Origin: Callorhinchus milii
Taxonomy: Eukaryota
DNA length: 64,000 bases
Reading direction: 5' to 3'
Assembly (NCBI RefSeq): GCF_018977255.1
Contig: NW_024704742.1
Span: 128,466,001 to 128,530,000 of the forward strand
Position numbers and translations under genes: made by a program. Under the pieces are notes generated by a model. It was not told the origin of the DNA and searched no databases. It was given only the letters and a program-made list of their open reading frames with translations. Shown piece by piece: positions 1 to 64,000 of the stretch; within the stretch, counting starts at the first letter, position 1; every line of letters starts with the position of its first letter.

Positions 1-409
1 GTGAATGCTAAATTTCCTTCCCATCTTTCGCATGATGCATTTCCTGATATAACAGCTGCAAAAATATCATTCTAAAAATATCCCGCTTTTGTGAAGTGTG
101 CATGACCACAAAGATTTCATCCTTAGCAGTGGGTTCAATATAAAATGAATATTTATAAATCTGTGGTCCTTTGTTGCCACAGAAGCTCCGTAATGTCTTT
201 AGTTGAAGCGACCCTTTTACACCACCTGTGAGCCATATGTGGCCCGGTCTGGTGTCTGCACTTTCCCACATGGGGACGTCTGATTTCAGCCGAGCTGCTG
301 GGTTGCAGTGGGGCCTTCACTCTCCCAGCTGTCGTGCTACTCTGAGGGCTGACAGATTAAAGATCAATACTGAATCTGCGGCGATCAAATTGACACGTTG
401 TCATTTACT

Positions 410-570
410 CCAACAATAACGACAACAATAACAACAACAGAATTACATTTATGTAGAGCCTTTCACATCAGGAGGATGTCCCGAGGTGCTGCACAAGTAA
501 GGGTTTGCACTCGAGCTGGGGGTTGGAATCAAGAGAGGCGGAAAATAGGGGAGGTGGGAAGTGGGCAAAA
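410..570 (-). mobile_element. L2 LINE 3' end fragment
   Basis: (caa)n tail followed by attacatttatgtagagcctttcacatcaggaggatgtcccgaggtgct, the reverse complement of the L2 tail at 46950-47010. Confidence 0.8.
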
Positions 571-589
571 GCACGATATAAAAAAAAAT

Positions 590-1223
590 TCTCACTAAAA
601 CCACGATTGTTTGTGGGTCTCTACTGTGTGCAATTGGCTGCCGCATTTCGCCCACCAAATATACAGTCAATTCACTTTATGATATATTCTGTGCAGTGCT
701 TTGAAACATCTCGACGACATGATAAGGCCCTATATCAAATGCAAGGATTATTATTATTATGAAAGTTGCATCAGACCAGGCACTGGGAACTGCACATGAG
801 AATTTCACAGACAGGAGTGCAGAGTCAGCACAGCAGAAAAGGAATACATTTGTTAAGAATTATTATTTTATTATCTTAACATAATGCCATAATATCTGGC
901 ATTCACTGCTTGGCATTATGTTAAGATAATAAAATAATAATTCTTCGTAATCCTAAAAGGCAAAAATTGACCAGTATAATCCCAATTATTGTGAATAGAA
1001 TGGTAATATACACTAAATAATAATCTAACGTATAAACCCTTCAGAAAAAATAATTTGGTCACTCAATCCACAACTGTTTGTCGGACACTGCTGTACGCAA
1101 TTAGCTGCCGCGATTTCCTACAAAATATACATTGAATTCACTTTACACTATATTCTGTGAAGTGCTTTGAGACGTCTCGAAGACGTGATGAGGGGTATAT
1201 CAAATGCAAGGATTATTATTATT
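590..1223 (+). mobile_element. Two 5'-truncated family A SINE 3' halves (about 590-760 and 1030-1223)
   Basis: Both end tcaaatgcaaggattattatt and match the full-length copy at 10396-10770. Confidence 0.85.
855..945. repeat. Perfect 35-bp inverted repeat with 21-nt spacer
   Basis: 855-889 aagaattattattttattatcttaacataatgcca is the exact reverse complement of 911-945. Confidence 0.97.
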
Positions 1224-2238
1224 TCAATGCAAAGACAGACACTTTTCTACTTTTGCTTTCGGTATTGGCATCTAACACCCCTAGATAATAATTTGATGTA
1301 GCACCTTTTGTGTCAGTTGTACATCTCAAAGCGTTTCACAGGATTTTCTCTAAAGTGTAGTGACCGTGTAATTATTTTGTAGGCACCCGAGAGAAGTACA
1401 TGCGGAACAGCCTAGGGTGAATACAGACAAATACTTTCATCCAGCAAAAAAGGCTATGTATGATATGTATAATTGGTGCCTAAAATTAGCAGCTGATACC
1501 GCAATAATTAATTCCTTCGATAAATTAGCTGATTATGTTAGAGAACAGATTTGGCCGGAATTTAAATGCAGTTATAAATAGTATGAATTTTAAATTAAAT
1601 TAACAAATATTGCTTCAGCAGATTAATTTATGTCTGTGTGTATGGGGGTGAGTGGGGGGGAGATAGTTAATCAAGCACTAAGACCTCAAGGGTTAACATG
1701 TTTTGATCATTGAAATGATCTGAAGACCCTCTCTTTTTTAAATAAATGACAGGATATTAGGGTCTAAAAGCAATGCTCACAATGGGATTGACTGATCATG
1801 ACAGAGTAACTAACGGGGATTCCTGACACTAACCATGAGCAATCCATGGTAGACTCGCTCATACCCAGTGAATTTGCTAATGAACAGTCCCCTAAGGGTT
1901 AAATGGCACTGGAATATAAAGACGAGAGGGTTATTTATTTAGAAAAGAAACACACTTTGTGTCTGGCAGTGATAACTGAATTGAATAACACTATAATAAT
2001 GTTTACATTTGATATAGAGCCTTTCATGTAGGGAGAATATGTCAAATGTTTCACAGGATCTACTGTATAGTGAAATGACTGTGTACATTGTGGAGGGTGA
2101 CATTTCCTTGCTTTTGTGAGGTGATATTTCGCAGTAGCTCGGTACACAAGGGAGGCCAAAGCCTGTTACCAGCATCCTGACTTGCATTGCTGACCTGAAT
2201 TCTTATCCATGTGTTTCTCTTTACTTTGTTCCTTCCAG

Positions 2239-2430
2239 GCAGAATTCACAGCCATGAGGGACCAATACATGCGAGGGGGAGAGGGCTTTATAATCTGTTA
2301 TTCTATCACTGATCGACGATCATTTCAGGAGGCCGCAGAGTTCAAAGAGCTTATCTATCGGGTCCGGCACACATACGATATCCCCGTGGTCCTAGTTGGC
2401 AACAAAACAGACTTGGAGGAGTACAGACAG
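2239..2430 (+). CDS. RIT2: RIT2 (Rin) small GTPase, penultimate coding exon (192 nt, phase 0-0)
   Basis: Pyrimidine tract ending ttccttccag (AG 2237-2238), donor cag|gtacgg at 2431. Encodes [64 protein letters not shown] with the G4 NKxD motif. FQEAA, VRHTY and MRGGEG fit RIT2 better than RIT1. Confidence 0.95.
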
Positions 2431-3705
2431 GTACGGTAACTCTTATTTCTAATATCACTCTACAGTGATCCTTCAGGATCAATTGCATTTTCCAAAGGAT
2501 TCAAAGGACTTTGTTTGTTTCAATTGAAATACCGTAAAATACGTTATTTATCCAGCAAGCAGTGAATGCCAGATATTCTATTTATTTTCTAATCATTAAA
2601 AGCCCCTGTTAGATTAAGGGTGTCATTTAAGTTAGCAAATATCTTTAGTTTCAAATTGGCCCATGGAATGATCCTCTTACTCGTGAAAATTATTTCCTCT
2701 CCTGCAACTGGCAATGATCTTTAGTGTCATTCAAAACGTATCACTGCTGTGGAAAAGCAGCATTGCTGTCACAGGGAGGTTCCAGTTGCTGCTTCTGGCA
2801 TTGCTCAGCTGATGTATTTCTGCAGGTAACTCACAGCAAAGACTTTCTGAGTCAGACTGAGTACAAGCCAACCCAGGAGAATGATTGTCTGTCAAGCATT
2901 TCATGTGATGATAAGTCACTCTAAAAATGCAAGTATTCTTCCCACCCCCTCGGGTACCCTGTCAACTCCAAAAAGCACTTTGAGATTCTCCCAACATGAA
3001 CGGCATTATATAAATGTAAATTGTACGGTCTTATTGTATTGTATAACCAGAAAAAAGTTCCATATGCACAAGTTGAATTCCTTATTAAGAAATCTTACTC
3101 TGTACTACACAACGTAGACACCATCTCCACAACCTCCCTTGCTTTTTCCCAGGTGCCTTTAATATTGAAGTGAACATGCGTTAATTATCACACAGTGCAC
3201 TTTCCACCGCATTATTTTCCCTCAAATATTTATCCACTATTACACCTACGCCATATGGAGCATTTACATTTTGATTGCCTAAGTCATACTTGCTCTCAAG
3301 CTAATTCTGTAAAATTTACATAACCTTTCCTCCTCAGAGTCAGTGACTGAACCCACCATGATATCAACACAGTATTTAGTGCCAATAAATTATCCTTAGC
3401 ATGAATAATGAAGGCCAAGATAAAGGCAAAAAACTATTACTGAGAACATATACATTGCGATCTATTATTTTCTCACTTTCTGTGATCATAGAATCATAGC
3501 AATTTACGTTGCAGAAGGATGCTATTTAGCCCATCAAATCTGCACCCGTTTCAGGTGTTCAAGACTGTGCCTTGTCTCTGTGTTTCAGTTCCATACGATT
3601 CGACACGACTGTTTCAAACTGGCTCATTGGGTAGCACCCTCACCTCTGAATCAGAAGGTTCTGGGTAAAGTTCCACCTTGGGACTCTGAACACATAGTTT
3701 AAACT

Positions 3706-4252
3706 GACAACAACACAATTTGCATTTATCGCGTCCCTTACGCAGAGTAGCTTCCTAGAACTCTTGACAGTGGCGGAGCACGATGCCAAGCCAGGGGGAG
3801 GGAAAGGTGACCGGAGGCATGGTCGAATAGGAACGTCTTCAGGCTTGATCTGATGATGGGAAAGGAGGGGCAAGGTGAAATTAGAGGAAGAGTGTTCCAG
3901 AGTTTTGGCGCGTAATGGCTAAAAGTGCAGCCACTGATGGTAGAAAGGAGGGCCAAGGGACATGCAGGAGGACGAAGCCAGTCGAGCGGAGGCAGCCGGT
4001 AGTGGGATGGGGGTAAACAAGTCGGAGAGGTAGGGAGGTGCCAGGGGATGAAGGGATTTAGAAACGGGTGTAAGGATCTTGAAATCGATCAGCTTTCGGT
4101 GATAGGGAGCCAGTGGAGACTGACTAGAAGTGGTGTGGTGGAGTTTAGTATGTGAGTAAGGTGAGTATGTGGGTGGCGGAGTTTTGGATCAACTGGATTT
4201 TGTGGATGGTGGAACTGGGGAGACCAGCGAAGAGGGCATTTGAATTGTCGAG
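3706..4252 (-). mobile_element. L2 LINE 3' fragment
   Basis: ORF remnant FSHYAPKLWNTLP...LKTFLFDHA and a (caa) tail at about 3706. Confidence 0.85.
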
Positions 4253-4389
4253 TACAGTGTTGCATTGTTGGAGGTGCCGATCTTTGAATGAGACATTAAA
4301 CCCAGGCCACATCTCCCATGGCGCTATTCAAAAAGAGAAGCAAGTTTCTCCCCGTGTCCTGGCCACCAATCCACCAAATAAATTGATCA

Positions 4390-5608
4390 TTCATAAGACG
4401 TAGGAGCAGGAGTAGGCCATTCGGCCCCTCGAGCTTGCCCCACCATTTAATAAGATCATGGCTGATCTTCTAACCTATCCCCATATCCCGTAATTCCTCT
4501 ATCCTTTAGAAATCTATCAACCTCAGTCTTGAATATGTTCAAGGACTGAGCATCCATAGCCTTCTGGGGTAGAGAATTCCACAAATTCACTACCCTCTGA
4601 AGAATGTTTCAACTCAGTTCGAAAAGGCTGACCCTTAATCTTGGCATTAGCATGGCATTAGCCTTCCTAGTTGCTTGCTGTACCTGCATACTAACTTTTT
4701 GTAACTGGTGTACAAGGACACCCAAATCCCTCTGAACACTAACACTACCTAGTCTCTCCCCCTCTAGAAAATAATCCCCTTTTCTATTTTTATTACCTAG
4801 GTGAATATCTTCACACTTCCCCACGTTATACTCCATCTGCCACCTTCTTGTCCTCTCACGTAGCCTGTCTATTTCCCTTTGCATTCTTTGTGTGTCATCC
4901 TCACAGCTTATTCTCCCACCTATCTTCATTTCATCCGCGAATTTAGATACGTTAAGTTCTACTTCCTCATCTAAATCATTGATATAGACTGTAAATAATT
5001 GAGGTCCAAGCACTGATCCTTGTGGCACTCTGCTAGTCACATCCTGCCAATCTGAGTTTATCCCTACTCTCTGTTTTCTTCCTGTTAGCCACTCTCCAAT
5101 CCATGCTAATATATTACCTTTAATTCCATGGGCTCTAATCTTATGAAGAAATGTTTCCTCAACTCAGTTCGAAAATGCTGACCCTTAATCTTGCGACTAT
5201 GAACCCTAGTTTTGGATTCTCCAATCAGGGGAAACAGTCTCACAACATCTACCCTGTCAGGACTCTTAAGAATCTTATAGGTTTCTATAAGATCACCTCT
5301 AAATTTTCTATATTGTCGAAAATATAGGCTTAGTTTACTCAACCTATCCTCATAGGTCAACCCCTTCATCCCAGGAACCATCCTAGTGAATCTACGCTGC
5401 ACCCCCTCTAAGGCGAGTATGTCTTTTCTTGAATAAGGAGAGCAAAACTGCACACAATGTTCTAGGTGCGGTCTCACCAAGGCCTTATACAACTGCAGCA
5501 AGACTTCCCTACTCTTGTACTCTAACCCTTTTGCAACGAACGTCAACATGGCATTAGCCTTCCTAGTTGCTTGCTGTACCTGCATACTAACTTTTTGTGA
5601 CTTCATAA
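4390..5608 (-). mobile_element. CR1 LINE, RT C-terminus plus 3' end, internally permuted
   Basis: ORF remnants [23 protein letters not shown]...SKFAD and LYKALVRPHLEHCVQF...[15 protein letters not shown]. 3' end aggagcaggagtaggccattcggccc. Confidence 0.92.
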
Positions 5609-7197
5609 CTATTCGTAGGACATTGCCTACAAAATAATTAAAATAATCCTTGCATTCGATGTTTCACTTTTGATTTCAGGAGGATGTTTCAAAATGCTTC
5701 ACAGGATTTGCTATAAAGTGTTGTGACTGTTTATTTTGTAGATTGACTTGGCAGCCAATTGGTTCACAACTAGTCCCACAAACAGTTATGGAATTAATTT
5801 ATCAAGCGGATTGATGGCCATTACGCACAGTCAACTGAACAGGCAGTCACTACACTTTACATTACAACCTATGAGACAACCTCCTGAAATCAAAGATGAA
5901 ACATCAAATGCAAGGATTATTATTTATTATCAATTCAAAACATGGAGAAAACATGCATGCCAAGTGAGCCTCCTGCTATTCAACCCACATTCATTACCTC
6001 TGTCCTAAGGATGAAACGGCCGATGCTTTGCTGAGTATTTTTCCCTTTGCTCCATTGCAAAACGCAAACGTTATTTAAAAGCCATCAAAAGGTGACATTT
6101 ATCCTTTGATTAAAAAATGACTGGAAATGATCAGAGAGCTTCCTGAGATTACACAATGAAATGTCTCCTGAGTACCCCTGCCATTTGGGACAGCTATGAA
6201 TCTCATTTTATACTCTGGTTCACAGTCAGGCCATTATTATCAGAATTGTGCTGCTTAGGGTAAGATTTAGAATCTATAATAACTTACATCAGGCTCTGCA
6301 GTTTCCCATTAGCTGTGCTGAGAAAGTAAATTAAAAGAATAACAAGAATAACAATTGTAATTGCGAACTTTATGGCAATGAGCACCCATGCTAATTTTAA
6401 TGAATTGATACTGCACTAAGAACCTTATTTTGATTTTGTGAGCAGCTGAGGCAAATCAGTAACACATTGATGCTTCCAACCATTGCGTTCAACGGATGCG
6501 ATTCTTAATAATTACGGATAAAAGCCTAAAGTTTCAGCATGTGGCAAGTCACTCAGGACTCTTCATCCTGCAATCAACGAACTTGCTTCACTGGATATTC
6601 CCAGCTTCCCTCTCTCCCATTCTCATTTACACCCAGCCCTGACACTTTACCGCTTCCCCAAGCCATTCTGTGCCCAATTGGTGAGCAGCCTGAGGGAAAT
6701 GAGGAAACCTACTTGCTGTGCTTAGCCAAATTAACTGGCCTCCTGCTGTAGATGAATCAATACTGAATATATGTTTTTTTTAAATAAAGTATAAAAGATG
6801 CACTGTCAGTCTGAGCAAATAGTTTTTTGTTATATTAAGCAACTGTATCACAACAACAACTTGCATTTATATAGCACCCTTCACACAGGGTAGCATCCCA
6901 GAGCACTTGATTCACAAGTTCTGGCCTAAATTGGATCTTAACAATTGAGCTGAGGTGATGTTTTCTCTTGGGAGAGAGAAATTTATTGCAAAAATTCGAT
7001 CGCTATTCTGCTTTAAGGGTCAATTTTCAAACTTAACTACGAAGTGAATAGGAGGAAAGAAAGCTATTTCAGGGAGTTTCCTTCTAAGAGTGTGTACCTA
7101 AAGAAAGGGGAGTTTGCATAACAAATCAACCATCACAAAATACTCTTTAGTCTGAAAAATAAGATTGTTCAGATGTTTACAAAAACTGTTTAATCCA

Positions 7198-7612
7198 GAT
7201 TTGCATTTGATATAGCGCCTTATCGCGTTGCTAAGACATCTCAAAGCGCTTCACAGAATATAGCGTAAAGTTAATTGACTGTCCAGCAACTTGGGACATC
7301 CTCTTGACGTGAAAGGTGCTATACAAATGAAATGTGTTGTTGTTATACTTTGTGGACAAAATGTTGCAGCTAGTTGCACACAGCAGTGTCTCACAAACAG
7401 TCGTGGATTGAGTGACCACATTTTTAAAAAAATTATTTTTGAAGGAATTATTACACCTGGTAAAGTGATCCAACAATCGACTAACAACCGGGTTCCTACT
7501 TACTGCTAGGTAAACAGAAGTGTGTGGATTAAGGAAACTTGCCTGACATTTCACCCGGCCTGGGAATCCTCTTGCTTGCGAGTCGAATGCTTTAACCACT
7601 AAGCTTAATACC
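7198..7612 (-). mobile_element. Family A SINE, near full length, with a short L2 tail inserted at about 7281-7345
   Basis: Reverse complement of head, central block and tail of 10396-10770. Confidence 0.85.
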
Positions 7613-7942
7613 ACATGGTTTTAAAGCTCTTAAAGCCAAGAACATAAGGTTTCTTGGTCTCCTGCTCTTTTTAACAGTGCCAAAATTAATAGGTTGAAAA
7701 CAAAAGTGCATAATGTAGTAGGAGCTGGGTTTGTGGTCAAGGGTTAGGACGTGGAACCTGAAAAAACTCATGACACCCAGGAATATTGCTTTTATCTTCT
7801 TCAGCAGTTGAATGGTTTATATCACCTATAAAAGGTATAATAAAGACAGTGAATAATCCAGCTGATATTGTCATGGACCAAGGACACAGAACAAATGAAA
7901 GCATAAGGTGAGAAATAGGGGTTGAAATAGCCCATAGTTTCC

Positions 7943-8256
7943 CTAACTGGACAAGCAGCGGGAAAGCAATATCAATGACAAGCTATGCGGTTTTGGTTGG
8001 TTAGTCTCCAGCAGTACCACAACACATATTCTGGGGTCCTCAAGCTTTGGCTCTTGCCAACCAGTACCTAAACCGTTCGGAATTAGGTAAGCAGGATGCA
8101 TCCCTCCAGGGAGAGAGTGCGCGTACCATTCCAACAATCTATCTCTGGGATTTCCATGTGTATGTGGGATGCTAGGAAATATCAGCTTGGTTCGGATACT
8201 CTTAAGCACGGTGATGAGTTTTCGCATATGTCAGACAATGGCTGACCAAAAAAAAA
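7943..8256 (+). mobile_element. Unclassified oligo(A)-tailed retroposon (family C)
   Basis: Ends ggatactcttaagcacggtgatgag...ggctgacc plus A9. Homologous to six other loci in the window. Confidence 0.75.
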
Positions 8257-8399
8257 GGCAAAAGTTGCTTGATCTTTCAAAAAAGCAATGAGAACACATG
8301 TGATCACGCAAACTAGAGCCCAGTGTGAAACAACCCTGTACAGACTCGTAAGATCCCAGGCTCTGGAGAGATAAAATCAGATTGACTTCCTGCTCCTAA

Positions 8400-8645
8400 A
8401 TAATTTGTACACAGTAATGCCCCACAAACAGCTGTTATGTGGTTGACCCAGGATACCCTCAGAAACTCCTGTCTCGTTTTGAGTAGTGTCATGGGGATCT
8501 TTAACGTCCACCTGAACAGGCAGATGGTTTCTCGGTTTAACGTGTAATCCAAAGGATGATGCCTCCCAACAATGACCATGCCTCCCAAACTTCCGACATG
8601 GGCTTGAAGCCACAACTTACGAGTGTGCTACCAGCTGAGCCAGAG
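8400..8645 (-). mobile_element. Family B Deu-domain SINE
   Basis: gggatctttaacgtccacctgaacaggcagatggtttctcggtttaacgt is the reverse complement of the Deu core. Confidence 0.85.
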
Positions 8646-9880
8646 TCTATTTTTATATTAAGAAATCCGCATGTTAGACTCCAACAGCCTTGAAGGGGAA
8701 CCTTTTTTATTCACATGTAGCATTGATAACCATTTTTGCATGACTATTCCCTTTATTGTCATTGAATAATATAGAATTTATTCCTTAAATGACCACCTAC
8801 AAAATTCACAGTTACTATACTTTACATATATCACAAGATTACAAGATTGGTTTGAATTGCTTTGGCCCAGCTGATCTCATCCCTCCAGAATACCACCATC
8901 TGAAATGGTTTAAGACGTCCTCCTGATGTGAAAGGCGCTATATCAAATGTAAGGATTTTTTGGGACTCAGCTCTTTTATGGTGAATTGCAATGTATTGTG
9001 ACCTTATCCTTCAATGTAAATGATTTGATCTGGATTAGATGGCTTTCCATCACTCAATAGAAAATGACATTTTATGCAGCATTGTATGACTGCATCTATA
9101 TAATGTATTATCATGGTTCTGGTACCCTGGTAAATGAATTTTCTACATCACATGCAACATCATGCACCTGAATTTTGTCTACTGTTATAAATTTTAATAG
9201 CAACAGCATCTGTGCCTAGATATATATTATAAATCAAATCAGGAGCATCAGCTAACCAGACACAAGTCTCACTGCAGTAAGGTCACTTATTACATTTCAC
9301 TACTTTCCATTTGATTCACGTAAACAACATAGTTTAAACTTGTTTATCAAGGGGATGGATGTTAGTGCTGATAATATGGAACACAACTCCCTATTCAAGC
9401 AGCAACACAGTGAAGCATCTTATAGTAAACATGTAGAACAGGCTCCCTAGGAAGACGGTTGAAGCAGGAAGCGTTGATTCTTTCAAACACAGATTGGGAC
9501 ATATGTGCATGAGACCACCAGCAAGGTGGAAGGCGAACTAGATGGACCTTGTTTTTTTTTGTCTAGCATTTCTTATGTTGTTATGTAACACATTTAGATG
9601 CCGACCATATCTAACTGACTGGTGCTCTGTCTTAGCCCCAATCTGAATACTGTACCACACCCTTGGATCAAATTTACTAGTGAGATATTTTTCCATTTCC
9701 TTCACCAGTCATCGCGAGGCCCCTTTGAAAGGGAGATGGCAGTCTCATAGAACAATATTAATAATCATTGCATTTGATATAGCGTCTTTCATGTCATGGG
9801 AACAACTCAAAGAGCTTCACAAGATATCCTGGAAAGTGTAGTGACTGTGTATTTTTCCAGGTAAACAATATTAATCCTTG

Positions 9881-9984
9881 AACCAAAACCAGAGAGGGCT
9901 GGGAAAACTCAGCAGGTCAGGCAGCATTTATAGAGAAAGGAAAGTGAGTCAACATTACGGGTCCACAACCCTTCGCCAGAACTG
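9881..9984 (-). mobile_element. Mini Penelope-like insert with degenerate hammerhead core and 14-bp TSD
   Basis: Flanked by aatattaatccttg (9867-9880 and 9985-9998). Minus strand reads CTGGCGA-A-GGGT-TGTGG-ACCC-GTAA-TGTT. Confidence 0.75.
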
Positions 9985-10395
9985 AATATTAATCCTTGCA
10001 TATAATATACTACCTTTTACATCAGAAGACTACCTCAAAAGGCTTCACAAAATATACTGTAAAGTGTATTGACTGTGTATTTTGTAGATGACTATGGAAG
10101 CTAATGTCCCATAAACAGCCATAGGTTTTACAGTACAGAAATAGGTCATTCGGTCTGTCATGTCTGTGCCGTCTTTGTCTTTCACATAAGCCACCTAATC
10201 CAATTTCACTCTTCTGCTTGCTCCCTATAGCTTTAATATTAAATACAATTACAATATAATTTATATCTATATAAAGCCTTTCACCTATTTAGAGGGTATT
10301 TAATTTGTGTTCGCAAATTTCAGTAATAATTAACAAATTTGACCCATTTTTGTAAATGTCAAGAGAGTAATAATCTTTACTTTCATTATAAAAAG

Positions 10396-10770
10396 TGGTG
10401 TTCTGTAGCTCAGTAGTTAGAGCACTTGCCTCGCAAGAGAGAGACCTGGGTTCGATTCCCAACAAGGCAAAATGTTAGGCAAGTTTCCTTACTTCACACG
10501 CCTGTTTACCTGCAGTAAGTAGAAACACAGCTGTTAGTCGATAGGTGGACCGCTTTTCCGGGGGTAACCATTCCTTCCAAAAAAATAATAATAATAGGTT
10601 TGTCACTCAATCCATGACTGTTTGTGGGACACTGCTGTCTGCAATTGGCTGCTGCATTTCCCTCACAAAATGTACAGACAATTTACTTTACAGTATATTC
10701 TGTGAAGTGCTTCGAGACGTCTCGAAGACGTGATACGACGCTATATCAAATGCAAGGATTATTATTATTA
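10396..10770 (+). mobile_element. Family A SINE, full length (tRNA-Ala-like head, L2-type tail)
   Basis: A box tagctcagtagttagagc, anticodon-like cct-cgc-aag, B box gggttcgattccc, tail gcgctatatcaaatgcaaggatt(att)n. Confidence 0.92.
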
Positions 10771-10779
10771 AGTAGCATG

Positions 10780-11215
10780 TCTTTGAGATGTTTCAAAGCA
10801 CTTCATAGAATTTACTGTAGAATGACATGATTCTGTGTTTTGCAGGGAAACACAGCAGCCTATTATCATTGTAATGTCTCACAAAGAGCCATGAAATGAA
10901 TTAACAACAACAACAACTTGCATTGGAATCCTGCCCTTCACATGGGGTAGCGTCCTGGAGCGCTTAACAATTTTATCTGGAAGATTGTTACTCAGGACAC
11001 TGGGAGAGGCTCCCTTCGCATATTGAATAATGCCATGGGATCTTTATCGTCCAAATTAACAGGCAGATGTGGCCTGAGTTTAACATTTCATCCGAAGAAC
11101 AGCATCTCTGGCAATACAGAGATTCCTCAGCATTGTATTGTCAGCCTGGACTATATGAGCTCAAAGTCCTGACAACCTTCTGACAGAGATGAGAGTCCTA
11201 CTAACTGAGCCTGAT
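10780..11215 (-). mobile_element. Family B Deu-domain SINE with short L2 tail insertion at about 10903-10968
   Basis: gccatgggatctttatcgtcc...gtttaacatttcatccgaag, with the head at about 11170-11215. Confidence 0.8.
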
Positions 11216-11399
11216 ATTGACATATTTTGTCCACAAAATACACAGTCAATCTACTTTACAGTGTAATCCCGTGAAGCGCTTTGTGACGTCTCAATGACTT
11301 GTAAGGCACTATATCAAAAATTGAAAGGATTATTATTATTATATAACTGTGGGTAGGATATTAATCTGTAGGAAGTAAAGCCAAGGAGCGATTAATTCC

Positions 11400-12135
11400 A
11401 GATGAGAAGTTGCAAGTTCCATTCAGCCTCTGGTTAGAATTGAAGAAAGTAAAAAGGAAAGAAAATCAGAATATGCTACAGGTTGACAATGAAAATAAAT
11501 ATATTGCTGGAGGGAGTCATAAAACTGCAAAATCCTAGATAGTTATTCTGAGGGATTTCAATCTTCCAAACATAAAGTGGGATTTAGAGTGGAGACAGTC
11601 TGCATGAGAGCATCAATTTATTATTGTTGCACAGGATTCATATCAGAAAAAAAAACTCCTGTCAGGAAACCGACAAAGGGAAGTCCAATATTGCACATAA
11701 TTTAACGAACAATGAGAGGCTGATAAACAAAGCAGGAATGAAGAAAGATATGCCCACCTTTATAGATCTACTGAAATAATAATGTTATTTTCAGGATTAG
11801 AAGTGAGGATGGAAAATGGAAGAGGATCTATAAAGAAGCTCAATTGTTATGCAGCTGTCTTGGGGTATGAAGGAATATATAGAGATATTGAAAAACATTT
11901 AAATTTAGGAAATAACATGGAAAGCAAACGGAAACATTTTAAAAAGAGAGTTTTGATGCTGCAATTATGTTGTATCTCTGAAATATGCTGTGGAAGGGCC
12001 CGAACTGGCAAGGTTGACTAAGAAAATTGCGGAAGGCATTCAGGAGGAGAGGAAAGAGCGTGAACGTTTAAAACATTCAGGAAATTAACTGTATGGGGAG
12101 ATCCAGAAAGGTGGGCAGAGAAATGCCAAGAACAA
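11400..12135 (+). mobile_element. Old CR1 ORF2 endonuclease-region remnant (another piece at about 13340-13420)
   Basis: About 11545-11583 reads LRDFNLPNIKWD (GDFN-like), about 11661 VRKPTKGSPIL, about 13370 RVLKELPQVIAD. Confidence 0.65.
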
Positions 12136-12277
12136 CAACAGAAGCAGCAACTTGCACTTAAATATTACCCTTCACTTAGGGTAACATTTCAGAGTGCTTT
12201 ACAGAGATTGGGTTGGATGTGAAGCAAGGGAGAAGGGGGAGTTTATGAGGTAAATTTAAAGGGCATATGAAGTAATA

Positions 12278-12835
12278 GCTTAGTTAAGTTGGTATCACTC
12301 TTAATTCTGGGTCAGAAGATTATGGGTTCAAAGCCCATGTTGGGATGTGAGCTCAGTGCCTAGGCTGACATTTCAGTGTGCTACTGGGGAATGTCGCAAT
12401 ATCTGAGGTCCCGTCCTTCAGATGAAATATTAAACCTGTTCCTCAGTTAGACGTTAAAGATTGTATTTGTTTCTCCTGGTGTCCTGGCTGACAATCCTCC
12501 AGATAAATTGATCATTCACTTGATGGCTTTTGTAGGATCAAGCTGATTGCAGTATTTGCCTACATGTTCAAAATTAGAAGAATAGTCCTTGTATGTGTAA
12601 TAATAATAATACTTACATTTGATATAGCACCTTATTACTTCATTGAGACATCTCAAAGCACTTCACAGAATATATTCTGAAGTGGATTGACTGTGTACTT
12701 TGTGGGTGAAACAGAGCAACCAATTGTGCACAGCAATGTCCCACAAATAGTCGTGGAATAAGTGAACAATTTTTTTTCAATGATTATTACCCCCGGAAAG
12801 CAATTGACTAATAACTGGGTTCCTACTTACTGTAT
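12278..12835. mobile_element. Family B SINE (+, about 12278-12570) tail-to-tail with family A SINE (-, about 12600-12835)
   Basis: Matches to the intact copies of each family in this window. Confidence 0.8.
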
Positions 12836-13909
12836 AGATAAAGCGATCTGAGACATTACCTTAAATGAAGGGTGCTATTTAAGAGCAAGTTGTTGTTACT
12901 GATGTTGTTCTTGGCATTTCTCTGCCCACTTTCATAGAATTCCCCATTCAGTTAGTTTCCTGATTGTTTTAAATGTTCAAACTCTTTACTTTTCTCCCTC
13001 TGAAACTTCGCCCCTCTACCTCACCCACTTTCTATCCGCCTTCAAAAACCTACCTCTCCGACTGTGTTTATAGTCACCTCCGTCTTACCCCAACCCCTTT
13101 CCTTCCTCCCTTGCTCAAAGTCTGACTGTTTCTTTGTGAAACATGAGTGGTGGTGTGTAAGTGCAAGCTGTTGTTTGGTGTTGTCCCAGGGCAGCATTGT
13201 GTAGGGTTTTGCTTGAGCAGGGCGAGCAGTCGAGCCTAGAGGTTGGAGGTGATAAAGTCATGGATGAGGGTTTCAGCAGTCTGGGAAAAGGCAGTGGCAG
13301 GAAGATGTATTGGGAAGATTGTCAAATCAAAGTAGATACGGTTACTGTTTGATACAATTTCCATCTCAGAGTTCTGAAGGAATTGCCTCAAGTGATCGCA
13401 GATTCCTTCATGGATATTTCAGTTGTATTCAGGTTGAAATCCGTTTATTCTGGAGTTTCTAAATTGCCGGACAATTGTAAATGAGCTCTGCATGCATGAG
13501 ACAGCATGATGTTTCTGCACGGATTAGCTCAATTTCTTCACAGTGTAAGTGTCATCGAAATTGCCTACTGTAGCAGTGAAGAGACATTTGATTTGTACAA
13601 CAAATATTATAATTTCTAAATTAAACCCATTAAATCGTTAAAATAATGAACATGGTTCATAAGCGCATTTTAATGGATTTTCTGAGCTCTCTGCTATTCC
13701 TGTGTTTGTAATAATATACAAGTTAGGAAAAATGTTGGCCATCAACTATTAAAGCTTACAGTGCGGTAATGAACCGTATAACTTTAAGGTAGTGTTTATT
13801 ATAATCGAGGGAAATATTAATAGTTGCTATACAATTAAATTTTTAGCTATGTTTGATTATAGAATAATAATTTCTTTTGTAGCCTTGTACATTATTTTTA
13901 AGACATGAA

Positions 13910-14370
13910 TAATAATAATAATACTTGCATTTGATATGGCGTCTTTCATGTTGGGAGGACATCTCAAAGTGCTTCACATGATTTTGTTTTATTAAAAGAA
14001 ACTAATTATAATTTGGTCATTCAATCCATGACTGTTTGTGCGCTGCTGTTGTGTGGAATTGGCTGCTGCATTTCGACCACAAAATATACAGTTATTTCAC
14101 TTTACGGAATATTTTGTAAAGTGCTTTGAGATGTCTCAAATACAACGATTATTTTTTACTATCCAGTGTTATGACTGTGTATTTTGTAGACAAATGCGGG
14201 CAGTCAATTTGCTAATACCCATGAAGTGAGGGACCAATATTATCTGGGGGACTGCTGGGACAGATAGCAGGAGAAACACCCTTCTCTCGTCTTTGATTAG
14301 TGCTACGAGATCTTTAATGTCAACTTTAATAAGCAGGCGGGACCTCAGCTTAACGTTTCAGCTGAAGGGT
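13910..14370. mobile_element. Family B SINE (-) interrupted by a family A fragment (+, about 14005-14145)
   Basis: Tail at 13910-13980, Deu core at about 14270-14370, opposite-strand insert between. Confidence 0.7.
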
Positions 14371-15375
14371 GACACCCTTAGTTCACTACCCTATCGGTGT
14401 CTGTTCTTTGCATAAAAGAGTGGATAAAAATCACTGGGCAGGAGCAGTGTAAATACTGTAATCAAAGAATGGGAACAAGATGGAGTGTCTGGAACACAGA
14501 GGGTATCATTCTTCGGTGCTGATCCTGGTATACAAGCATATTTGTTTCTCTGCTGATCAGCATCTTTACTAACCCTGGTGGTGTGATTTTACTGTGATAT
14601 CAGTGCAGAGTTCTGCTGCTGTTTAAACAAAGTGGACAGGAAAGCAGGATTTGAACTCTCTTGCACGTCACTCTGAATCAGAGCCAGGGGAGAAAAACAA
14701 TTATCTTATGCACTGGCACTGTAGCTACCACTGCATTTATATGTTGCCAGTGGTTAAATGCATTGCAGTTGAAACCAACTCCTCCGCATTTCCTCAGGTT
14801 CATTTATAGCCCACGTTTAGTGGTGAATTGCTGCCAAAGTCACAATGATTCACCATCAAAGATGCAACACAAACACAGGGCTGCTTACACATCAAGATTA
14901 GTTAAATTACTTCATTGCCCCAGAATTACCATTAAGGTGTCAATACAACTGTGGATTATACGTCTGCTGTGCTTTCAGTAGAATTGGCCATCAGAGTTTC
15001 TCTCACCACACACAATATGTACAATGTAAGAACATTATCGATAACACAACTTTAATTTATTTCTCTAAAGAATTTTATTTTGTAACACACTTTGAGATTT
15101 TGTTATGTGAAAGACACTAACAACAACAACAAATTACATTTGTACAGTCCCTTTCCCATGGCGCTGAAGTACAGCGCCGAAAAGGATTACAAATGTAAAT
15201 TATTATATTATTACTATTATTCATTACTTTTTATTACATGGTGAAAAGTTTTGGGGGATTAAGTGAAATTTTGTAAATTATTCTGTTATTTTGTTGCTTT
15301 TGCCCTCCTCTGCTACATTGCAATAGGGAAGGTGGGCAATCTACTCTAAATCCCCTGCTGCTGTTGCTCTGTAAT

Positions 15376-15560
15376 ATAATAATAACCCTTGCATTTGATA
15401 TAGCGCCTTATCGCGTCATTGAGACGTTTCAAAGTGCTTCACAGAATATACTGTAAAGTGAATTGACTGTATGTATATTTTGTGGGCAAAATGCGGAAGC
15501 CAATTGTGCGCAGCAGTGTCCTACAAACAGTCGTGGATTGAGTGACCAAATTATTATAAT
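15376..15560 (-). mobile_element. Family A SINE 3' half, low divergence
   Basis: ccttgcatttgatatagcgccttatcgcgtcattgagacg...gtcgtggattgagtgaccaaa. Confidence 0.9.
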
Positions 15561-15939
15561 AAAATGATAAAATAAGAGAGAGAAGTAGAATAATCTGTAG
15601 TAACCTTTATTCTACTTCCCTCCTGTCCAGGGCAATATGCCTCATCTAGTCCTGAAAGTACACCTGAGATCAGGAACATATTGTGTGAGAAATCACAAGT
15701 TCCACTGCTCCATACCATAATGTATTGGAATTCCAATGTGTTCTCCAGCCAAATGAACCGTGTTACAACAATTTTATTTCAGGGTGTCTGTAATTTATAA
15801 AGGTCACTCTTTTTGTGAACCTGGTTACCACTGAATTACCTGTATTTTCCCTTGTTAGAAATAAATGAGCAAAGCCATTTCAGTGAAAATGAATGCATCA
15901 TCAGGTAGACCATCTATTAGGACAAGCTTGTTCTTGCTC

Positions 15940-16995
15940 TTTCTGAAACTAATTGCTAAATTAGTTGAATTTAGTTCCCCACACATCATTCTCAGACTGT
16001 ACAAAGCTCTGATCAGATTCACCTTGAATAATGCATGTAAAGGAGAGAGGGATTAAGGGTTATGGGGATGTGGAGTCCTGTAGCTCAGTGGTTAGTGGTT
16101 TGTTTTGCAAGTGAGACACCTGAATTCAATTCCCAGCAGGGCGAAACCTTGGGTAAGTTTCCTTACTCCACACGCCTGAGAATAATCCCTCCAAAAAAAA
16201 CAATAATAAATTGGTCATTTTCAATCTATGACTGTTTGTGGGACACTGCTGTGCGCAATTGGTTGCCGTGTTCGCTCACAAATATGCAGTCAATTCACTT
16301 TACAGTATATTCTGTGAAGAGCTTTGGGACGTCTAGAAGACGTGAAAAGTGCTGTATCAAATGCAAGGATTATTATTATTATTATAAGGCGGGCAGATGG
16401 AGTTAGGTTAGAAGATCAGCCATGATCTTATTGGGCAGGCTCAAGGGGCCAAATTGCCTACTCCTGGTCCTAATTCCTATGTCCTATGTTCCTATATTCT
16501 GGTCACCATAATAATGTCATAAGTGAGCTGTCCAGTTCTTAGAGGCAGTACAGAGGAGAGCAACATGAATGATCCCTGGAGTTAGAAGGATGAGCTATTA
16601 TAAGCAATGATTGAGCTATGAGCTATGTGCTAGGGCTCCTCAGTGTTGAGAGAACATGTCTCAAAGGGGACCTCGTAGAGATGTATGTTTTAAATGGGAT
16701 TGAACACGTATACCCAGATCAATCTTTTAGGATGTAACAAAAAATTAGAACAAGGGGACATAGGTTTAGAGTTGCGAAAGGTAATTTCAGGACATATACA
16801 AAAGTTTTTTGTTACAAAGAAGGTAATTAACAACTGGAACAGGTAGATAGGAAGGGAGGGAGAGGCTAGGACACTGGATTCATTTAAAAATTAATTTGAT
16901 GCAGTGGTGGCAAGACAGTGGGGTGGATATTCTGGAGGGATGAGATCGGATGGACCGAAAGGGCCTTCTTCATCCAGGCTAATCTTGTGATCTAA
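15940..16995 (+). mobile_element. Old CR1 3' region containing a younger CR1 tail (about 16040-16495)
   Basis: ILRLYKALIRFTL remnant resumes at about 16496 (ttctggtcacca). Inner tail agaagatcagccatgatctt...cctatgttcctat. Confidence 0.8.
16072..16386 (+). mobile_element. Family A SINE, internal-deletion subfamily
   Basis: Head gtggagtcctgtagctcagtggttag. cacacgcct runs almost directly into aataatccct. Confidence 0.9.
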
Positions 16996-17269
16996 GTGAA
17001 CTCAAAACTTGTCTAATATTTTATGTGTCTGGAGTAATAAATTACTGTACAACAGCAGCGTATTGAGCTATCTTTAGATAACAATTGGGGGATAGAAAAG
17101 TGAGAGCAAACTGCCTCATAAGTGACCTGCCTAGTGAAGGGACAGCAGAGCTGAATCAACACTTTATGATGGATTCTGTGGCTACTACCAGAGCATGATA
17201 GGTCTGTGGTACTCCAGAACATTAAGAATTAGCCAGCCTGTCTGATTCGTCAATAGAACGTATTACAAG

Positions 17270-17650
17270 ATAGTAATGTCATTTGAGGATATTTGACTCC
17301 TGATAACTCTGGTGTTAGCCTGGATCAAGAAGTTGTGTGTTCAATCCTAACATCAGGACTTTGAGCTGATAGTCTCAACTAACATTCCAGCGAAGCGCTG
17401 AGGAAGTCTTACATTGTCAGAAGTGTCATGCTTTGGATAAGATCTTAAGATGAAGTCCCTTCTACCTGTTCAGGTAGATGTTTAGGATCCAAGTGCACTA
17501 TTTGACAAGAGAGGGCTTTTCTCATTGTCCTGGCCAACAATCCTCCAAATAAAATTGGACCTGTACTTCATGGCTGTTTGTGGGACATTTGCTGTGCACA
17601 AATTGGCTGCCACTTTTGCCCACAAAATACCCAGTCACTTCACTTGAAGG
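17270..17650 (+). mobile_element. Family B Deu-domain SINE
   Basis: cctgttcaggtagatg...gtcctggccaacaatcctccaaataaaattgg...tttgtgggacatttgctgtgcacaaattggctgcc. Confidence 0.8.
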
Positions 17651-18719
17651 TTTGTGACAATGTGGATTGCATTGCCTTAGATGGACATAGATGCAGAATC
17701 AACTGAGGTGTTTGAAAGGAGAATAGACAGATTGACAAAATAATAAGGGTATTAAGCCATATGGAGAAAGGATGGGGAAATGGTATGAGAAAGGTCAGAG
17801 CTGCTGTGAACTAAAAAGGTGTTGGAGCAAACTTGATGACAACAGTGGCCTATTCCTATGTTTCTAACCCACACCTGTGTTCACTGTGGAATAGCCAAGC
17901 AAATGAATTTATACATACACACACACGTACATATCCCAAGGGTAGAGACTGTGAAACTCCTGACGTTCAAGAAACAAATTATCAGCAGTTGGAACTGGAG
18001 AGTACTAAGCCCACCAGGTGGTTCAGACTCCCTACTGAGCAAAAAATAACAACCTAATTTTAAAATGTTGATAAACAATTGGATTTCAAGGGCTCGTGTG
18101 CTTAGCATTTAAATGTGAGAACGTAAGTAAATACATTTTCCAGTGAAAGAATAGAACACAATCTCTACATTCGATACACATTGCTGCTGCTTGCCTTACT
18201 CAACAAAAAAATAGTTTCAAGTGACAGGAATTAGAATAATTGAACTCTCGCCGTTCAAATAATGTTTTCCCCATTATTGTGCAAAGACATAAAAGCACTT
18301 TACTGAGTGCCCCATTTGAAATGTGTTAATAGTATTCAAATAAGGACCAGAGACTATGTTAAGTAAAATCCTTTTACAAATAACCTATTGAATATAATGC
18401 AAATGATAGAAGATAACAGTTAGTTCAGCTTTGTCTATAGGTGTCAGACAAGAAGACATTTGTTCTGCAATTTTGATTGATCATGCAAAAACTGGGAAGC
18501 ATTAAAGACTAAAAACTCATTAAACTCAGACAACGGTTACAATCTCCTTTTCGTTCCATCATTGGCTCATTTTGGTCTTAAGTTGTATCTAGTTTTCACT
18601 AAAAACTTTTGTATCTCAGTGGCGATGCTCCGATTGACTTAATAATGAACTGGTGAATCTCTGCTCAAGTGCTTATGTGGATGTTCACTGTTGCTCCCTA
18701 CCTCTGCTGTCCACTAACA

Positions 18720-19000
18720 CCTTACCAACCTTCCTGCTCCCTTCACTCGGGGGGCACTGGACTGCTCCATGTCCCCTGTTCTGCCTGACCCACTATTGGC
18801 AGTCAGACCTTTAGCCTTACTACCCCCATCCTCCAATTTCTTCTACTTGACCCCTCCCGTGTATCCTTCAAGGCCTGTCTCAAGACCTTCCTCTTTGACT
18901 TGCCTTTGGTCATCCTCCACTTCCCCCTCCCCCCTCCTTTAACTGTCCAGCACATTGGGACATCACCCTGATGTTATCACTATATAAATGCAAGTTGTTA
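18720..19000 (+). mobile_element. L2 LINE 3' fragment
   Basis: C-rich ORF end (ctcaagaccttcctctttgac) and tail tatataaatgcaagttgtt. Confidence 0.75.
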
Positions 19001-19212
19001 ATAATTGTTCATAGAAGAGCCAGCACAGATACAATGGGCTGAATTGTTTTCTTTTGAGCTGTAAGTTTTTGTGTGGTTTTCTGGTGAGGCCATAGTTGAA
19101 CTATGATGGCTCTGATGCTTGGGTAACCTGTTGAAATTGTTGAGGTCTCTCACACAGGAAAAATGATCATTTATTCAAGGGACAAAGAGAATTAAATGCA
19201 GATTCTGCTATT

Positions 19213-19657
19213 TAATAATCCTTATATTTGGTATAGCGCCTTTCACTTCAGAAGGATATCTCAAAGTGTTTCACAGGATTCACTGTAAAGTTGAGTAACT
19301 GTGTATGTGTGTGCATTTTTATGGACAAACTTGGAAGCCAATTTGGGCACCACAATGTCTTACAAATAGCCATGAAGTGAATGACCAATTTTATTTGGGG
19401 GATCGTTTGCCAGGACACCGAGAGAAACTCCCTTCTCGTGGATAGTGCCAAGTGATCTTTAACATCCACCCGAATAGACAGACAGGACCTTAGTTTAATG
19501 TCTCATCTGTTGAACAGCACCACCTTTGCAGTAACACCCACAGCACTGTTTTGGAGTGTCAGCATAGACTGTATGGGTTCCAAGTTCCAATATGGGGCTT
19601 CAACTCACAACCTTCTGACTCAGAGGCGAGACCAATATCAAAAGAGCAAGGCTGACA
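19213..19657 (-). mobile_element. Family B Deu-domain SINE, full length
   Basis: Tail, Deu core and tRNA-like head (caaccttctgactcagaggcgag...aggctgacac) all present. Confidence 0.88.
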
Positions 19658-19838
19658 CATAAAAAGGGAAAGGGAGAAGTAGAGGAAGTGAGAATATATC
19701 TGGTGTATGAAGATTTATTCTGCAATGCATATGTTTGACTAATGTTTGACTAACTAAGAAAAAATTGGGTTCAATTTTGTTGGATTTCTAAATTTTGAAA
19801 TCTGAAAAATTGTGAGAACTGACTTCCTTCAAATCAGG

Positions 19839-22085
19839 TGTCACCCTGACTGTCACCTCTGAGTCAGAAGGTTGTGGGTTGAAATCCCACTTTGAGAATT
19901 AAAACTCATAGTCTAGGCTGACAACCCAATGCTCCAATGGAGGTTCTGAACCTTAGGTGAGGCATTTTTAAACAGTAACCACAAAAAGATTACATTTGTA
20001 AAGCGCCTTTCACATCGGGAGGACGTGTCAAGGTGTTGAACAGTCGGGGAGCAGAATCCAAGCGTGGGGAGGCAGGGTTGGGATGAGAGCGGGCATGGTT
20101 GGGATGAGGGAGGACCAAGAGGTAGGAGGGTGGCTGAAGGCACGGTTGAAAAGGAGGGTCTTGAGTCGTTTCTTGAAGGAGGCAAGGGAGGGAGCAAGGT
20201 GAAGGGATTGTGGGATGGAGTTCCAAAGGGTGGGGCTAGAGAGGCTGAAAGCCTGGCTGCTGATGGTAAGGCGGGTTGGGGGGGAGACATGGAGCAGGCC
20301 GGAGCCTGCTGAATGGAGGGAGTGGACAGGTTGATAGCGGGTCAGCAGGTCAGAGAGGTAGGAGGGGCAAGTCCCTAGAGGGCCTTGAAAGTGAGGACAA
20401 GAATTTTGAATTCTATTCTCTGAGGGATGGGGAGCCAGTAGAGCCAGGTGGAGGTGATGGGGTCACGGAGCCTGGTGGGGGAGAGGACACAAGCTGCAAT
20501 GTTCTGGATGATCTGCAACTTGTGGAGGGAAGAGTTGGGGAAGCTGACAAGGTTTCTGTAATCGAGCCTTGAGGTGACGATTAGATGTATGAGGGCTTCG
20601 GCGGCCTGAGGGGTGAGGCAGTGGCGGAGTCGGGCAATGTTGTGGAGGTTGGGGAAGGCAGTGCGGGTCCTGGTATGGACATGGGGAGAAAGGACAGTTG
20701 AGGGTTGAATAAGTCACTCAGGTTCCTGACTGGCTTAGTGAGGTGGAGTGTGCATCTGTGGATGCTGATGCTGCAAGTGCCTGAGGTGCGGAGGAGCTGG
20801 CTCAAGCCAATCACCCCACATCCATGCCTTGTCCCACTCTGCCTTCCCAGACCTCCACAATATAGCCCGGCTCCACCACTGTCTCACAACACAGGCCACC
20901 GAAACCCTCATACACACATTCATAACATCGAGGCTTCACTATGCGAACTCCCTGCTTGCCGGCCTCCCCAACTCCTCCCTCCATAGGCTGCAGGTCACCC
21001 AGAACTCTGCAGCCCATGTCCTCTCCCGCACCAGACTTCGTTACCCTATCAACCCCATCCTCGCCCGACTCCAATAGCTTCCCATCAAACATAGGGTATA
21101 GTTCAAGATCCTGGTCCTCACCTTCAAAACCATCCATGGTCTTGCTCCCCCCTACCTCTGCAACCTCCTAACCCCCTACCCTCCTGCCACCTCCCTCCGC
21201 TCAGTAGGCTCCGGCATGCCTCCCGTCCCCTGCCTCCCCCACTCCACCATTGAGTGCGGGCCTTCTGCCACTCTGCCCCACCCTCTGGAACTCCATCCTG
21301 CAGTCTCTCCACCTCATCCCCTCCCTTGCCTCCTTTACGACCCGTTTCAAGACCCTACTGTTTCAATCATTCTGCTTCCCCCCCCTGCTCTCCACCCTCC
21401 CCAATCCCAACCCCCAACCCCGGTCTGAAACACTGACTGTCCAGTGCCTTAGGACATCCTCCCGATGTGAAAGGCACTATACAAATGTAATTTTTGTTGT
21501 TGTTGTTGCTGACATTCAGCTGTAGAAAGTTGGCTCTCATCCAGAACTTGATGTCTGACAGCCAGTCTGTCAGGACGTCAGTTGTCCTGGAATCAAAGGT
21601 GGAGGCCGAGAGATCGAGTTGGGTGTTATCCGTGTATATGTGGAAGTTGACCCCATGTCTGCGGTTGATGTCACCAAGGGGGAGCAAATAGAGGTTGAGT
21701 AGGAGAGGACCGAGGACAGAGCCCTGAGGAACAATGCACAGGACTGCAGAGGCTGGAAGAGAAACCGCTGGCGGAGACAAATTGAAGACGGTGTGAGAGA
21801 TAAGACCTGAACCATTCAAAGACAGAACCTTGAAGCTTGAGGTGAGAGGAGAGGGGGTGGAGGAGGATGGAGATTAAACCAAGATGGACATAATAGAGAT
21901 TCTCCTGGTGTGCTGGCCAATGATCCCCCAAATAAAATTGTTCATTCAACTCATGGCCGTTTGTGGAAAATTGTTAATATGTTAATTGGGCATCAGGTTT
22001 GATTACAAAATACAGAGTCACTATGCTATACAGTGAATGCTGTGAAGTACTTTGATACAGGTGCTATATCCAATGCTAATATTAT
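19839..22085. mobile_element. Nested cluster: family B SINE (+) containing L2 (-, about 19975-20812 and 21511-21865) containing L2 (+, about 20815-21510)
   Basis: L2 RT remnant [39 protein letters not shown] on minus. Inner copy LHNIARL...TLIHTFITSRLHYANSLLAGLP on plus, ending (gtt)n. SINE resumes about 21866. Confidence 0.85.
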
Positions 22086-22344
22086 TTTAAATCAATCTAT
22101 TTTCTGAATATGTTTCGACTTATTTGGAATTATGTACATCTGCTACTGGAAGGAAATCGTGTTTAGATTTCTAAATTAAGAAACATTGCAAAATAGACCT
22201 CATTAGGACCACTAGAGCCGAAACAACAGGGTAACAGTATTGTTGTTGTTAGAAATTTGACTAGAAAAATTTATTTTTCATTGACTAGGAGAAATTCATT
22301 AGAGTTATCCTGGTTAGTTGGTGTTACCATAGGGAAGGTTCCGT

Positions 22345-22446
22345 GCAGAGGTGACATTTATATGTGGAACTCTCTCAGTCTGGTTTGGATACTCTTAAGC
22401 GCGGTGATCAGTTTTGGCATACGTCCGACACCTGGCTGACCAAAAA
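22345..22446 (+). mobile_element. Family C retroposon 3' end
   Basis: ggtttggatactcttaagcgcggtgatcagttttggcatacgtccgacacctggctgaccaaaaa. Confidence 0.75.
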
Positions 22447-23309
22447 GTAAATGTGATTAATTTGGTAGAGAATCCCACAATTTCAGAGGGAAACCGACAG
22501 TCATTGAGTAATTATCACAAAAGCTCCATTTTGAACCCCAATCTCAGAGTAATCAGTAGCAAAAAAAGATAAAGTGACAATGGGAAAGAAATTAATTTCA
22601 TCTCCAGTGAAAACCATTAAGTGAGTATTTCAGCAGAATGTGGGAAAAAAAACTATTTTACATTCAAATTGCTGCTTCGTTGAGCACTATCATTTCTTTT
22701 ATTCAAATTCTATTCAGACTAGGTAAAATGGGATTGACACGTACAAAGCAGCAGTGTTGAGGATTACGAGACAATTATTTCACTGAAGCAGTGTTAGTGG
22801 GAGGTCTCTCAAGGTTATTATAGCTTTCTCTACATTATATCTCTTAAGAGTTTTTTTTCGAACAGAAGTGAAATTGTAACTCTAAAGTGACATTAATTGT
22901 ACTGTACTAATTTAGCCTCAGTCACTGTGTAGATGCTGCTGCTGCTGCTATTTCAGTGATGATGAATAGTTTGGGTTACCAGACTGCATTGATCTGTGGA
23001 TATCTGTGCAATGTTATCGTTCATTGTTATTTATGCATTGAAATTGCCCGGGATCATTAGATAACAATTCAGCTATTAGCAAAGAAAAGTGACGGCACAT
23101 ACCTCAGCCTGAGTCAGTGGTTGTCTTAATGGAGTCACTCCTCATTAATCGAAACACTTTGCCAAAAATAATTTCTTTGAACTGATAGGATTCTTGGATT
23201 AATGGCACGTTATATTTTGATTTCAGTGTACAGCTCTGTGAGCAAACACTCCATCAAGGATTGTAAAATGATAAGCATATTCTAGGCTTCAAGTCTGCTT
23301 GATTTGTAT

Positions 23310-23590
23310 CCCATTGTTTGGATGAGACGTTAAGCCCCCAAGTCCTGTTTGCCTGTTCAGGTTGGATGATAAAGATCCCATGACACCACTTGAAAAGTGA
23401 AGGGATTTTCTCCTGGTGTTCTGGCCGACAATCCACCAGCTAAAACTGATCATTCACTTCATGACTGCTTGTAGGACGTTGCAAAGTGCAAACTGGCTGC
23501 CACATCCGCCGACAAAAATACAGTCACTGCAATCTACAGTAAATCCTTGTGAGGCGTTATATCAAGTGCAAGGATTATTATCATTATTTC
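23310..23590 (+). mobile_element. Family B Deu-domain SINE, 5'-truncated
   Basis: ttggatgagacgttaagcc...aaagatcccatg...caaggattattat. Confidence 0.85.
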
Positions 23591-23964
23591 TGGAAAATTA
23601 TGTGACGAAAAATTGCTTATGGTCTTGAAATAGAAACACCCAATGACACTGAAGAAAGGGATATGAGAATAAAGTACTTATTGTAGGGCATAAGGCACTT
23701 CGAAATCCATATAAAAAAATTGGCTGAATTCAGATGACAAACAAACTGGTTTTGAGATTTATGATTCCATCTGAACATCTTGACCAGCTACACCATCTCT
23801 TTCCACCCATTCAGGATCCTTTCTATGTAGAAGAAATATTTTTAATGCTGAGATGCCATAATACAGTTTTCTGCTGAAGTATCAATGTTGACTTTATTAT
23901 AAAGCATGCAAAGCATTTGTGTATAATATGCTAATTACTGTATGCAATACACGGGTTCATTATC

Positions 23965-24695
23965 TCCGCGTCTCTGTGGATTGATTTCAAGGTCCTCACT
24001 CTCACTTATAAATCCCTTCACACCCTAATAATTCCTTATCTCTCTGACCTCCTCCTACCTCACTCATCTGCTCGCCCACTCCACTCAGTTAACTTGAGCT
24101 TGCTGCGAACTCCCTGCTCTACTCTCTCATCCTTCGATGGTCAAGCTTTCAGATTTTATGTCACTAACCTCCAGAACTCCCTCCCTCCATGCCTCTCCCT
24201 CATCACCTCTCCTTCATCCCCTCTGTCCACCTCCTCTCAATCAACCCCTCTGTCTCACCCCCTCTCTATCTATCTTTAAGTCCTACACTCGTGATGACTG
24301 CCCCCTTCCCCCCTCCCCACCCCGGGCATCCAACCCGCCATAGACGGTGGGGGAAACAAATCTTTGGGGAGAGGCTGAATAAAACTCAGTTAAAGGGTTG
24401 GTCCCCTTCAAGACAAGTGATCCATTGGCTTGACCAGGTCCATCAGCCAAACAGAAGTGAGGACGGCCCCATGAGCAACCTGCCCGACCAGAGTTCTTCG
24501 GAGGACTGGCCATGGTCCTTGTCAGGGCTTTTCACCCCCTAGCTTCCCTTAATGACGTGAGCTGTAGATAGATTTGGGTGGCTGAGGCCATCGAATGCTA
24601 TCCACAAGCCACCTATGATCCCCGCCACTTTAAAGTGATCTGACACATTATTCTACATGAAGGACTCTATATAAATGCAAGCTGTTGTTGTTGCG
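23965..24695 (+). mobile_element. Old L2 3' fragment interrupted by an unidentified insert (about 24290-24615)
   Basis: gattgatttcaaggtcctcactctcacttataaatccc (IDFKVLTLTYKS). Tail tatataaatgcaagctgttgttgttg at about 24668-24695. Confidence 0.7.
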
Positions 24696-25811
24696 ATATT
24701 CAACTTAGGAACATAGGAAAACAGAAACAGGAGGAGGGCATTCATCCTATTGTGCCAGTTCAACCAGCTTTCTTAGATTTTGGACGAGTTTATCATCCCA
24801 ATGCACCGCCCTTTCAACAAATTTCTTTACGGCTCAGTTTGAGCTCTTTTTGAAATATTTATTCAACCCTGCCAATAAAATATCCCTCATAAAGTGTCTG
24901 TATTGACCCAAGCTCGGGTCCGAAACACTGATTGTCCAATCCCTTGGGACATCCTTCCGACATGAAAGGCTCGATACAGATGTAATTTTGTTGTTGCACT
25001 GCATGGTTGGAAATGTTGTAATTTGGGGGATTTTCAGGGGTTTAAAAGTAAACCAACATAGAAACGGGAAAAGGCCATTTGTCTCCCTCTTAAACAACAG
25101 CAACAAGATTACATTTTTATAGTGCCTTTCACATCGGGAGGACATCCCAAGGCGCTGATCATTTTATTCTGGACCTATGGCATTCATCAGGGATAATTAT
25201 CACTTTGTAGACTTCAAACTGTCATAAAATTATTGCCATAAAATTATCACCATAACTTCATATACTTTTACATTACAACGGTGGACAACCATTTAGTATC
25301 AACTCATTATGATGCATAGGTTGTTCTGATAATATCAATAATAATAATAACACTTGCATTTGATACAACGCCTTATCACACCATTGAGATGTCTCAAAGC
25401 GCTTCACAGAATATACTGTAAAGTGAATTGACTGTATATTTTGTGAGTGATGTGATCCTAACTTATTGCAACACTGTTTTTTTGCTATCAGTTAAAATGA
25501 GTGCCAGGAAGACATGTGTTGCATCGCACTCCCTGCACACTACACCGTGACAGTCGAAGGTACTGCATGATTAACTCCTATCACAGAACTGACTTCTCCC
25601 GCTGCACACTGACACAAGAACAAAGGATAAGTATTAGCAGAACAGGTCTTGTAAGCTTCATCACTATGGAAACCATGAACATTTGTGGTGTCCTCCACAA
25701 AAAGTACATTTTAAGGTGGAAAAGTTTATGAAATATTCCTCGCTGCTTTTTTTTAAAATCTATCACTGGTTACAGGAAGTGAAATAGACTATGAGACCAG
25801 TTCCAGGTACT

Positions 25812-26165
25812 TGGATTCCTGTAGCATATTGGTTAGAGTACTTGCCTCGCAAGCAAGAGGACCCTGGTTCGATTCTCGTGCAAGACGAAACCTTAGGCAA
25901 GTTTCCTTATCCCACACGCCTCTGTTTACGTAGCAGTAAGTAGGAAATTGGATGTAAGTCAATTGAGGGATCACTAACCAGGGATAATAATCCCTCAAAA
26001 ACAAATATTTTTAAAATAATATCAATATCGTTCCTTACTCCACGACTATTTGTGGGACACTGCTGTGTGCTATTGGCTGCCACGTTTTGCACCCAAAATA
26101 TACAGTCAATTCACTTTACAGTATATTCTATGAAGCTCTTTGAAATGCCTCAATGACATGATAAC
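25812..26165 (+). mobile_element. Family A SINE, near full length
   Basis: ggattcctgtagcatattggttagagtacttgcctcgcaagcaagagg head plus central block and tail. Confidence 0.9.
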
Positions 26166-26384
26166 ACATGTGGAACCCATTACCATGCTGAAGAGTATCC
26201 CTACCAAACTACTGAGACTTTCACATTATATATTCTACATTTAGAACAGAAACAGTTCATTCACCCCAATTAGTCTGTGCTGGTGTTTATACTCCATGGA
26301 ATCCCCCTATTCCTCCTGATCCCCTCACCCATTCCCATCTATTCTCTTCTCCATATGCATTAACATATATGTTTGTCTCTTAAC

Positions 26385-26595
26385 AGCGTGCACACCCTAT
26401 CCTTGCTGAGATGCAACTTGCTCACCTAACCCAGAAAGTACTAGGCACAGGTTGGTAAGACCAAATGCTTGGATACCCCAGAGTGTACATTGAGGAACTG
26501 TATGAGTTTAACCAGCTAAAACCATGCATCTTACCATTGCAAACATTGTCTGGTGAGCTTCCTGTCTCTTGTCCAGCTCGAATCATCCTACTTGT
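26385..26595 (-). mobile_element. Family C retroposon internal fragment
   Basis: taggcacaggttggtaagaccaaatgcttggataccccagagtgtacattg...ccagctaaaaccatgc, homologous to 38660-38760. Confidence 0.65.
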
Positions 26596-27959
26596 TTGGA
26601 TTTTATTTGTACATCATTACTCAATAATCTAAAAATAATCTTGTTTAGAATATCCTGTACTATTTACTTCCATAACCTTTCTCGATTGCCTAGAAAATAT
26701 TCCTGAATAATGTTATATTAAGCAAGTGTAATGATGCTTATTGGAAGAAACATTTAAGTAGTTTATAGCTTTATTTGAACAATGTACACCTGATGCTAAA
26801 TCATTTACAGAAGCTAACCTATTTTAGGAGATGTTTATTGCTTTCTGTGCCGAATCTTTCAAGAAGTTTAAATGGACAATTAGTGTAGTGCAATATCCGT
26901 TTCAATCTATTAACTGGACACCGAACCATTCTTACATGAATTCAAGGTCATTACACTTGTCTGTTTTAGAAATATCTCACATATCCACACCCTGCTTCTA
27001 AAGACACAGTGAGGAGGGTTCAAGGTTTACCTTTAGGTCCTTCAACTGCATTACGTCAGAGTGAGCAGCAACACAACGTTTATAGCCCTCTTTGGGCAAT
27101 TATATTATCATTTTGAGCACAAATGTACTGTGAAATTAATTCTCTGATACAGTAGGGAAGCAAATTCCGAGATGTACATTTATAAAAACAGGAAATCATT
27201 TTTCACAAGGATGTGCCATTATAGCTTATGCTGCTACACTGTCGGTTTCTATTGAAAAGGATCTTTGCTTGTTAATTGTTCCCCCGGTCTGGTATTGCTG
27301 GGTGGATGTTTTTTTTAATGAGACCTTTTGTTCTCATGCCTAACATTGCTTGCGTGAAATGCTACCACATCCTAGTCTCACCTTTGGCAGCCCATGACCT
27401 CCTTCACCTTTCCATATGATTGTCTTTCCCAAATGACTTGTAATTGTTACCTGCAGGTCCAACTCCACAACGTGGGGTCATTGTACAGCACTGCGATCGT
27501 TAACCTCCGATAGACTTGTGCTTCCAATCGAACACTTCTGCCATTGAATTCTTCACTGACCTCCCCTATTACTGTTTGAGTCAGTGAAAATTGCTCATGG
27601 ATATTTCATGTCTCTTCTGTGATATATTTACTAGCTCAAAATGGTGCTCTCAGAGAGATGAATTTTTATTTATGGTTTAACTAGAAACAATCCCGTTGTG
27701 GTGTCCCTTTGAATTTATGTCATCTGCTGACACTCTCCCATAAAAGCAACCAAGATGTATCATTCCTGGAGTCAATCTGCTCTCCTACGCACACAAAGTT
27801 TCAATTTGTGCTGGTCCTCCATGAAAGTGTAACCTCTAACAGTTTTACCTTTCACCAAGACTTATTATAGATTGAAACAGTGGCATTTGGTCCAATAAAT
27901 CTAAAGCAACCACGCTTAAGTCTCTTACTTCAACCTCTTATGAATGCCTCCATCACAGC

Positions 27960-28185
27960 CCAACCTCCTATAGGATTCTGTATCAGAACTTGACCTCTTG
28001 TAAGTGTACTCATCCTGACCATTGCCTCCTGTAGGGTCCTATATAGCATTATGTCCTCCCATAGGGCCCTGTACAGCATTGCGAACTGGAGGATCTGTAT
28101 CACAACATCTGGCCTACTGTCACATCCTTATTACAATTTCTGACTCCCCATAAGATCCTGATTATAACACCTACCCACCATTAGA
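27960..28185. repeat. Degenerate ~30-bp minisatellite
   Basis: Recurring cctcctatagg / cctcctgtagggtcc / cctcccatagggccc / ctccccataagatcc at roughly 30-bp period. Confidence 0.6.
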
Positions 28186-28440
28186 GTCCAAAATTTAAGC
28201 AGAAAGCCAACTGGCTTACTTCCAACTGGTAACAGGGAAATCCCAAGAATGCAGCAAAATGTTTGCAAGAATTAGTGAACAGTGGGTGTTTGACTTCACA
28301 GTAAGGAAGTCATTGCCTTCCACTATCCAAGCAACTCATCATGCTAACAGATTTGCAGGTCTTGAAACTGGGGGAGCAAAGGATGATTGACAGAAAAAAC
28401 ATATTCCTGCAAAATACATTAATAGTCAGGTTTGTGTATT

Positions 28441-28826
28441 AGACTAGCTCAGTTGGTAGCACTCTTGCCTCTGAGTCAGGATGTGGAATTCATATATTCT
28501 TGTTTAATGCTTCAATGCAGTGCTGGAGGTGCCCTGCATTGTTGGAGAAACTAACACTCAGATGAGATGTTAAACCGAGATCTCGACTGTCTGTTCAGGA
28601 GGATTTTAAAGATTGCTCGCCTCTGTTGCCTCTATGTTCCCCAAATAAAATTGGTCATTCACTTCATGGAAATTTGGGGACATATAATAATAACCTTTGC
28701 ATTTGATATAGCGCCTTATCACGTCGTTGAGACATCTCAAAGGGCTTCAGAATATATTATAAAGTGGGTTGACTGTGTATTTTATGGACAAAATGCGGTA
28801 GCCAATTGCGAACAGCAGCATCCCAT
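28441..28826. mobile_element. Family B SINE (+, about 28441-28680) abutting a family A tail (-, about 28685-28826)
   Basis: Head tagctcagttggtagcactcttgcctctgagtcagg, Deu core, then an opposite-strand tail. Confidence 0.82.
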
Positions 28827-29529
28827 AGTAATAATAATTATTATTATTATCGGTTCACAAGCAATATGAAAAGAAAATCTCTCAAAATGGAGAATATTCA
28901 CCCGAGTGCACATTGCTGACTGGTAGGTTTGTCTGTGCTGCAGACATTGATAAATCCAAGATCTTAAGTTGCAACGAACGGGCACTATATAATGAGACCG
29001 TCTTCTGAGGTTTCACCGTATTCCCCTAGCCAGCAGTTATGGTGTCTGAAATATCTGGGTTAGATTTACCCTGTTGTTTTGTTCTTATGTCCCTTTGCTT
29101 TCTTCCATCCTGTGCTGCAATCTGGTGTTTCAACTGTCTGGTTTAGCTTAGCCAAGTGATTGTATATCAGACTGACATTTTACTGTAAATATATGCTCAC
29201 TGCAGTATTTACATACCCATTTGTTTTAGCCACATGCTGCTAAGCTTACCTTCCCCCCAATTACTTACATCTGAAATGTCCGTCTGAGCAAGCTGCTGTC
29301 ATCTTCAAAGTGGGTTTTCAGACAGTTAACACAAGCTAATACATCATTCGGGTTCTCTTGAGTATCTGGGGCCTGGGTTTGGAGGTTGCTGTTCTACAAA
29401 TGGTTTCTATCCATTAATGTCTGGAGCTATAACTTATTTGAAAGTCCAACCTGAAATGTTAATGTGAGTACCCAGTGGATTCGAGCCCATGGTCCAAAAT
29501 ACTACCTAGATTATATCACTGAGTGAGTA

Positions 29530-29777
29530 ATATAATAATATTCATCCTTCCATTTGATATAGTGTCTTATCACATCTTTGGGACGTCTCAAAGGGTTTCA
29601 CAGAATATACTGTAACATGAATTGACTGTATATTTTGTGGGTGAAACGTGGCAGCCAATTGCACACAGCAGTGAAGAAAGCAAGGAAACTTGCCTGGGGT
29701 TTCACCCTGCCAGGGAATCGAACCCAGGACCTCTCACTTGCGAGGTGAGTGCTCTAACCAATACACTACAGGATTCC
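29530..29777 (-). mobile_element. Family A SINE lacking most of its central region
   Basis: Tail 29530-29672 joined to aaggaaacttgcc...gggaatcgaacccagg...tacaggattcc. Confidence 0.85.
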
Positions 29778-30864
29778 TCACTCACTCTTAGCTCCTGAGT
29801 GAGTAACAACATTCAATAGCTATGAGTCTGGCAAGTAAAGGCACCTCATGAGAGTAAATCTGATAGGGGATACTAATGTGCACTTCTTGTTGATATATTT
29901 GGGCTGATTTTTCCATAACCTGATAGTAAAGGTTCCTTAACCAATACTGTAGGCGCAAGTGAAAGATTTGTGGCTTGAAAGATCTGCAAAGTATTTTGCG
30001 CTGACTAATGCAGGAGGAAGGATATGAATTCAACAAATATTGTGAAAGGACAAAAATCAGTCTGACCAGCTCACTATTTTCTGACATTTATCCTCTATTT
30101 GTAAGCGGATCAAATAGACTTGGTCATGGTCTTAACTGGGAGGGATTAAGGATTATTGGGGTCCAATTTGCAGGATTTGTAAAAGGATTCATAAATATTG
30201 TATCATTTTTATGCACTGAAAATGTCCATAGCCTGCTTATTTATTGGGTCCAGAGATTTCCCTGAAGCCTTTGTCACTGTTTACAAGTGCAGAAAGCAGG
30301 CTCTCAGACCTTATCTTCGGGATACTGGATAAATGCCTTTATTAGGGCCAAAAAGACCAATTTCAGTTCACAAAAGTGATGCCTGCTAAACATCATTTAT
30401 TGCCTTCCCTTCAACAGGGAAAATTATATTTTAGAATACTGCAATTTTGTTTACTCTAACTCCACAAAAGAGCTAACACCAATATTCTAATAACAGTCCT
30501 TCCATTCGTTGCAGCGACTTTCACATCGGGATGTCTCAAGGGGTTTATAGGATTTACTGTAAAGTGTAGTGACTGTGAATTTATCTACGAAAGCGGCAGC
30601 CAATATTGACTTGATCGCTCTCCTTCTGTGTTGTAATTTCTAGTATCTTCATGAAATTGGATAGATAAACTAAACAGATCAATGTTCCACTCAGGGATGA
30701 AATTGGTATTGTATTACTGTCTAAGTTTATCATGAACTCTGCTGTACTCAACTTTTAGAGGCAGGTGAAATGTTTTTTTCTGGGTGACAAATAACAGTAA
30801 TAGAGAGATAGAAGCAACAGTAGAGTCTGGGCTGAGTTAGAACTTGCTGCTTTTTTCCACTGAA

Positions 30865-31145
30865 TAATAGAATCTTACAGCACAGAAGGAAGCCATTCGG
30901 CCTATCATGTCTGTGCCGGCTCTTTGAAAAACCTACCAACTATTCCTATTCCCCTGCTCTTACCCCAGAGCCCTGCAAATGTTTTCTTTTCAACTATCTA
31001 TCCAATTCCCCTTTGAATGCTACTATCAAACCTGCTTCCACCACCCTTTCAGGCAGTGCATTCCAGATCGTAACAAATCTCTCGGTAAAAAAAATTCTCC
31101 TTGTCACCCCTCTGTCTTTTTGCCAATTATTTAAAATTTCTGTGA
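30865..31145 (-). mobile_element. CR1 LINE 3' end
   Basis: tagaatcttacagcacagaaggaagccattcggcctatcatgtctgtgccggctctttg...cagtgcattccagatc. Confidence 0.85.
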
Positions 31146-31984
31146 TATTTTAATTCCATTTTTGCTGTCTTACACTTTCAGGGAACCACCGCTTATCTAA
31201 CCATAACCCTGAATAATCAAAGCAATCTTTTGTTTTCTCCAGCTCCTGATCCACTCTAACTCTTTCTTCTCTCCAGTCTTGCCTCCAAGGTGCCAAATTT
31301 CGCTCATAGCAGCGATTTACACAGCATTTTATTCTGTAAAACAAAAGCTTTGGTTATTATTTTCATTCCAAGATTCTAGTGTAAAAAGGGGGGAAATCTT
31401 ACTTTTTTAAAAAATGATTTCTTTCAGGGTGTTTTAATGAAAATCCCATTGTTAAGTTAATGAACCAGAAACCTAATTTCAGACGGTACCTGGGTTCATT
31501 TACACAGTCATTAGTGCACAAGCAATGCCCTTGTGACACTAACTGCAGCTCATATGCAGTACAGCTAAAATCACAGTATTAGCTGGCACTTTACCAGGGT
31601 CAGACAGTGGAGTGAGAATGGAGAGAGAATGCAGCCAAATAATAGCTTCATTTTGTTGAACAGGCGAAAGAAAAAGGTTGAAAATACACAATACTGCAGA
31701 GAAATGTGAACTCGCTCTTTCTTGGGACATTTATCATAGTTTTCCTCTTTCAATTTTCCACCATTGCGATTTCCCTAGGATTTTAGTTTTACAGCAAAAA
31801 ATGGCTTGACATCAGTAGCAAGGCTTGTGCAGCAGATGGTTACGCAATTAGGTTACATTAGGTTATCTTGTCCACACATGGAACCTAAGATGGCTGTTTC
31901 CCTGATCAGCAGTAGAGAAGATAATTATTGCATTTTAAAAAAATTCTGAAATATCAGAGTGAAACCAACATTATAAGTGACCTA

Positions 31985-32330
31985 ATAATAATATGATAAT
32001 AGCTCTTGGATTTTAGATCATACCTTTCACATCAGAAGGATGTTTCAAGAGCTTCATGAGATATACTGCAAAGTGTTGTGACTATTTAGTCAAACGCAGC
32101 AGCCAGTTTTTGCACACAGCAATATCCCTCAAACAGCACTGAAGTGAACGACCACTTTTATCTGCGAGATTGTTTGCCAGGAAATTCAAAGAAATTGCCT
32201 TCTGTTTTTGAATGGTGTCATGGGATCTTTAAAATCCACCTGAAAAAGCAGACAGGACCTTGGTTTGACGTCTCATCTGAAGGACGGATCTTTCTGACAA
32301 TGGTACAACACCCCAAGCACTGCACGGCAC
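31985..32330 (-). mobile_element. Family B Deu-domain SINE
   Basis: catgggatctttaaaatccacctgaaaaagcagacaggaccttggtttgacgtctcatctgaaggacgg. Confidence 0.85.
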
Positions 32331-33978
32331 TTTTAAACAAAGTTTGTGTTCAGCTTTAGATATCTGGTAAGAAGAGTGGGTTTTTAACTGCAGTGCTATG
32401 GATTTTCCATGGGAAGATTGGAGTTTGAATGACAGCCTAAGCTGATGGACAGAGGAGAAGTGCAGGAAGCTGAGCTCTCAATGAGAACAGATGGGAAATG
32501 AAGGGGGGTTACCATTAGAGCTGCCTCTTTGGGCAGGAATAGGAGTAAACCTCACCAAACAGTGACTGCTTGTAGGGCTCGACATCACCTGTTTCATGAA
32601 CGCTCACCAACTCCAGGTCAACAGATGCCATTCAAGCCTCACTTAGGGACAAGGTTAGGAAGAAAAAGATGGTGGCCTTACGTTTGTGATCTAAGTGAGA
32701 ACATATTTCCACCCTCATCTGTGTGATATGGCAGGTTTATTGGAAATGTTTTAATTGTCACCATCCCTGTCTCAGGCCAAACTCAACAACTTACACCATG
32801 TGGTGCCTGACAGAAATTCCGTAGTTCAGAGCGACTTGCCCAGAGGAGAGAAAACAGACCAAAACATTTTGAAAACAATGTTTAGAAACAAATTCTAAGA
32901 GAGTCAGAACATTTCGTAAGATCAATATGAAATTGTGTGAGTACTGCAAGGCGCCGTTGGCATAATTTACAACTAGAGAGATAAAAGGGTTCTCAGTACT
33001 GAGAGCAATTCTGTTTCAAGGGCATTACTGAGCATTGGTTTGTGCTGTATTCTTCAAGCCTAGCGCAGGTGGATTCAAATAAAAATAAAACTTTTACCGC
33101 AAAGTGTTTTTCCAGTTACTTTGTAACTTTGGACATGTTCGTGACAGGTGATTACAATTCGCCACTTACTCCCTCTCTTGAGGCAATGCCGGATGTCCAC
33201 TGATGGCTGTTAAATTATTTGACTGAGATATAAAGTGAGCTTAATGCAGTGTGTAAAAAAAATCATGGCCAGCAAAGCGAGATCTTCAGACAATCTGGTT
33301 CTCATTAAAATCATAGAATTGGCTATGTTGGCTTCATTTAGATAGGAATTATGAGGATGCTGATATCATATGAATTGCAAACTAATTTAGTTGTGAAAAC
33401 ATGTAAAACTGTGTTAATTCAAACAAATAGCAACTGAATGATTGGATCTCTGGTAAATCCAATGAAGAAATAAAGATCATATTACATAATTAGCCTTTTT
33501 AATTTGTGCAGTAAAAATTTTGGCTCCTTCTGTTTTATTTAGTGTCCTGAATTATACAGGATACCGCATAGTTGAACAATCTGTAAACTATGAATGAAAC
33601 TACCTTTCACAGTTAACAAAACTATATTGGAATACATATGTTTTATGAGATCCCACTGAGTAATGAAAATCTCAGCTTGTTGAAACACAAGCTATATTAT
33701 TATATTTCTAATAAGCCACTGATAAAACTATCATTTTATAGTTCCACACCATCAAATTGAAGAATCTAAATGCTGAATATAGACACTAAATTGTATGAAA
33801 ATAAGCCCCTTTTCTTTACTGGACTAATTTAAAAAGCAGCTTGATGCTGTGATTGGATGGGGCAGGAGTGATGGGTTGTAGAAGCGATGAGATCGGATGG
33901 AAAAACTGCAAAATAATTTTCCTTATTTCACCCACAAATGTTCATGTTCCATTGTCCAGTACCATTGAAAATGTAATT

Positions 33979-34360
33979 AATAATAATAATCCTTCCATTT
34001 GATATTGCGCCTTATCACATCTTTGAGACGTCTCAAAGCGCTTCATAGAATATATTGTAAGTGAATTGACTGTATATTTTGTGGGTGAAAAGTGGCAGTC
34101 AATTACACACAGCAGTGTCCCACAAACAGTCCTGGATTGATTGGCCAATTATTATTCATTTTTAAAATATTTTTTAAGGGTTTATCAGCTCTGGAAAAGT
34201 GATCCACAAGTCGACTAACAACCAGGTTCCTACTTGCTGCTAGGTAAACAGAGGCTTGTGGAGTAAGGAAGTTGTCTAAGGTTCTGCCCTGCTCAGGAAT
34301 CCAACCCAGGTCCTTTCGCTTGTGAGGCGACAGCGCTAACTACTACGCTACAGGACTCCA
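33979..34360 (-). mobile_element. Family A SINE, full length
   Basis: From the (taa)n tail to ctacgctacaggactcca at the head. Confidence 0.92.
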
Positions 34361-34914
34361 TGGTCGCTGTGTGCTGCAGGGGAGGGGTGGGGGGGCAGTG
34401 AGATGGTCATACACAAGTACTCGAATATGGTGGTTTGTGGGCATATTAATGTGAGAAAGCATGGATTGAAAAGGCCTTCAGCTTATCAAGCTTTCTCCTT
34501 CCCCACAAGAAACCTATCCTTCCATTGATATCAAACTATACCTCCGTATCTCCAGGAAGATAGCTCTGCATAGATATTCCCTGATAATTGAATAAGCTTC
34601 CAAAGTACTCTCCCATCTTTACTGTTCAACTTTGAATTCCCGCTTCAAACTATATGTCTATATTTCACCCCTCCCACTCCCTTCCAGTAGCTCAGAAATG
34701 ATTGTACCTTGTGAAGTAGGTTATTGACAAGTTGCTAGGAAAGGTGGTTGAGGCTTGGATGTTGGATTCATTTAAAAAGAAGCTCAATACTATGATATGT
34801 ATGTGATGATATTCCCGAGATATTTATTGGAACCAATATGAAAGGTGCTATACAAATGTAATTTTGTTGTTGTTGGAATGGAATGTGCATGCATCCTGTT
34901 TACATAATGTCAGT

Positions 34915-35135
34915 AAATATTAGACACAGGTTGGCAAGAGCCAAGGTGTGGGACCCCAGAGTGTACATTGGGGTACTGCTGGAGTTTAACCAGCTACAAC
35001 CACAAAGATTTCCATTGATATTGCTGTCTGGCAAGCTTTCCTGTTACTTGTCAAGCTCGGATCACTCTACCCATTATGGTTTTGCCTTGCAGGATTGCAA
35101 GGTTGACTGGAGCTGAGTGGGAAAAATCCCTGCCC
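34915..35135 (-). mobile_element. Family C retroposon internal fragment (may extend to about 35550)
   Basis: cacaggttggcaagagccaaggtgtgggaccccagagtgtacattggggtactgctggag...ggatcactctacccatta. Confidence 0.7.
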
Positions 35136-36613
35136 CCAAGTTCTGTTGATGAGCCAGGCTGGTTGGATTGTCATCAGCAGTGCCCTGGAGTACTGAGGAC
35201 CTGCCTGGCTCAGGAACTAGACTATCGAGGCCACCACAGATGGTTGGCTCGATTCTGACATTCTGTTGTCAAACATGTCACCTTAGATGCCCTCTCCCTA
35301 CTGAGGATAGTCACTAATTGGTAATTTGACTAACGACACACATGGATTTCAGCCTTCAATAAGTGGCTGGTAGATATCAGAAACTCCCTGCAAGCTTCCT
35401 CGTAGGCAACACAGCTTAGCATTAAATGGGTAAGAGCATTGCCACCATCTTTCTGTCTGCAGCTCAGACACACATTCCCTCCCATTGAGCGCTGCTTCTA
35501 CCAGGTGGAGGTTGGAGCTTTAGCAGCACCTGCTTACCTCTCTCCAAACTAATAAAGGTGGATTCCAAGCTTTGGATGTACGATCGAGTGTTCACTCCAG
35601 GTTAAGCCAAGGCTGCCCATTGTCACACACCCTATTCAATGTATTCATCAATATATATCTACATGTGGTTAGTAACATTATAGTAATAATAATCCTTATA
35701 TTTGATATAGTGCAAACGTCTGCAAACATTGAATGGAGATTTTATGTTGGCACAGAAGATCTTGAGTACATAATTGATATGTAATATGATTTGAAACATT
35801 GATAAACATAAGGTCCAGGAGTTTTATATCACTATTTAAAATATATTATGAGCTGTCCCTCAGAATAAATCATATATAAGGAGCACTGAACTCTAATTAC
35901 ATTCTTTATGAGGGGATATTAAATTATCCAGTTCACTCTTTTGCTGATCATTGCATTCTACTTTCATTAACTTCTTTCAGATTACACATCTTTGGTGTTC
36001 GTTTCCTTTTGTTCCTCTTTCAGTAGTTGAAACACTAATTCTTGATTCTGCTCCATGCCCTTCAATGTAGCAATGATAATCGTATTTCTTTCAATTTCTC
36101 AGATGCAGTTTCTTTATGTCTCTCATGAGTCTGACCAACAGTCACAACCTTTCACCTGTCGGTAACGCTACTCGTAATCTTTTTTCTCAGTCAAAGGAAA
36201 GTCTCACTTCTGCACACTTGCTAAAACAGCTTCTGAGAACCCCATCTCATTTTTCTTATTAAACATTTATTCTCTAAACAAGGACTCTTTAATTCTCTAT
36301 AAGGTCTAATTGCATCAAAGAACTGAATGCTGATCTTATTTAAGATAATGCATCTTCCTTCTGGTATCGCTCTTGAGCTACTGACAGGATACACCAAAAA
36401 ACTTGCCATCTGTTACATATTCTTTGCCTTACTTCTGCCTTCCATCTGTGCCTCTGTCCATCCATCCATTTGGTTGCTCTCTCGCTTTCAATTGCATCCT
36501 TTCATACTCCCTGTATTTTATTGAACGTCATTCTCTCTTAAGCTCCAAATAGGGCATCTCCAAACTCTTCATTCTCTCAAACAAAAATCATCACAATATC
36601 TCATACTCTAACC

Positions 36614-36694
36614 CAGGAATGGCCAACTTGTAGGCTGCGTAACTAATCTACTCATGTGTAATGCAGTTTGTGGGCCACAAGTTGCCGATCCCTA
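36614..36694. mobile_element. 81-bp hAT (Charlie-like) MITE
   Basis: Imperfect TIRs caggaatggccaacttgtagg and ggccacaagttgccgatcccta. 8-bp flanks ctctaacc (36606-36613) and ctctaaat (36695-36702). Confidence 0.7.
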
Positions 36695-37237
36695 CTCTAA
36701 ATCATTCCTCATACTTTTCCAGGAATCAAGACTCTGAGACTAGTTCCCTCTGCCAACCCTTTATTCTCAGTCTTCTCAACATGTTTTTAAAGCCCAAGTT
36801 TAGTGGCATATAACCATCTCTTCATGACTTATTTGTTTGCTTGAATCTTGGAAGCATGCTGCCCTTCAGGCCAAGGTACTTCAGGTTTCCCCCCAAACTT
36901 AAAGCCTTCCCAACATCCTGGGCAGAATTATGTGATATTGTAAACTTTCAAAATTGGTGAAACATTTCTGGTATAAATAAGTCACTCAATGATGAGGTAT
37001 GCTTTTGGTTGTATTGAGTTATTGCTTTCTGAAATTCTATTTAAATTCTTTGTAAAGGCCACAAATCAAAAAAACTGTTCTTGACTTATCAACAGCTTTA
37101 TTTGGAATCATAAACCATAGGAATTTAAAGTGCAGAAAAAGGCCATTCGGCCCATCATGTCTGTTTTGCTTCTTCGAAAGAGTAATCCTTTCAGTTCCAT
37201 TTACCTGCTTTTTCCCCATAGAACATCAACTTGCATT

Positions 37238-37600
37238 AGGGTCCTGTAGCTTAGTGATTAGAGTACTCGACTCGCAAGTGAGAGGATTTCCGGGCAGGGC
37301 GAAACATTAGGCAAGTTTTTAAGTTTTCTTACTCCACACGACTCTGTTTACTATGCAGTAAGTAGGAACCCAGCTGTTAGAGTCGATTGGTGGAAGTGTA
37401 ATAATCCCTTCAGCAAAAAATAGTAATTAGTTCACTCAATCCACGACTGTTTGTGGGACACTGCTGTGTACAATTGGCTGCCGTGTTTCACCCCAAAAAT
37501 ATACAGTCAATTCACTTTACAATATATTCTGTGAAGCGCTTTGCGATCTTTCGGGGATAAGGCAATATATCAAATGCAAGGATTGTTGTTATTATTATTT
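37238..37600 (+). mobile_element. Family A SINE, full length
   Basis: gggtcctgtagcttagtgattagagtactcgactcgcaag head through caaatgcaaggattgttg tail. Confidence 0.9.
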
Positions 37601-38479
37601 TTATTTATATTACACCCTCCATGTAGGATAAAGTCTTGGAGTGCTTCACAGTGATATGGAAAAAACTAATGGACCGAAGGTTCTTCTTCATCCATAATGC
37701 TTGTGATCTTGTGTGACATACTCGTAACCCTGGGAGTCAAAGCCATTAAGTTAAGGAAACTCTCGCTGAATAGCTATCATTACATACCAAAGCTCCATAT
37801 GGTAAATGTACCAGTGTTCTGTAGGGTTACCATAAACATAGGCCTTAATATTTCTCAATGTGTTAATAGGCACTTTAATGACACCATCCATCATTGTCCA
37901 CTCTAGTGGTTGGGAAGATTTAGATAACTAATCTCGCTGATCAATATATAAGCACAGATTGAGTATGAAGAGTACAATAAGGAGAAATGATTTGCAACAA
38001 AGCACATAAAGCATAAAATACATTCACGCCATCCCTTTCATTATAAGATCTTGTTGAATATGGCTTTGAATGATCAAACTCATTTATCACTCTGTTAATC
38101 AAAGACAAGGTCTGAAATGATTTTACTTGCTTTGAATTAAAATACCTTTCTTAAATAGGGTGGGTTTACTGAGTACCGGTAAGTATCAGGAGTACCAAAG
38201 TATGTTGATTTGGTTTATTCTGGTTTGGATTCTATTAAACAAAGTGTTGGGAGAGGAACATGACTATACACAGATATAAGATTAGATGGGTACTCTGGAG
38301 TTTTGTCTGATTTAGCTTTGAGTGACCTATGGAAGGAACAGTCTTGGTGGCTGAACATCCTTTCCTAATTCCGTGCCCTCCTATGATCTTTTTATTTGTT
38401 TACCACCAGTAATGTGGCCAACAACATCCGCACACGTTTAGCCTTAATGTCATGTTCAAATGATCCAATATGTCCAATA

Positions 38480-38765
38480 TGTTTTGTCAGCCGCATGTCT
38501 GACACATGCGGAAACCCATCACCGTGCTTAAGAGTATTCAAAACAAACTGAGAATTCCATGCATCCGACCGACACATGGAAATTCCAGGATTAGATAGTT
38601 GGAATGGAATGCGCACTCTCATCCTGGAGGGATGCTTCCTGCTTACCTAATTCCAGAAAATATTAGGTACAGGAGGGCAAGAGCCAAGGCTTGGGGACCC
38701 CAGAGTGTGTGTTGGGGTACTGCTGGAGTCTAATCAGCTAAAATCGCATAGCCTGCCATTGAATA
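38480..38765 (-). mobile_element. Family C retroposon
   Basis: ttttgtcagccgcatgtctgacacatgcggaaacccatcaccgtgcttaagagtattc..., reverse complement of 7965-8250. Confidence 0.78.
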
Positions 38766-40944
38766 TATCCAACATGAAATAAACTGTTACCTTTTTGCAT
38801 CTAATAATGCTAATAGCTTTCAGAAACAAAATCTTCAATGATTCTAAAGCTGATACAACTGCCATCCTTCCTTCACAATTGTACTATGAGACACATTGCT
38901 GTGAAAATAAGAAGCTGGAGAAGGTAACACATTTGATAGGCTGGCATATTAAAAACTCTGATCTAGAGGCCTTGATAAATATGACAAAGGTGATTGGTTT
39001 TTGATAACATCAGAAGAGGCAGAATGCACATTATTCAGGGCAAGAGCTTGGTATTTTCACAGGAAATCAAGTCAGGCAACTCCAAGTAGGTAACTTTACA
39101 AAGGCAGAAAATGTGGTAAGAATTCACAGACCAGGCAGGAGAATGGAAAGGAAAGTGTGATCTATGGTGTTTTGGGAATCTATTATAGATAGCTATATAA
39201 ATCAGAAACGAGTCCTGATGAATGAGGCCGTGGAGACTTTCTGTAAAGTTGGGTAAAGAAGTAGGAAACTGTAGCTCATCTAATAAAGGAATAGAAATTT
39301 GGGGATTACATGAAATTTCAGTGAGAGCCGATCACACACCCTCTAGGAATGCACTGGATTGTCAGCTGACACTGTGAGTTCAAAGTCCCAAATTGGGCCT
39401 TGAACTCACAACCTTCTGAATTGGAGGCAAGAGTGAGATTGACTGAGCTTGACTGACACCTATTTCAACAGGATCTCTTGGTTATGTTGTTAATCTGTTA
39501 TTGTTGTTGTTAATCTAATCACCTACACTCGGAATAAAGATACATATGCTGTATAAAAACAGTTGGACAAGTATTTTAGCATTACCAGCACATGAGAATA
39601 CTCAAACTAAATATGAAAATAATACACGCAAAACCTAAACTCTCCAGAGCTAATACTTTCAAGGTTAGTGTTAGACAAAAGGTTAATTGATGTTGCACCA
39701 AGATCAAGATCCTATCAATCAGGTTAAAAATTACACCCGAGGTGTTTTTGTTTGTGCAAAGTGAAAATGAATAGAAGCAGAGAAAATAATTAATGGTTTG
39801 ACAACTAGTGTTAACAGTCTTAACATACGGCTGAATCCCTTCTTGCTGGCTATGCTGTTGGTATGATTGCACAATACATCCACAAGACACAGTGTATTAC
39901 TTACTCAATCACAAGATTGGTTTGGATGAAGAAAGCCCTTCGGCCCACATGATCACATCCTTCCAGAATACCTACTCTACTGTTTTCACATGTTGATCCA
40001 CAAACAGAACAATATATATTTATGTGGTGACGAGGATCCTTGCCCGCTGTAGCATTTGCAGCTAATTTTGTTTTGTCCACAAAATATAAAGTTAATTCAT
40101 TTTACAGTATATTCTGTGAAGCACTTTGAGACATCTGGAAGACGTGATAAGGAGCTATATCAAATGCAAGGATTATTATTATTAGTAGTAGTAGAGGTAT
40201 TATTATTATTATTATTATTATTATATGCGTGACTGGCTTGGAGGAACCAGAGACTGAAACATTTATTTTTGGAGGGAGTGGGGGAGGGGAAGGAGTTATG
40301 TCAGCAAACCAATAGCAATTGGAATAATACAAAGTGTAAATTATAGCTCAGTTTTTCTACCACCAGAAAGAAGCAGGCAAAAATCTAAAAGCTTCTTTAC
40401 TGCTACTAATATTTCTTCTTCTTCTATCTATACTAATAAAACAACAACGTCTGTCTGTGCTTCAAGTAGGATCTCAATAACCGAATGACTTAGAGACATG
40501 ATTTATATCTCATCAGAAAGGCCTTGCAACTGCGTGCATCATGGACAATCCCAGTCATTAACAGATCTTCCAACTCAACAACAACAATTTGCATTTATAT
40601 AATGGCATTCATGAAGGATAGCATGCAATTGCCAGGATGGTGGAAGGTGAACTGGATAGACAAATTTGCCTAGCAAATTCTTATGCTTTGATAGGGAGGG
40701 GCAAATTGATCACAGGTGCAGTCAGAGAGATACGTCTTAAGGTAGGATGTAGAGATAGATAAAGAGGGAGTGAGGATGTGTGGGGGATTGAGGCAGGGCA
40801 CTCCAGAGATTAGTGGTGTAGTGGCTGAAAGGCATAGTCACCAATGGTGGGGCCGAAGGGTGGAGGGGCCAAAGGGTTGGGATCTCCTGAGGAATGAAAG
40901 CAGACCTTAGGGGAGAACACAACTGGGGAAAGCAATGATTACTC

Positions 40945-41920
40945 ATTTTTCAGTCATGAGAGAAGATGTTTCAGAGGGGAATCTCATAGATGTGTATAAA
41001 ATTTTAAATAAGATTGAAAAAGTAACCCCAGATCAAGACAGTAGAACAAGATAACACATGTTCATCATTGCAAAGTGCGATTTCAGGACAGAAACCAGGA
41101 ACAAAACACAAAATGCTGCAGATGCTGGAATCTGAAACAAAAACAGAGAGAGCTGGGACAACTCAGCAGGTCAGGCAGCATCTATGGAGAAAGGAAAGTG
41201 AGTCAATGTTTTGGATCCATTTCATCAGAAACCAGGAAGTTTGGCTTTACCCGTTTAATGACTGGAACAGGATGCAAGGAAAGGTGGGTGAGGCCAGGAC
41301 TCTGCACTTATATAACAAACAGCTTAACATCGTGTTGGGAGGATGGTAGGATGGGTATTCTGGAGGGATGAAATCAGATGGGCTGAGCACTACACCTTAG
41401 GAAGGACGTCAAAACATTGGAGAGGGTCCAAAGGAGATTTACCAGAATGATATCAGGAATGAGGGACTTCAGTTATGAGGAGAGGCTAGAGAAGCCAGGA
41501 TTATTCTCCTTGGAACAGAGAAGGTTAAGAGGAGACTTAATAGATTTCAAAATTATGAGGAGATTTGATAGGGTGAACAAAGAGAAACTATTTCCACTGA
41601 TGGGTGGGTCGGTAACCTGAGGGCACTGATTTAAAATAGTTGTTAAGAGAAACAGAAGGGAAATGAGGAGAATTTTTTTCGTACAGTGAGTTGATCAGAT
41701 CTGGAATGCATTGCCTGAAAAGGTGGTGGAAGCTGATTGGTTAACAACTTTTAAGAGGGAAGTAGATAATTATTTGACTGGACAAGTTTGCAGGGCTATG
41801 GGGAGAGAACGGGAGAGTGGGATTGAATTGGATAGCTCTTTTCAAAGAGCCAACATAGATATGATGGGCCAAATGGCTTCCTTCTGTGCTGTATAATTCT
41901 ATGATTCTATAATTCTATGA
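40945..41920 (+). mobile_element. Two tandem CR1 3' fragments (old about 40945-41385, younger about 41386-41920)
   Basis: [41 protein letters not shown]. Terminal ttctatgattctataattctatga octamer repeat. Confidence 0.9.
41102..41225 (-). mobile_element. Mini Penelope-like insert with degenerate hammerhead core and 13-bp TSD
   Basis: Flanked by cagaaaccaggaa (41089-41101 and 41226-41238). Same family as 9881-9984. Confidence 0.78.
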
Positions 41921-42869
41921 AGTCTACTCCCAGTCCACTGAGAGATGTTCAGCAATTAGCTATTAAGAGGTGTGAAAGAGTTCGGTGGATTTATGATTTT
42001 TCACTCAAACACTTCCAGCAAATGGCTGAGGTGAGAGTTGGATATTTATCGTGATTCACCATGTGGGAAACTGGCCACATATTCATATTATATCAAGAAG
42101 TGACTGATCATAACATGTACAGTAGTTACAATTCTCATTAGTTTGTTTTAGTTTTCAGACCCATTCCCACAAAGTAAGGAAGCTGGTAGTAGGTGCATTC
42201 ACTTACTCATTGATATAAGCTTCCCTCTTCGCTTGTAAATGTATAGCTCACATTTTTATTGTGGCGCCCCTCTGCTTTACTCTTTTATGCACAATAAATC
42301 ATGCTGCAATGGAAGTCAAGGAGAACCTGCAGTCCCTTCATTGAAACCAAATGGGTAAATTAAGCTGCTGCTCACTCAGCTGTACTACTCCCACTGTAAT
42401 TGGCAGTAAAAGACAATCAAAATTGTACTTAGCAAAACATAAATTTCATGTTATAATTTCTGTCTCTACATACATGATGCATATTATTTTAATACGTTAA
42501 GCACTGCTTTGGGATTTTGTGGTTGAGAAGAAATGTTGATTCCTGTGCAGATTTCGCATAAAATGAACACCTTTATTACTACACATCTCTTATTTTTATG
42601 GGCTGGCTAGCTTGGGAGTCTGTGGTTTATTAAAAAAAAGTTTTATGTTTCACAGGACACATTAGATGGTATCCAAGCAATTCAGCTTAGGAAACAGGAA
42701 CGGACAGTGTCAGTGAAATAGATAAATTTTGCCACAGTCCACTGGGAACTGAAATGTATTGCACAGTGTGTGATAGCATCATCGCATTCTGCCCACCAAC
42801 ACTGTACATACCCACACACTGCAGCAGCCTCAAGCCACGTCTTCAGTAAGCCTTATATCAAAGTGACTT

Positions 42870-42951
42870 TGTGTTGTTAGTTTGGTTTGGATAATCTTTA
42901 AGCATGGTGATGGGTTTCTGCGTGTGTCACACACCTGGTTGACAAAAAAAA
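42870..42951 (+). mobile_element. Family C retroposon 3' end
   Basis: tttggtttggataatctttaagcatggtgatgggtttctgcgtgtgtcacacacctggttgac plus A8. Confidence 0.7.
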
Positions 42952-42982
42952 TTGTTTTGGCAACTGCTGTAAATCTATCATT

Positions 42983-43170
42983 ATAAAAACAGAAGCCGCT
43001 GGGAACACCTAGCAAATCAAGCAGCATCTACTGAGAGATGAAAGCGAGGTAACATTTCAGGTTGCTGATCTTTCATCAGAAATTTTCATAGATGCTGCCT
43101 GACCTGTTAAATGCTCCCAGTGACTTCTGTTTTTATTTTATAATTCCAGCATCTGCAGTATTTTGCCTTT
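42983..43170. mobile_element. Penelope-like inverted-repeat remnant with hammerhead core
   Basis: Arms 42983-43030 and 43089-43136 are imperfect inverted repeats. Minus strand 43079-43048 reads CTGATGA-AAGATCAGCAACCT-GAAA-TGTTACC. Confidence 0.72.
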
Positions 43171-43949
43171 TGCAAATTTACTAATGTGAGATTTTTTTTT
43201 AAAGAGTTGCAGATACATCTCACATATTCCACACTTGACCTCAGAAAACAAGACAGCAAATGTTAACCTTTAATCCATCCTGGCTCCCGTTCATCACGAT
43301 CAACAACAAGAACTTTTGTATCTCCATTCACATAGGATGAAAGTATTGAAGTGCTGTATTGGGGAGAACTGAGCAGGGAAAATAAATATTTAAGGATATT
43401 GACCATGAAGATCATTGACAATGAAAAGTTATGTAAGCTTTTAAGGTAGCGAGATAGGAATCAAGCCAAAGGGGTGAGTGTTCTAATAATATGGGCTGAA
43501 AAGTATGGCCAACAATGTGGAGAGACAAAGCAGTGGCCTTTACACACATTATTTTCAGTTGGATGATACTTTTAAGAGGAAAAATATAAAAGGGTGAAGG
43601 GAGAGACAAGGGAATTAGGGTTTGGGTAGTATAGGCCTGACGGACTCCTCCTTGACTCCTAATGTCTTCGATTCTCATTTAGACCAACCTGTGTCTCATT
43701 GAGTGTTTCCTTATCTCAGCTCCGCCCTCTCCCTGTTAACTCCAATAATGTCCTTAAGCAGAAGCTTCCATAAATCACATGAAGGTTAACAATTCTCAAT
43801 GTGGACATTGTTACTTGATTATGAATAAACTCAACAAACTTCTATCATCTATCATTGACTTTTGCTATTGTGATAACAAATGTAGAGACAGAATTCAGTC
43901 AAATTGGGTCCAGTTGTAATTCTGGATTTTGTGTTCTTAAGTACCTTTC

Positions 43950-44293
43950 ATGAGACTTTGGATGAGATACAAAACCAAGGCCTTGTTCAGGTGGACGATA
44001 AAGATCCCATGGCACTAGTCAAAAAAAAGGAAGTTTCTGCTGGTGTCCTGGCCAACATTTTTATAAAATTGGTGGTTTACTTGTTCCGAGATGCTCCCCT
44101 TTGTGAAGGGCATTAAAAAATGCAAGTTGCTATTCATGACTGTTTGTGGGAGATTGCTGTGTACAACCTGGCTATTGTATTTGCCAACATACAGTCACTG
44201 CACTTTACACTGTGTCCCGAAGTGCTTTGGGATGTCCTTCCAGTGTGAAAAGTGCTATACCAAATGTAAGGATTATTGTTGCTATTATTATTT
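43950..44293 (+). mobile_element. Family B Deu-domain SINE ending just upstream of the RIT2 acceptor
   Basis: ttggatgagatacaaaaccaagg...gtggacgataaagatcccatggcacta...caaatgtaaggattattgtt. Confidence 0.85.
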
Positions 44294-44320
44294 AATGTTG
44301 TGGATTTATTCCTTTTCCAG

Positions 44321-44536
44321 GTCTCTAAAGAAGAAGGTATGGCCTTGGCAAGAGAGTGCAACTGCCCCTTCTTTGAAACTTCGGCTGCTTTGCGCCTCTA
44401 CATTGATGATGTCTTTTATGGGATGGTACGTGAGATTCGGAGGAAGGAAGCCCAGCTCTCTTCTGAGAAGAAAGTGAAGAGGAGAGACAATATCTGGAAG
44501 AAGCTGAAAGGCTCCTTCAAAAAGAAGAAAAAATAA
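44321..44536 (+). CDS. RIT2: RIT2 last coding exon (G5 motif, polybasic C-terminus, no CAAX)
   Basis: Acceptor ccttttccag ending 44320. Encodes [71 protein letters not shown], stop TAA 44534-44536. Joins the upstream exon in frame (RQ|VS). ETSAALR and WKKLKGS are RIT2-type. Confidence 0.95.
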
Positions 44537-45470
44537 AAGATACGAAAGATGTCACTTTCTAAGCAGTCATGGGTCTAATTTGTGGATTGTGTACAATGGC
44601 ACACAAGTGCCCTTATTATGGAATTAACTATCAATGTGAAGTAACCTGTAAGTTATTACTTTGGGTGTTAAATACATGATTACACCTGAAATTCTCTCTC
44701 TACACCTGCTTAACCCATCCCGTCAATTTTGACATTGGATCATCAATGCAACTCCAAATTAGACCCACTTTCTGCCACATGTCTTGATCTGTGGATCTGT
44801 AATGTCAAACTATTTTTATTTAGAAGGCAGCAGAGTCTTGATCTTGGGTTAATGTCTAGTCACTGTTTTATACACCCGCGTGAAGTTATTAATCAGTGTT
44901 ATATTGAGTACACTTTCAGAAATTATTTCCAAACTGTCTTTGTTAAGTAGCGTAGCTGACTATAGATTAATATTTCTCGGGTTGTAGGTATACAAACAGT
45001 TACAAGTCAATGTTGTGCCAGAATCCTGCTTCAAAGCATCTTTCCAATGAATGTTTTTCCAGTGTGAGTTAAGATTCTGGAAACTCTATTTTGTAAACGT
45101 TTGCATCTCTTGGAAGTCTCCACACTGTCCATTCTTCTCTCATTTATACTGGTGTAGCAAGGACAGTGATGTGTCCAAAATCTTGATACTAATTACTTTT
45201 CTTTGTAATTTGTAAACAAATGCCATTCTAATGGTGAAACTGCTCACCACCAGAATTTAGTGGTTGGCTATAGACTGATATAGTGTTTTACAGGTATTTT
45301 ATATCTGGTTCAGTGTTTGTTTTACCGTTGAAACAGTTTCTTTATATTGTCCCACCAATATTCGTTGGGTGTCCTTTTATATAAGGGTGGAAAGGATGAG
45401 ACATCTAGTTGTATTGGTTCAAAGCTAGAAAGTATTGTCCATATCACTGTTCTACTGACTGGACCACAAA
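44537..45470 (+). other. RIT2: Probable RIT2 3' UTR (3' end undetermined)
   Basis: Repeat-poor, U-rich sequence directly after the stop codon. The cleavage site cannot be placed from sequence alone. Confidence 0.55.
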
Positions 45471-45473
45471 ATA

Positions 45474-45790
45474 GAGTTCTGTAGCTCAGTGGTTAGAGCA
45501 CTCGCTTTGCAAGCGAGAAACCTGAGTTCAGTTCCAGGCAGGGCGAAACCTTGGGCAAGTTTCCTTACTCCACACGCCTAATAATAATCCCTCCAAAACC
45601 AAAAAAAAATAATAAATTGGTCATTTTCAATCTATGACTGTTTGTGGGACATTGCTGTGCGCAATTGGCTGCCGCATTCGCCCACAAATATACAGTCAAT
45701 TAACTTTACAGTGTGATCTGTGAAGCGCTTTGGGACGTCCTCCTGACGTGAAAAGTGCTATATCAAATGCAAGGATTATTATTATTATAA
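45474..45790 (+). mobile_element. Family A SINE, internal-deletion subfamily
   Basis: Same deletion junction as 16072-16386. Confidence 0.92.
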
Positions 45791-46169
45791 ATAATTGTTT
45801 ACTGTAAAAGACACTCTCAATATGTTTAATCTCATCTATTAATCTTCAACAATAACAGCAAATAGATTATTTGAAATGAACATTTAAAATGCTTCTCTTT
45901 GATATGTCCCCTAGCAGATTTCAGTGATGAATTTATCTTGATCAGGATCAGCAACCAGCAACATACACTTAGTGTCACTCTGAACTTAAAGTGATGCCAT
46001 TGAAATAACAAGACCAGCATTATGTGATAGCTTTGCACTGGGTTTGGATCAGGTAGTGTCAGTGAAGCTCCAAGCTCAGTACCTCAACAAAATTGAGCAC
46101 CAAAATAGCCTCTTTACACAATCCTCTAAAATAATTTGGTTATTGAATGAGTAATAAAGATAGCAAAAA

Positions 46170-46445
46170 GCCTAAGGTCAGGAAAGTTGTTGGAAATGTG
46201 AAGAGGGAGCTGAGAAGAAATGTTTGCTTGGAGAGGATTATTGGAACACAGCTGTTGAAGCTAAGACCATGATAACCTTTGAAAGAGAATTAGATATGGT
46301 ATTTGATGAGAAACAAAATAAAGGGTTATAGTGGAAAGAGTAAGGAAATGTAATTAGAGTATAAAGCTCCATCAGATGAGATTGCACTAGCATTGGTTCA
46401 ATGGGTCTAATGGCCCCCTTTTATGTTGTCATTTTTATGATTCTT
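46170..46445 (+). mobile_element. Old CR1 3' end
   Basis: cctttgaaagagaattagata...aatgggtctaatggcccccttttatgttgtcatttttatgattct. Confidence 0.65.
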
Positions 46446-46654
46446 TGATAATTCCATATAATGTGAAATTAAGTGTTAAATAGTGTTAAGTTATAATAAT
46501 AAAATAATAAATACCCTTGCATTTGGTAGAGCATCTTATCATGCCATTGAAATGTCTCAAAACGCTTCATAGGATATGCTGTCCAACTGTATTTTGTGGG
46601 CAAAGGATACCTGATAAATAGAGGCATGATCCACAGATCTCCAATTTGTTGGTA

Positions 46655-47010
46655 GGTCTCCTAACCCCCTACCAACCCGCCCGCTCCCTCCGCTCAACCG
46701 GCTCCGGCCTGCTCCACGCCCCCCAACCCACCCGCCCCACCATTGGCGGGAGAGCCTTCAGCCACTCTACCCCCAACCTCTGGAATTCCATCCCACAATC
46801 ACTCCGTCTCACCCCCTCCTTAGCCTCCTTCAAGTCCCACCTCAAAACTCTCCTCTTCAACCATGCCATCGGCCACCCCCCTTCCTCTCCCCTCCCCTCT
46901 CCTTTCCTGACTCCAGCTCGGGTCTGAAACGCTGTATACTGTCCAGTGCCTTGGGACGTCCTCCCGACGTGAAAGGCGCTATACAAATGTAATCTTGTTG
47001 TTGTTGTTGT
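46655..47010 (+). mobile_element. Young L2 LINE 3' fragment
   Basis: LTPYQPARSLRSTGSGLLH...IGGRAFSHSTPNLWNSIP...FKSHLKTLLFNHA. Tail gtgccttgggacgtcctcccgacgtgaaaggcgctatacaaatgtaatc(ttg)n. Confidence 0.93.
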
Positions 47011-47183
47011 CATAGTATTCTGTAATATCATCGTCAACACCATATTAAACTATTTTAGAATAAGACTGTGTTATGATAAACGTTTCAGATCCACATTCAC
47101 ACAAAAAAAAACTATTTGTGTTCCTTAGTAGGTTACATTCCAGTAACAAAGATGATTCAATTTGATAATTAAATTTTACATGG

Positions 47184-47229
47184 ACGCGCATTAAAATGGA
47201 TTCGGACGCGAATCCATTTTAATGCGCGT
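47184..47229. repeat. Perfect 21-bp inverted repeat with 4-nt loop
   Basis: acgcgcattaaaatggattcg-gacg-cgaatccattttaatgcgcgt. Confidence 0.97.
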
Positions 47230-49261
47230 TGAGCCCATGCCCGTACGACAGCACCACACTTGGGAACTCATCAGCTACTGTTGCAGGCAGCAAGGATAAG
47301 TGAGAGCCTCATCTCTGTGAATCTGCTGTTATGTATTTGATGACTGGAACCAGTACAGCTTACGGCTCTGAGTGCAACAACATCTTACATTTATACGGCA
47401 CCTTTCAAGTAAAGGAAAGTCTTGCAGCGCTTCACAGAGTGAGATTAATTAGAAATGAAGCAAGTGTTGTTATGTGGGCAAGAACAGCGGCTAATTTGTG
47501 CCAGCAGCAGTTCGAGTGCAGCAGTCAATCCCAATGTCCAAACGCAGGACTGGTGATGTGAGTCCAACATTGTCAAATGATTGGTGTCACATGAATCAAA
47601 AGGTTTATTCTGAAAACGAATAGTTACTTATAGTTCAGATGAGGACAAATTACACCATCTCCCCATCAGAGGACATTTTTAGAAACAATTGCCCATAAAA
47701 TTAGATTTTGCATTTACAAGGATCCTATTGTTCAGAAAAAATAAGACCGTGACTGTCATAATAAAATTGTTTCCTTATATTTGCCTTCCGAGTCAGATGT
47801 ACATTAACTGTATGAATTGCAGTCGACAATTTATGTTGCAGGGTTGAGAAATAAAAGGGTTGGCATTCTTAAGATTGCAGTTACCACCATTATTACATTC
47901 TTATGGAAGACATGCAAAAGGTTTATTTCTCTTTTAATAAACCACTGTCAGAAGATTTTCTTTATCGCTCGAATATTCATGCTGGAAGTGCACAGATGCA
48001 GAGGCAGTTAATTGAATATCTTAGCTTAGCTGCACTGCCCCAGAATATGTTACATCTGTGCACAGATACAACCTCCCTCACTTAATTATAGGCACGATGA
48101 TAGGAATATTTTTCTAAATTGCCTTTTGTTAATGCACCAAACCATTTCCTATTTATCATTATTGTAAACAGCAGCTTTAATTACATCCAAAGTCTTGCTG
48201 CATCCATTTAAGAAACAAACTCTGGGCTCAGCAATTTTCATACTCATTGTCCGTCTGGGAAAATGTTATTGCCGTTAATCAACAAATTTGCTACATGAAA
48301 GACTCATTTCAAATACTGAGAATTACTAGCTATATTCCGCACCCCCCCATCCCTCCTCACACACACACACATCCACCCACACCCAACCACCTCTAACTCT
48401 CGCCCTTCTCAGCCAAAAGGAATTCAACCTGAATTAAATCAACTAACCCTTCCCAGAAACAATACTGCAATTCCAGAGGGGGTGCACTTTAATAAGCAGC
48501 ATTCTCTTCACAGATATGGTTGGAGATGTGCCCTCATTGGATCAAGCCTCCAACCGTGCATTTATATGACAGTTGGGAGCAGTGGTTGAAAACAAAAACT
48601 AACCTTTTTTTCTTCTGACTGTTCTTTCCCCAGAATCTGTTGTAAAGTTGCTAAATACAGTACATGAAAAATGTACCTCAAAACCTGATTCATTTTCAAT
48701 GGGTACAATCAAAGGGAAGTAAAGCTTAAAAGCACATGTTAAAACTTGGTCCCAAGCAAACTATTTATTTTTCTGACTATCCTTTTAAAGCTTTCTGCAT
48801 TGCAGGAAAGTTTAAAGCAATACCATCTCTTCACTGTGTCTGTATATAACATTTCAATCTCTCTGCGTCAGCCTTTATTTGGCTTTGGGCTTTGCAGCTT
48901 GCACGGAAAGGAATCTTTCATGCCATCACGTTGCATTGGAATTAAATCCAGACACCAGACTGAAAAAGTTCAATTGGTGCAAGAGTCAGTAACTGCAAGG
49001 GTAGGTCTGTAAAATAAATTGCTACATTACAGCATTATAAATCACTTTGCTACCTTTCTCCTTGCTTTCAAAAATTTCAAAAAAAAATTATATTTCTTCG
49101 ACCGTTTCCTTACTGAGATGATTCTCTATATAAGCATAAATTGCATCAAAGGAACAAAATAATATTTTGATCCGCAGGAAAAACAGTGATCACGTCCTGC
49201 TGAAATACAATAGTAATAACAATCATCCTTCATTTGATACAGTGCCTTTGAAGTCAGGAGG

Positions 49262-49998
49262 ACAACAACAACAAAATTACATTTGTATAGCGCCTTTAAC
49301 GTTGGGAGGACATCCCAAGGCCCTGGACAGTCAGTGTTTCGGACCCGAGCTGGAAATTGGGATTGGGGAGGGTAGAGGACAGATGGGGAACAAGGATGAT
49401 TGAAGGCATGGTTGAAGAGGAGGGTCTTAAGATGGGTCTTCAAGGAGGCAAGGCAGGGGTGCGGCAGAGGGACTGTGGGATGGAGTTCCAGAGGGTGGGG
49501 ATAGAGTGGCTGAAGGCTCACCTGCCAATGGTGGTGCAGGTGAGGCGGGGGACGTGAAGCAGGCTGGAACCCACAGAGTGGAGGGAGTGGGCAGGATGGT
49601 AGGGGGTTAGGAAGTCGCAGAGGTAGGAAGGAGCAGGGCCATGGAGGGCTTTGAAGGTGAGGACCAGGATCTTGAACTGTATCCTCTGTTTGATGGGAAG
49701 CCAATGGAGGCGGGTGAGGATGGGGGTAATAGGACAGTGCTGGAGCCGGGCAATGTTGCAGAGGTGGGGGAAGGCAGAGCAGGTCATGGCACAGATGTGG
49801 GGTAGAAAGCATAGTTGAGGGTCAAACAAGATGCCAAGGTTCTGGACTAACTGAGTAATGTGGAGTGTGCATCTTTGGATGGTGATGCTGTCAGCACCTG
49901 AGGTGAGGAGGCGCGGATGGGAGCCAATCAGGAGAGCCTTGGTCTTGTTGACATTGAATTGAAGAAAGTTAGTTCTCATCCAGGACTTGATGTCTGAC
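49262..49998 (-). mobile_element. L2 LINE 3' fragment inserted in a minus-strand SINE tail
   Basis: MRTNFLQFNVNKTKALLIG...LHWLPIKQRIQFKILVLTFKALHG. Host tail at about 49205-49262 resumes at about 50000. Confidence 0.9.
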
Positions 49999-50146
49999 AG
50001 AATGTTTCAAAGCGTTTTCCAGGATTTGCTGCAAAATGTAGTGACTGTGTATTTGCAGAACATGACAGCAAATTTGCACACAACAAAGCAATTTCACACA
50101 CATAACCAAGAAGTGGATGACCATTTTTATCTGAGGGTCTCAATAA

Positions 50147-50500
50147 GTTCGGCAGCTCAGTGGTTAGAGCGCTCGCCTCGCAAGCGAAAGGACCTGGGTT
50201 CAATTCCCGGGAAGGGCGAAACGTTGGGCAAGTCTGCCTCTGTTCACCTAGCAGCAAGCAGGAACCTGTTTTTTAGTCAATTGGCAGATCGCTTTTCCGC
50301 GGATAATAATCCCTTAAAAGAAAATAATCATTTGGTCAATCAATCCACGACTGTTTGTGGACACTGCTTTGCGCAATTGGCTGCCTCATTTTGCCCACAA
50401 ATATACAGTCAATTCACTTTACGGCATATTCTTGAAGCATTTTAAGACGTCTAGAAAACGTGAAAAGCGCTATACCAAATGCAAGGATTATTATTATTAT
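50147..50500 (+). mobile_element. Family A SINE, near full length
   Basis: gcagctcagtggttagagcgctcgcctcgcaagcgaaaggacctgggttcaattccc head and (att)n tail. Confidence 0.92.
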
Positions 50501-50820
50501 ATGTATTGATATGCCATTCCCACTTGTTGGTAAGTTCAAAATGAAAGGGCATGAATATGATAGCTATTAGCAGAGCTAAGAGGGAGTTTAAGAGGAACCT
50601 CTTGATGCATAAGGTGTGAGAATGTGGAACTCATTGCTGGAAGCTATGGTTGAAGCTTCAACATAGTTAAGAGGAAACAATACATAAATAAGTGAGAATG
50701 AAATAGAGGAGTATAGCGAGGGGTATAGGGTGGCAAAGGTGTGGGGGTTAGTGTGGAGTATAAACACTGGCATGGATTAGTTGGGCTGAATGGCTTGTTT
50801 TCTGTGCAGTATCATTGTAT
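50500..50820 (+). mobile_element. Old CR1 3' end
   Basis: gtgagaatgtggaactcattg...ttgggctgaatggcttgttttctgtgc. Confidence 0.65.
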
Positions 50821-51630
50821 CATTGCATGTGTAGAATGAAGGCATAGGAGTTATGAACTAATGTAATGCTGGTGCCATTTGATCCCATTCCTGGCCCATC
50901 CATACATACAATCTCTTGGGCCACAGAGAAGGATGGAATGTAAATAGTCCACGCTTGGATTGTAGCTCAATAACAGCTTTGCCTTAAACAGTAAAGTTGC
51001 TGAGGGAGAGATAATATCATAGCACAGATTCCCCCCAAGCCAGGCAGAAACAGAATCACATGGTACTTTCACGATAACACAGGTCTAACCTCACTAAATT
51101 TCAGAATTTTTCAAATTCTGCACAATCTAACATTTTAGAGCAATGGTCTTAACGCTGAGACTATGGCAAACTTCAGACCTCTAGCAGCCAAATAGCTGAG
51201 CTACCTCAGAAGCCAGTGTTAAAATATTTGTCATGTATCATAGCAGAGATGGTTTCTGCTGCTGTCACAAAGAAAATTGAATTCTGTCATATGAATAAAA
51301 TCACTACAGGTTACCATTAGTCAGTAGTTGTATGTAGTAGTATATAATACGTTATTGACCACACAATTTCCCAGTAATCAGTCAATAAATTTGCAGTGAT
51401 CATGTAACAATTATTAATCGTTCAGTGTAAAACATACATCAATGGCATGGACCTGGTGAAGTCCACAAGGACAGCCCACTTATTCAGAAAATGGAGCCAA
51501 AACTGTCTACAGGAGCTTTACAATACATGTTAGAGAGAAAGCATGCTCTGGAGTAATTCCACCTTTGATGGTGATTTTTGAAAATTTTTGAAAATTTTGA
51601 AAATTTCACTTTAACGCTTTGCAACATAAC

Positions 51631-52405
51631 GTCAACTTGGCTCAGTCAGTAACATTCAAAAAAGCTTGTGGATTCAAGCGAAGAGTCAGGGACTTTGAAT
51701 TACTAATATAGGCTGACACTCCAGTGCAATGTTGGAGGAGTGCTACCCTGCCAGAGATGCAATGCTTTGGATGAGATGTTAAACCCAGGCCATGTTCAGA
51801 TGGATGCTATTTGAAAAGAGAAGGAAGATTATATTCCAGCAAGGTAGTCATCCCACTCAGCTCTTCTTAACCCTGCAAGCCAAAGCTCTAATGGGTAGAG
51901 TGGTCCAAGCTGACAAGCAGGGGGGAAGCTTGCTGGATAGCAATATCAATGGCAAGCTATGCAATTTTAGACTTCAGCAGTATCCCCAGCGCACACTCTG
52001 GGGTCCCCAAACTTCGGTTTTTGCCAACGTGTGCCTTATACTTTCCGGAAATAGGTAAGCAGGATGCATCCCTCTGGGGAGAGAGTGCCCATTCCATTCC
52101 AACAATCTATCTCTGGTATTTCTATGTGTAGGTGGGATCATGGAACTCTCAGCTTGGTTTAGATACTCTTAAGCATGGTGATGTGTCAGGCTAAACCCCC
52201 CCCCACCACCCACAAAAAAATTAACCTGGTGTCCTGGCCAACAATCCTCCAGATATATTCAACATTCACCCCCTGGCTGTATGTGGGGCATTGCTGTGCA
52301 AAATTAGCTAGCCCATTTGTTTGCAAATACACAGTCACTACTCTGAACAGTATTTTGAGACACTTAAATTTTATAAGGGCTGTATCACATGCAAGGATTA
52401 TTAAA
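51631..52405 (+). mobile_element. Family B SINE interrupted by a family C retroposon (about 51835-52222)
   Basis: SINE breaks after gagaaggaagatt and resumes at cctggtgtcctggccaacaatcctcc (52226). Confidence 0.78.
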
Positions 52406-52509
52406 ATCATTGAATTTACCAATTATGGTAAACTTGCAAATGTTGTCGCAATTTTCAGGGTTTCATTTGACACCAGTTACATTATGTGACGCACAAAACT
52501 GCATTTTGA

Positions 52510-52692
52510 TAATAAATTGGTCATTTTCAATCCATGACTGTTTGTGGGACACTACTGTGCGCAATTGGCTGCCGCGTTTGCCCACAAATATACAGTCCAT
52601 TCACTTTACAGTATATTCTGTGAAGCGATTTGGGACGTCTAGAAGACGTGAAAAGCGCTATATCAAATGCAAGGATTATTATTATTATTATT
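52510..52692 (+). mobile_element. Family A SINE 3' half, low divergence
   Basis: ttggtcattttcaatccatgactg...gtctagaagacgtgaaaagcgctatatcaaatgcaagg(att)n. Confidence 0.9.
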
Positions 52693-53289
52693 ATCTGCCA
52701 GGAGGCAATCCATTGCCAGATTTCGGGGAACACATATAGATTGTTTAGTCAATAAGATTTCTCCATGTATCTATTATTTTCTATGTAGATGTGTAATGTG
52801 CTTTGTGATGTCCGCCCAACATGAAAGGCCCTATATAAATGTAAATTGTGTTGTATTTCTTACAAATATCCATTATACTCAACAAAATGCATGCGTGAAT
52901 ATTTTATAATAATCCTTGCATTTTTATATGATAATATTCCTTGCATTTGATATAGTGCCTTATCATGTTGTCAAATCGTCTCAAAATGTTTCACAGGATT
53001 TATTGTAATGTTTAATGGACTTGTATTTGTAGGCAAACTCTAAACAGAGTAGATGTCATATTTAAAATAAACTCTTATAATGTAAAACATATTTGTAGCT
53101 TCTTGCACACAAATACAGATCCAAGAGAAAATGTTAACAACCATAATAGAAGTACTTTATATTGAAGGGCTCCACTTTGGCTTAATGGATATAGGAAAAT
53201 TTACTTTACAGTATATTCTGTGAACATAAGAACATAAAAAATGCTCGTCAAAAAAAGACTAAGGTCCACCTCGTTCGCTTCCACCTTCC

Positions 53290-53490
53290 TGGTTCTCTCG
53301 CTTGCCTCCTTCAAGGCACCCCTCATTACCCTCATCTTCGACCATGTCTTCAGCTACCCTCTCTACCTTCCACCCTCCCTGATCCTAACCCACCCCATCC
53401 CCCCTCTCAGGTCCTAATCCCTGACTGTTCAGCGCCTTGGGACAACCTCCTGACGTGAAAGGTGCTTTACAAATGTAATTTTGTATTGTA
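53290..53490 (+). mobile_element. L2 LINE 3' end, tail-to-tail with the next L2
   Basis: agcgccttgggacaacctcctgacgtgaaaggtgctttacaaatgtaattttg. Confidence 0.85.
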
Positions 53491-53516
53491 TGTACTGTCC
53501 AGCAATCATGGGGAGA

Positions 53517-54330
53517 ACAACAACAACAACAACAACAAGATTCCATTTATAAAGCGCCTTTCACGTCAGGAGGACGTCCCAAGGCGCTGCACAGTTGGGT
53601 CATGACCCGAGCAGGGGGGAAATGGTCAGGGTGAGGGGAGGGAAGGAAGGGAGCGAGGAGGGGGAAGAGAGTCGAGAGGGGAGCTGAAGGCTCGGTCAAA
53701 GAGAAAGGTTTTGAGACCGGCCTTGAAGGAGGAAAGGGAGGAGGCGGCAAAGGCACTGGGGATAGAGTTCCAGAGCCTCGGGGCTGAGAGGCTGAAGGCC
53801 CGACCACCGATGGTAGGGCGATTGGGGCGGGGGACGTGGAGCAGACCGGAGCCGGAGGAACGGAGGGTACGGGCAGGTAGGTAGGGGGATAGTAGGTTGG
53901 AGAGGTAGGAGGGAGCAAGGCCGTGAATGGCCTTGTAGGTGAGGATGAGGATCTTGAAATCAATCCTCTGGGGGATGGGGAGCCAGTGGAGGCGAGCGAG
54001 GGTGGGAGTGATGTGGTCCCGAAGCCTGGTGCGGGACAGTACACGAGCTGCAGAGTTCTGAATGACCTGCAGCTTGTGGAGGGAGGTGGCGGGAAGGCCG
54101 ACGAGGAGAGAGTTCCCATAGTCCAGCCTTGAGGTGACAAAGGCGTGAACCAGGGTTTCAGCAGCGTGAGGGGTGAGGTAATGCCGTAGTCTGGCGATGT
54201 TCCGGAGGTGATGGAAGGCGGTGCCAGATGTGGTGCGGATGTGAGGGAGAAAGGACAGCTCAGGGTCGAACAAAACGCCGAGGTTCCTGACCGGCTTTGA
54301 GAGGTGGAGAGTGCAGCCTTGGATGCTGAT
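53517..54330 (-). mobile_element. Young L2 LINE, 5'-truncated, ORF2 C-terminus uninterrupted
   Basis: 215-aa ORF FDPELSFLPHI...LVHAFVTSRLDYGNSLLVGLP...LQVIQNSAARVL...LHWLPIPQRIDFKIL...LKTFLF. CpGs retained, clean (caa)n tail. Confidence 0.95.
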
Positions 54331-54360
54331 ACATGATGTGTGAGTATGTGGGGCAAGTAT

Positions 54361-54740
54361 GTGGAATCCTGTAGCTTAGTGGTTAGAGCACTCGCCTCGC
54401 ATGCGAGAGGACCTGGATATGATTCCCGGGCAGGGTGAAACGTTGGGCAAGTTTCCTTACTCTACATGTCTCTGTTTACCTAGCAGTAAGTAGGAACCCG
54501 GTTGTTAGTCGATTGGCGATTTGTTTTTCCTTGGATAATAATACCATCAAAAAAAAATAATAATTTGGTCCTCATCCCACGATTGTTTGTAAGACACTGT
54601 TGTGCGCAACTGGCTGATGCGTTTTGCCGACAAAATGCACAGTCAATTCACTTTACAGTATATTCTGTGAAGTGCTTTGAGACGTCTCGAAGAAATGATA
54701 AGGCACTATATCAAATGCAAGGAATATTACTATTATTATT
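54361..54740 (+). mobile_element. Family A SINE, full length
   Basis: gtggaatcctgtagcttagtggttagagcactcgcctcgcatgcgagagg head through tail. Confidence 0.92.
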
Positions 54741-54802
54741 AAGGACATTCAGATTTGGCTGTAATGGTCTCTATGATCAAATAGCTGACCAACATCCACT
54801 CC

Positions 54803-54804
<2 letters not shown>

Positions 54805-54865
<61 letters not shown>
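54805..54865. repeat. Uninterrupted T61 homopolymer
   Basis: Read directly from the sequence. Confidence 0.95.
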
Positions 54866-56431
54866 CTGGGCCCAGGAAGAAGAATGGCTACTTACAATAG
54901 CAGAGGGTGACAAGTGCTTGTGGAACCAGACTTTTGTGTGAGTCAGTGTCATTAGGAGAAAGGGGAGAAAATTGGGAATGCAGATAGTGATATTGAAAGC
55001 AAATGATTGATTATCTGAGTCAGCGGAACAATCAATATGGTAGATTGTTTCACCAGTGGACAGAATTTGGTGCCAAGTTCTTCAACAGACTGAGGAAAGG
55101 AAATAATCAATTATTCATCAGCTGCCCGTACTTTATGCCAAGCAAAGACTGGACAGTGAACTGTTGTCCTATCTTGCCACTCTTAGGCGCAAATTATGAG
55201 CAGTTTGTGAATTATTAATGAGCCCTCCTGTAAGCCAGAGAGATGGCACGGAAAGAGAATCCAAATGTATGAGCCAAGAACAACAGACTGTGTTTAATTC
55301 TGAGCTCTCTTGCCAACAGTGTCTGTGGAAATAGTTGGGGGAATTGGAGGTCTGCACATATTGTAATTCTCTCCTCCCTCAAGCTGCAGGACCCGATAAT
55401 TAACAAACTGGATTACTTCAATGCAGGCATTTTGTAGTTTGTGTAAAATCAAATTCATTCCTTAATTTACCTTCTCATTTTATTACAGCTTTTTTCACCT
55501 GTTATCAAATTGCTAGTGAGATCGTCCCAATGCTATTCAAATGAACAAGACAAATTTGAGAGGATTGGGAATTGTATCCTGGAATTAGCCCTTGATCTTC
55601 TGCATGTCAGATTCAGTGTCATACTCAGAAGAATTTGTAGATGATGTGCCAATCAGGGCAGAATTAAAGCATTTACACTTTGCTCAGCCAGGACTCCCGT
55701 TAAACCTGCAGTTTTGTGGCAAAGTTTTATTATGGCTGTTCTTTGAACAGCAAAGAAAAGTAGTCAATTGGTGATTTGTTGTACTACAGTCTGCTCCGTT
55801 TCTAATTCAAAAATTCAATCCATTCAAAAATAAGCTGAAAATCTTTGACGAGCATGGTAAACTTTCTATGTATTGTGAGATCCGGTGGAATTCAGAAATA
55901 GATTTATGATATTTAGTGAACTAACCATTAAAAAAAAGCTAATTGAGAGATACAGTATGTTTTTAAAAAAATAATAGGGCCAATTTTCTAATTTTTTCCC
56001 CAACTGCCATGTAATAATAATAATTCTTGCATTTGATATAGCGCCTTATAACATCGTTGAGACATCTCAAAACACCTCACAGAATACATTCTAAAATGTC
56101 TGGGTATTTTGTGCTCTTGGTCTGGCTTCATCTTACTGGGGTGTGGTTCGCTCTGGGACCCCACCCAATTAATCTTTGCAATGAAGGTCTACAGCCCATT
56201 TGACTGTTTAGGCCACCACAACGGGTTTGAAGCCTCCCCACCCGACTGATACACATCCCTACAACCAGTAGAGGGTGCTGTAGAAGAACCAGGAGCAGAA
56301 ACCTAAGCTGTTTTTTCCCTTCCTGACAATGGGAAGTCTGGGCTTTGAAATTTTCTAATCTCACCATACAGCCCCAGCAAACTCAGCATGGACCAGATTA
56401 AAGTGAGCTCCCAGACTGTAATCTCCCACTC

Positions 56432-57000
56432 TGTCATCTTGGCTCAATTAGTAGCACACTTGCCTCTGAGGTTATGTGTTGAAGCATCACATCGGGACTT
56501 CAAGCTCATAGTCTAAACTGACAATCTAATGTAGTTCTAGAAGAGCGCTGCATTATCAACGGTGTTGTCCTTTGGATGAGATGCTAAATCAAGGTCCCGA
56601 CTCTCTGTTCCGGTGCTTATGAAAGACCCCATGGTACTATTTGAAAAGAGAAAGGAGTTTCTCCTGGTTTCCTGGCTAACAATTAGCTAAATAAAATTGG
56701 ACATGCATTTCATGGCTGTTTGTGGGACAATTGCTGGGCTCAAATTGGCTGCTGCATTCACCTATAAAATGCACAGTCACAATGATAATAATTTATAATA
56801 ATAATCATTGCATTTGATATGTCTTGTCATGTTTTGAGATGTCTCAAAACGCTTCACAGAGTATATAGTGAAGTGGATTGACTATGTTTTTTGTGAGCGA
56901 AATGCAGAAACACTGCACTATATAGTAGGATCTGTGAAGCACTTGAGATATTTTAATGATGGGATAAGGCACTCCATCAAATGCAATGATTATTATTATT
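56432..57000 (+). mobile_element. Family B SINE, full length, with an inverted family A tail inserted at about 56795-56910
   Basis: Head gtcatcttggctcaattagtagcacacttgcctctgagg, Deu core, tail resumes about 56911. Confidence 0.85.
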
Positions 57001-57777
57001 GTAATTTAGTTGAAAATTATCATTAAGCAGTTGATAAATGTTCCTGAGTATCATTTCCCTCATGAATCCCATCCCATCCCCACCAGCTGAGGATAGCTTT
57101 GAAATCAACTCAATGGGCCAAAAGGATTCTTCTAACTCCGAAAATTTGCAGTAGATGATTAACACCATAAATGTAAATGCCACTGATAGTGTCATGTTTA
57201 GAATACCAATTTTGGATGTTTTGGGTTAAAATAACATTGGCACGACAGAGCTGATTCAGACAAGAGAAACCAAGGATGATTCTGGGACTTAAGGCTATAT
57301 GTTATGAGGAGAGGTTTACAGAGTTGCACTTGTCACTGGAGAGAAGACAATTGAAGGAAAACATGATTCCGGCTGTTAAAACCCTGAGGGGCTCGAATGA
57401 TATAAATGTAAGGAAAGGAATTTTTTACTTGGACTTTGATTACTAAGGAAACTGTTAGAAAATAATCAGACTTGGTCAGAACCCCAATATAATATTTAAA
57501 GGCTGGAATGAACAAGGAGCGTTCTGACCAAAAGAGGCTCAAGTTAGAGATTTTATTTGTAGTCTCTTGAGTATAAAGAAAAGACGCATAGTAAAAGCAG
57601 TGGATGCAAAGGTTGGATGGACTTAGTCGATAGCTCTGCTGATAAATTGTCTGTTCCTTGTGGAACTGAGCTGTCAAGTCTCCCTGTATCCCAAACCTTG
57701 TCTGAGTTAGGTAACCTCGATAAGGCAATATAAGTTCCAAAATCAGCCTCAGTGTGTCTGGGCTATGGAAGGTAAAA

Positions 57778-57970
57778 CACAACAACAACAATAACAAGAT
57801 TATATTTGTATAGCGCCTTTCATGTCGGGAGGACATCCCAAGGCGCTGGACAGAGTACAGCATTTCAGACCTGAGCTGGGGTTGGGGGGGTAAGGGAGGG
57901 GAGGGGAAGGGGGGTGGCCGATGGCATGGTTGAAGAGGAGGGTCTTGAGACGGGACTTGAAGGAGGGAGG
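57778..57970 (-). mobile_element. L2 LINE 3' end
   Basis: (caa)n gattatatttgtatagcgcctttcatgtcgggaggacatcccaaggcgctgg. Confidence 0.9.
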
Positions 57971-58515
57971 CTACAACCACATTTCTCACTCTTTATCCCT
58001 ATTCATTGACTCCTGCTGCAATGTGGACATTGAGGAAGAACCTTGTGGTTCTTTATTAAATCACCTCGTTACTTGAGATGTTTAGAATTTTTGGTGGTCA
58101 TTCGAGTATATGAAAAATGCGGAAATCTATCACCATGGTTAAGAGTATATAAACCCATCCAATGTAGCAAAAATCCTCATCATTTATTACCAGAAGTCCA
58201 GCCTCAATTTTTCCAATGTTTTGCTTGCCATGCTTCACCACCAGCACCCCATATCCTCTGTCAATCCATAGGCCCATCACCCTCATCATCGACCAGTTCC
58301 ACTCGTTCTCTGTTGCTCAGCAGGTCAACACTAAGGTCCTGGCCCTTACCTTTAAATACCTTGCCCCACCCTAACTCAGTGATCTCCTGGAAACCTACTC
58401 CCCCAGCCATTCCATACCCTTCCAGTCTCACTCCCAGCTCAGGCTCCCCTCAGTTTTTGTGAAGTACTTTGAGACATTCTCCCTACATGAAAGGTGGTTT
58501 TACATGCATGTGGTT

Positions 58516-58872
58516 AATAATAATAATAATCCTTACACTTGGTATAGCGCCTTATCACATCTTCAAGACGTCTCAAAGCGCTTCACAGAACATATTTTAA
58601 AGTGAATTGGTTGTATATTTACCATTTGCGCGCAGCAGTGTCCCACAACCAGTCATGAATTGAGATGACCAATTCATGATTATTTTTTAAAAAATAATTA
58701 TTACTCTCAGAAAAGTGTTCCGCCAATCGACTAACAGCCGGGTTCCTACTGTATTTATGGAGGTAAACAGAGGCGTGTGGAGTAAGGAAACTTGCCCAAC
58801 ATTTCGCCCTGCCCGGGAATCGAACCCAGTTCTCTCGCTTGCGAGGCAAGTGCTCTTACCACTGAGCTACAG
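58516..58872 (-). mobile_element. Family A SINE, full length
   Basis: Ends gggaatcgaacccagttctctcgcttgcgaggcaagtgctcttaccactgagctacag. Confidence 0.92.
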
Positions 58873-60179
58873 TGTTATTTAATTGTTTATTTAACTACTG
58901 TGTAAATAAATGCTTCTTGTTGTCTGTCCTGAAATTACCCTTCACAATTGTGAACTTGCCAACTTACTTTACTGTATCTAAAGGTTTGATGGTTATGGTA
59001 CTCCTGGGATGAATAGCTGGCATACACTCTAAGAAAGGAAAGCTCCTGTAATAATAATAATAATAATCCTTGCATTTGATATAGCGCGTTATCATGCCTT
59101 TGAGACATCTCATAGTGCTTCACAGAATATCCTGTAAAGTGAATTCACTGTATATTTTGTGATTACTGTTGTGCAACACGAGTCAGTATCTTCAAGGGTA
59201 TAAAGGAAAGAAATGGTCAGGGCGGAGGGAAATTAAAAAATCAGTACTGCATTCCATCTCATTATGAGTGAAATTGAACTTTACAACAACAACAAAAACT
59301 CGCATTTATATTGTGCCCCTCACTCAGAGCAGCATCTCAGAGTGCTTCACATGAATTAGCACTTTACATGAATAAGTGTAGAGTGAGATGATTAAATATT
59401 CTACAGAGCATAGCAGTTCTGCTTCCAGGGCCAGCGATGGATTTTGTCTGTGTATCACAGGCTGCCAAGGTTGAATAATGGAGATGTGCAATGGATAGGT
59501 AGATAGACCAGAGTTTTCACAATTATCTTTTGGGGATCAGAAAGTATTTATGGAGGATATTTCCTCAGGAGATTATGTAGGTCAGGTGGGTCAGTGATAA
59601 GGTGCTTTATATGTGGTCTGTGGAAAGAATGGACTAATTGCATTCAATTTCTCTTTCTTGTTCTGTGATGTCTTATGGAATCTGAGACATTGCAAACAAT
59701 ATGCAATAGTTTATGTTATATTTTCAATACACTTTCACTGAAGTTCTTTGTTAATTCAGTCTTCTGTGCTTTCTTCTGAGAAAACCGCAAAATAAATAAC
59801 TTTTAAGTTGGGTGATATATTTATTTAGAGGAAACCCGATAGATGTTTCTAAAAATGTTGAGAGGTTTTGGTGAATAGGGAGAAATAGTTTACATTGGTA
59901 GTTAAGTCAGTAACTAGATGGCATAAGTTAAGGTTCAGAAATTAGAGAAAATGCAAAGAAAGGGGTTAGGAGATTTTTTTCATACAGAAGGCTAGATGAC
60001 TACAACCCTCTTCCATCCTTCCATCCTCCCCTCTCCCTTACTTGGCATCTAACTCAATCCTTTAAAAGCACTCCAAGACCTTACTGTAAGCAAATGATGC
60101 CATATTAAAGCAAGTTGTTAATATGTGGAATGTCCTACCTATATTGATGACTGGCGCAGAATCCATGCCGGCTTTTAAT

Positions 60180-60625
60180 AATAATGATACCGACAGTTAA
60201 TACAGTGTGTTTCACCTCAGGAGGATATCTCCGACTGCTTCACAAGATATAGTGCAAAGCATAGTGACTATGCACTTTATTTTAGACAATTTGCAATGTA
60301 AAGCATTTGCAATATTCCACAAACAGCTATGAAGTGAGTGCCACTTTTATTTGGGTGACTGTTGACTAGGACACCAAGAGAAACTCCCTTTACTTTTTCA
60401 ATAGTACCATGGGATCTTTAATGTCCACCTGAAAAAGTCAGACGGGACCTTTGTTTTATGTATTATCTGGAGAACATCACTTCCAAAAATTAAGTACAGC
60501 CCTAGCAATGCATTGGATTGTCAGGCTAGATAATAACTGTTCAAGGACCCTGATGTAGAACTTGAACCCACAATCTTTTGACTCAGAAGTAAGAATGTCA
60601 ATGACTGGCTGAGCCAGGCTGACAC
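60180..60625 (-). mobile_element. Family B Deu-domain SINE, full length
   Basis: ccatgggatctttaatgtccacctgaaaaagtcagacgggacc...ctgagccaggctgacac. Confidence 0.85.
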
Positions 60626-62094
60626 ATTAAGTGGAAATTAGGTGAATATCTAAAAAGGAGAAAGATAAAGAAAGGTGTGTGGGGAAAAGGTAATTTTTTT
60701 TAAAAAAGGACTAAACAGATAGCTTTTTCAGAGAGACAATACAGACACAATAGGCCAGATGCCCTCCTTGTGTGCTGTAAATGTATTTGTTCCTATAAAG
60801 GCCTTCACCTGCTGCATTAATTGATTTAATAAAAGCTCAGTTAAAGCATCTTCTGTGCCAAGCCTTCTATCATTCATTTCTGCAACAGTGATACAATCAC
60901 TAGTCTTGCCCTCAGAAAGAATGCTTTCTCCCAGATTAAGATAGCTGTCCACACATACATAAAGTGAGTGACACCAATAACCTTGTTTTGCCTTGTGTCC
61001 CGTTACCTATCTCTAGGCCCCAGCCTGAAGCGCAATGATTCTTTCCAGAACCAATTATGAGGTGCATTTCTATGAACCCAGGTGTCAGCCGGCTCAGTTG
61101 GTCATTGACTTAATGGCTGTTTATGGAACATTGCTGTGTGCAAGTTGTCTGCCTGGTTCACCTGCAAATATATACAGTTACTACACTTCACAGTAAAATC
61201 CTGATGTCTCAACAACATAATAATGTAAGGATTATTATTGTTAGTACCTTGTTGTTCCCAGTGTGATCCTGGTATGTCTGCATTCACTGTATGAATGGCC
61301 TCTACTCCTGTGTTTCTGTAGCAGCAATAGTGGTTGTCAAATATTTTACACATTGGACCCAGGGTGCAGCATCATGACTGGATAGTGACAAGGTTTGTGA
61401 GGTTTGTACCAGCATTATCACTTTATCTGAGGACAGCTTGATCAACTTAAGTTATTTTTGCAAACCTATCTCGTATTGATTTCTCGCTAATGTTTCCTAA
61501 CTCATCTTTGATGTTAGGTCACAATCTTTCCCTGAGATTTACCAGTCCAGATCGAAGAGCCACTTCAGGAATTGACACCATGTCTAACATAATCACAGTG
61601 AGAGCATCCTGAAGTGTTACCTTATGCTTCTGTATATTCCTTAGTCACTGTTAGTTATAGACTAGATATCAATATCACATCAGCTGTCTTGGTGTGTAAA
61701 GATGAATTGCGATGCTCATCATTAATTCTGCACAACATGTAAACTGGAGGACAGGAATCGCATTTTATATGTGGGTTTCTCAATAAGATTGATTTTATTG
61801 TACTGACTTATCTTCCACCCTGCTGGTATTTCAACTTGGCTCAATTGGTAACGTTAGCCCAGACGTTTGAGAGGGGAGGGTTCAAGTCTCATGTCAGAAC
61901 TTGAGCTCAAAGTCTAGGCTAACAGTCCAGTGCACAACTGAGGGAAAACTGCAGAGAGATGAAATGTTAAACCAAGGTCTTGTCTGCATGCTCTACATAT
62001 GGACATTAAAAATCCCTTGCCACTAATTGAAAAAAGAAGGGTGTTTCTCCCGGCGTGTCGGCTGACATTTTTCTAGATTAATTGATCCATAGAA

Positions 62095-62485
62095 CCTTAG
62101 GAATTTACAGCACAGAAGAAGGTCATTCGGCCCACTGTGTCTGTGCCAGCTCCCTCAAGAGCAATACTTCCAGTTCTTGCAGTCCCATCCACCTGCCCTT
62201 TCCCCATGCTCCTGTAGCTGGCTCTTTTTAAGAGATTTGTACAGTTCCCTTTTAAAGGTCAATATGGATTTTGTCTCAACCACTGCTCCTGGCAGGGCAT
62301 TCCATATCCTGATTAGTCTGTGGGAAAACATTTTTCCTAAACTTCCCATTTGCATATTTGTTATCTTAAATTGATGCCATATAGTTACTAACACACCAAA
62401 AGTTGGGAATAATTTATACCGATTTATACCTGACTTTATCAAAACCCTCATACTTTTAAAGTCCTCTATCAGGTCATCCCACAAT
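62095..62485 (-). mobile_element. CR1 3' end inserted in a family B SINE (about 61830-62600, +)
   Basis: RIWNALPGAVVE remnant and aggaatttacagcacagaagaaggtcattcggccc. Confidence 0.8.
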
Positions 62486-62718
62486 CCAAAACATCACAAT
62501 TGTTTACAGGAGCACCTAAAATAGTCACTACACTTGACCATACTTACCTTAAAAGGCCTTTGAGATGTTTTAATGTGATGAAGAGCTATAAAAATGTATA
62601 TTCTCTCTATCTAATTGTTAAGTATGATCATGTGAGGTGGTTTAAAAGGACAATCTTACATAGTTAAGGCACTTCAAAGGCAGCACAGGCACACCCAGCA
62701 GTAACTTCCCCCCTTCTT

Positions 62719-63015
62719 ATAATAATCATTGCATTTGATATAGCGCCTTATCATGTCTTTGAGATGTCTCAAAGCGCTTCCCAGAATTTACTGTAAAGTG
62801 AATTGACTGAATATTTTGTGAGTGAAATGCGGCAGCCGACTGCACACAGCAGTGTCCCACAAACAGTTGTGGATTTATGCCAAATTATTATTATTATTTG
62901 TTTGTTTGAAGGGATTATTACCTTCAGAAAAGCGATCCGACAATCGACTAATAACTTACTGTTAAGTAAACAGAAGCATGTGAAGGTGCCTAATGTTTCA
63001 CCTTGCTGGGAATCA

Positions 63016-63048
<33 letters not shown>

Positions 63049-63060
63049 CCAGGTCCTCTT
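62719..63060 (-). mobile_element. Family A SINE with an (aat)n run inside its head (about 63016-63048)
   Basis: Tail and central block intact. The B box gggaatc...ccaggtcctc is split by the microsatellite. Confidence 0.85.
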
Positions 63061-63519
63061 GCTTCTTCCACATCAAACACCTGGGACACTTTATGTTTAA
63101 ACTGATATGATTTCTCTTTGGATCCAGTTCACCCAATCGCTGGTTATTCATGCCTGATGATAAACATAGTTTCCTCGTTTTCTGACTTTCTGCCCAGATT
63201 TATCTATCTGTTCTAATTGGATTCAGATCACTGTGCTGACTTGTCCTAGGCCTAATTCGTACTGTTAAAATTCAGAAGATGGAATTCAATACTAAATAAA
63301 GCAGCCTATTTAGTATGCCTGAAGTATGCCTCCTCTATTATGAAGGCATCTCCTGTCTCTGTGAAACAGGCCTTGCATAAATTTACAGCTAATGGAGAAA
63401 ATATTTTACATGGGATAAAATACAGGGATTTCAGTGGTAATAGGCTTGCCTGAAAATTCATCACCCAGTCATAGCCCATCAGATCACTTTGACTTAAAAT
63501 TTACAATTGCACACAACTT

Positions 63520-64000
63520 CAATTCCCAGCAAGGCAAAACGTTCGGCAAGTTTCCTTACTCCACATAACTGTTTATCTAGCAGTAAGTAGGAACCCGGTT
63601 GTTAGTCAATTGGCAGATTGCTTTTCCGGGGGTAATAATTCCTTAAAAAAATAATAAATTGATCATTCAATCCACCAATGTTTGTGGGACAATGCTGTAT
63701 GTAATTGGCTGCCGCGTTTCATAACATAACATAACATGTAGGAGCAGGAGTAGGCCATTTGGCCCTTCGAGCCTGCCCCGCCATTCAATCATGGCTGATC
63801 TTCTAATCTAACTACAGCTAATAACCTGACCCTGCCTTATCCCCATATCCCTTAATCCCTTTTGCAATAAGAAATCTATCTATCTCAGTCTTGAATATGT
63901 TCAAGGACTGAGCGTCAACAGCCTTTTGGGGTAGTGAGTTCCATACATTCATCACCCTTTGAGTGAAGAAGTTCTTCCTCAACTCAGTGCGAAAGGGCTG
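63520..64000. mobile_element. Family A SINE (+, about 63520-63720) interrupted by a CR1 3' end (-, 63720 to window end)
   Basis: (cataa)n then gtaggagcaggagtaggccatt..., same CR1 subfamily as 4390-4640. Confidence 0.88.

What the first reader, a model, noticed from the sequence alone, without database searches (positions are those of the whole stretch)
855..2577. Perfect hairpin whose loop is an exact antisense copy of a 22-mer on the other side of the RIT2 exon
Seen: 855-889 and 911-945 form a mismatch-free 35-bp stem. 891-912 (aatatctggcattcactgcttg), essentially the whole loop, is the exact reverse complement of 2556-2577 (caagcagtgaatgccagatatt), which starts 126 nt downstream of the exon. 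Neither piece matches the SINEs or LINEs I recognise here. Inference on origin: a recent multi-jump templated insertion of the kind made by polymerase-theta end joining or template switching. Inference on effect: in pre-mRNA the loop could pair across the 192-nt frame-preserving exon and favour skipping or back-splicing.
Basis: partly seen in the sequence, partly recalled or inferred. Interest (0 to 1): 0.78.

Follow-up and report, generated by a model that had tools for sequence, protein, structure and literature searches.

The report
Multi-jump DNA repair scar in intron
A perfect hairpin in an intron of a shark-like fish's RIT2-type gene is real and young, but it is best explained as a 68-base copying scar of DNA break repair, a known kind of mutation, and nothing shows that it controls splicing.

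Summary
Confirmed letter for letter: a 35/35 stem, and a 22/22 antisense match 1.64 kb away with only two exact copies in 992 Mb. Short-read contigs of 4 of 4 genetically different samples hold the loop between both arms, so it is not a fold-back artefact.

Correction: the right arm is old sequence. It belongs to a SINE-tailed retrocopy with two hairpin-free paralogs. Left arm and loop are a 68-bp insertion flanked by a 12/13-bp direct repeat. All but one inserted base parse as successive template switches at 2-4-nt microhomologies, mostly fold-backs of one strand: break-repair synthesis of the TMEJ/SD-MMEJ or MMBIR type. The enzyme cannot be decided. The insertion is much younger than its host copy (P about 5e-5).

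The splicing role is unsupported. The loop is locked by its stem, and 8 of 13 exon-spanning inverted pairs within 5 kb pair more strongly. No RNA test was possible. The stem has Microprocessor length but none of the four motifs.

The scan noted the same kind of scar on other DNA. New member of a known kind; low interest.

The parts
842..1223 (+). Host: old 5'-truncated retroposed copy. Low-copy 5' extension (about 842-1040, interrupted by the insertion) plus a high-copy SINE-like part (about 1040-1223) ending in an (ATT)n tail
   Evidence: 919-1223 is 81% identical to L003 and 915-1089 is 71% identical to L004; 842-858 aligns to L003 at 15 of 17 columns; only these two loci share the extension; 15 of 179 columns differ from the majority of 154 long copies. 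'SINE' is a label from tail and copy number, not from a library
859..926 (.). The 68-bp templated insertion (one of several equivalent placements); removing it joins 858 to 927 and restores continuity with the paralogs
   Evidence: inferred; no empty allele was seen
847..858 (+). Left copy of the flanking direct repeat (12 nt)
   Evidence: equals 914-926 except for one base
914..926 (+). Right copy of the flanking direct repeat (13 nt)
   Evidence: 915-926 matches L004 at 12 of 12
855..889 (+). Left arm: derived inverted copy (snap-back product), 83% A+T
   Evidence: absent from both paralogs
890..910 (+). Loop, 21 nt; a 4-bp inner fold (898-901 with 907-910) is predicted
891..912 (-). Inverted copy of the donor 22-mer
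911..945 (+). Right arm; 927-945 is old retrocopy sequence, 914-926 the direct repeat, 911-913 new
2239..2430 (+). 192-nt in-frame coding exon of the RIT2-type gene (fourth exon found; carries the NKxD motif)
2556..2577 (+). Donor of the loop, unique intron sequence; 2565-2571 also equals 883-889 (the first priming step)
   Evidence: no difference listed here in 4 of 4 runs
2002..2038 (+). Repeat-derived stretch that pairs with 2985-3020 across the same exon (-38.2 kcal/mol); a nearer competitor on the 5' side

Best explanation
A neutral germline scar of break-repair DNA synthesis. A 3' end of the minus strand inside an old retrocopy went through several aborted rounds of priming, written here in + strand coordinates. 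(0) The 13 nt 926->914 duplicate 858->847, either as a first aborted round on the other end with one extra base, or by re-annealing behind the departure point. (1) The tip primes by a 4-nt microhomology at 2565-2568 on its own strand 1.6 kb away and gains 3 nt. (2) It slips back to 2556-2557 (2 nt) and gains 20 nt: the loop. (3) It folds back locally (3 nt) and gains 3 nt. (4) It re-pairs at 911-912 (2 nt) and copies 33 nt of itself: the perfect stem. (5) The new tip anneals to 855-858 (4 nt) and repair is completed. Hairpin and antisense match are by-products: copying from one's own strand always leaves inverted copies. SHOWN: the matches, uniqueness, presence in reads, old right arm, young age. 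INFERRED: the empty allele, the order of steps (step 3 rests on one base), resection of more than 1.7 kb, neutrality. Enzyme, my estimate: polymerase-theta-type end joining about 50%, MMBIR/FoSTeS at a broken fork about 35%, other (such as retroelement nicks) about 15%.
For: The paralogs carry the right arm without the hairpin. The flanking direct repeat and the 842-858 match to L003 give a clean insertion. The only long template within about 6-7 kb on either side is 2556-2577; the other best matches are 7-11 nt. The junction 7-mer 883-889 recurs inside the donor, P about 1e-3. 57 perfect pairs in a host about 8% from its family majority: P about 5e-5, upper bound 2.6% per copy. A second perfect 42-bp hairpin, in another low-copy repeat whose paralog lacks one arm, turned up in 600 kb of unselected DNA. 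Such events are described: 33 of 103 and 26 of 99 germline MMB-TI calls in two people were complex multi-template events (PMC8421209 section 10); snap-back synthesis, also from a TG/CA primer (PMC5728401 passages); multi-round, AT-rich TINS (PMC7165422).
Against: No empty allele was seen: 15 of 352 joints were shown and none was 858->927, so the ancestral state rests on paralogs about 20-30% apart. One base of the direct repeat is unexplained. Tracts of 20 and 33 nt and a 1.6-kb jump are atypical for Pol theta (templates typically within 30 bp, tracts rarely over 10 bp, distal templates under 0.1% of repair). 0 of the 7 other perfect hairpins had a long nearby template for the loop (best 8-14 nt), so this sub-type is uncommon. 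Presence in all four samples at about full depth fits drift but does not exclude selection. Neutrality was not tested.
Confidence: 0.82

Rival explanations
1. The scar has become a splicing element: the loop pairs with 2556-2577 in pre-mRNA, loops out the exon and promotes skipping or back-splicing.
For: Both pieces are complementary in the sense transcript; -36.6 kcal/mol, spread 1.7 kb, inside the length, energy and distance limits of PCCRs, which go with lower inclusion and circRNA (PMC8052449 passages). The 3' partner is the nearest to the exon of all pairs listed (126 nt). Opening 5 inner stem pairs costs 13.5 kcal/mol, less than the duplex gains. Present in 4 of 4 samples.
Against: A two-turn helix in a loop closed by a stem that forms 1.6 kb earlier needs a many-kb tail to be threaded through (own knowledge of topology); the best 10-bp part gives -15.2 kcal/mol before penalties. 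8 of 20 loop bases and most donor bases are predicted paired locally. Stronger exon-spanning pairs: 1 of 2 within 2.3 kb, 8 of 13 within 5 kb, 83 of 89 within 14 kb. The element is young, so not conserved. Skipping would remove 64 residues of the GTPase core, including NKxD.
Confidence: 0.05
2. The scar is a newborn intronic microRNA (or ADAR-edited) hairpin, as described for template-switch mutations in primates.
For: 35-bp stem, loop over 10 nt, sense strand of an intron: the preferred geometry (PMC10710096 and PMC5340965 passages).
Against: 0 of 4 motifs (basal UG, apical UGU/GUG, CNNC, mismatched GHG) at recalled positions; stem 83% A+T; Rfam matches to miRNA models all far below gathering score (best 41 against 80 bits); over 6,000 such hairpins gave about 18 stringent genes in primates. 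0 of 187 intronic miRNA rows in a published elephant-shark table fit a 16.4-kb intron with a precursor about 1.3 kb from its end (read by eye; weak, since that assembly and gene set differ).
Confidence: 0.05
3. Hairpin and loop were made during the retrotransposition itself, as templated filler at the 5' junction.
For: The insertion lies 17 nt from the 5' end of the retrocopy; a similar case is noted in this genome (e1-7812105); a 12/13-nt direct repeat resembles a target-site duplication.
Against: Age: the host is 15 of 179 columns from the family majority and at most 87% like any of 154 copies, while 57 pairs are perfect (P about 5e-5; 22-mer alone 0.02). The repeat flanks the insertion, not the retrocopy. 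A later abortive endonuclease nick as the trigger is not excluded.
Confidence: 0.04
4. Member of a family of hairpin mobile elements (MITE or Penelope-type fold-back).
For: Perfect inverted arms with a TSD-like repeat; fold-back elements with 14-15-bp TSDs are noted in this genome.
Against: Stem: 2 copies at up to 3 mismatches; 22-mer: 2 exact copies; every part has a local template; no hammerhead among the 8 Rfam matches.
Confidence: 0.02
5. Fold-back artefact of sequencing or assembly.
For: The left junction was not among the listed pieces; all four runs come from one study.
Against: 860-940 with 0 differences in 4 of 4 runs that differ from each other at 1571, 1710, 1746 and 2211.
Confidence: 0.01

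Closest known systems
Complex microhomology-mediated templated insertions (MMB-TI, class CM; PMC8421209: abstract, section 10 part 1 and passages read)
   Same: Germline insertion over 25 bp built from several templates, forward and reverse, with microhomology at the switches
   Different: Their search covers templates within 100 bp; here one template is 1.6 kb away and the product is a perfect hairpin around it
Polymerase-theta TINS and SD-MMEJ snap-back synthesis (PMC7165422: passages and section 7 part 1; PMC5728401: passages)
   Same: Aborted rounds in A+T-rich DNA, direct and inverted copies, 2-4-nt primers, a final microhomology made by synthesis
   Different: Tracts (20, 33 nt) and donor distance exceed the typical range; enzyme dependence cannot be tested
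Four-point template-switch mutations and TSM-born hairpins/miRNAs (PMC5453318 and PMC10710096: passages)
   Same: One-event birth of a perfect intronic hairpin of about 35 bp
   Different: Needs several switches, intra-strand copying and a return point behind the departure point, which that model leaves out or did not observe
Pairs of conserved complementary regions that loop out exons (PCCRs; PMC8052449: passages)
   Same: Length, energy, distance and exon-spanning position
   Different: Young, not shown to be conserved, and one partner is locked in a hairpin loop

Membership tests
Pol theta TINS / SD-MMEJ | Inserted bases identical to flanking DNA, direct or inverted | tested here: met
   67 of 68 bases have a template
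Pol theta TINS / SD-MMEJ | Short microhomology at each priming step | tested here: met
   4, 2, 3, 2 and 4 nt in the minus-strand parse; order inferred
Pol theta TINS / SD-MMEJ | A+T-rich synthesis tracts | tested here: met
   stem 83% A+T against 59% in 1-5000
Pol theta TINS / SD-MMEJ | Template typically within 30 bp; tracts rarely over 10 nt | tested here: not met
   donor 1.64 kb away; tracts of 20 and 33 nt. Typical, not absolute, limits
Pol theta TINS / SD-MMEJ | Dependence on POLQ | not testable with these tools
   historical germline event
Complex MMB-TI | At least 25 bp, several templates, microhomology at junctions | tested here: met
Complex MMB-TI | Seen against an uninserted allele | tested here: inconclusive
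   no empty allele among 15 of 352 joints shown; paralogs serve as outgroup
Four-point template-switch mutation | One switch and one return, return point not behind the departure point | tested here: not met
   several switches and a 12/13-nt duplication
PCCR / exon loop-out structure | At least 10 nt, -15 kcal/mol or lower, within 10 kb | tested here: met
   22 nt, -36.6, 1.7 kb
PCCR / exon loop-out structure | Both partners conserved across vertebrates | not testable with these tools
   G000 has no relatives held; the age bound argues against
PCCR / exon loop-out structure | Effect on exon inclusion or circRNA | not tested
pri-miRNA | Stem 35 +/- 1 bp, loop of 10 nt or more | tested here: met
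   35 bp and 21 nt (ranges; 21 is above the enriched 8-16)
pri-miRNA | UG, UGU/GUG, CNNC or mismatched GHG motifs | tested here: not met
   0 of 4 (positions recalled; a perfect stem has no mismatch)
pri-miRNA | Processed small-RNA reads | tested here: inconclusive
   0 of 187 published intronic rows fit by geometry; no reads examined
Hairpin mobile element | Dispersed copies of the arms | tested here: not met

The most novel reading that the evidence does not exclude
One repair accident built a working RNA element in a single step: a Microprocessor-sized hairpin that displays an antisense loop aimed across its own host exon. It spread through the species and now tunes RIT2 exon skipping or circularisation, or yields a new intronic microRNA. 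That would be a dated birth of a long-range splicing structure by templated insertion.
Probability: 0.06. Interest if true: 0.65.

Novelty: new member of a known kind. Interest (0 to 1): 0.17.

Why it matters
As it stands: a clean natural example of multi-round templated insertion in a cartilaginous-fish germline, with a 1.6-kb jump beyond what nearby-template searches cover. It is also a caution: perfect hairpins with antisense loops around exons arise from repair alone and are not by themselves evidence of regulation. If the functional case held, it would show that exon-looping pairs can arise in one mutation.

Tried and rejected
Run search: no RNA holder on record. The lay covered 760-2720 at likeness 90; SINE copies swamped the joint, loose-end and piece tables (337, 1,723 and 201,032 rows not shown), so neither an empty allele nor the left junction could be read. 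That the left-flank contig was dropped by graph cleaning next to a high-copy repeat is my guess. Rfam: 8 matches, all below gathering score, generic hairpin hits. A plus-strand parse was rejected as less economical: it needs both donor strands and a template spanning the break. An RNA-templated version was set aside: the first steps need an antisense template. 755-862 has no other match in G000. The literature search on RIT2 splicing gave only that human RIT2 has three protein-coding isoforms that each dominate in some sample (PMC9714508 passages); a human isoform lacking this exon is my recall, unchecked. The main supplementary PDF of PMC3964593 was too large to read and may bear on the miRNA question. 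Two look-ups of earlier findings returned nothing. No search was made for this locus in print, so no claim of absence from print is made.

Full report
OBSERVATION. The stem 855-889 / 911-945 is perfect over 35 bp with a 21-nt loop, and 891-912 is the exact reverse complement of 2556-2577. The hairpin folds at -50 kcal/mol, z = -11. The window is G000:C1:128466001-128530000 in a 991.5-Mb assembly. The 22-mer has 2 exact copies and 1 with two mismatches; the 35-mer has 2 copies at up to three mismatches. A chance match is about 1e-8. The exon 2239-2430 encodes 64 residues of a Ras-family protein closest to Rit1 among solved structures and is the only RIT-like exon found. Other exons lie at about -48.7, -19.3 and -14.2 kb and at 44321. 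A synaptotagmin-IV-like gene lies about 97 kb upstream on the same strand. This fits RIT2 by recalled human synteny; no tree was built.

IS IT REAL? Four runs (4 samples, 1 study) hold 80-87% of the words of 760-2720. Laid on it, 4 of 4 give an 81-nt contig equal to 860-940 and a 157-nt contig equal to 911-1067, with no differences. The runs differ from each other at 1571, 1710, 1746 and 2211, so they are different genotypes. Loop-contig depths (5.6, 7.8, 8.5, 7.9) are near those of long neighbours (9.3, 8.1, 8.2, 7.7), which fits homozygosity in at least three. Limits: contigs drop rare variants; only 15 of 352 joints were shown and none was an empty allele; the left junction was not among the pieces listed.

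WHICH PART IS NEW? Searching G000 with 780-1020 found two loci that match from 915-919 onward. 919-1223 is 81% identical to L003 and 915-1089 is 71% identical to L004, ending in an (ATT)n tail. The two paralogs resemble each other for about 45 nt further upstream and have no hairpin. No other locus shares the 5' extension. The window's 842-858 aligns to L003 at 15 of 17 columns, and 847-858 repeats as 914-926 but for one base. So the retrocopy began near 842 and was interrupted by 68 bp (859-926) with no deletion. The empty allele is inferred, not seen.

AGE. The SINE-like part differs from the majority of 154 long copies at 15 of 179 columns, and its nearest copy in 664 kb is 87% identical. 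Were the insertion as old, 57 perfect pairs would have P about 5e-5 (stem alone 0.002, 22-mer alone 0.02); the 95% bound is 2.6% per copy. This assumes neutral, even rates; the arms could be re-homogenised, the distant 22-mer could not easily be. Presence in four genotypes suggests it is not a private variant.

MECHANISM (inferred). Read on the minus strand, the only long template within about 6-7 kb is 2556-2577; other best matches are 7-11 nt. The parse: 926->914 duplicates 858->847; the tip primes at 2565-2568 (4 nt) and gains 3 nt, which explains why 883-889 equals 2565-2571 (P about 1e-3); it slips to 2556-2557 (2 nt) and gains 20 nt; folds back locally (3 nt) and gains 3 nt; re-pairs at 911-912 (2 nt) and copies 33 nt of itself; and anneals at 855-858 (4 nt). 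After the first step every template is the same minus strand, as expected of a resected 3' overhang folding on itself. One base of 68 has no template, and the third step rests on one base. This matches snap-back SD-MMEJ (PMC5728401 passages), multi-round A+T-rich TINS (PMC7165422 passages and section 7 part 1) and complex germline MMB-TIs, 33 of 103 and 26 of 99 calls in two people (PMC8421209 abstract, section 10 part 1 and passages). Against typical Pol theta: templates usually within 30 bp, tracts rarely over 10 nt. Against the simple four-point fork model: it covers one switch, and found neither intra-strand events nor returns behind the departure point (PMC5453318 passages). The enzyme stays open.

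HOW COMMON? In 664 kb (the window, 200 kb upstream and 40 arbitrary 10-kb stretches) there are 8 perfect hairpins with stems of 18 bp or more and loops up to 80 nt; 2 have stems of 35 or more. The second, a 42-bp stem in L111, also sits in a low-copy repeat whose paralog lacks one arm. One in 600 kb outside the window suggests about 1,600 per genome (hand arithmetic; Poisson range about 40-9,000). Only 1 of 8, this one, has a long nearby template for its loop. Of 146 exact inverted matches of 20 nt or more within 5 kb, 12 are in sequence seen only twice; at least one of these is a piece of a longer repeat pair.

DOES IT ACT ON SPLICING? In favour: the 22-bp duplex is -36.6 kcal/mol, opening five inner stem pairs costs 13.5, the limits of PCCRs are met (PMC8052449 passages), and the 3' partner is only 126 nt from the exon. 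Against: the stem forms long before the partner is transcribed, and a two-turn helix in a closed loop needs threading of a long tail (own knowledge); a 10-bp part gives at best -15.2 before penalties; loop and donor are partly paired locally; stronger exon-spanning pairs number 1 of 2 within 2.3 kb, 8 of 13 within 5 kb and 83 of 89 within 14 kb; the element is young; skipping removes the GTPase core. No RNA test was made.

MICRORNA? The geometry is the preferred one, and template switches have made miRNAs in primates, about 18 stringent genes from over 6,000 hairpins (PMC10710096 and PMC5340965 passages). But 0 of 4 motifs are present at recalled positions, Rfam scores are far below threshold, and 0 of 187 intronic rows of a published elephant-shark miRNA table fit this intron's geometry (PMC3964593 passages and supplement parts 1, 10-12; by eye, weak).

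EARLIER NOTES. The scan has called similar features repair scars in this genome and in others. These are unchecked AI notes and served as leads only.

VERDICT. Real, young, single-copy multi-jump templated insertion; new member of a known kind; function unlikely (about 10% for any RNA role). Interest 0.17.

Noticed in passing
L111:1861-1952 (G000:C5:30001861-30001952): Perfect 42-bp hairpin with an 8-nt loop inside a low-copy repeat; the paralog in L109 lacks the stretch that forms one arm. Probably another snap-back insertion.
   Followed up: partly
window 47184-47229: Perfect 21-bp hairpin with a 4-nt loop, no other match in 664 kb.
   Followed up: partly
window 842-1040; L003:1432-1648; L004:1457-1656: A low-copy 5' extension of the SINE is shared by three loci. 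In L004 the shared part begins 4 nt after the splice donor of a Claspin-like exon, which suggests retrocopies made from the 5' part of an intron RNA through its internal SINE tail.
   Followed up: partly
G000 whole: Only one RIT-like copy of this exon was found at E <= 1e-12; a second RIT gene is missing from the assembly, from the scored candidates or from the genome.
   Followed up: no
L078:1657-3992: Two C2-domain exons of a synaptotagmin-IV-like gene about 97 kb upstream of the window, same strand.
   Followed up: partly
window 12052-12199 / 12840-12987: 148-nt, 82% identical inverted pair of a repeat, containing a 27-nt exact match.
   Followed up: partly
L100:4718-4760: Perfect 19-bp hairpin with a 5-nt loop.
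   Followed up: no
window 4651-4706 / 5547-5602 and 4609-4643 / 5159-5193: Two near-perfect local direct repeats (98% and 97%) in the downstream intron, possibly further young local duplications.
   Followed up: no
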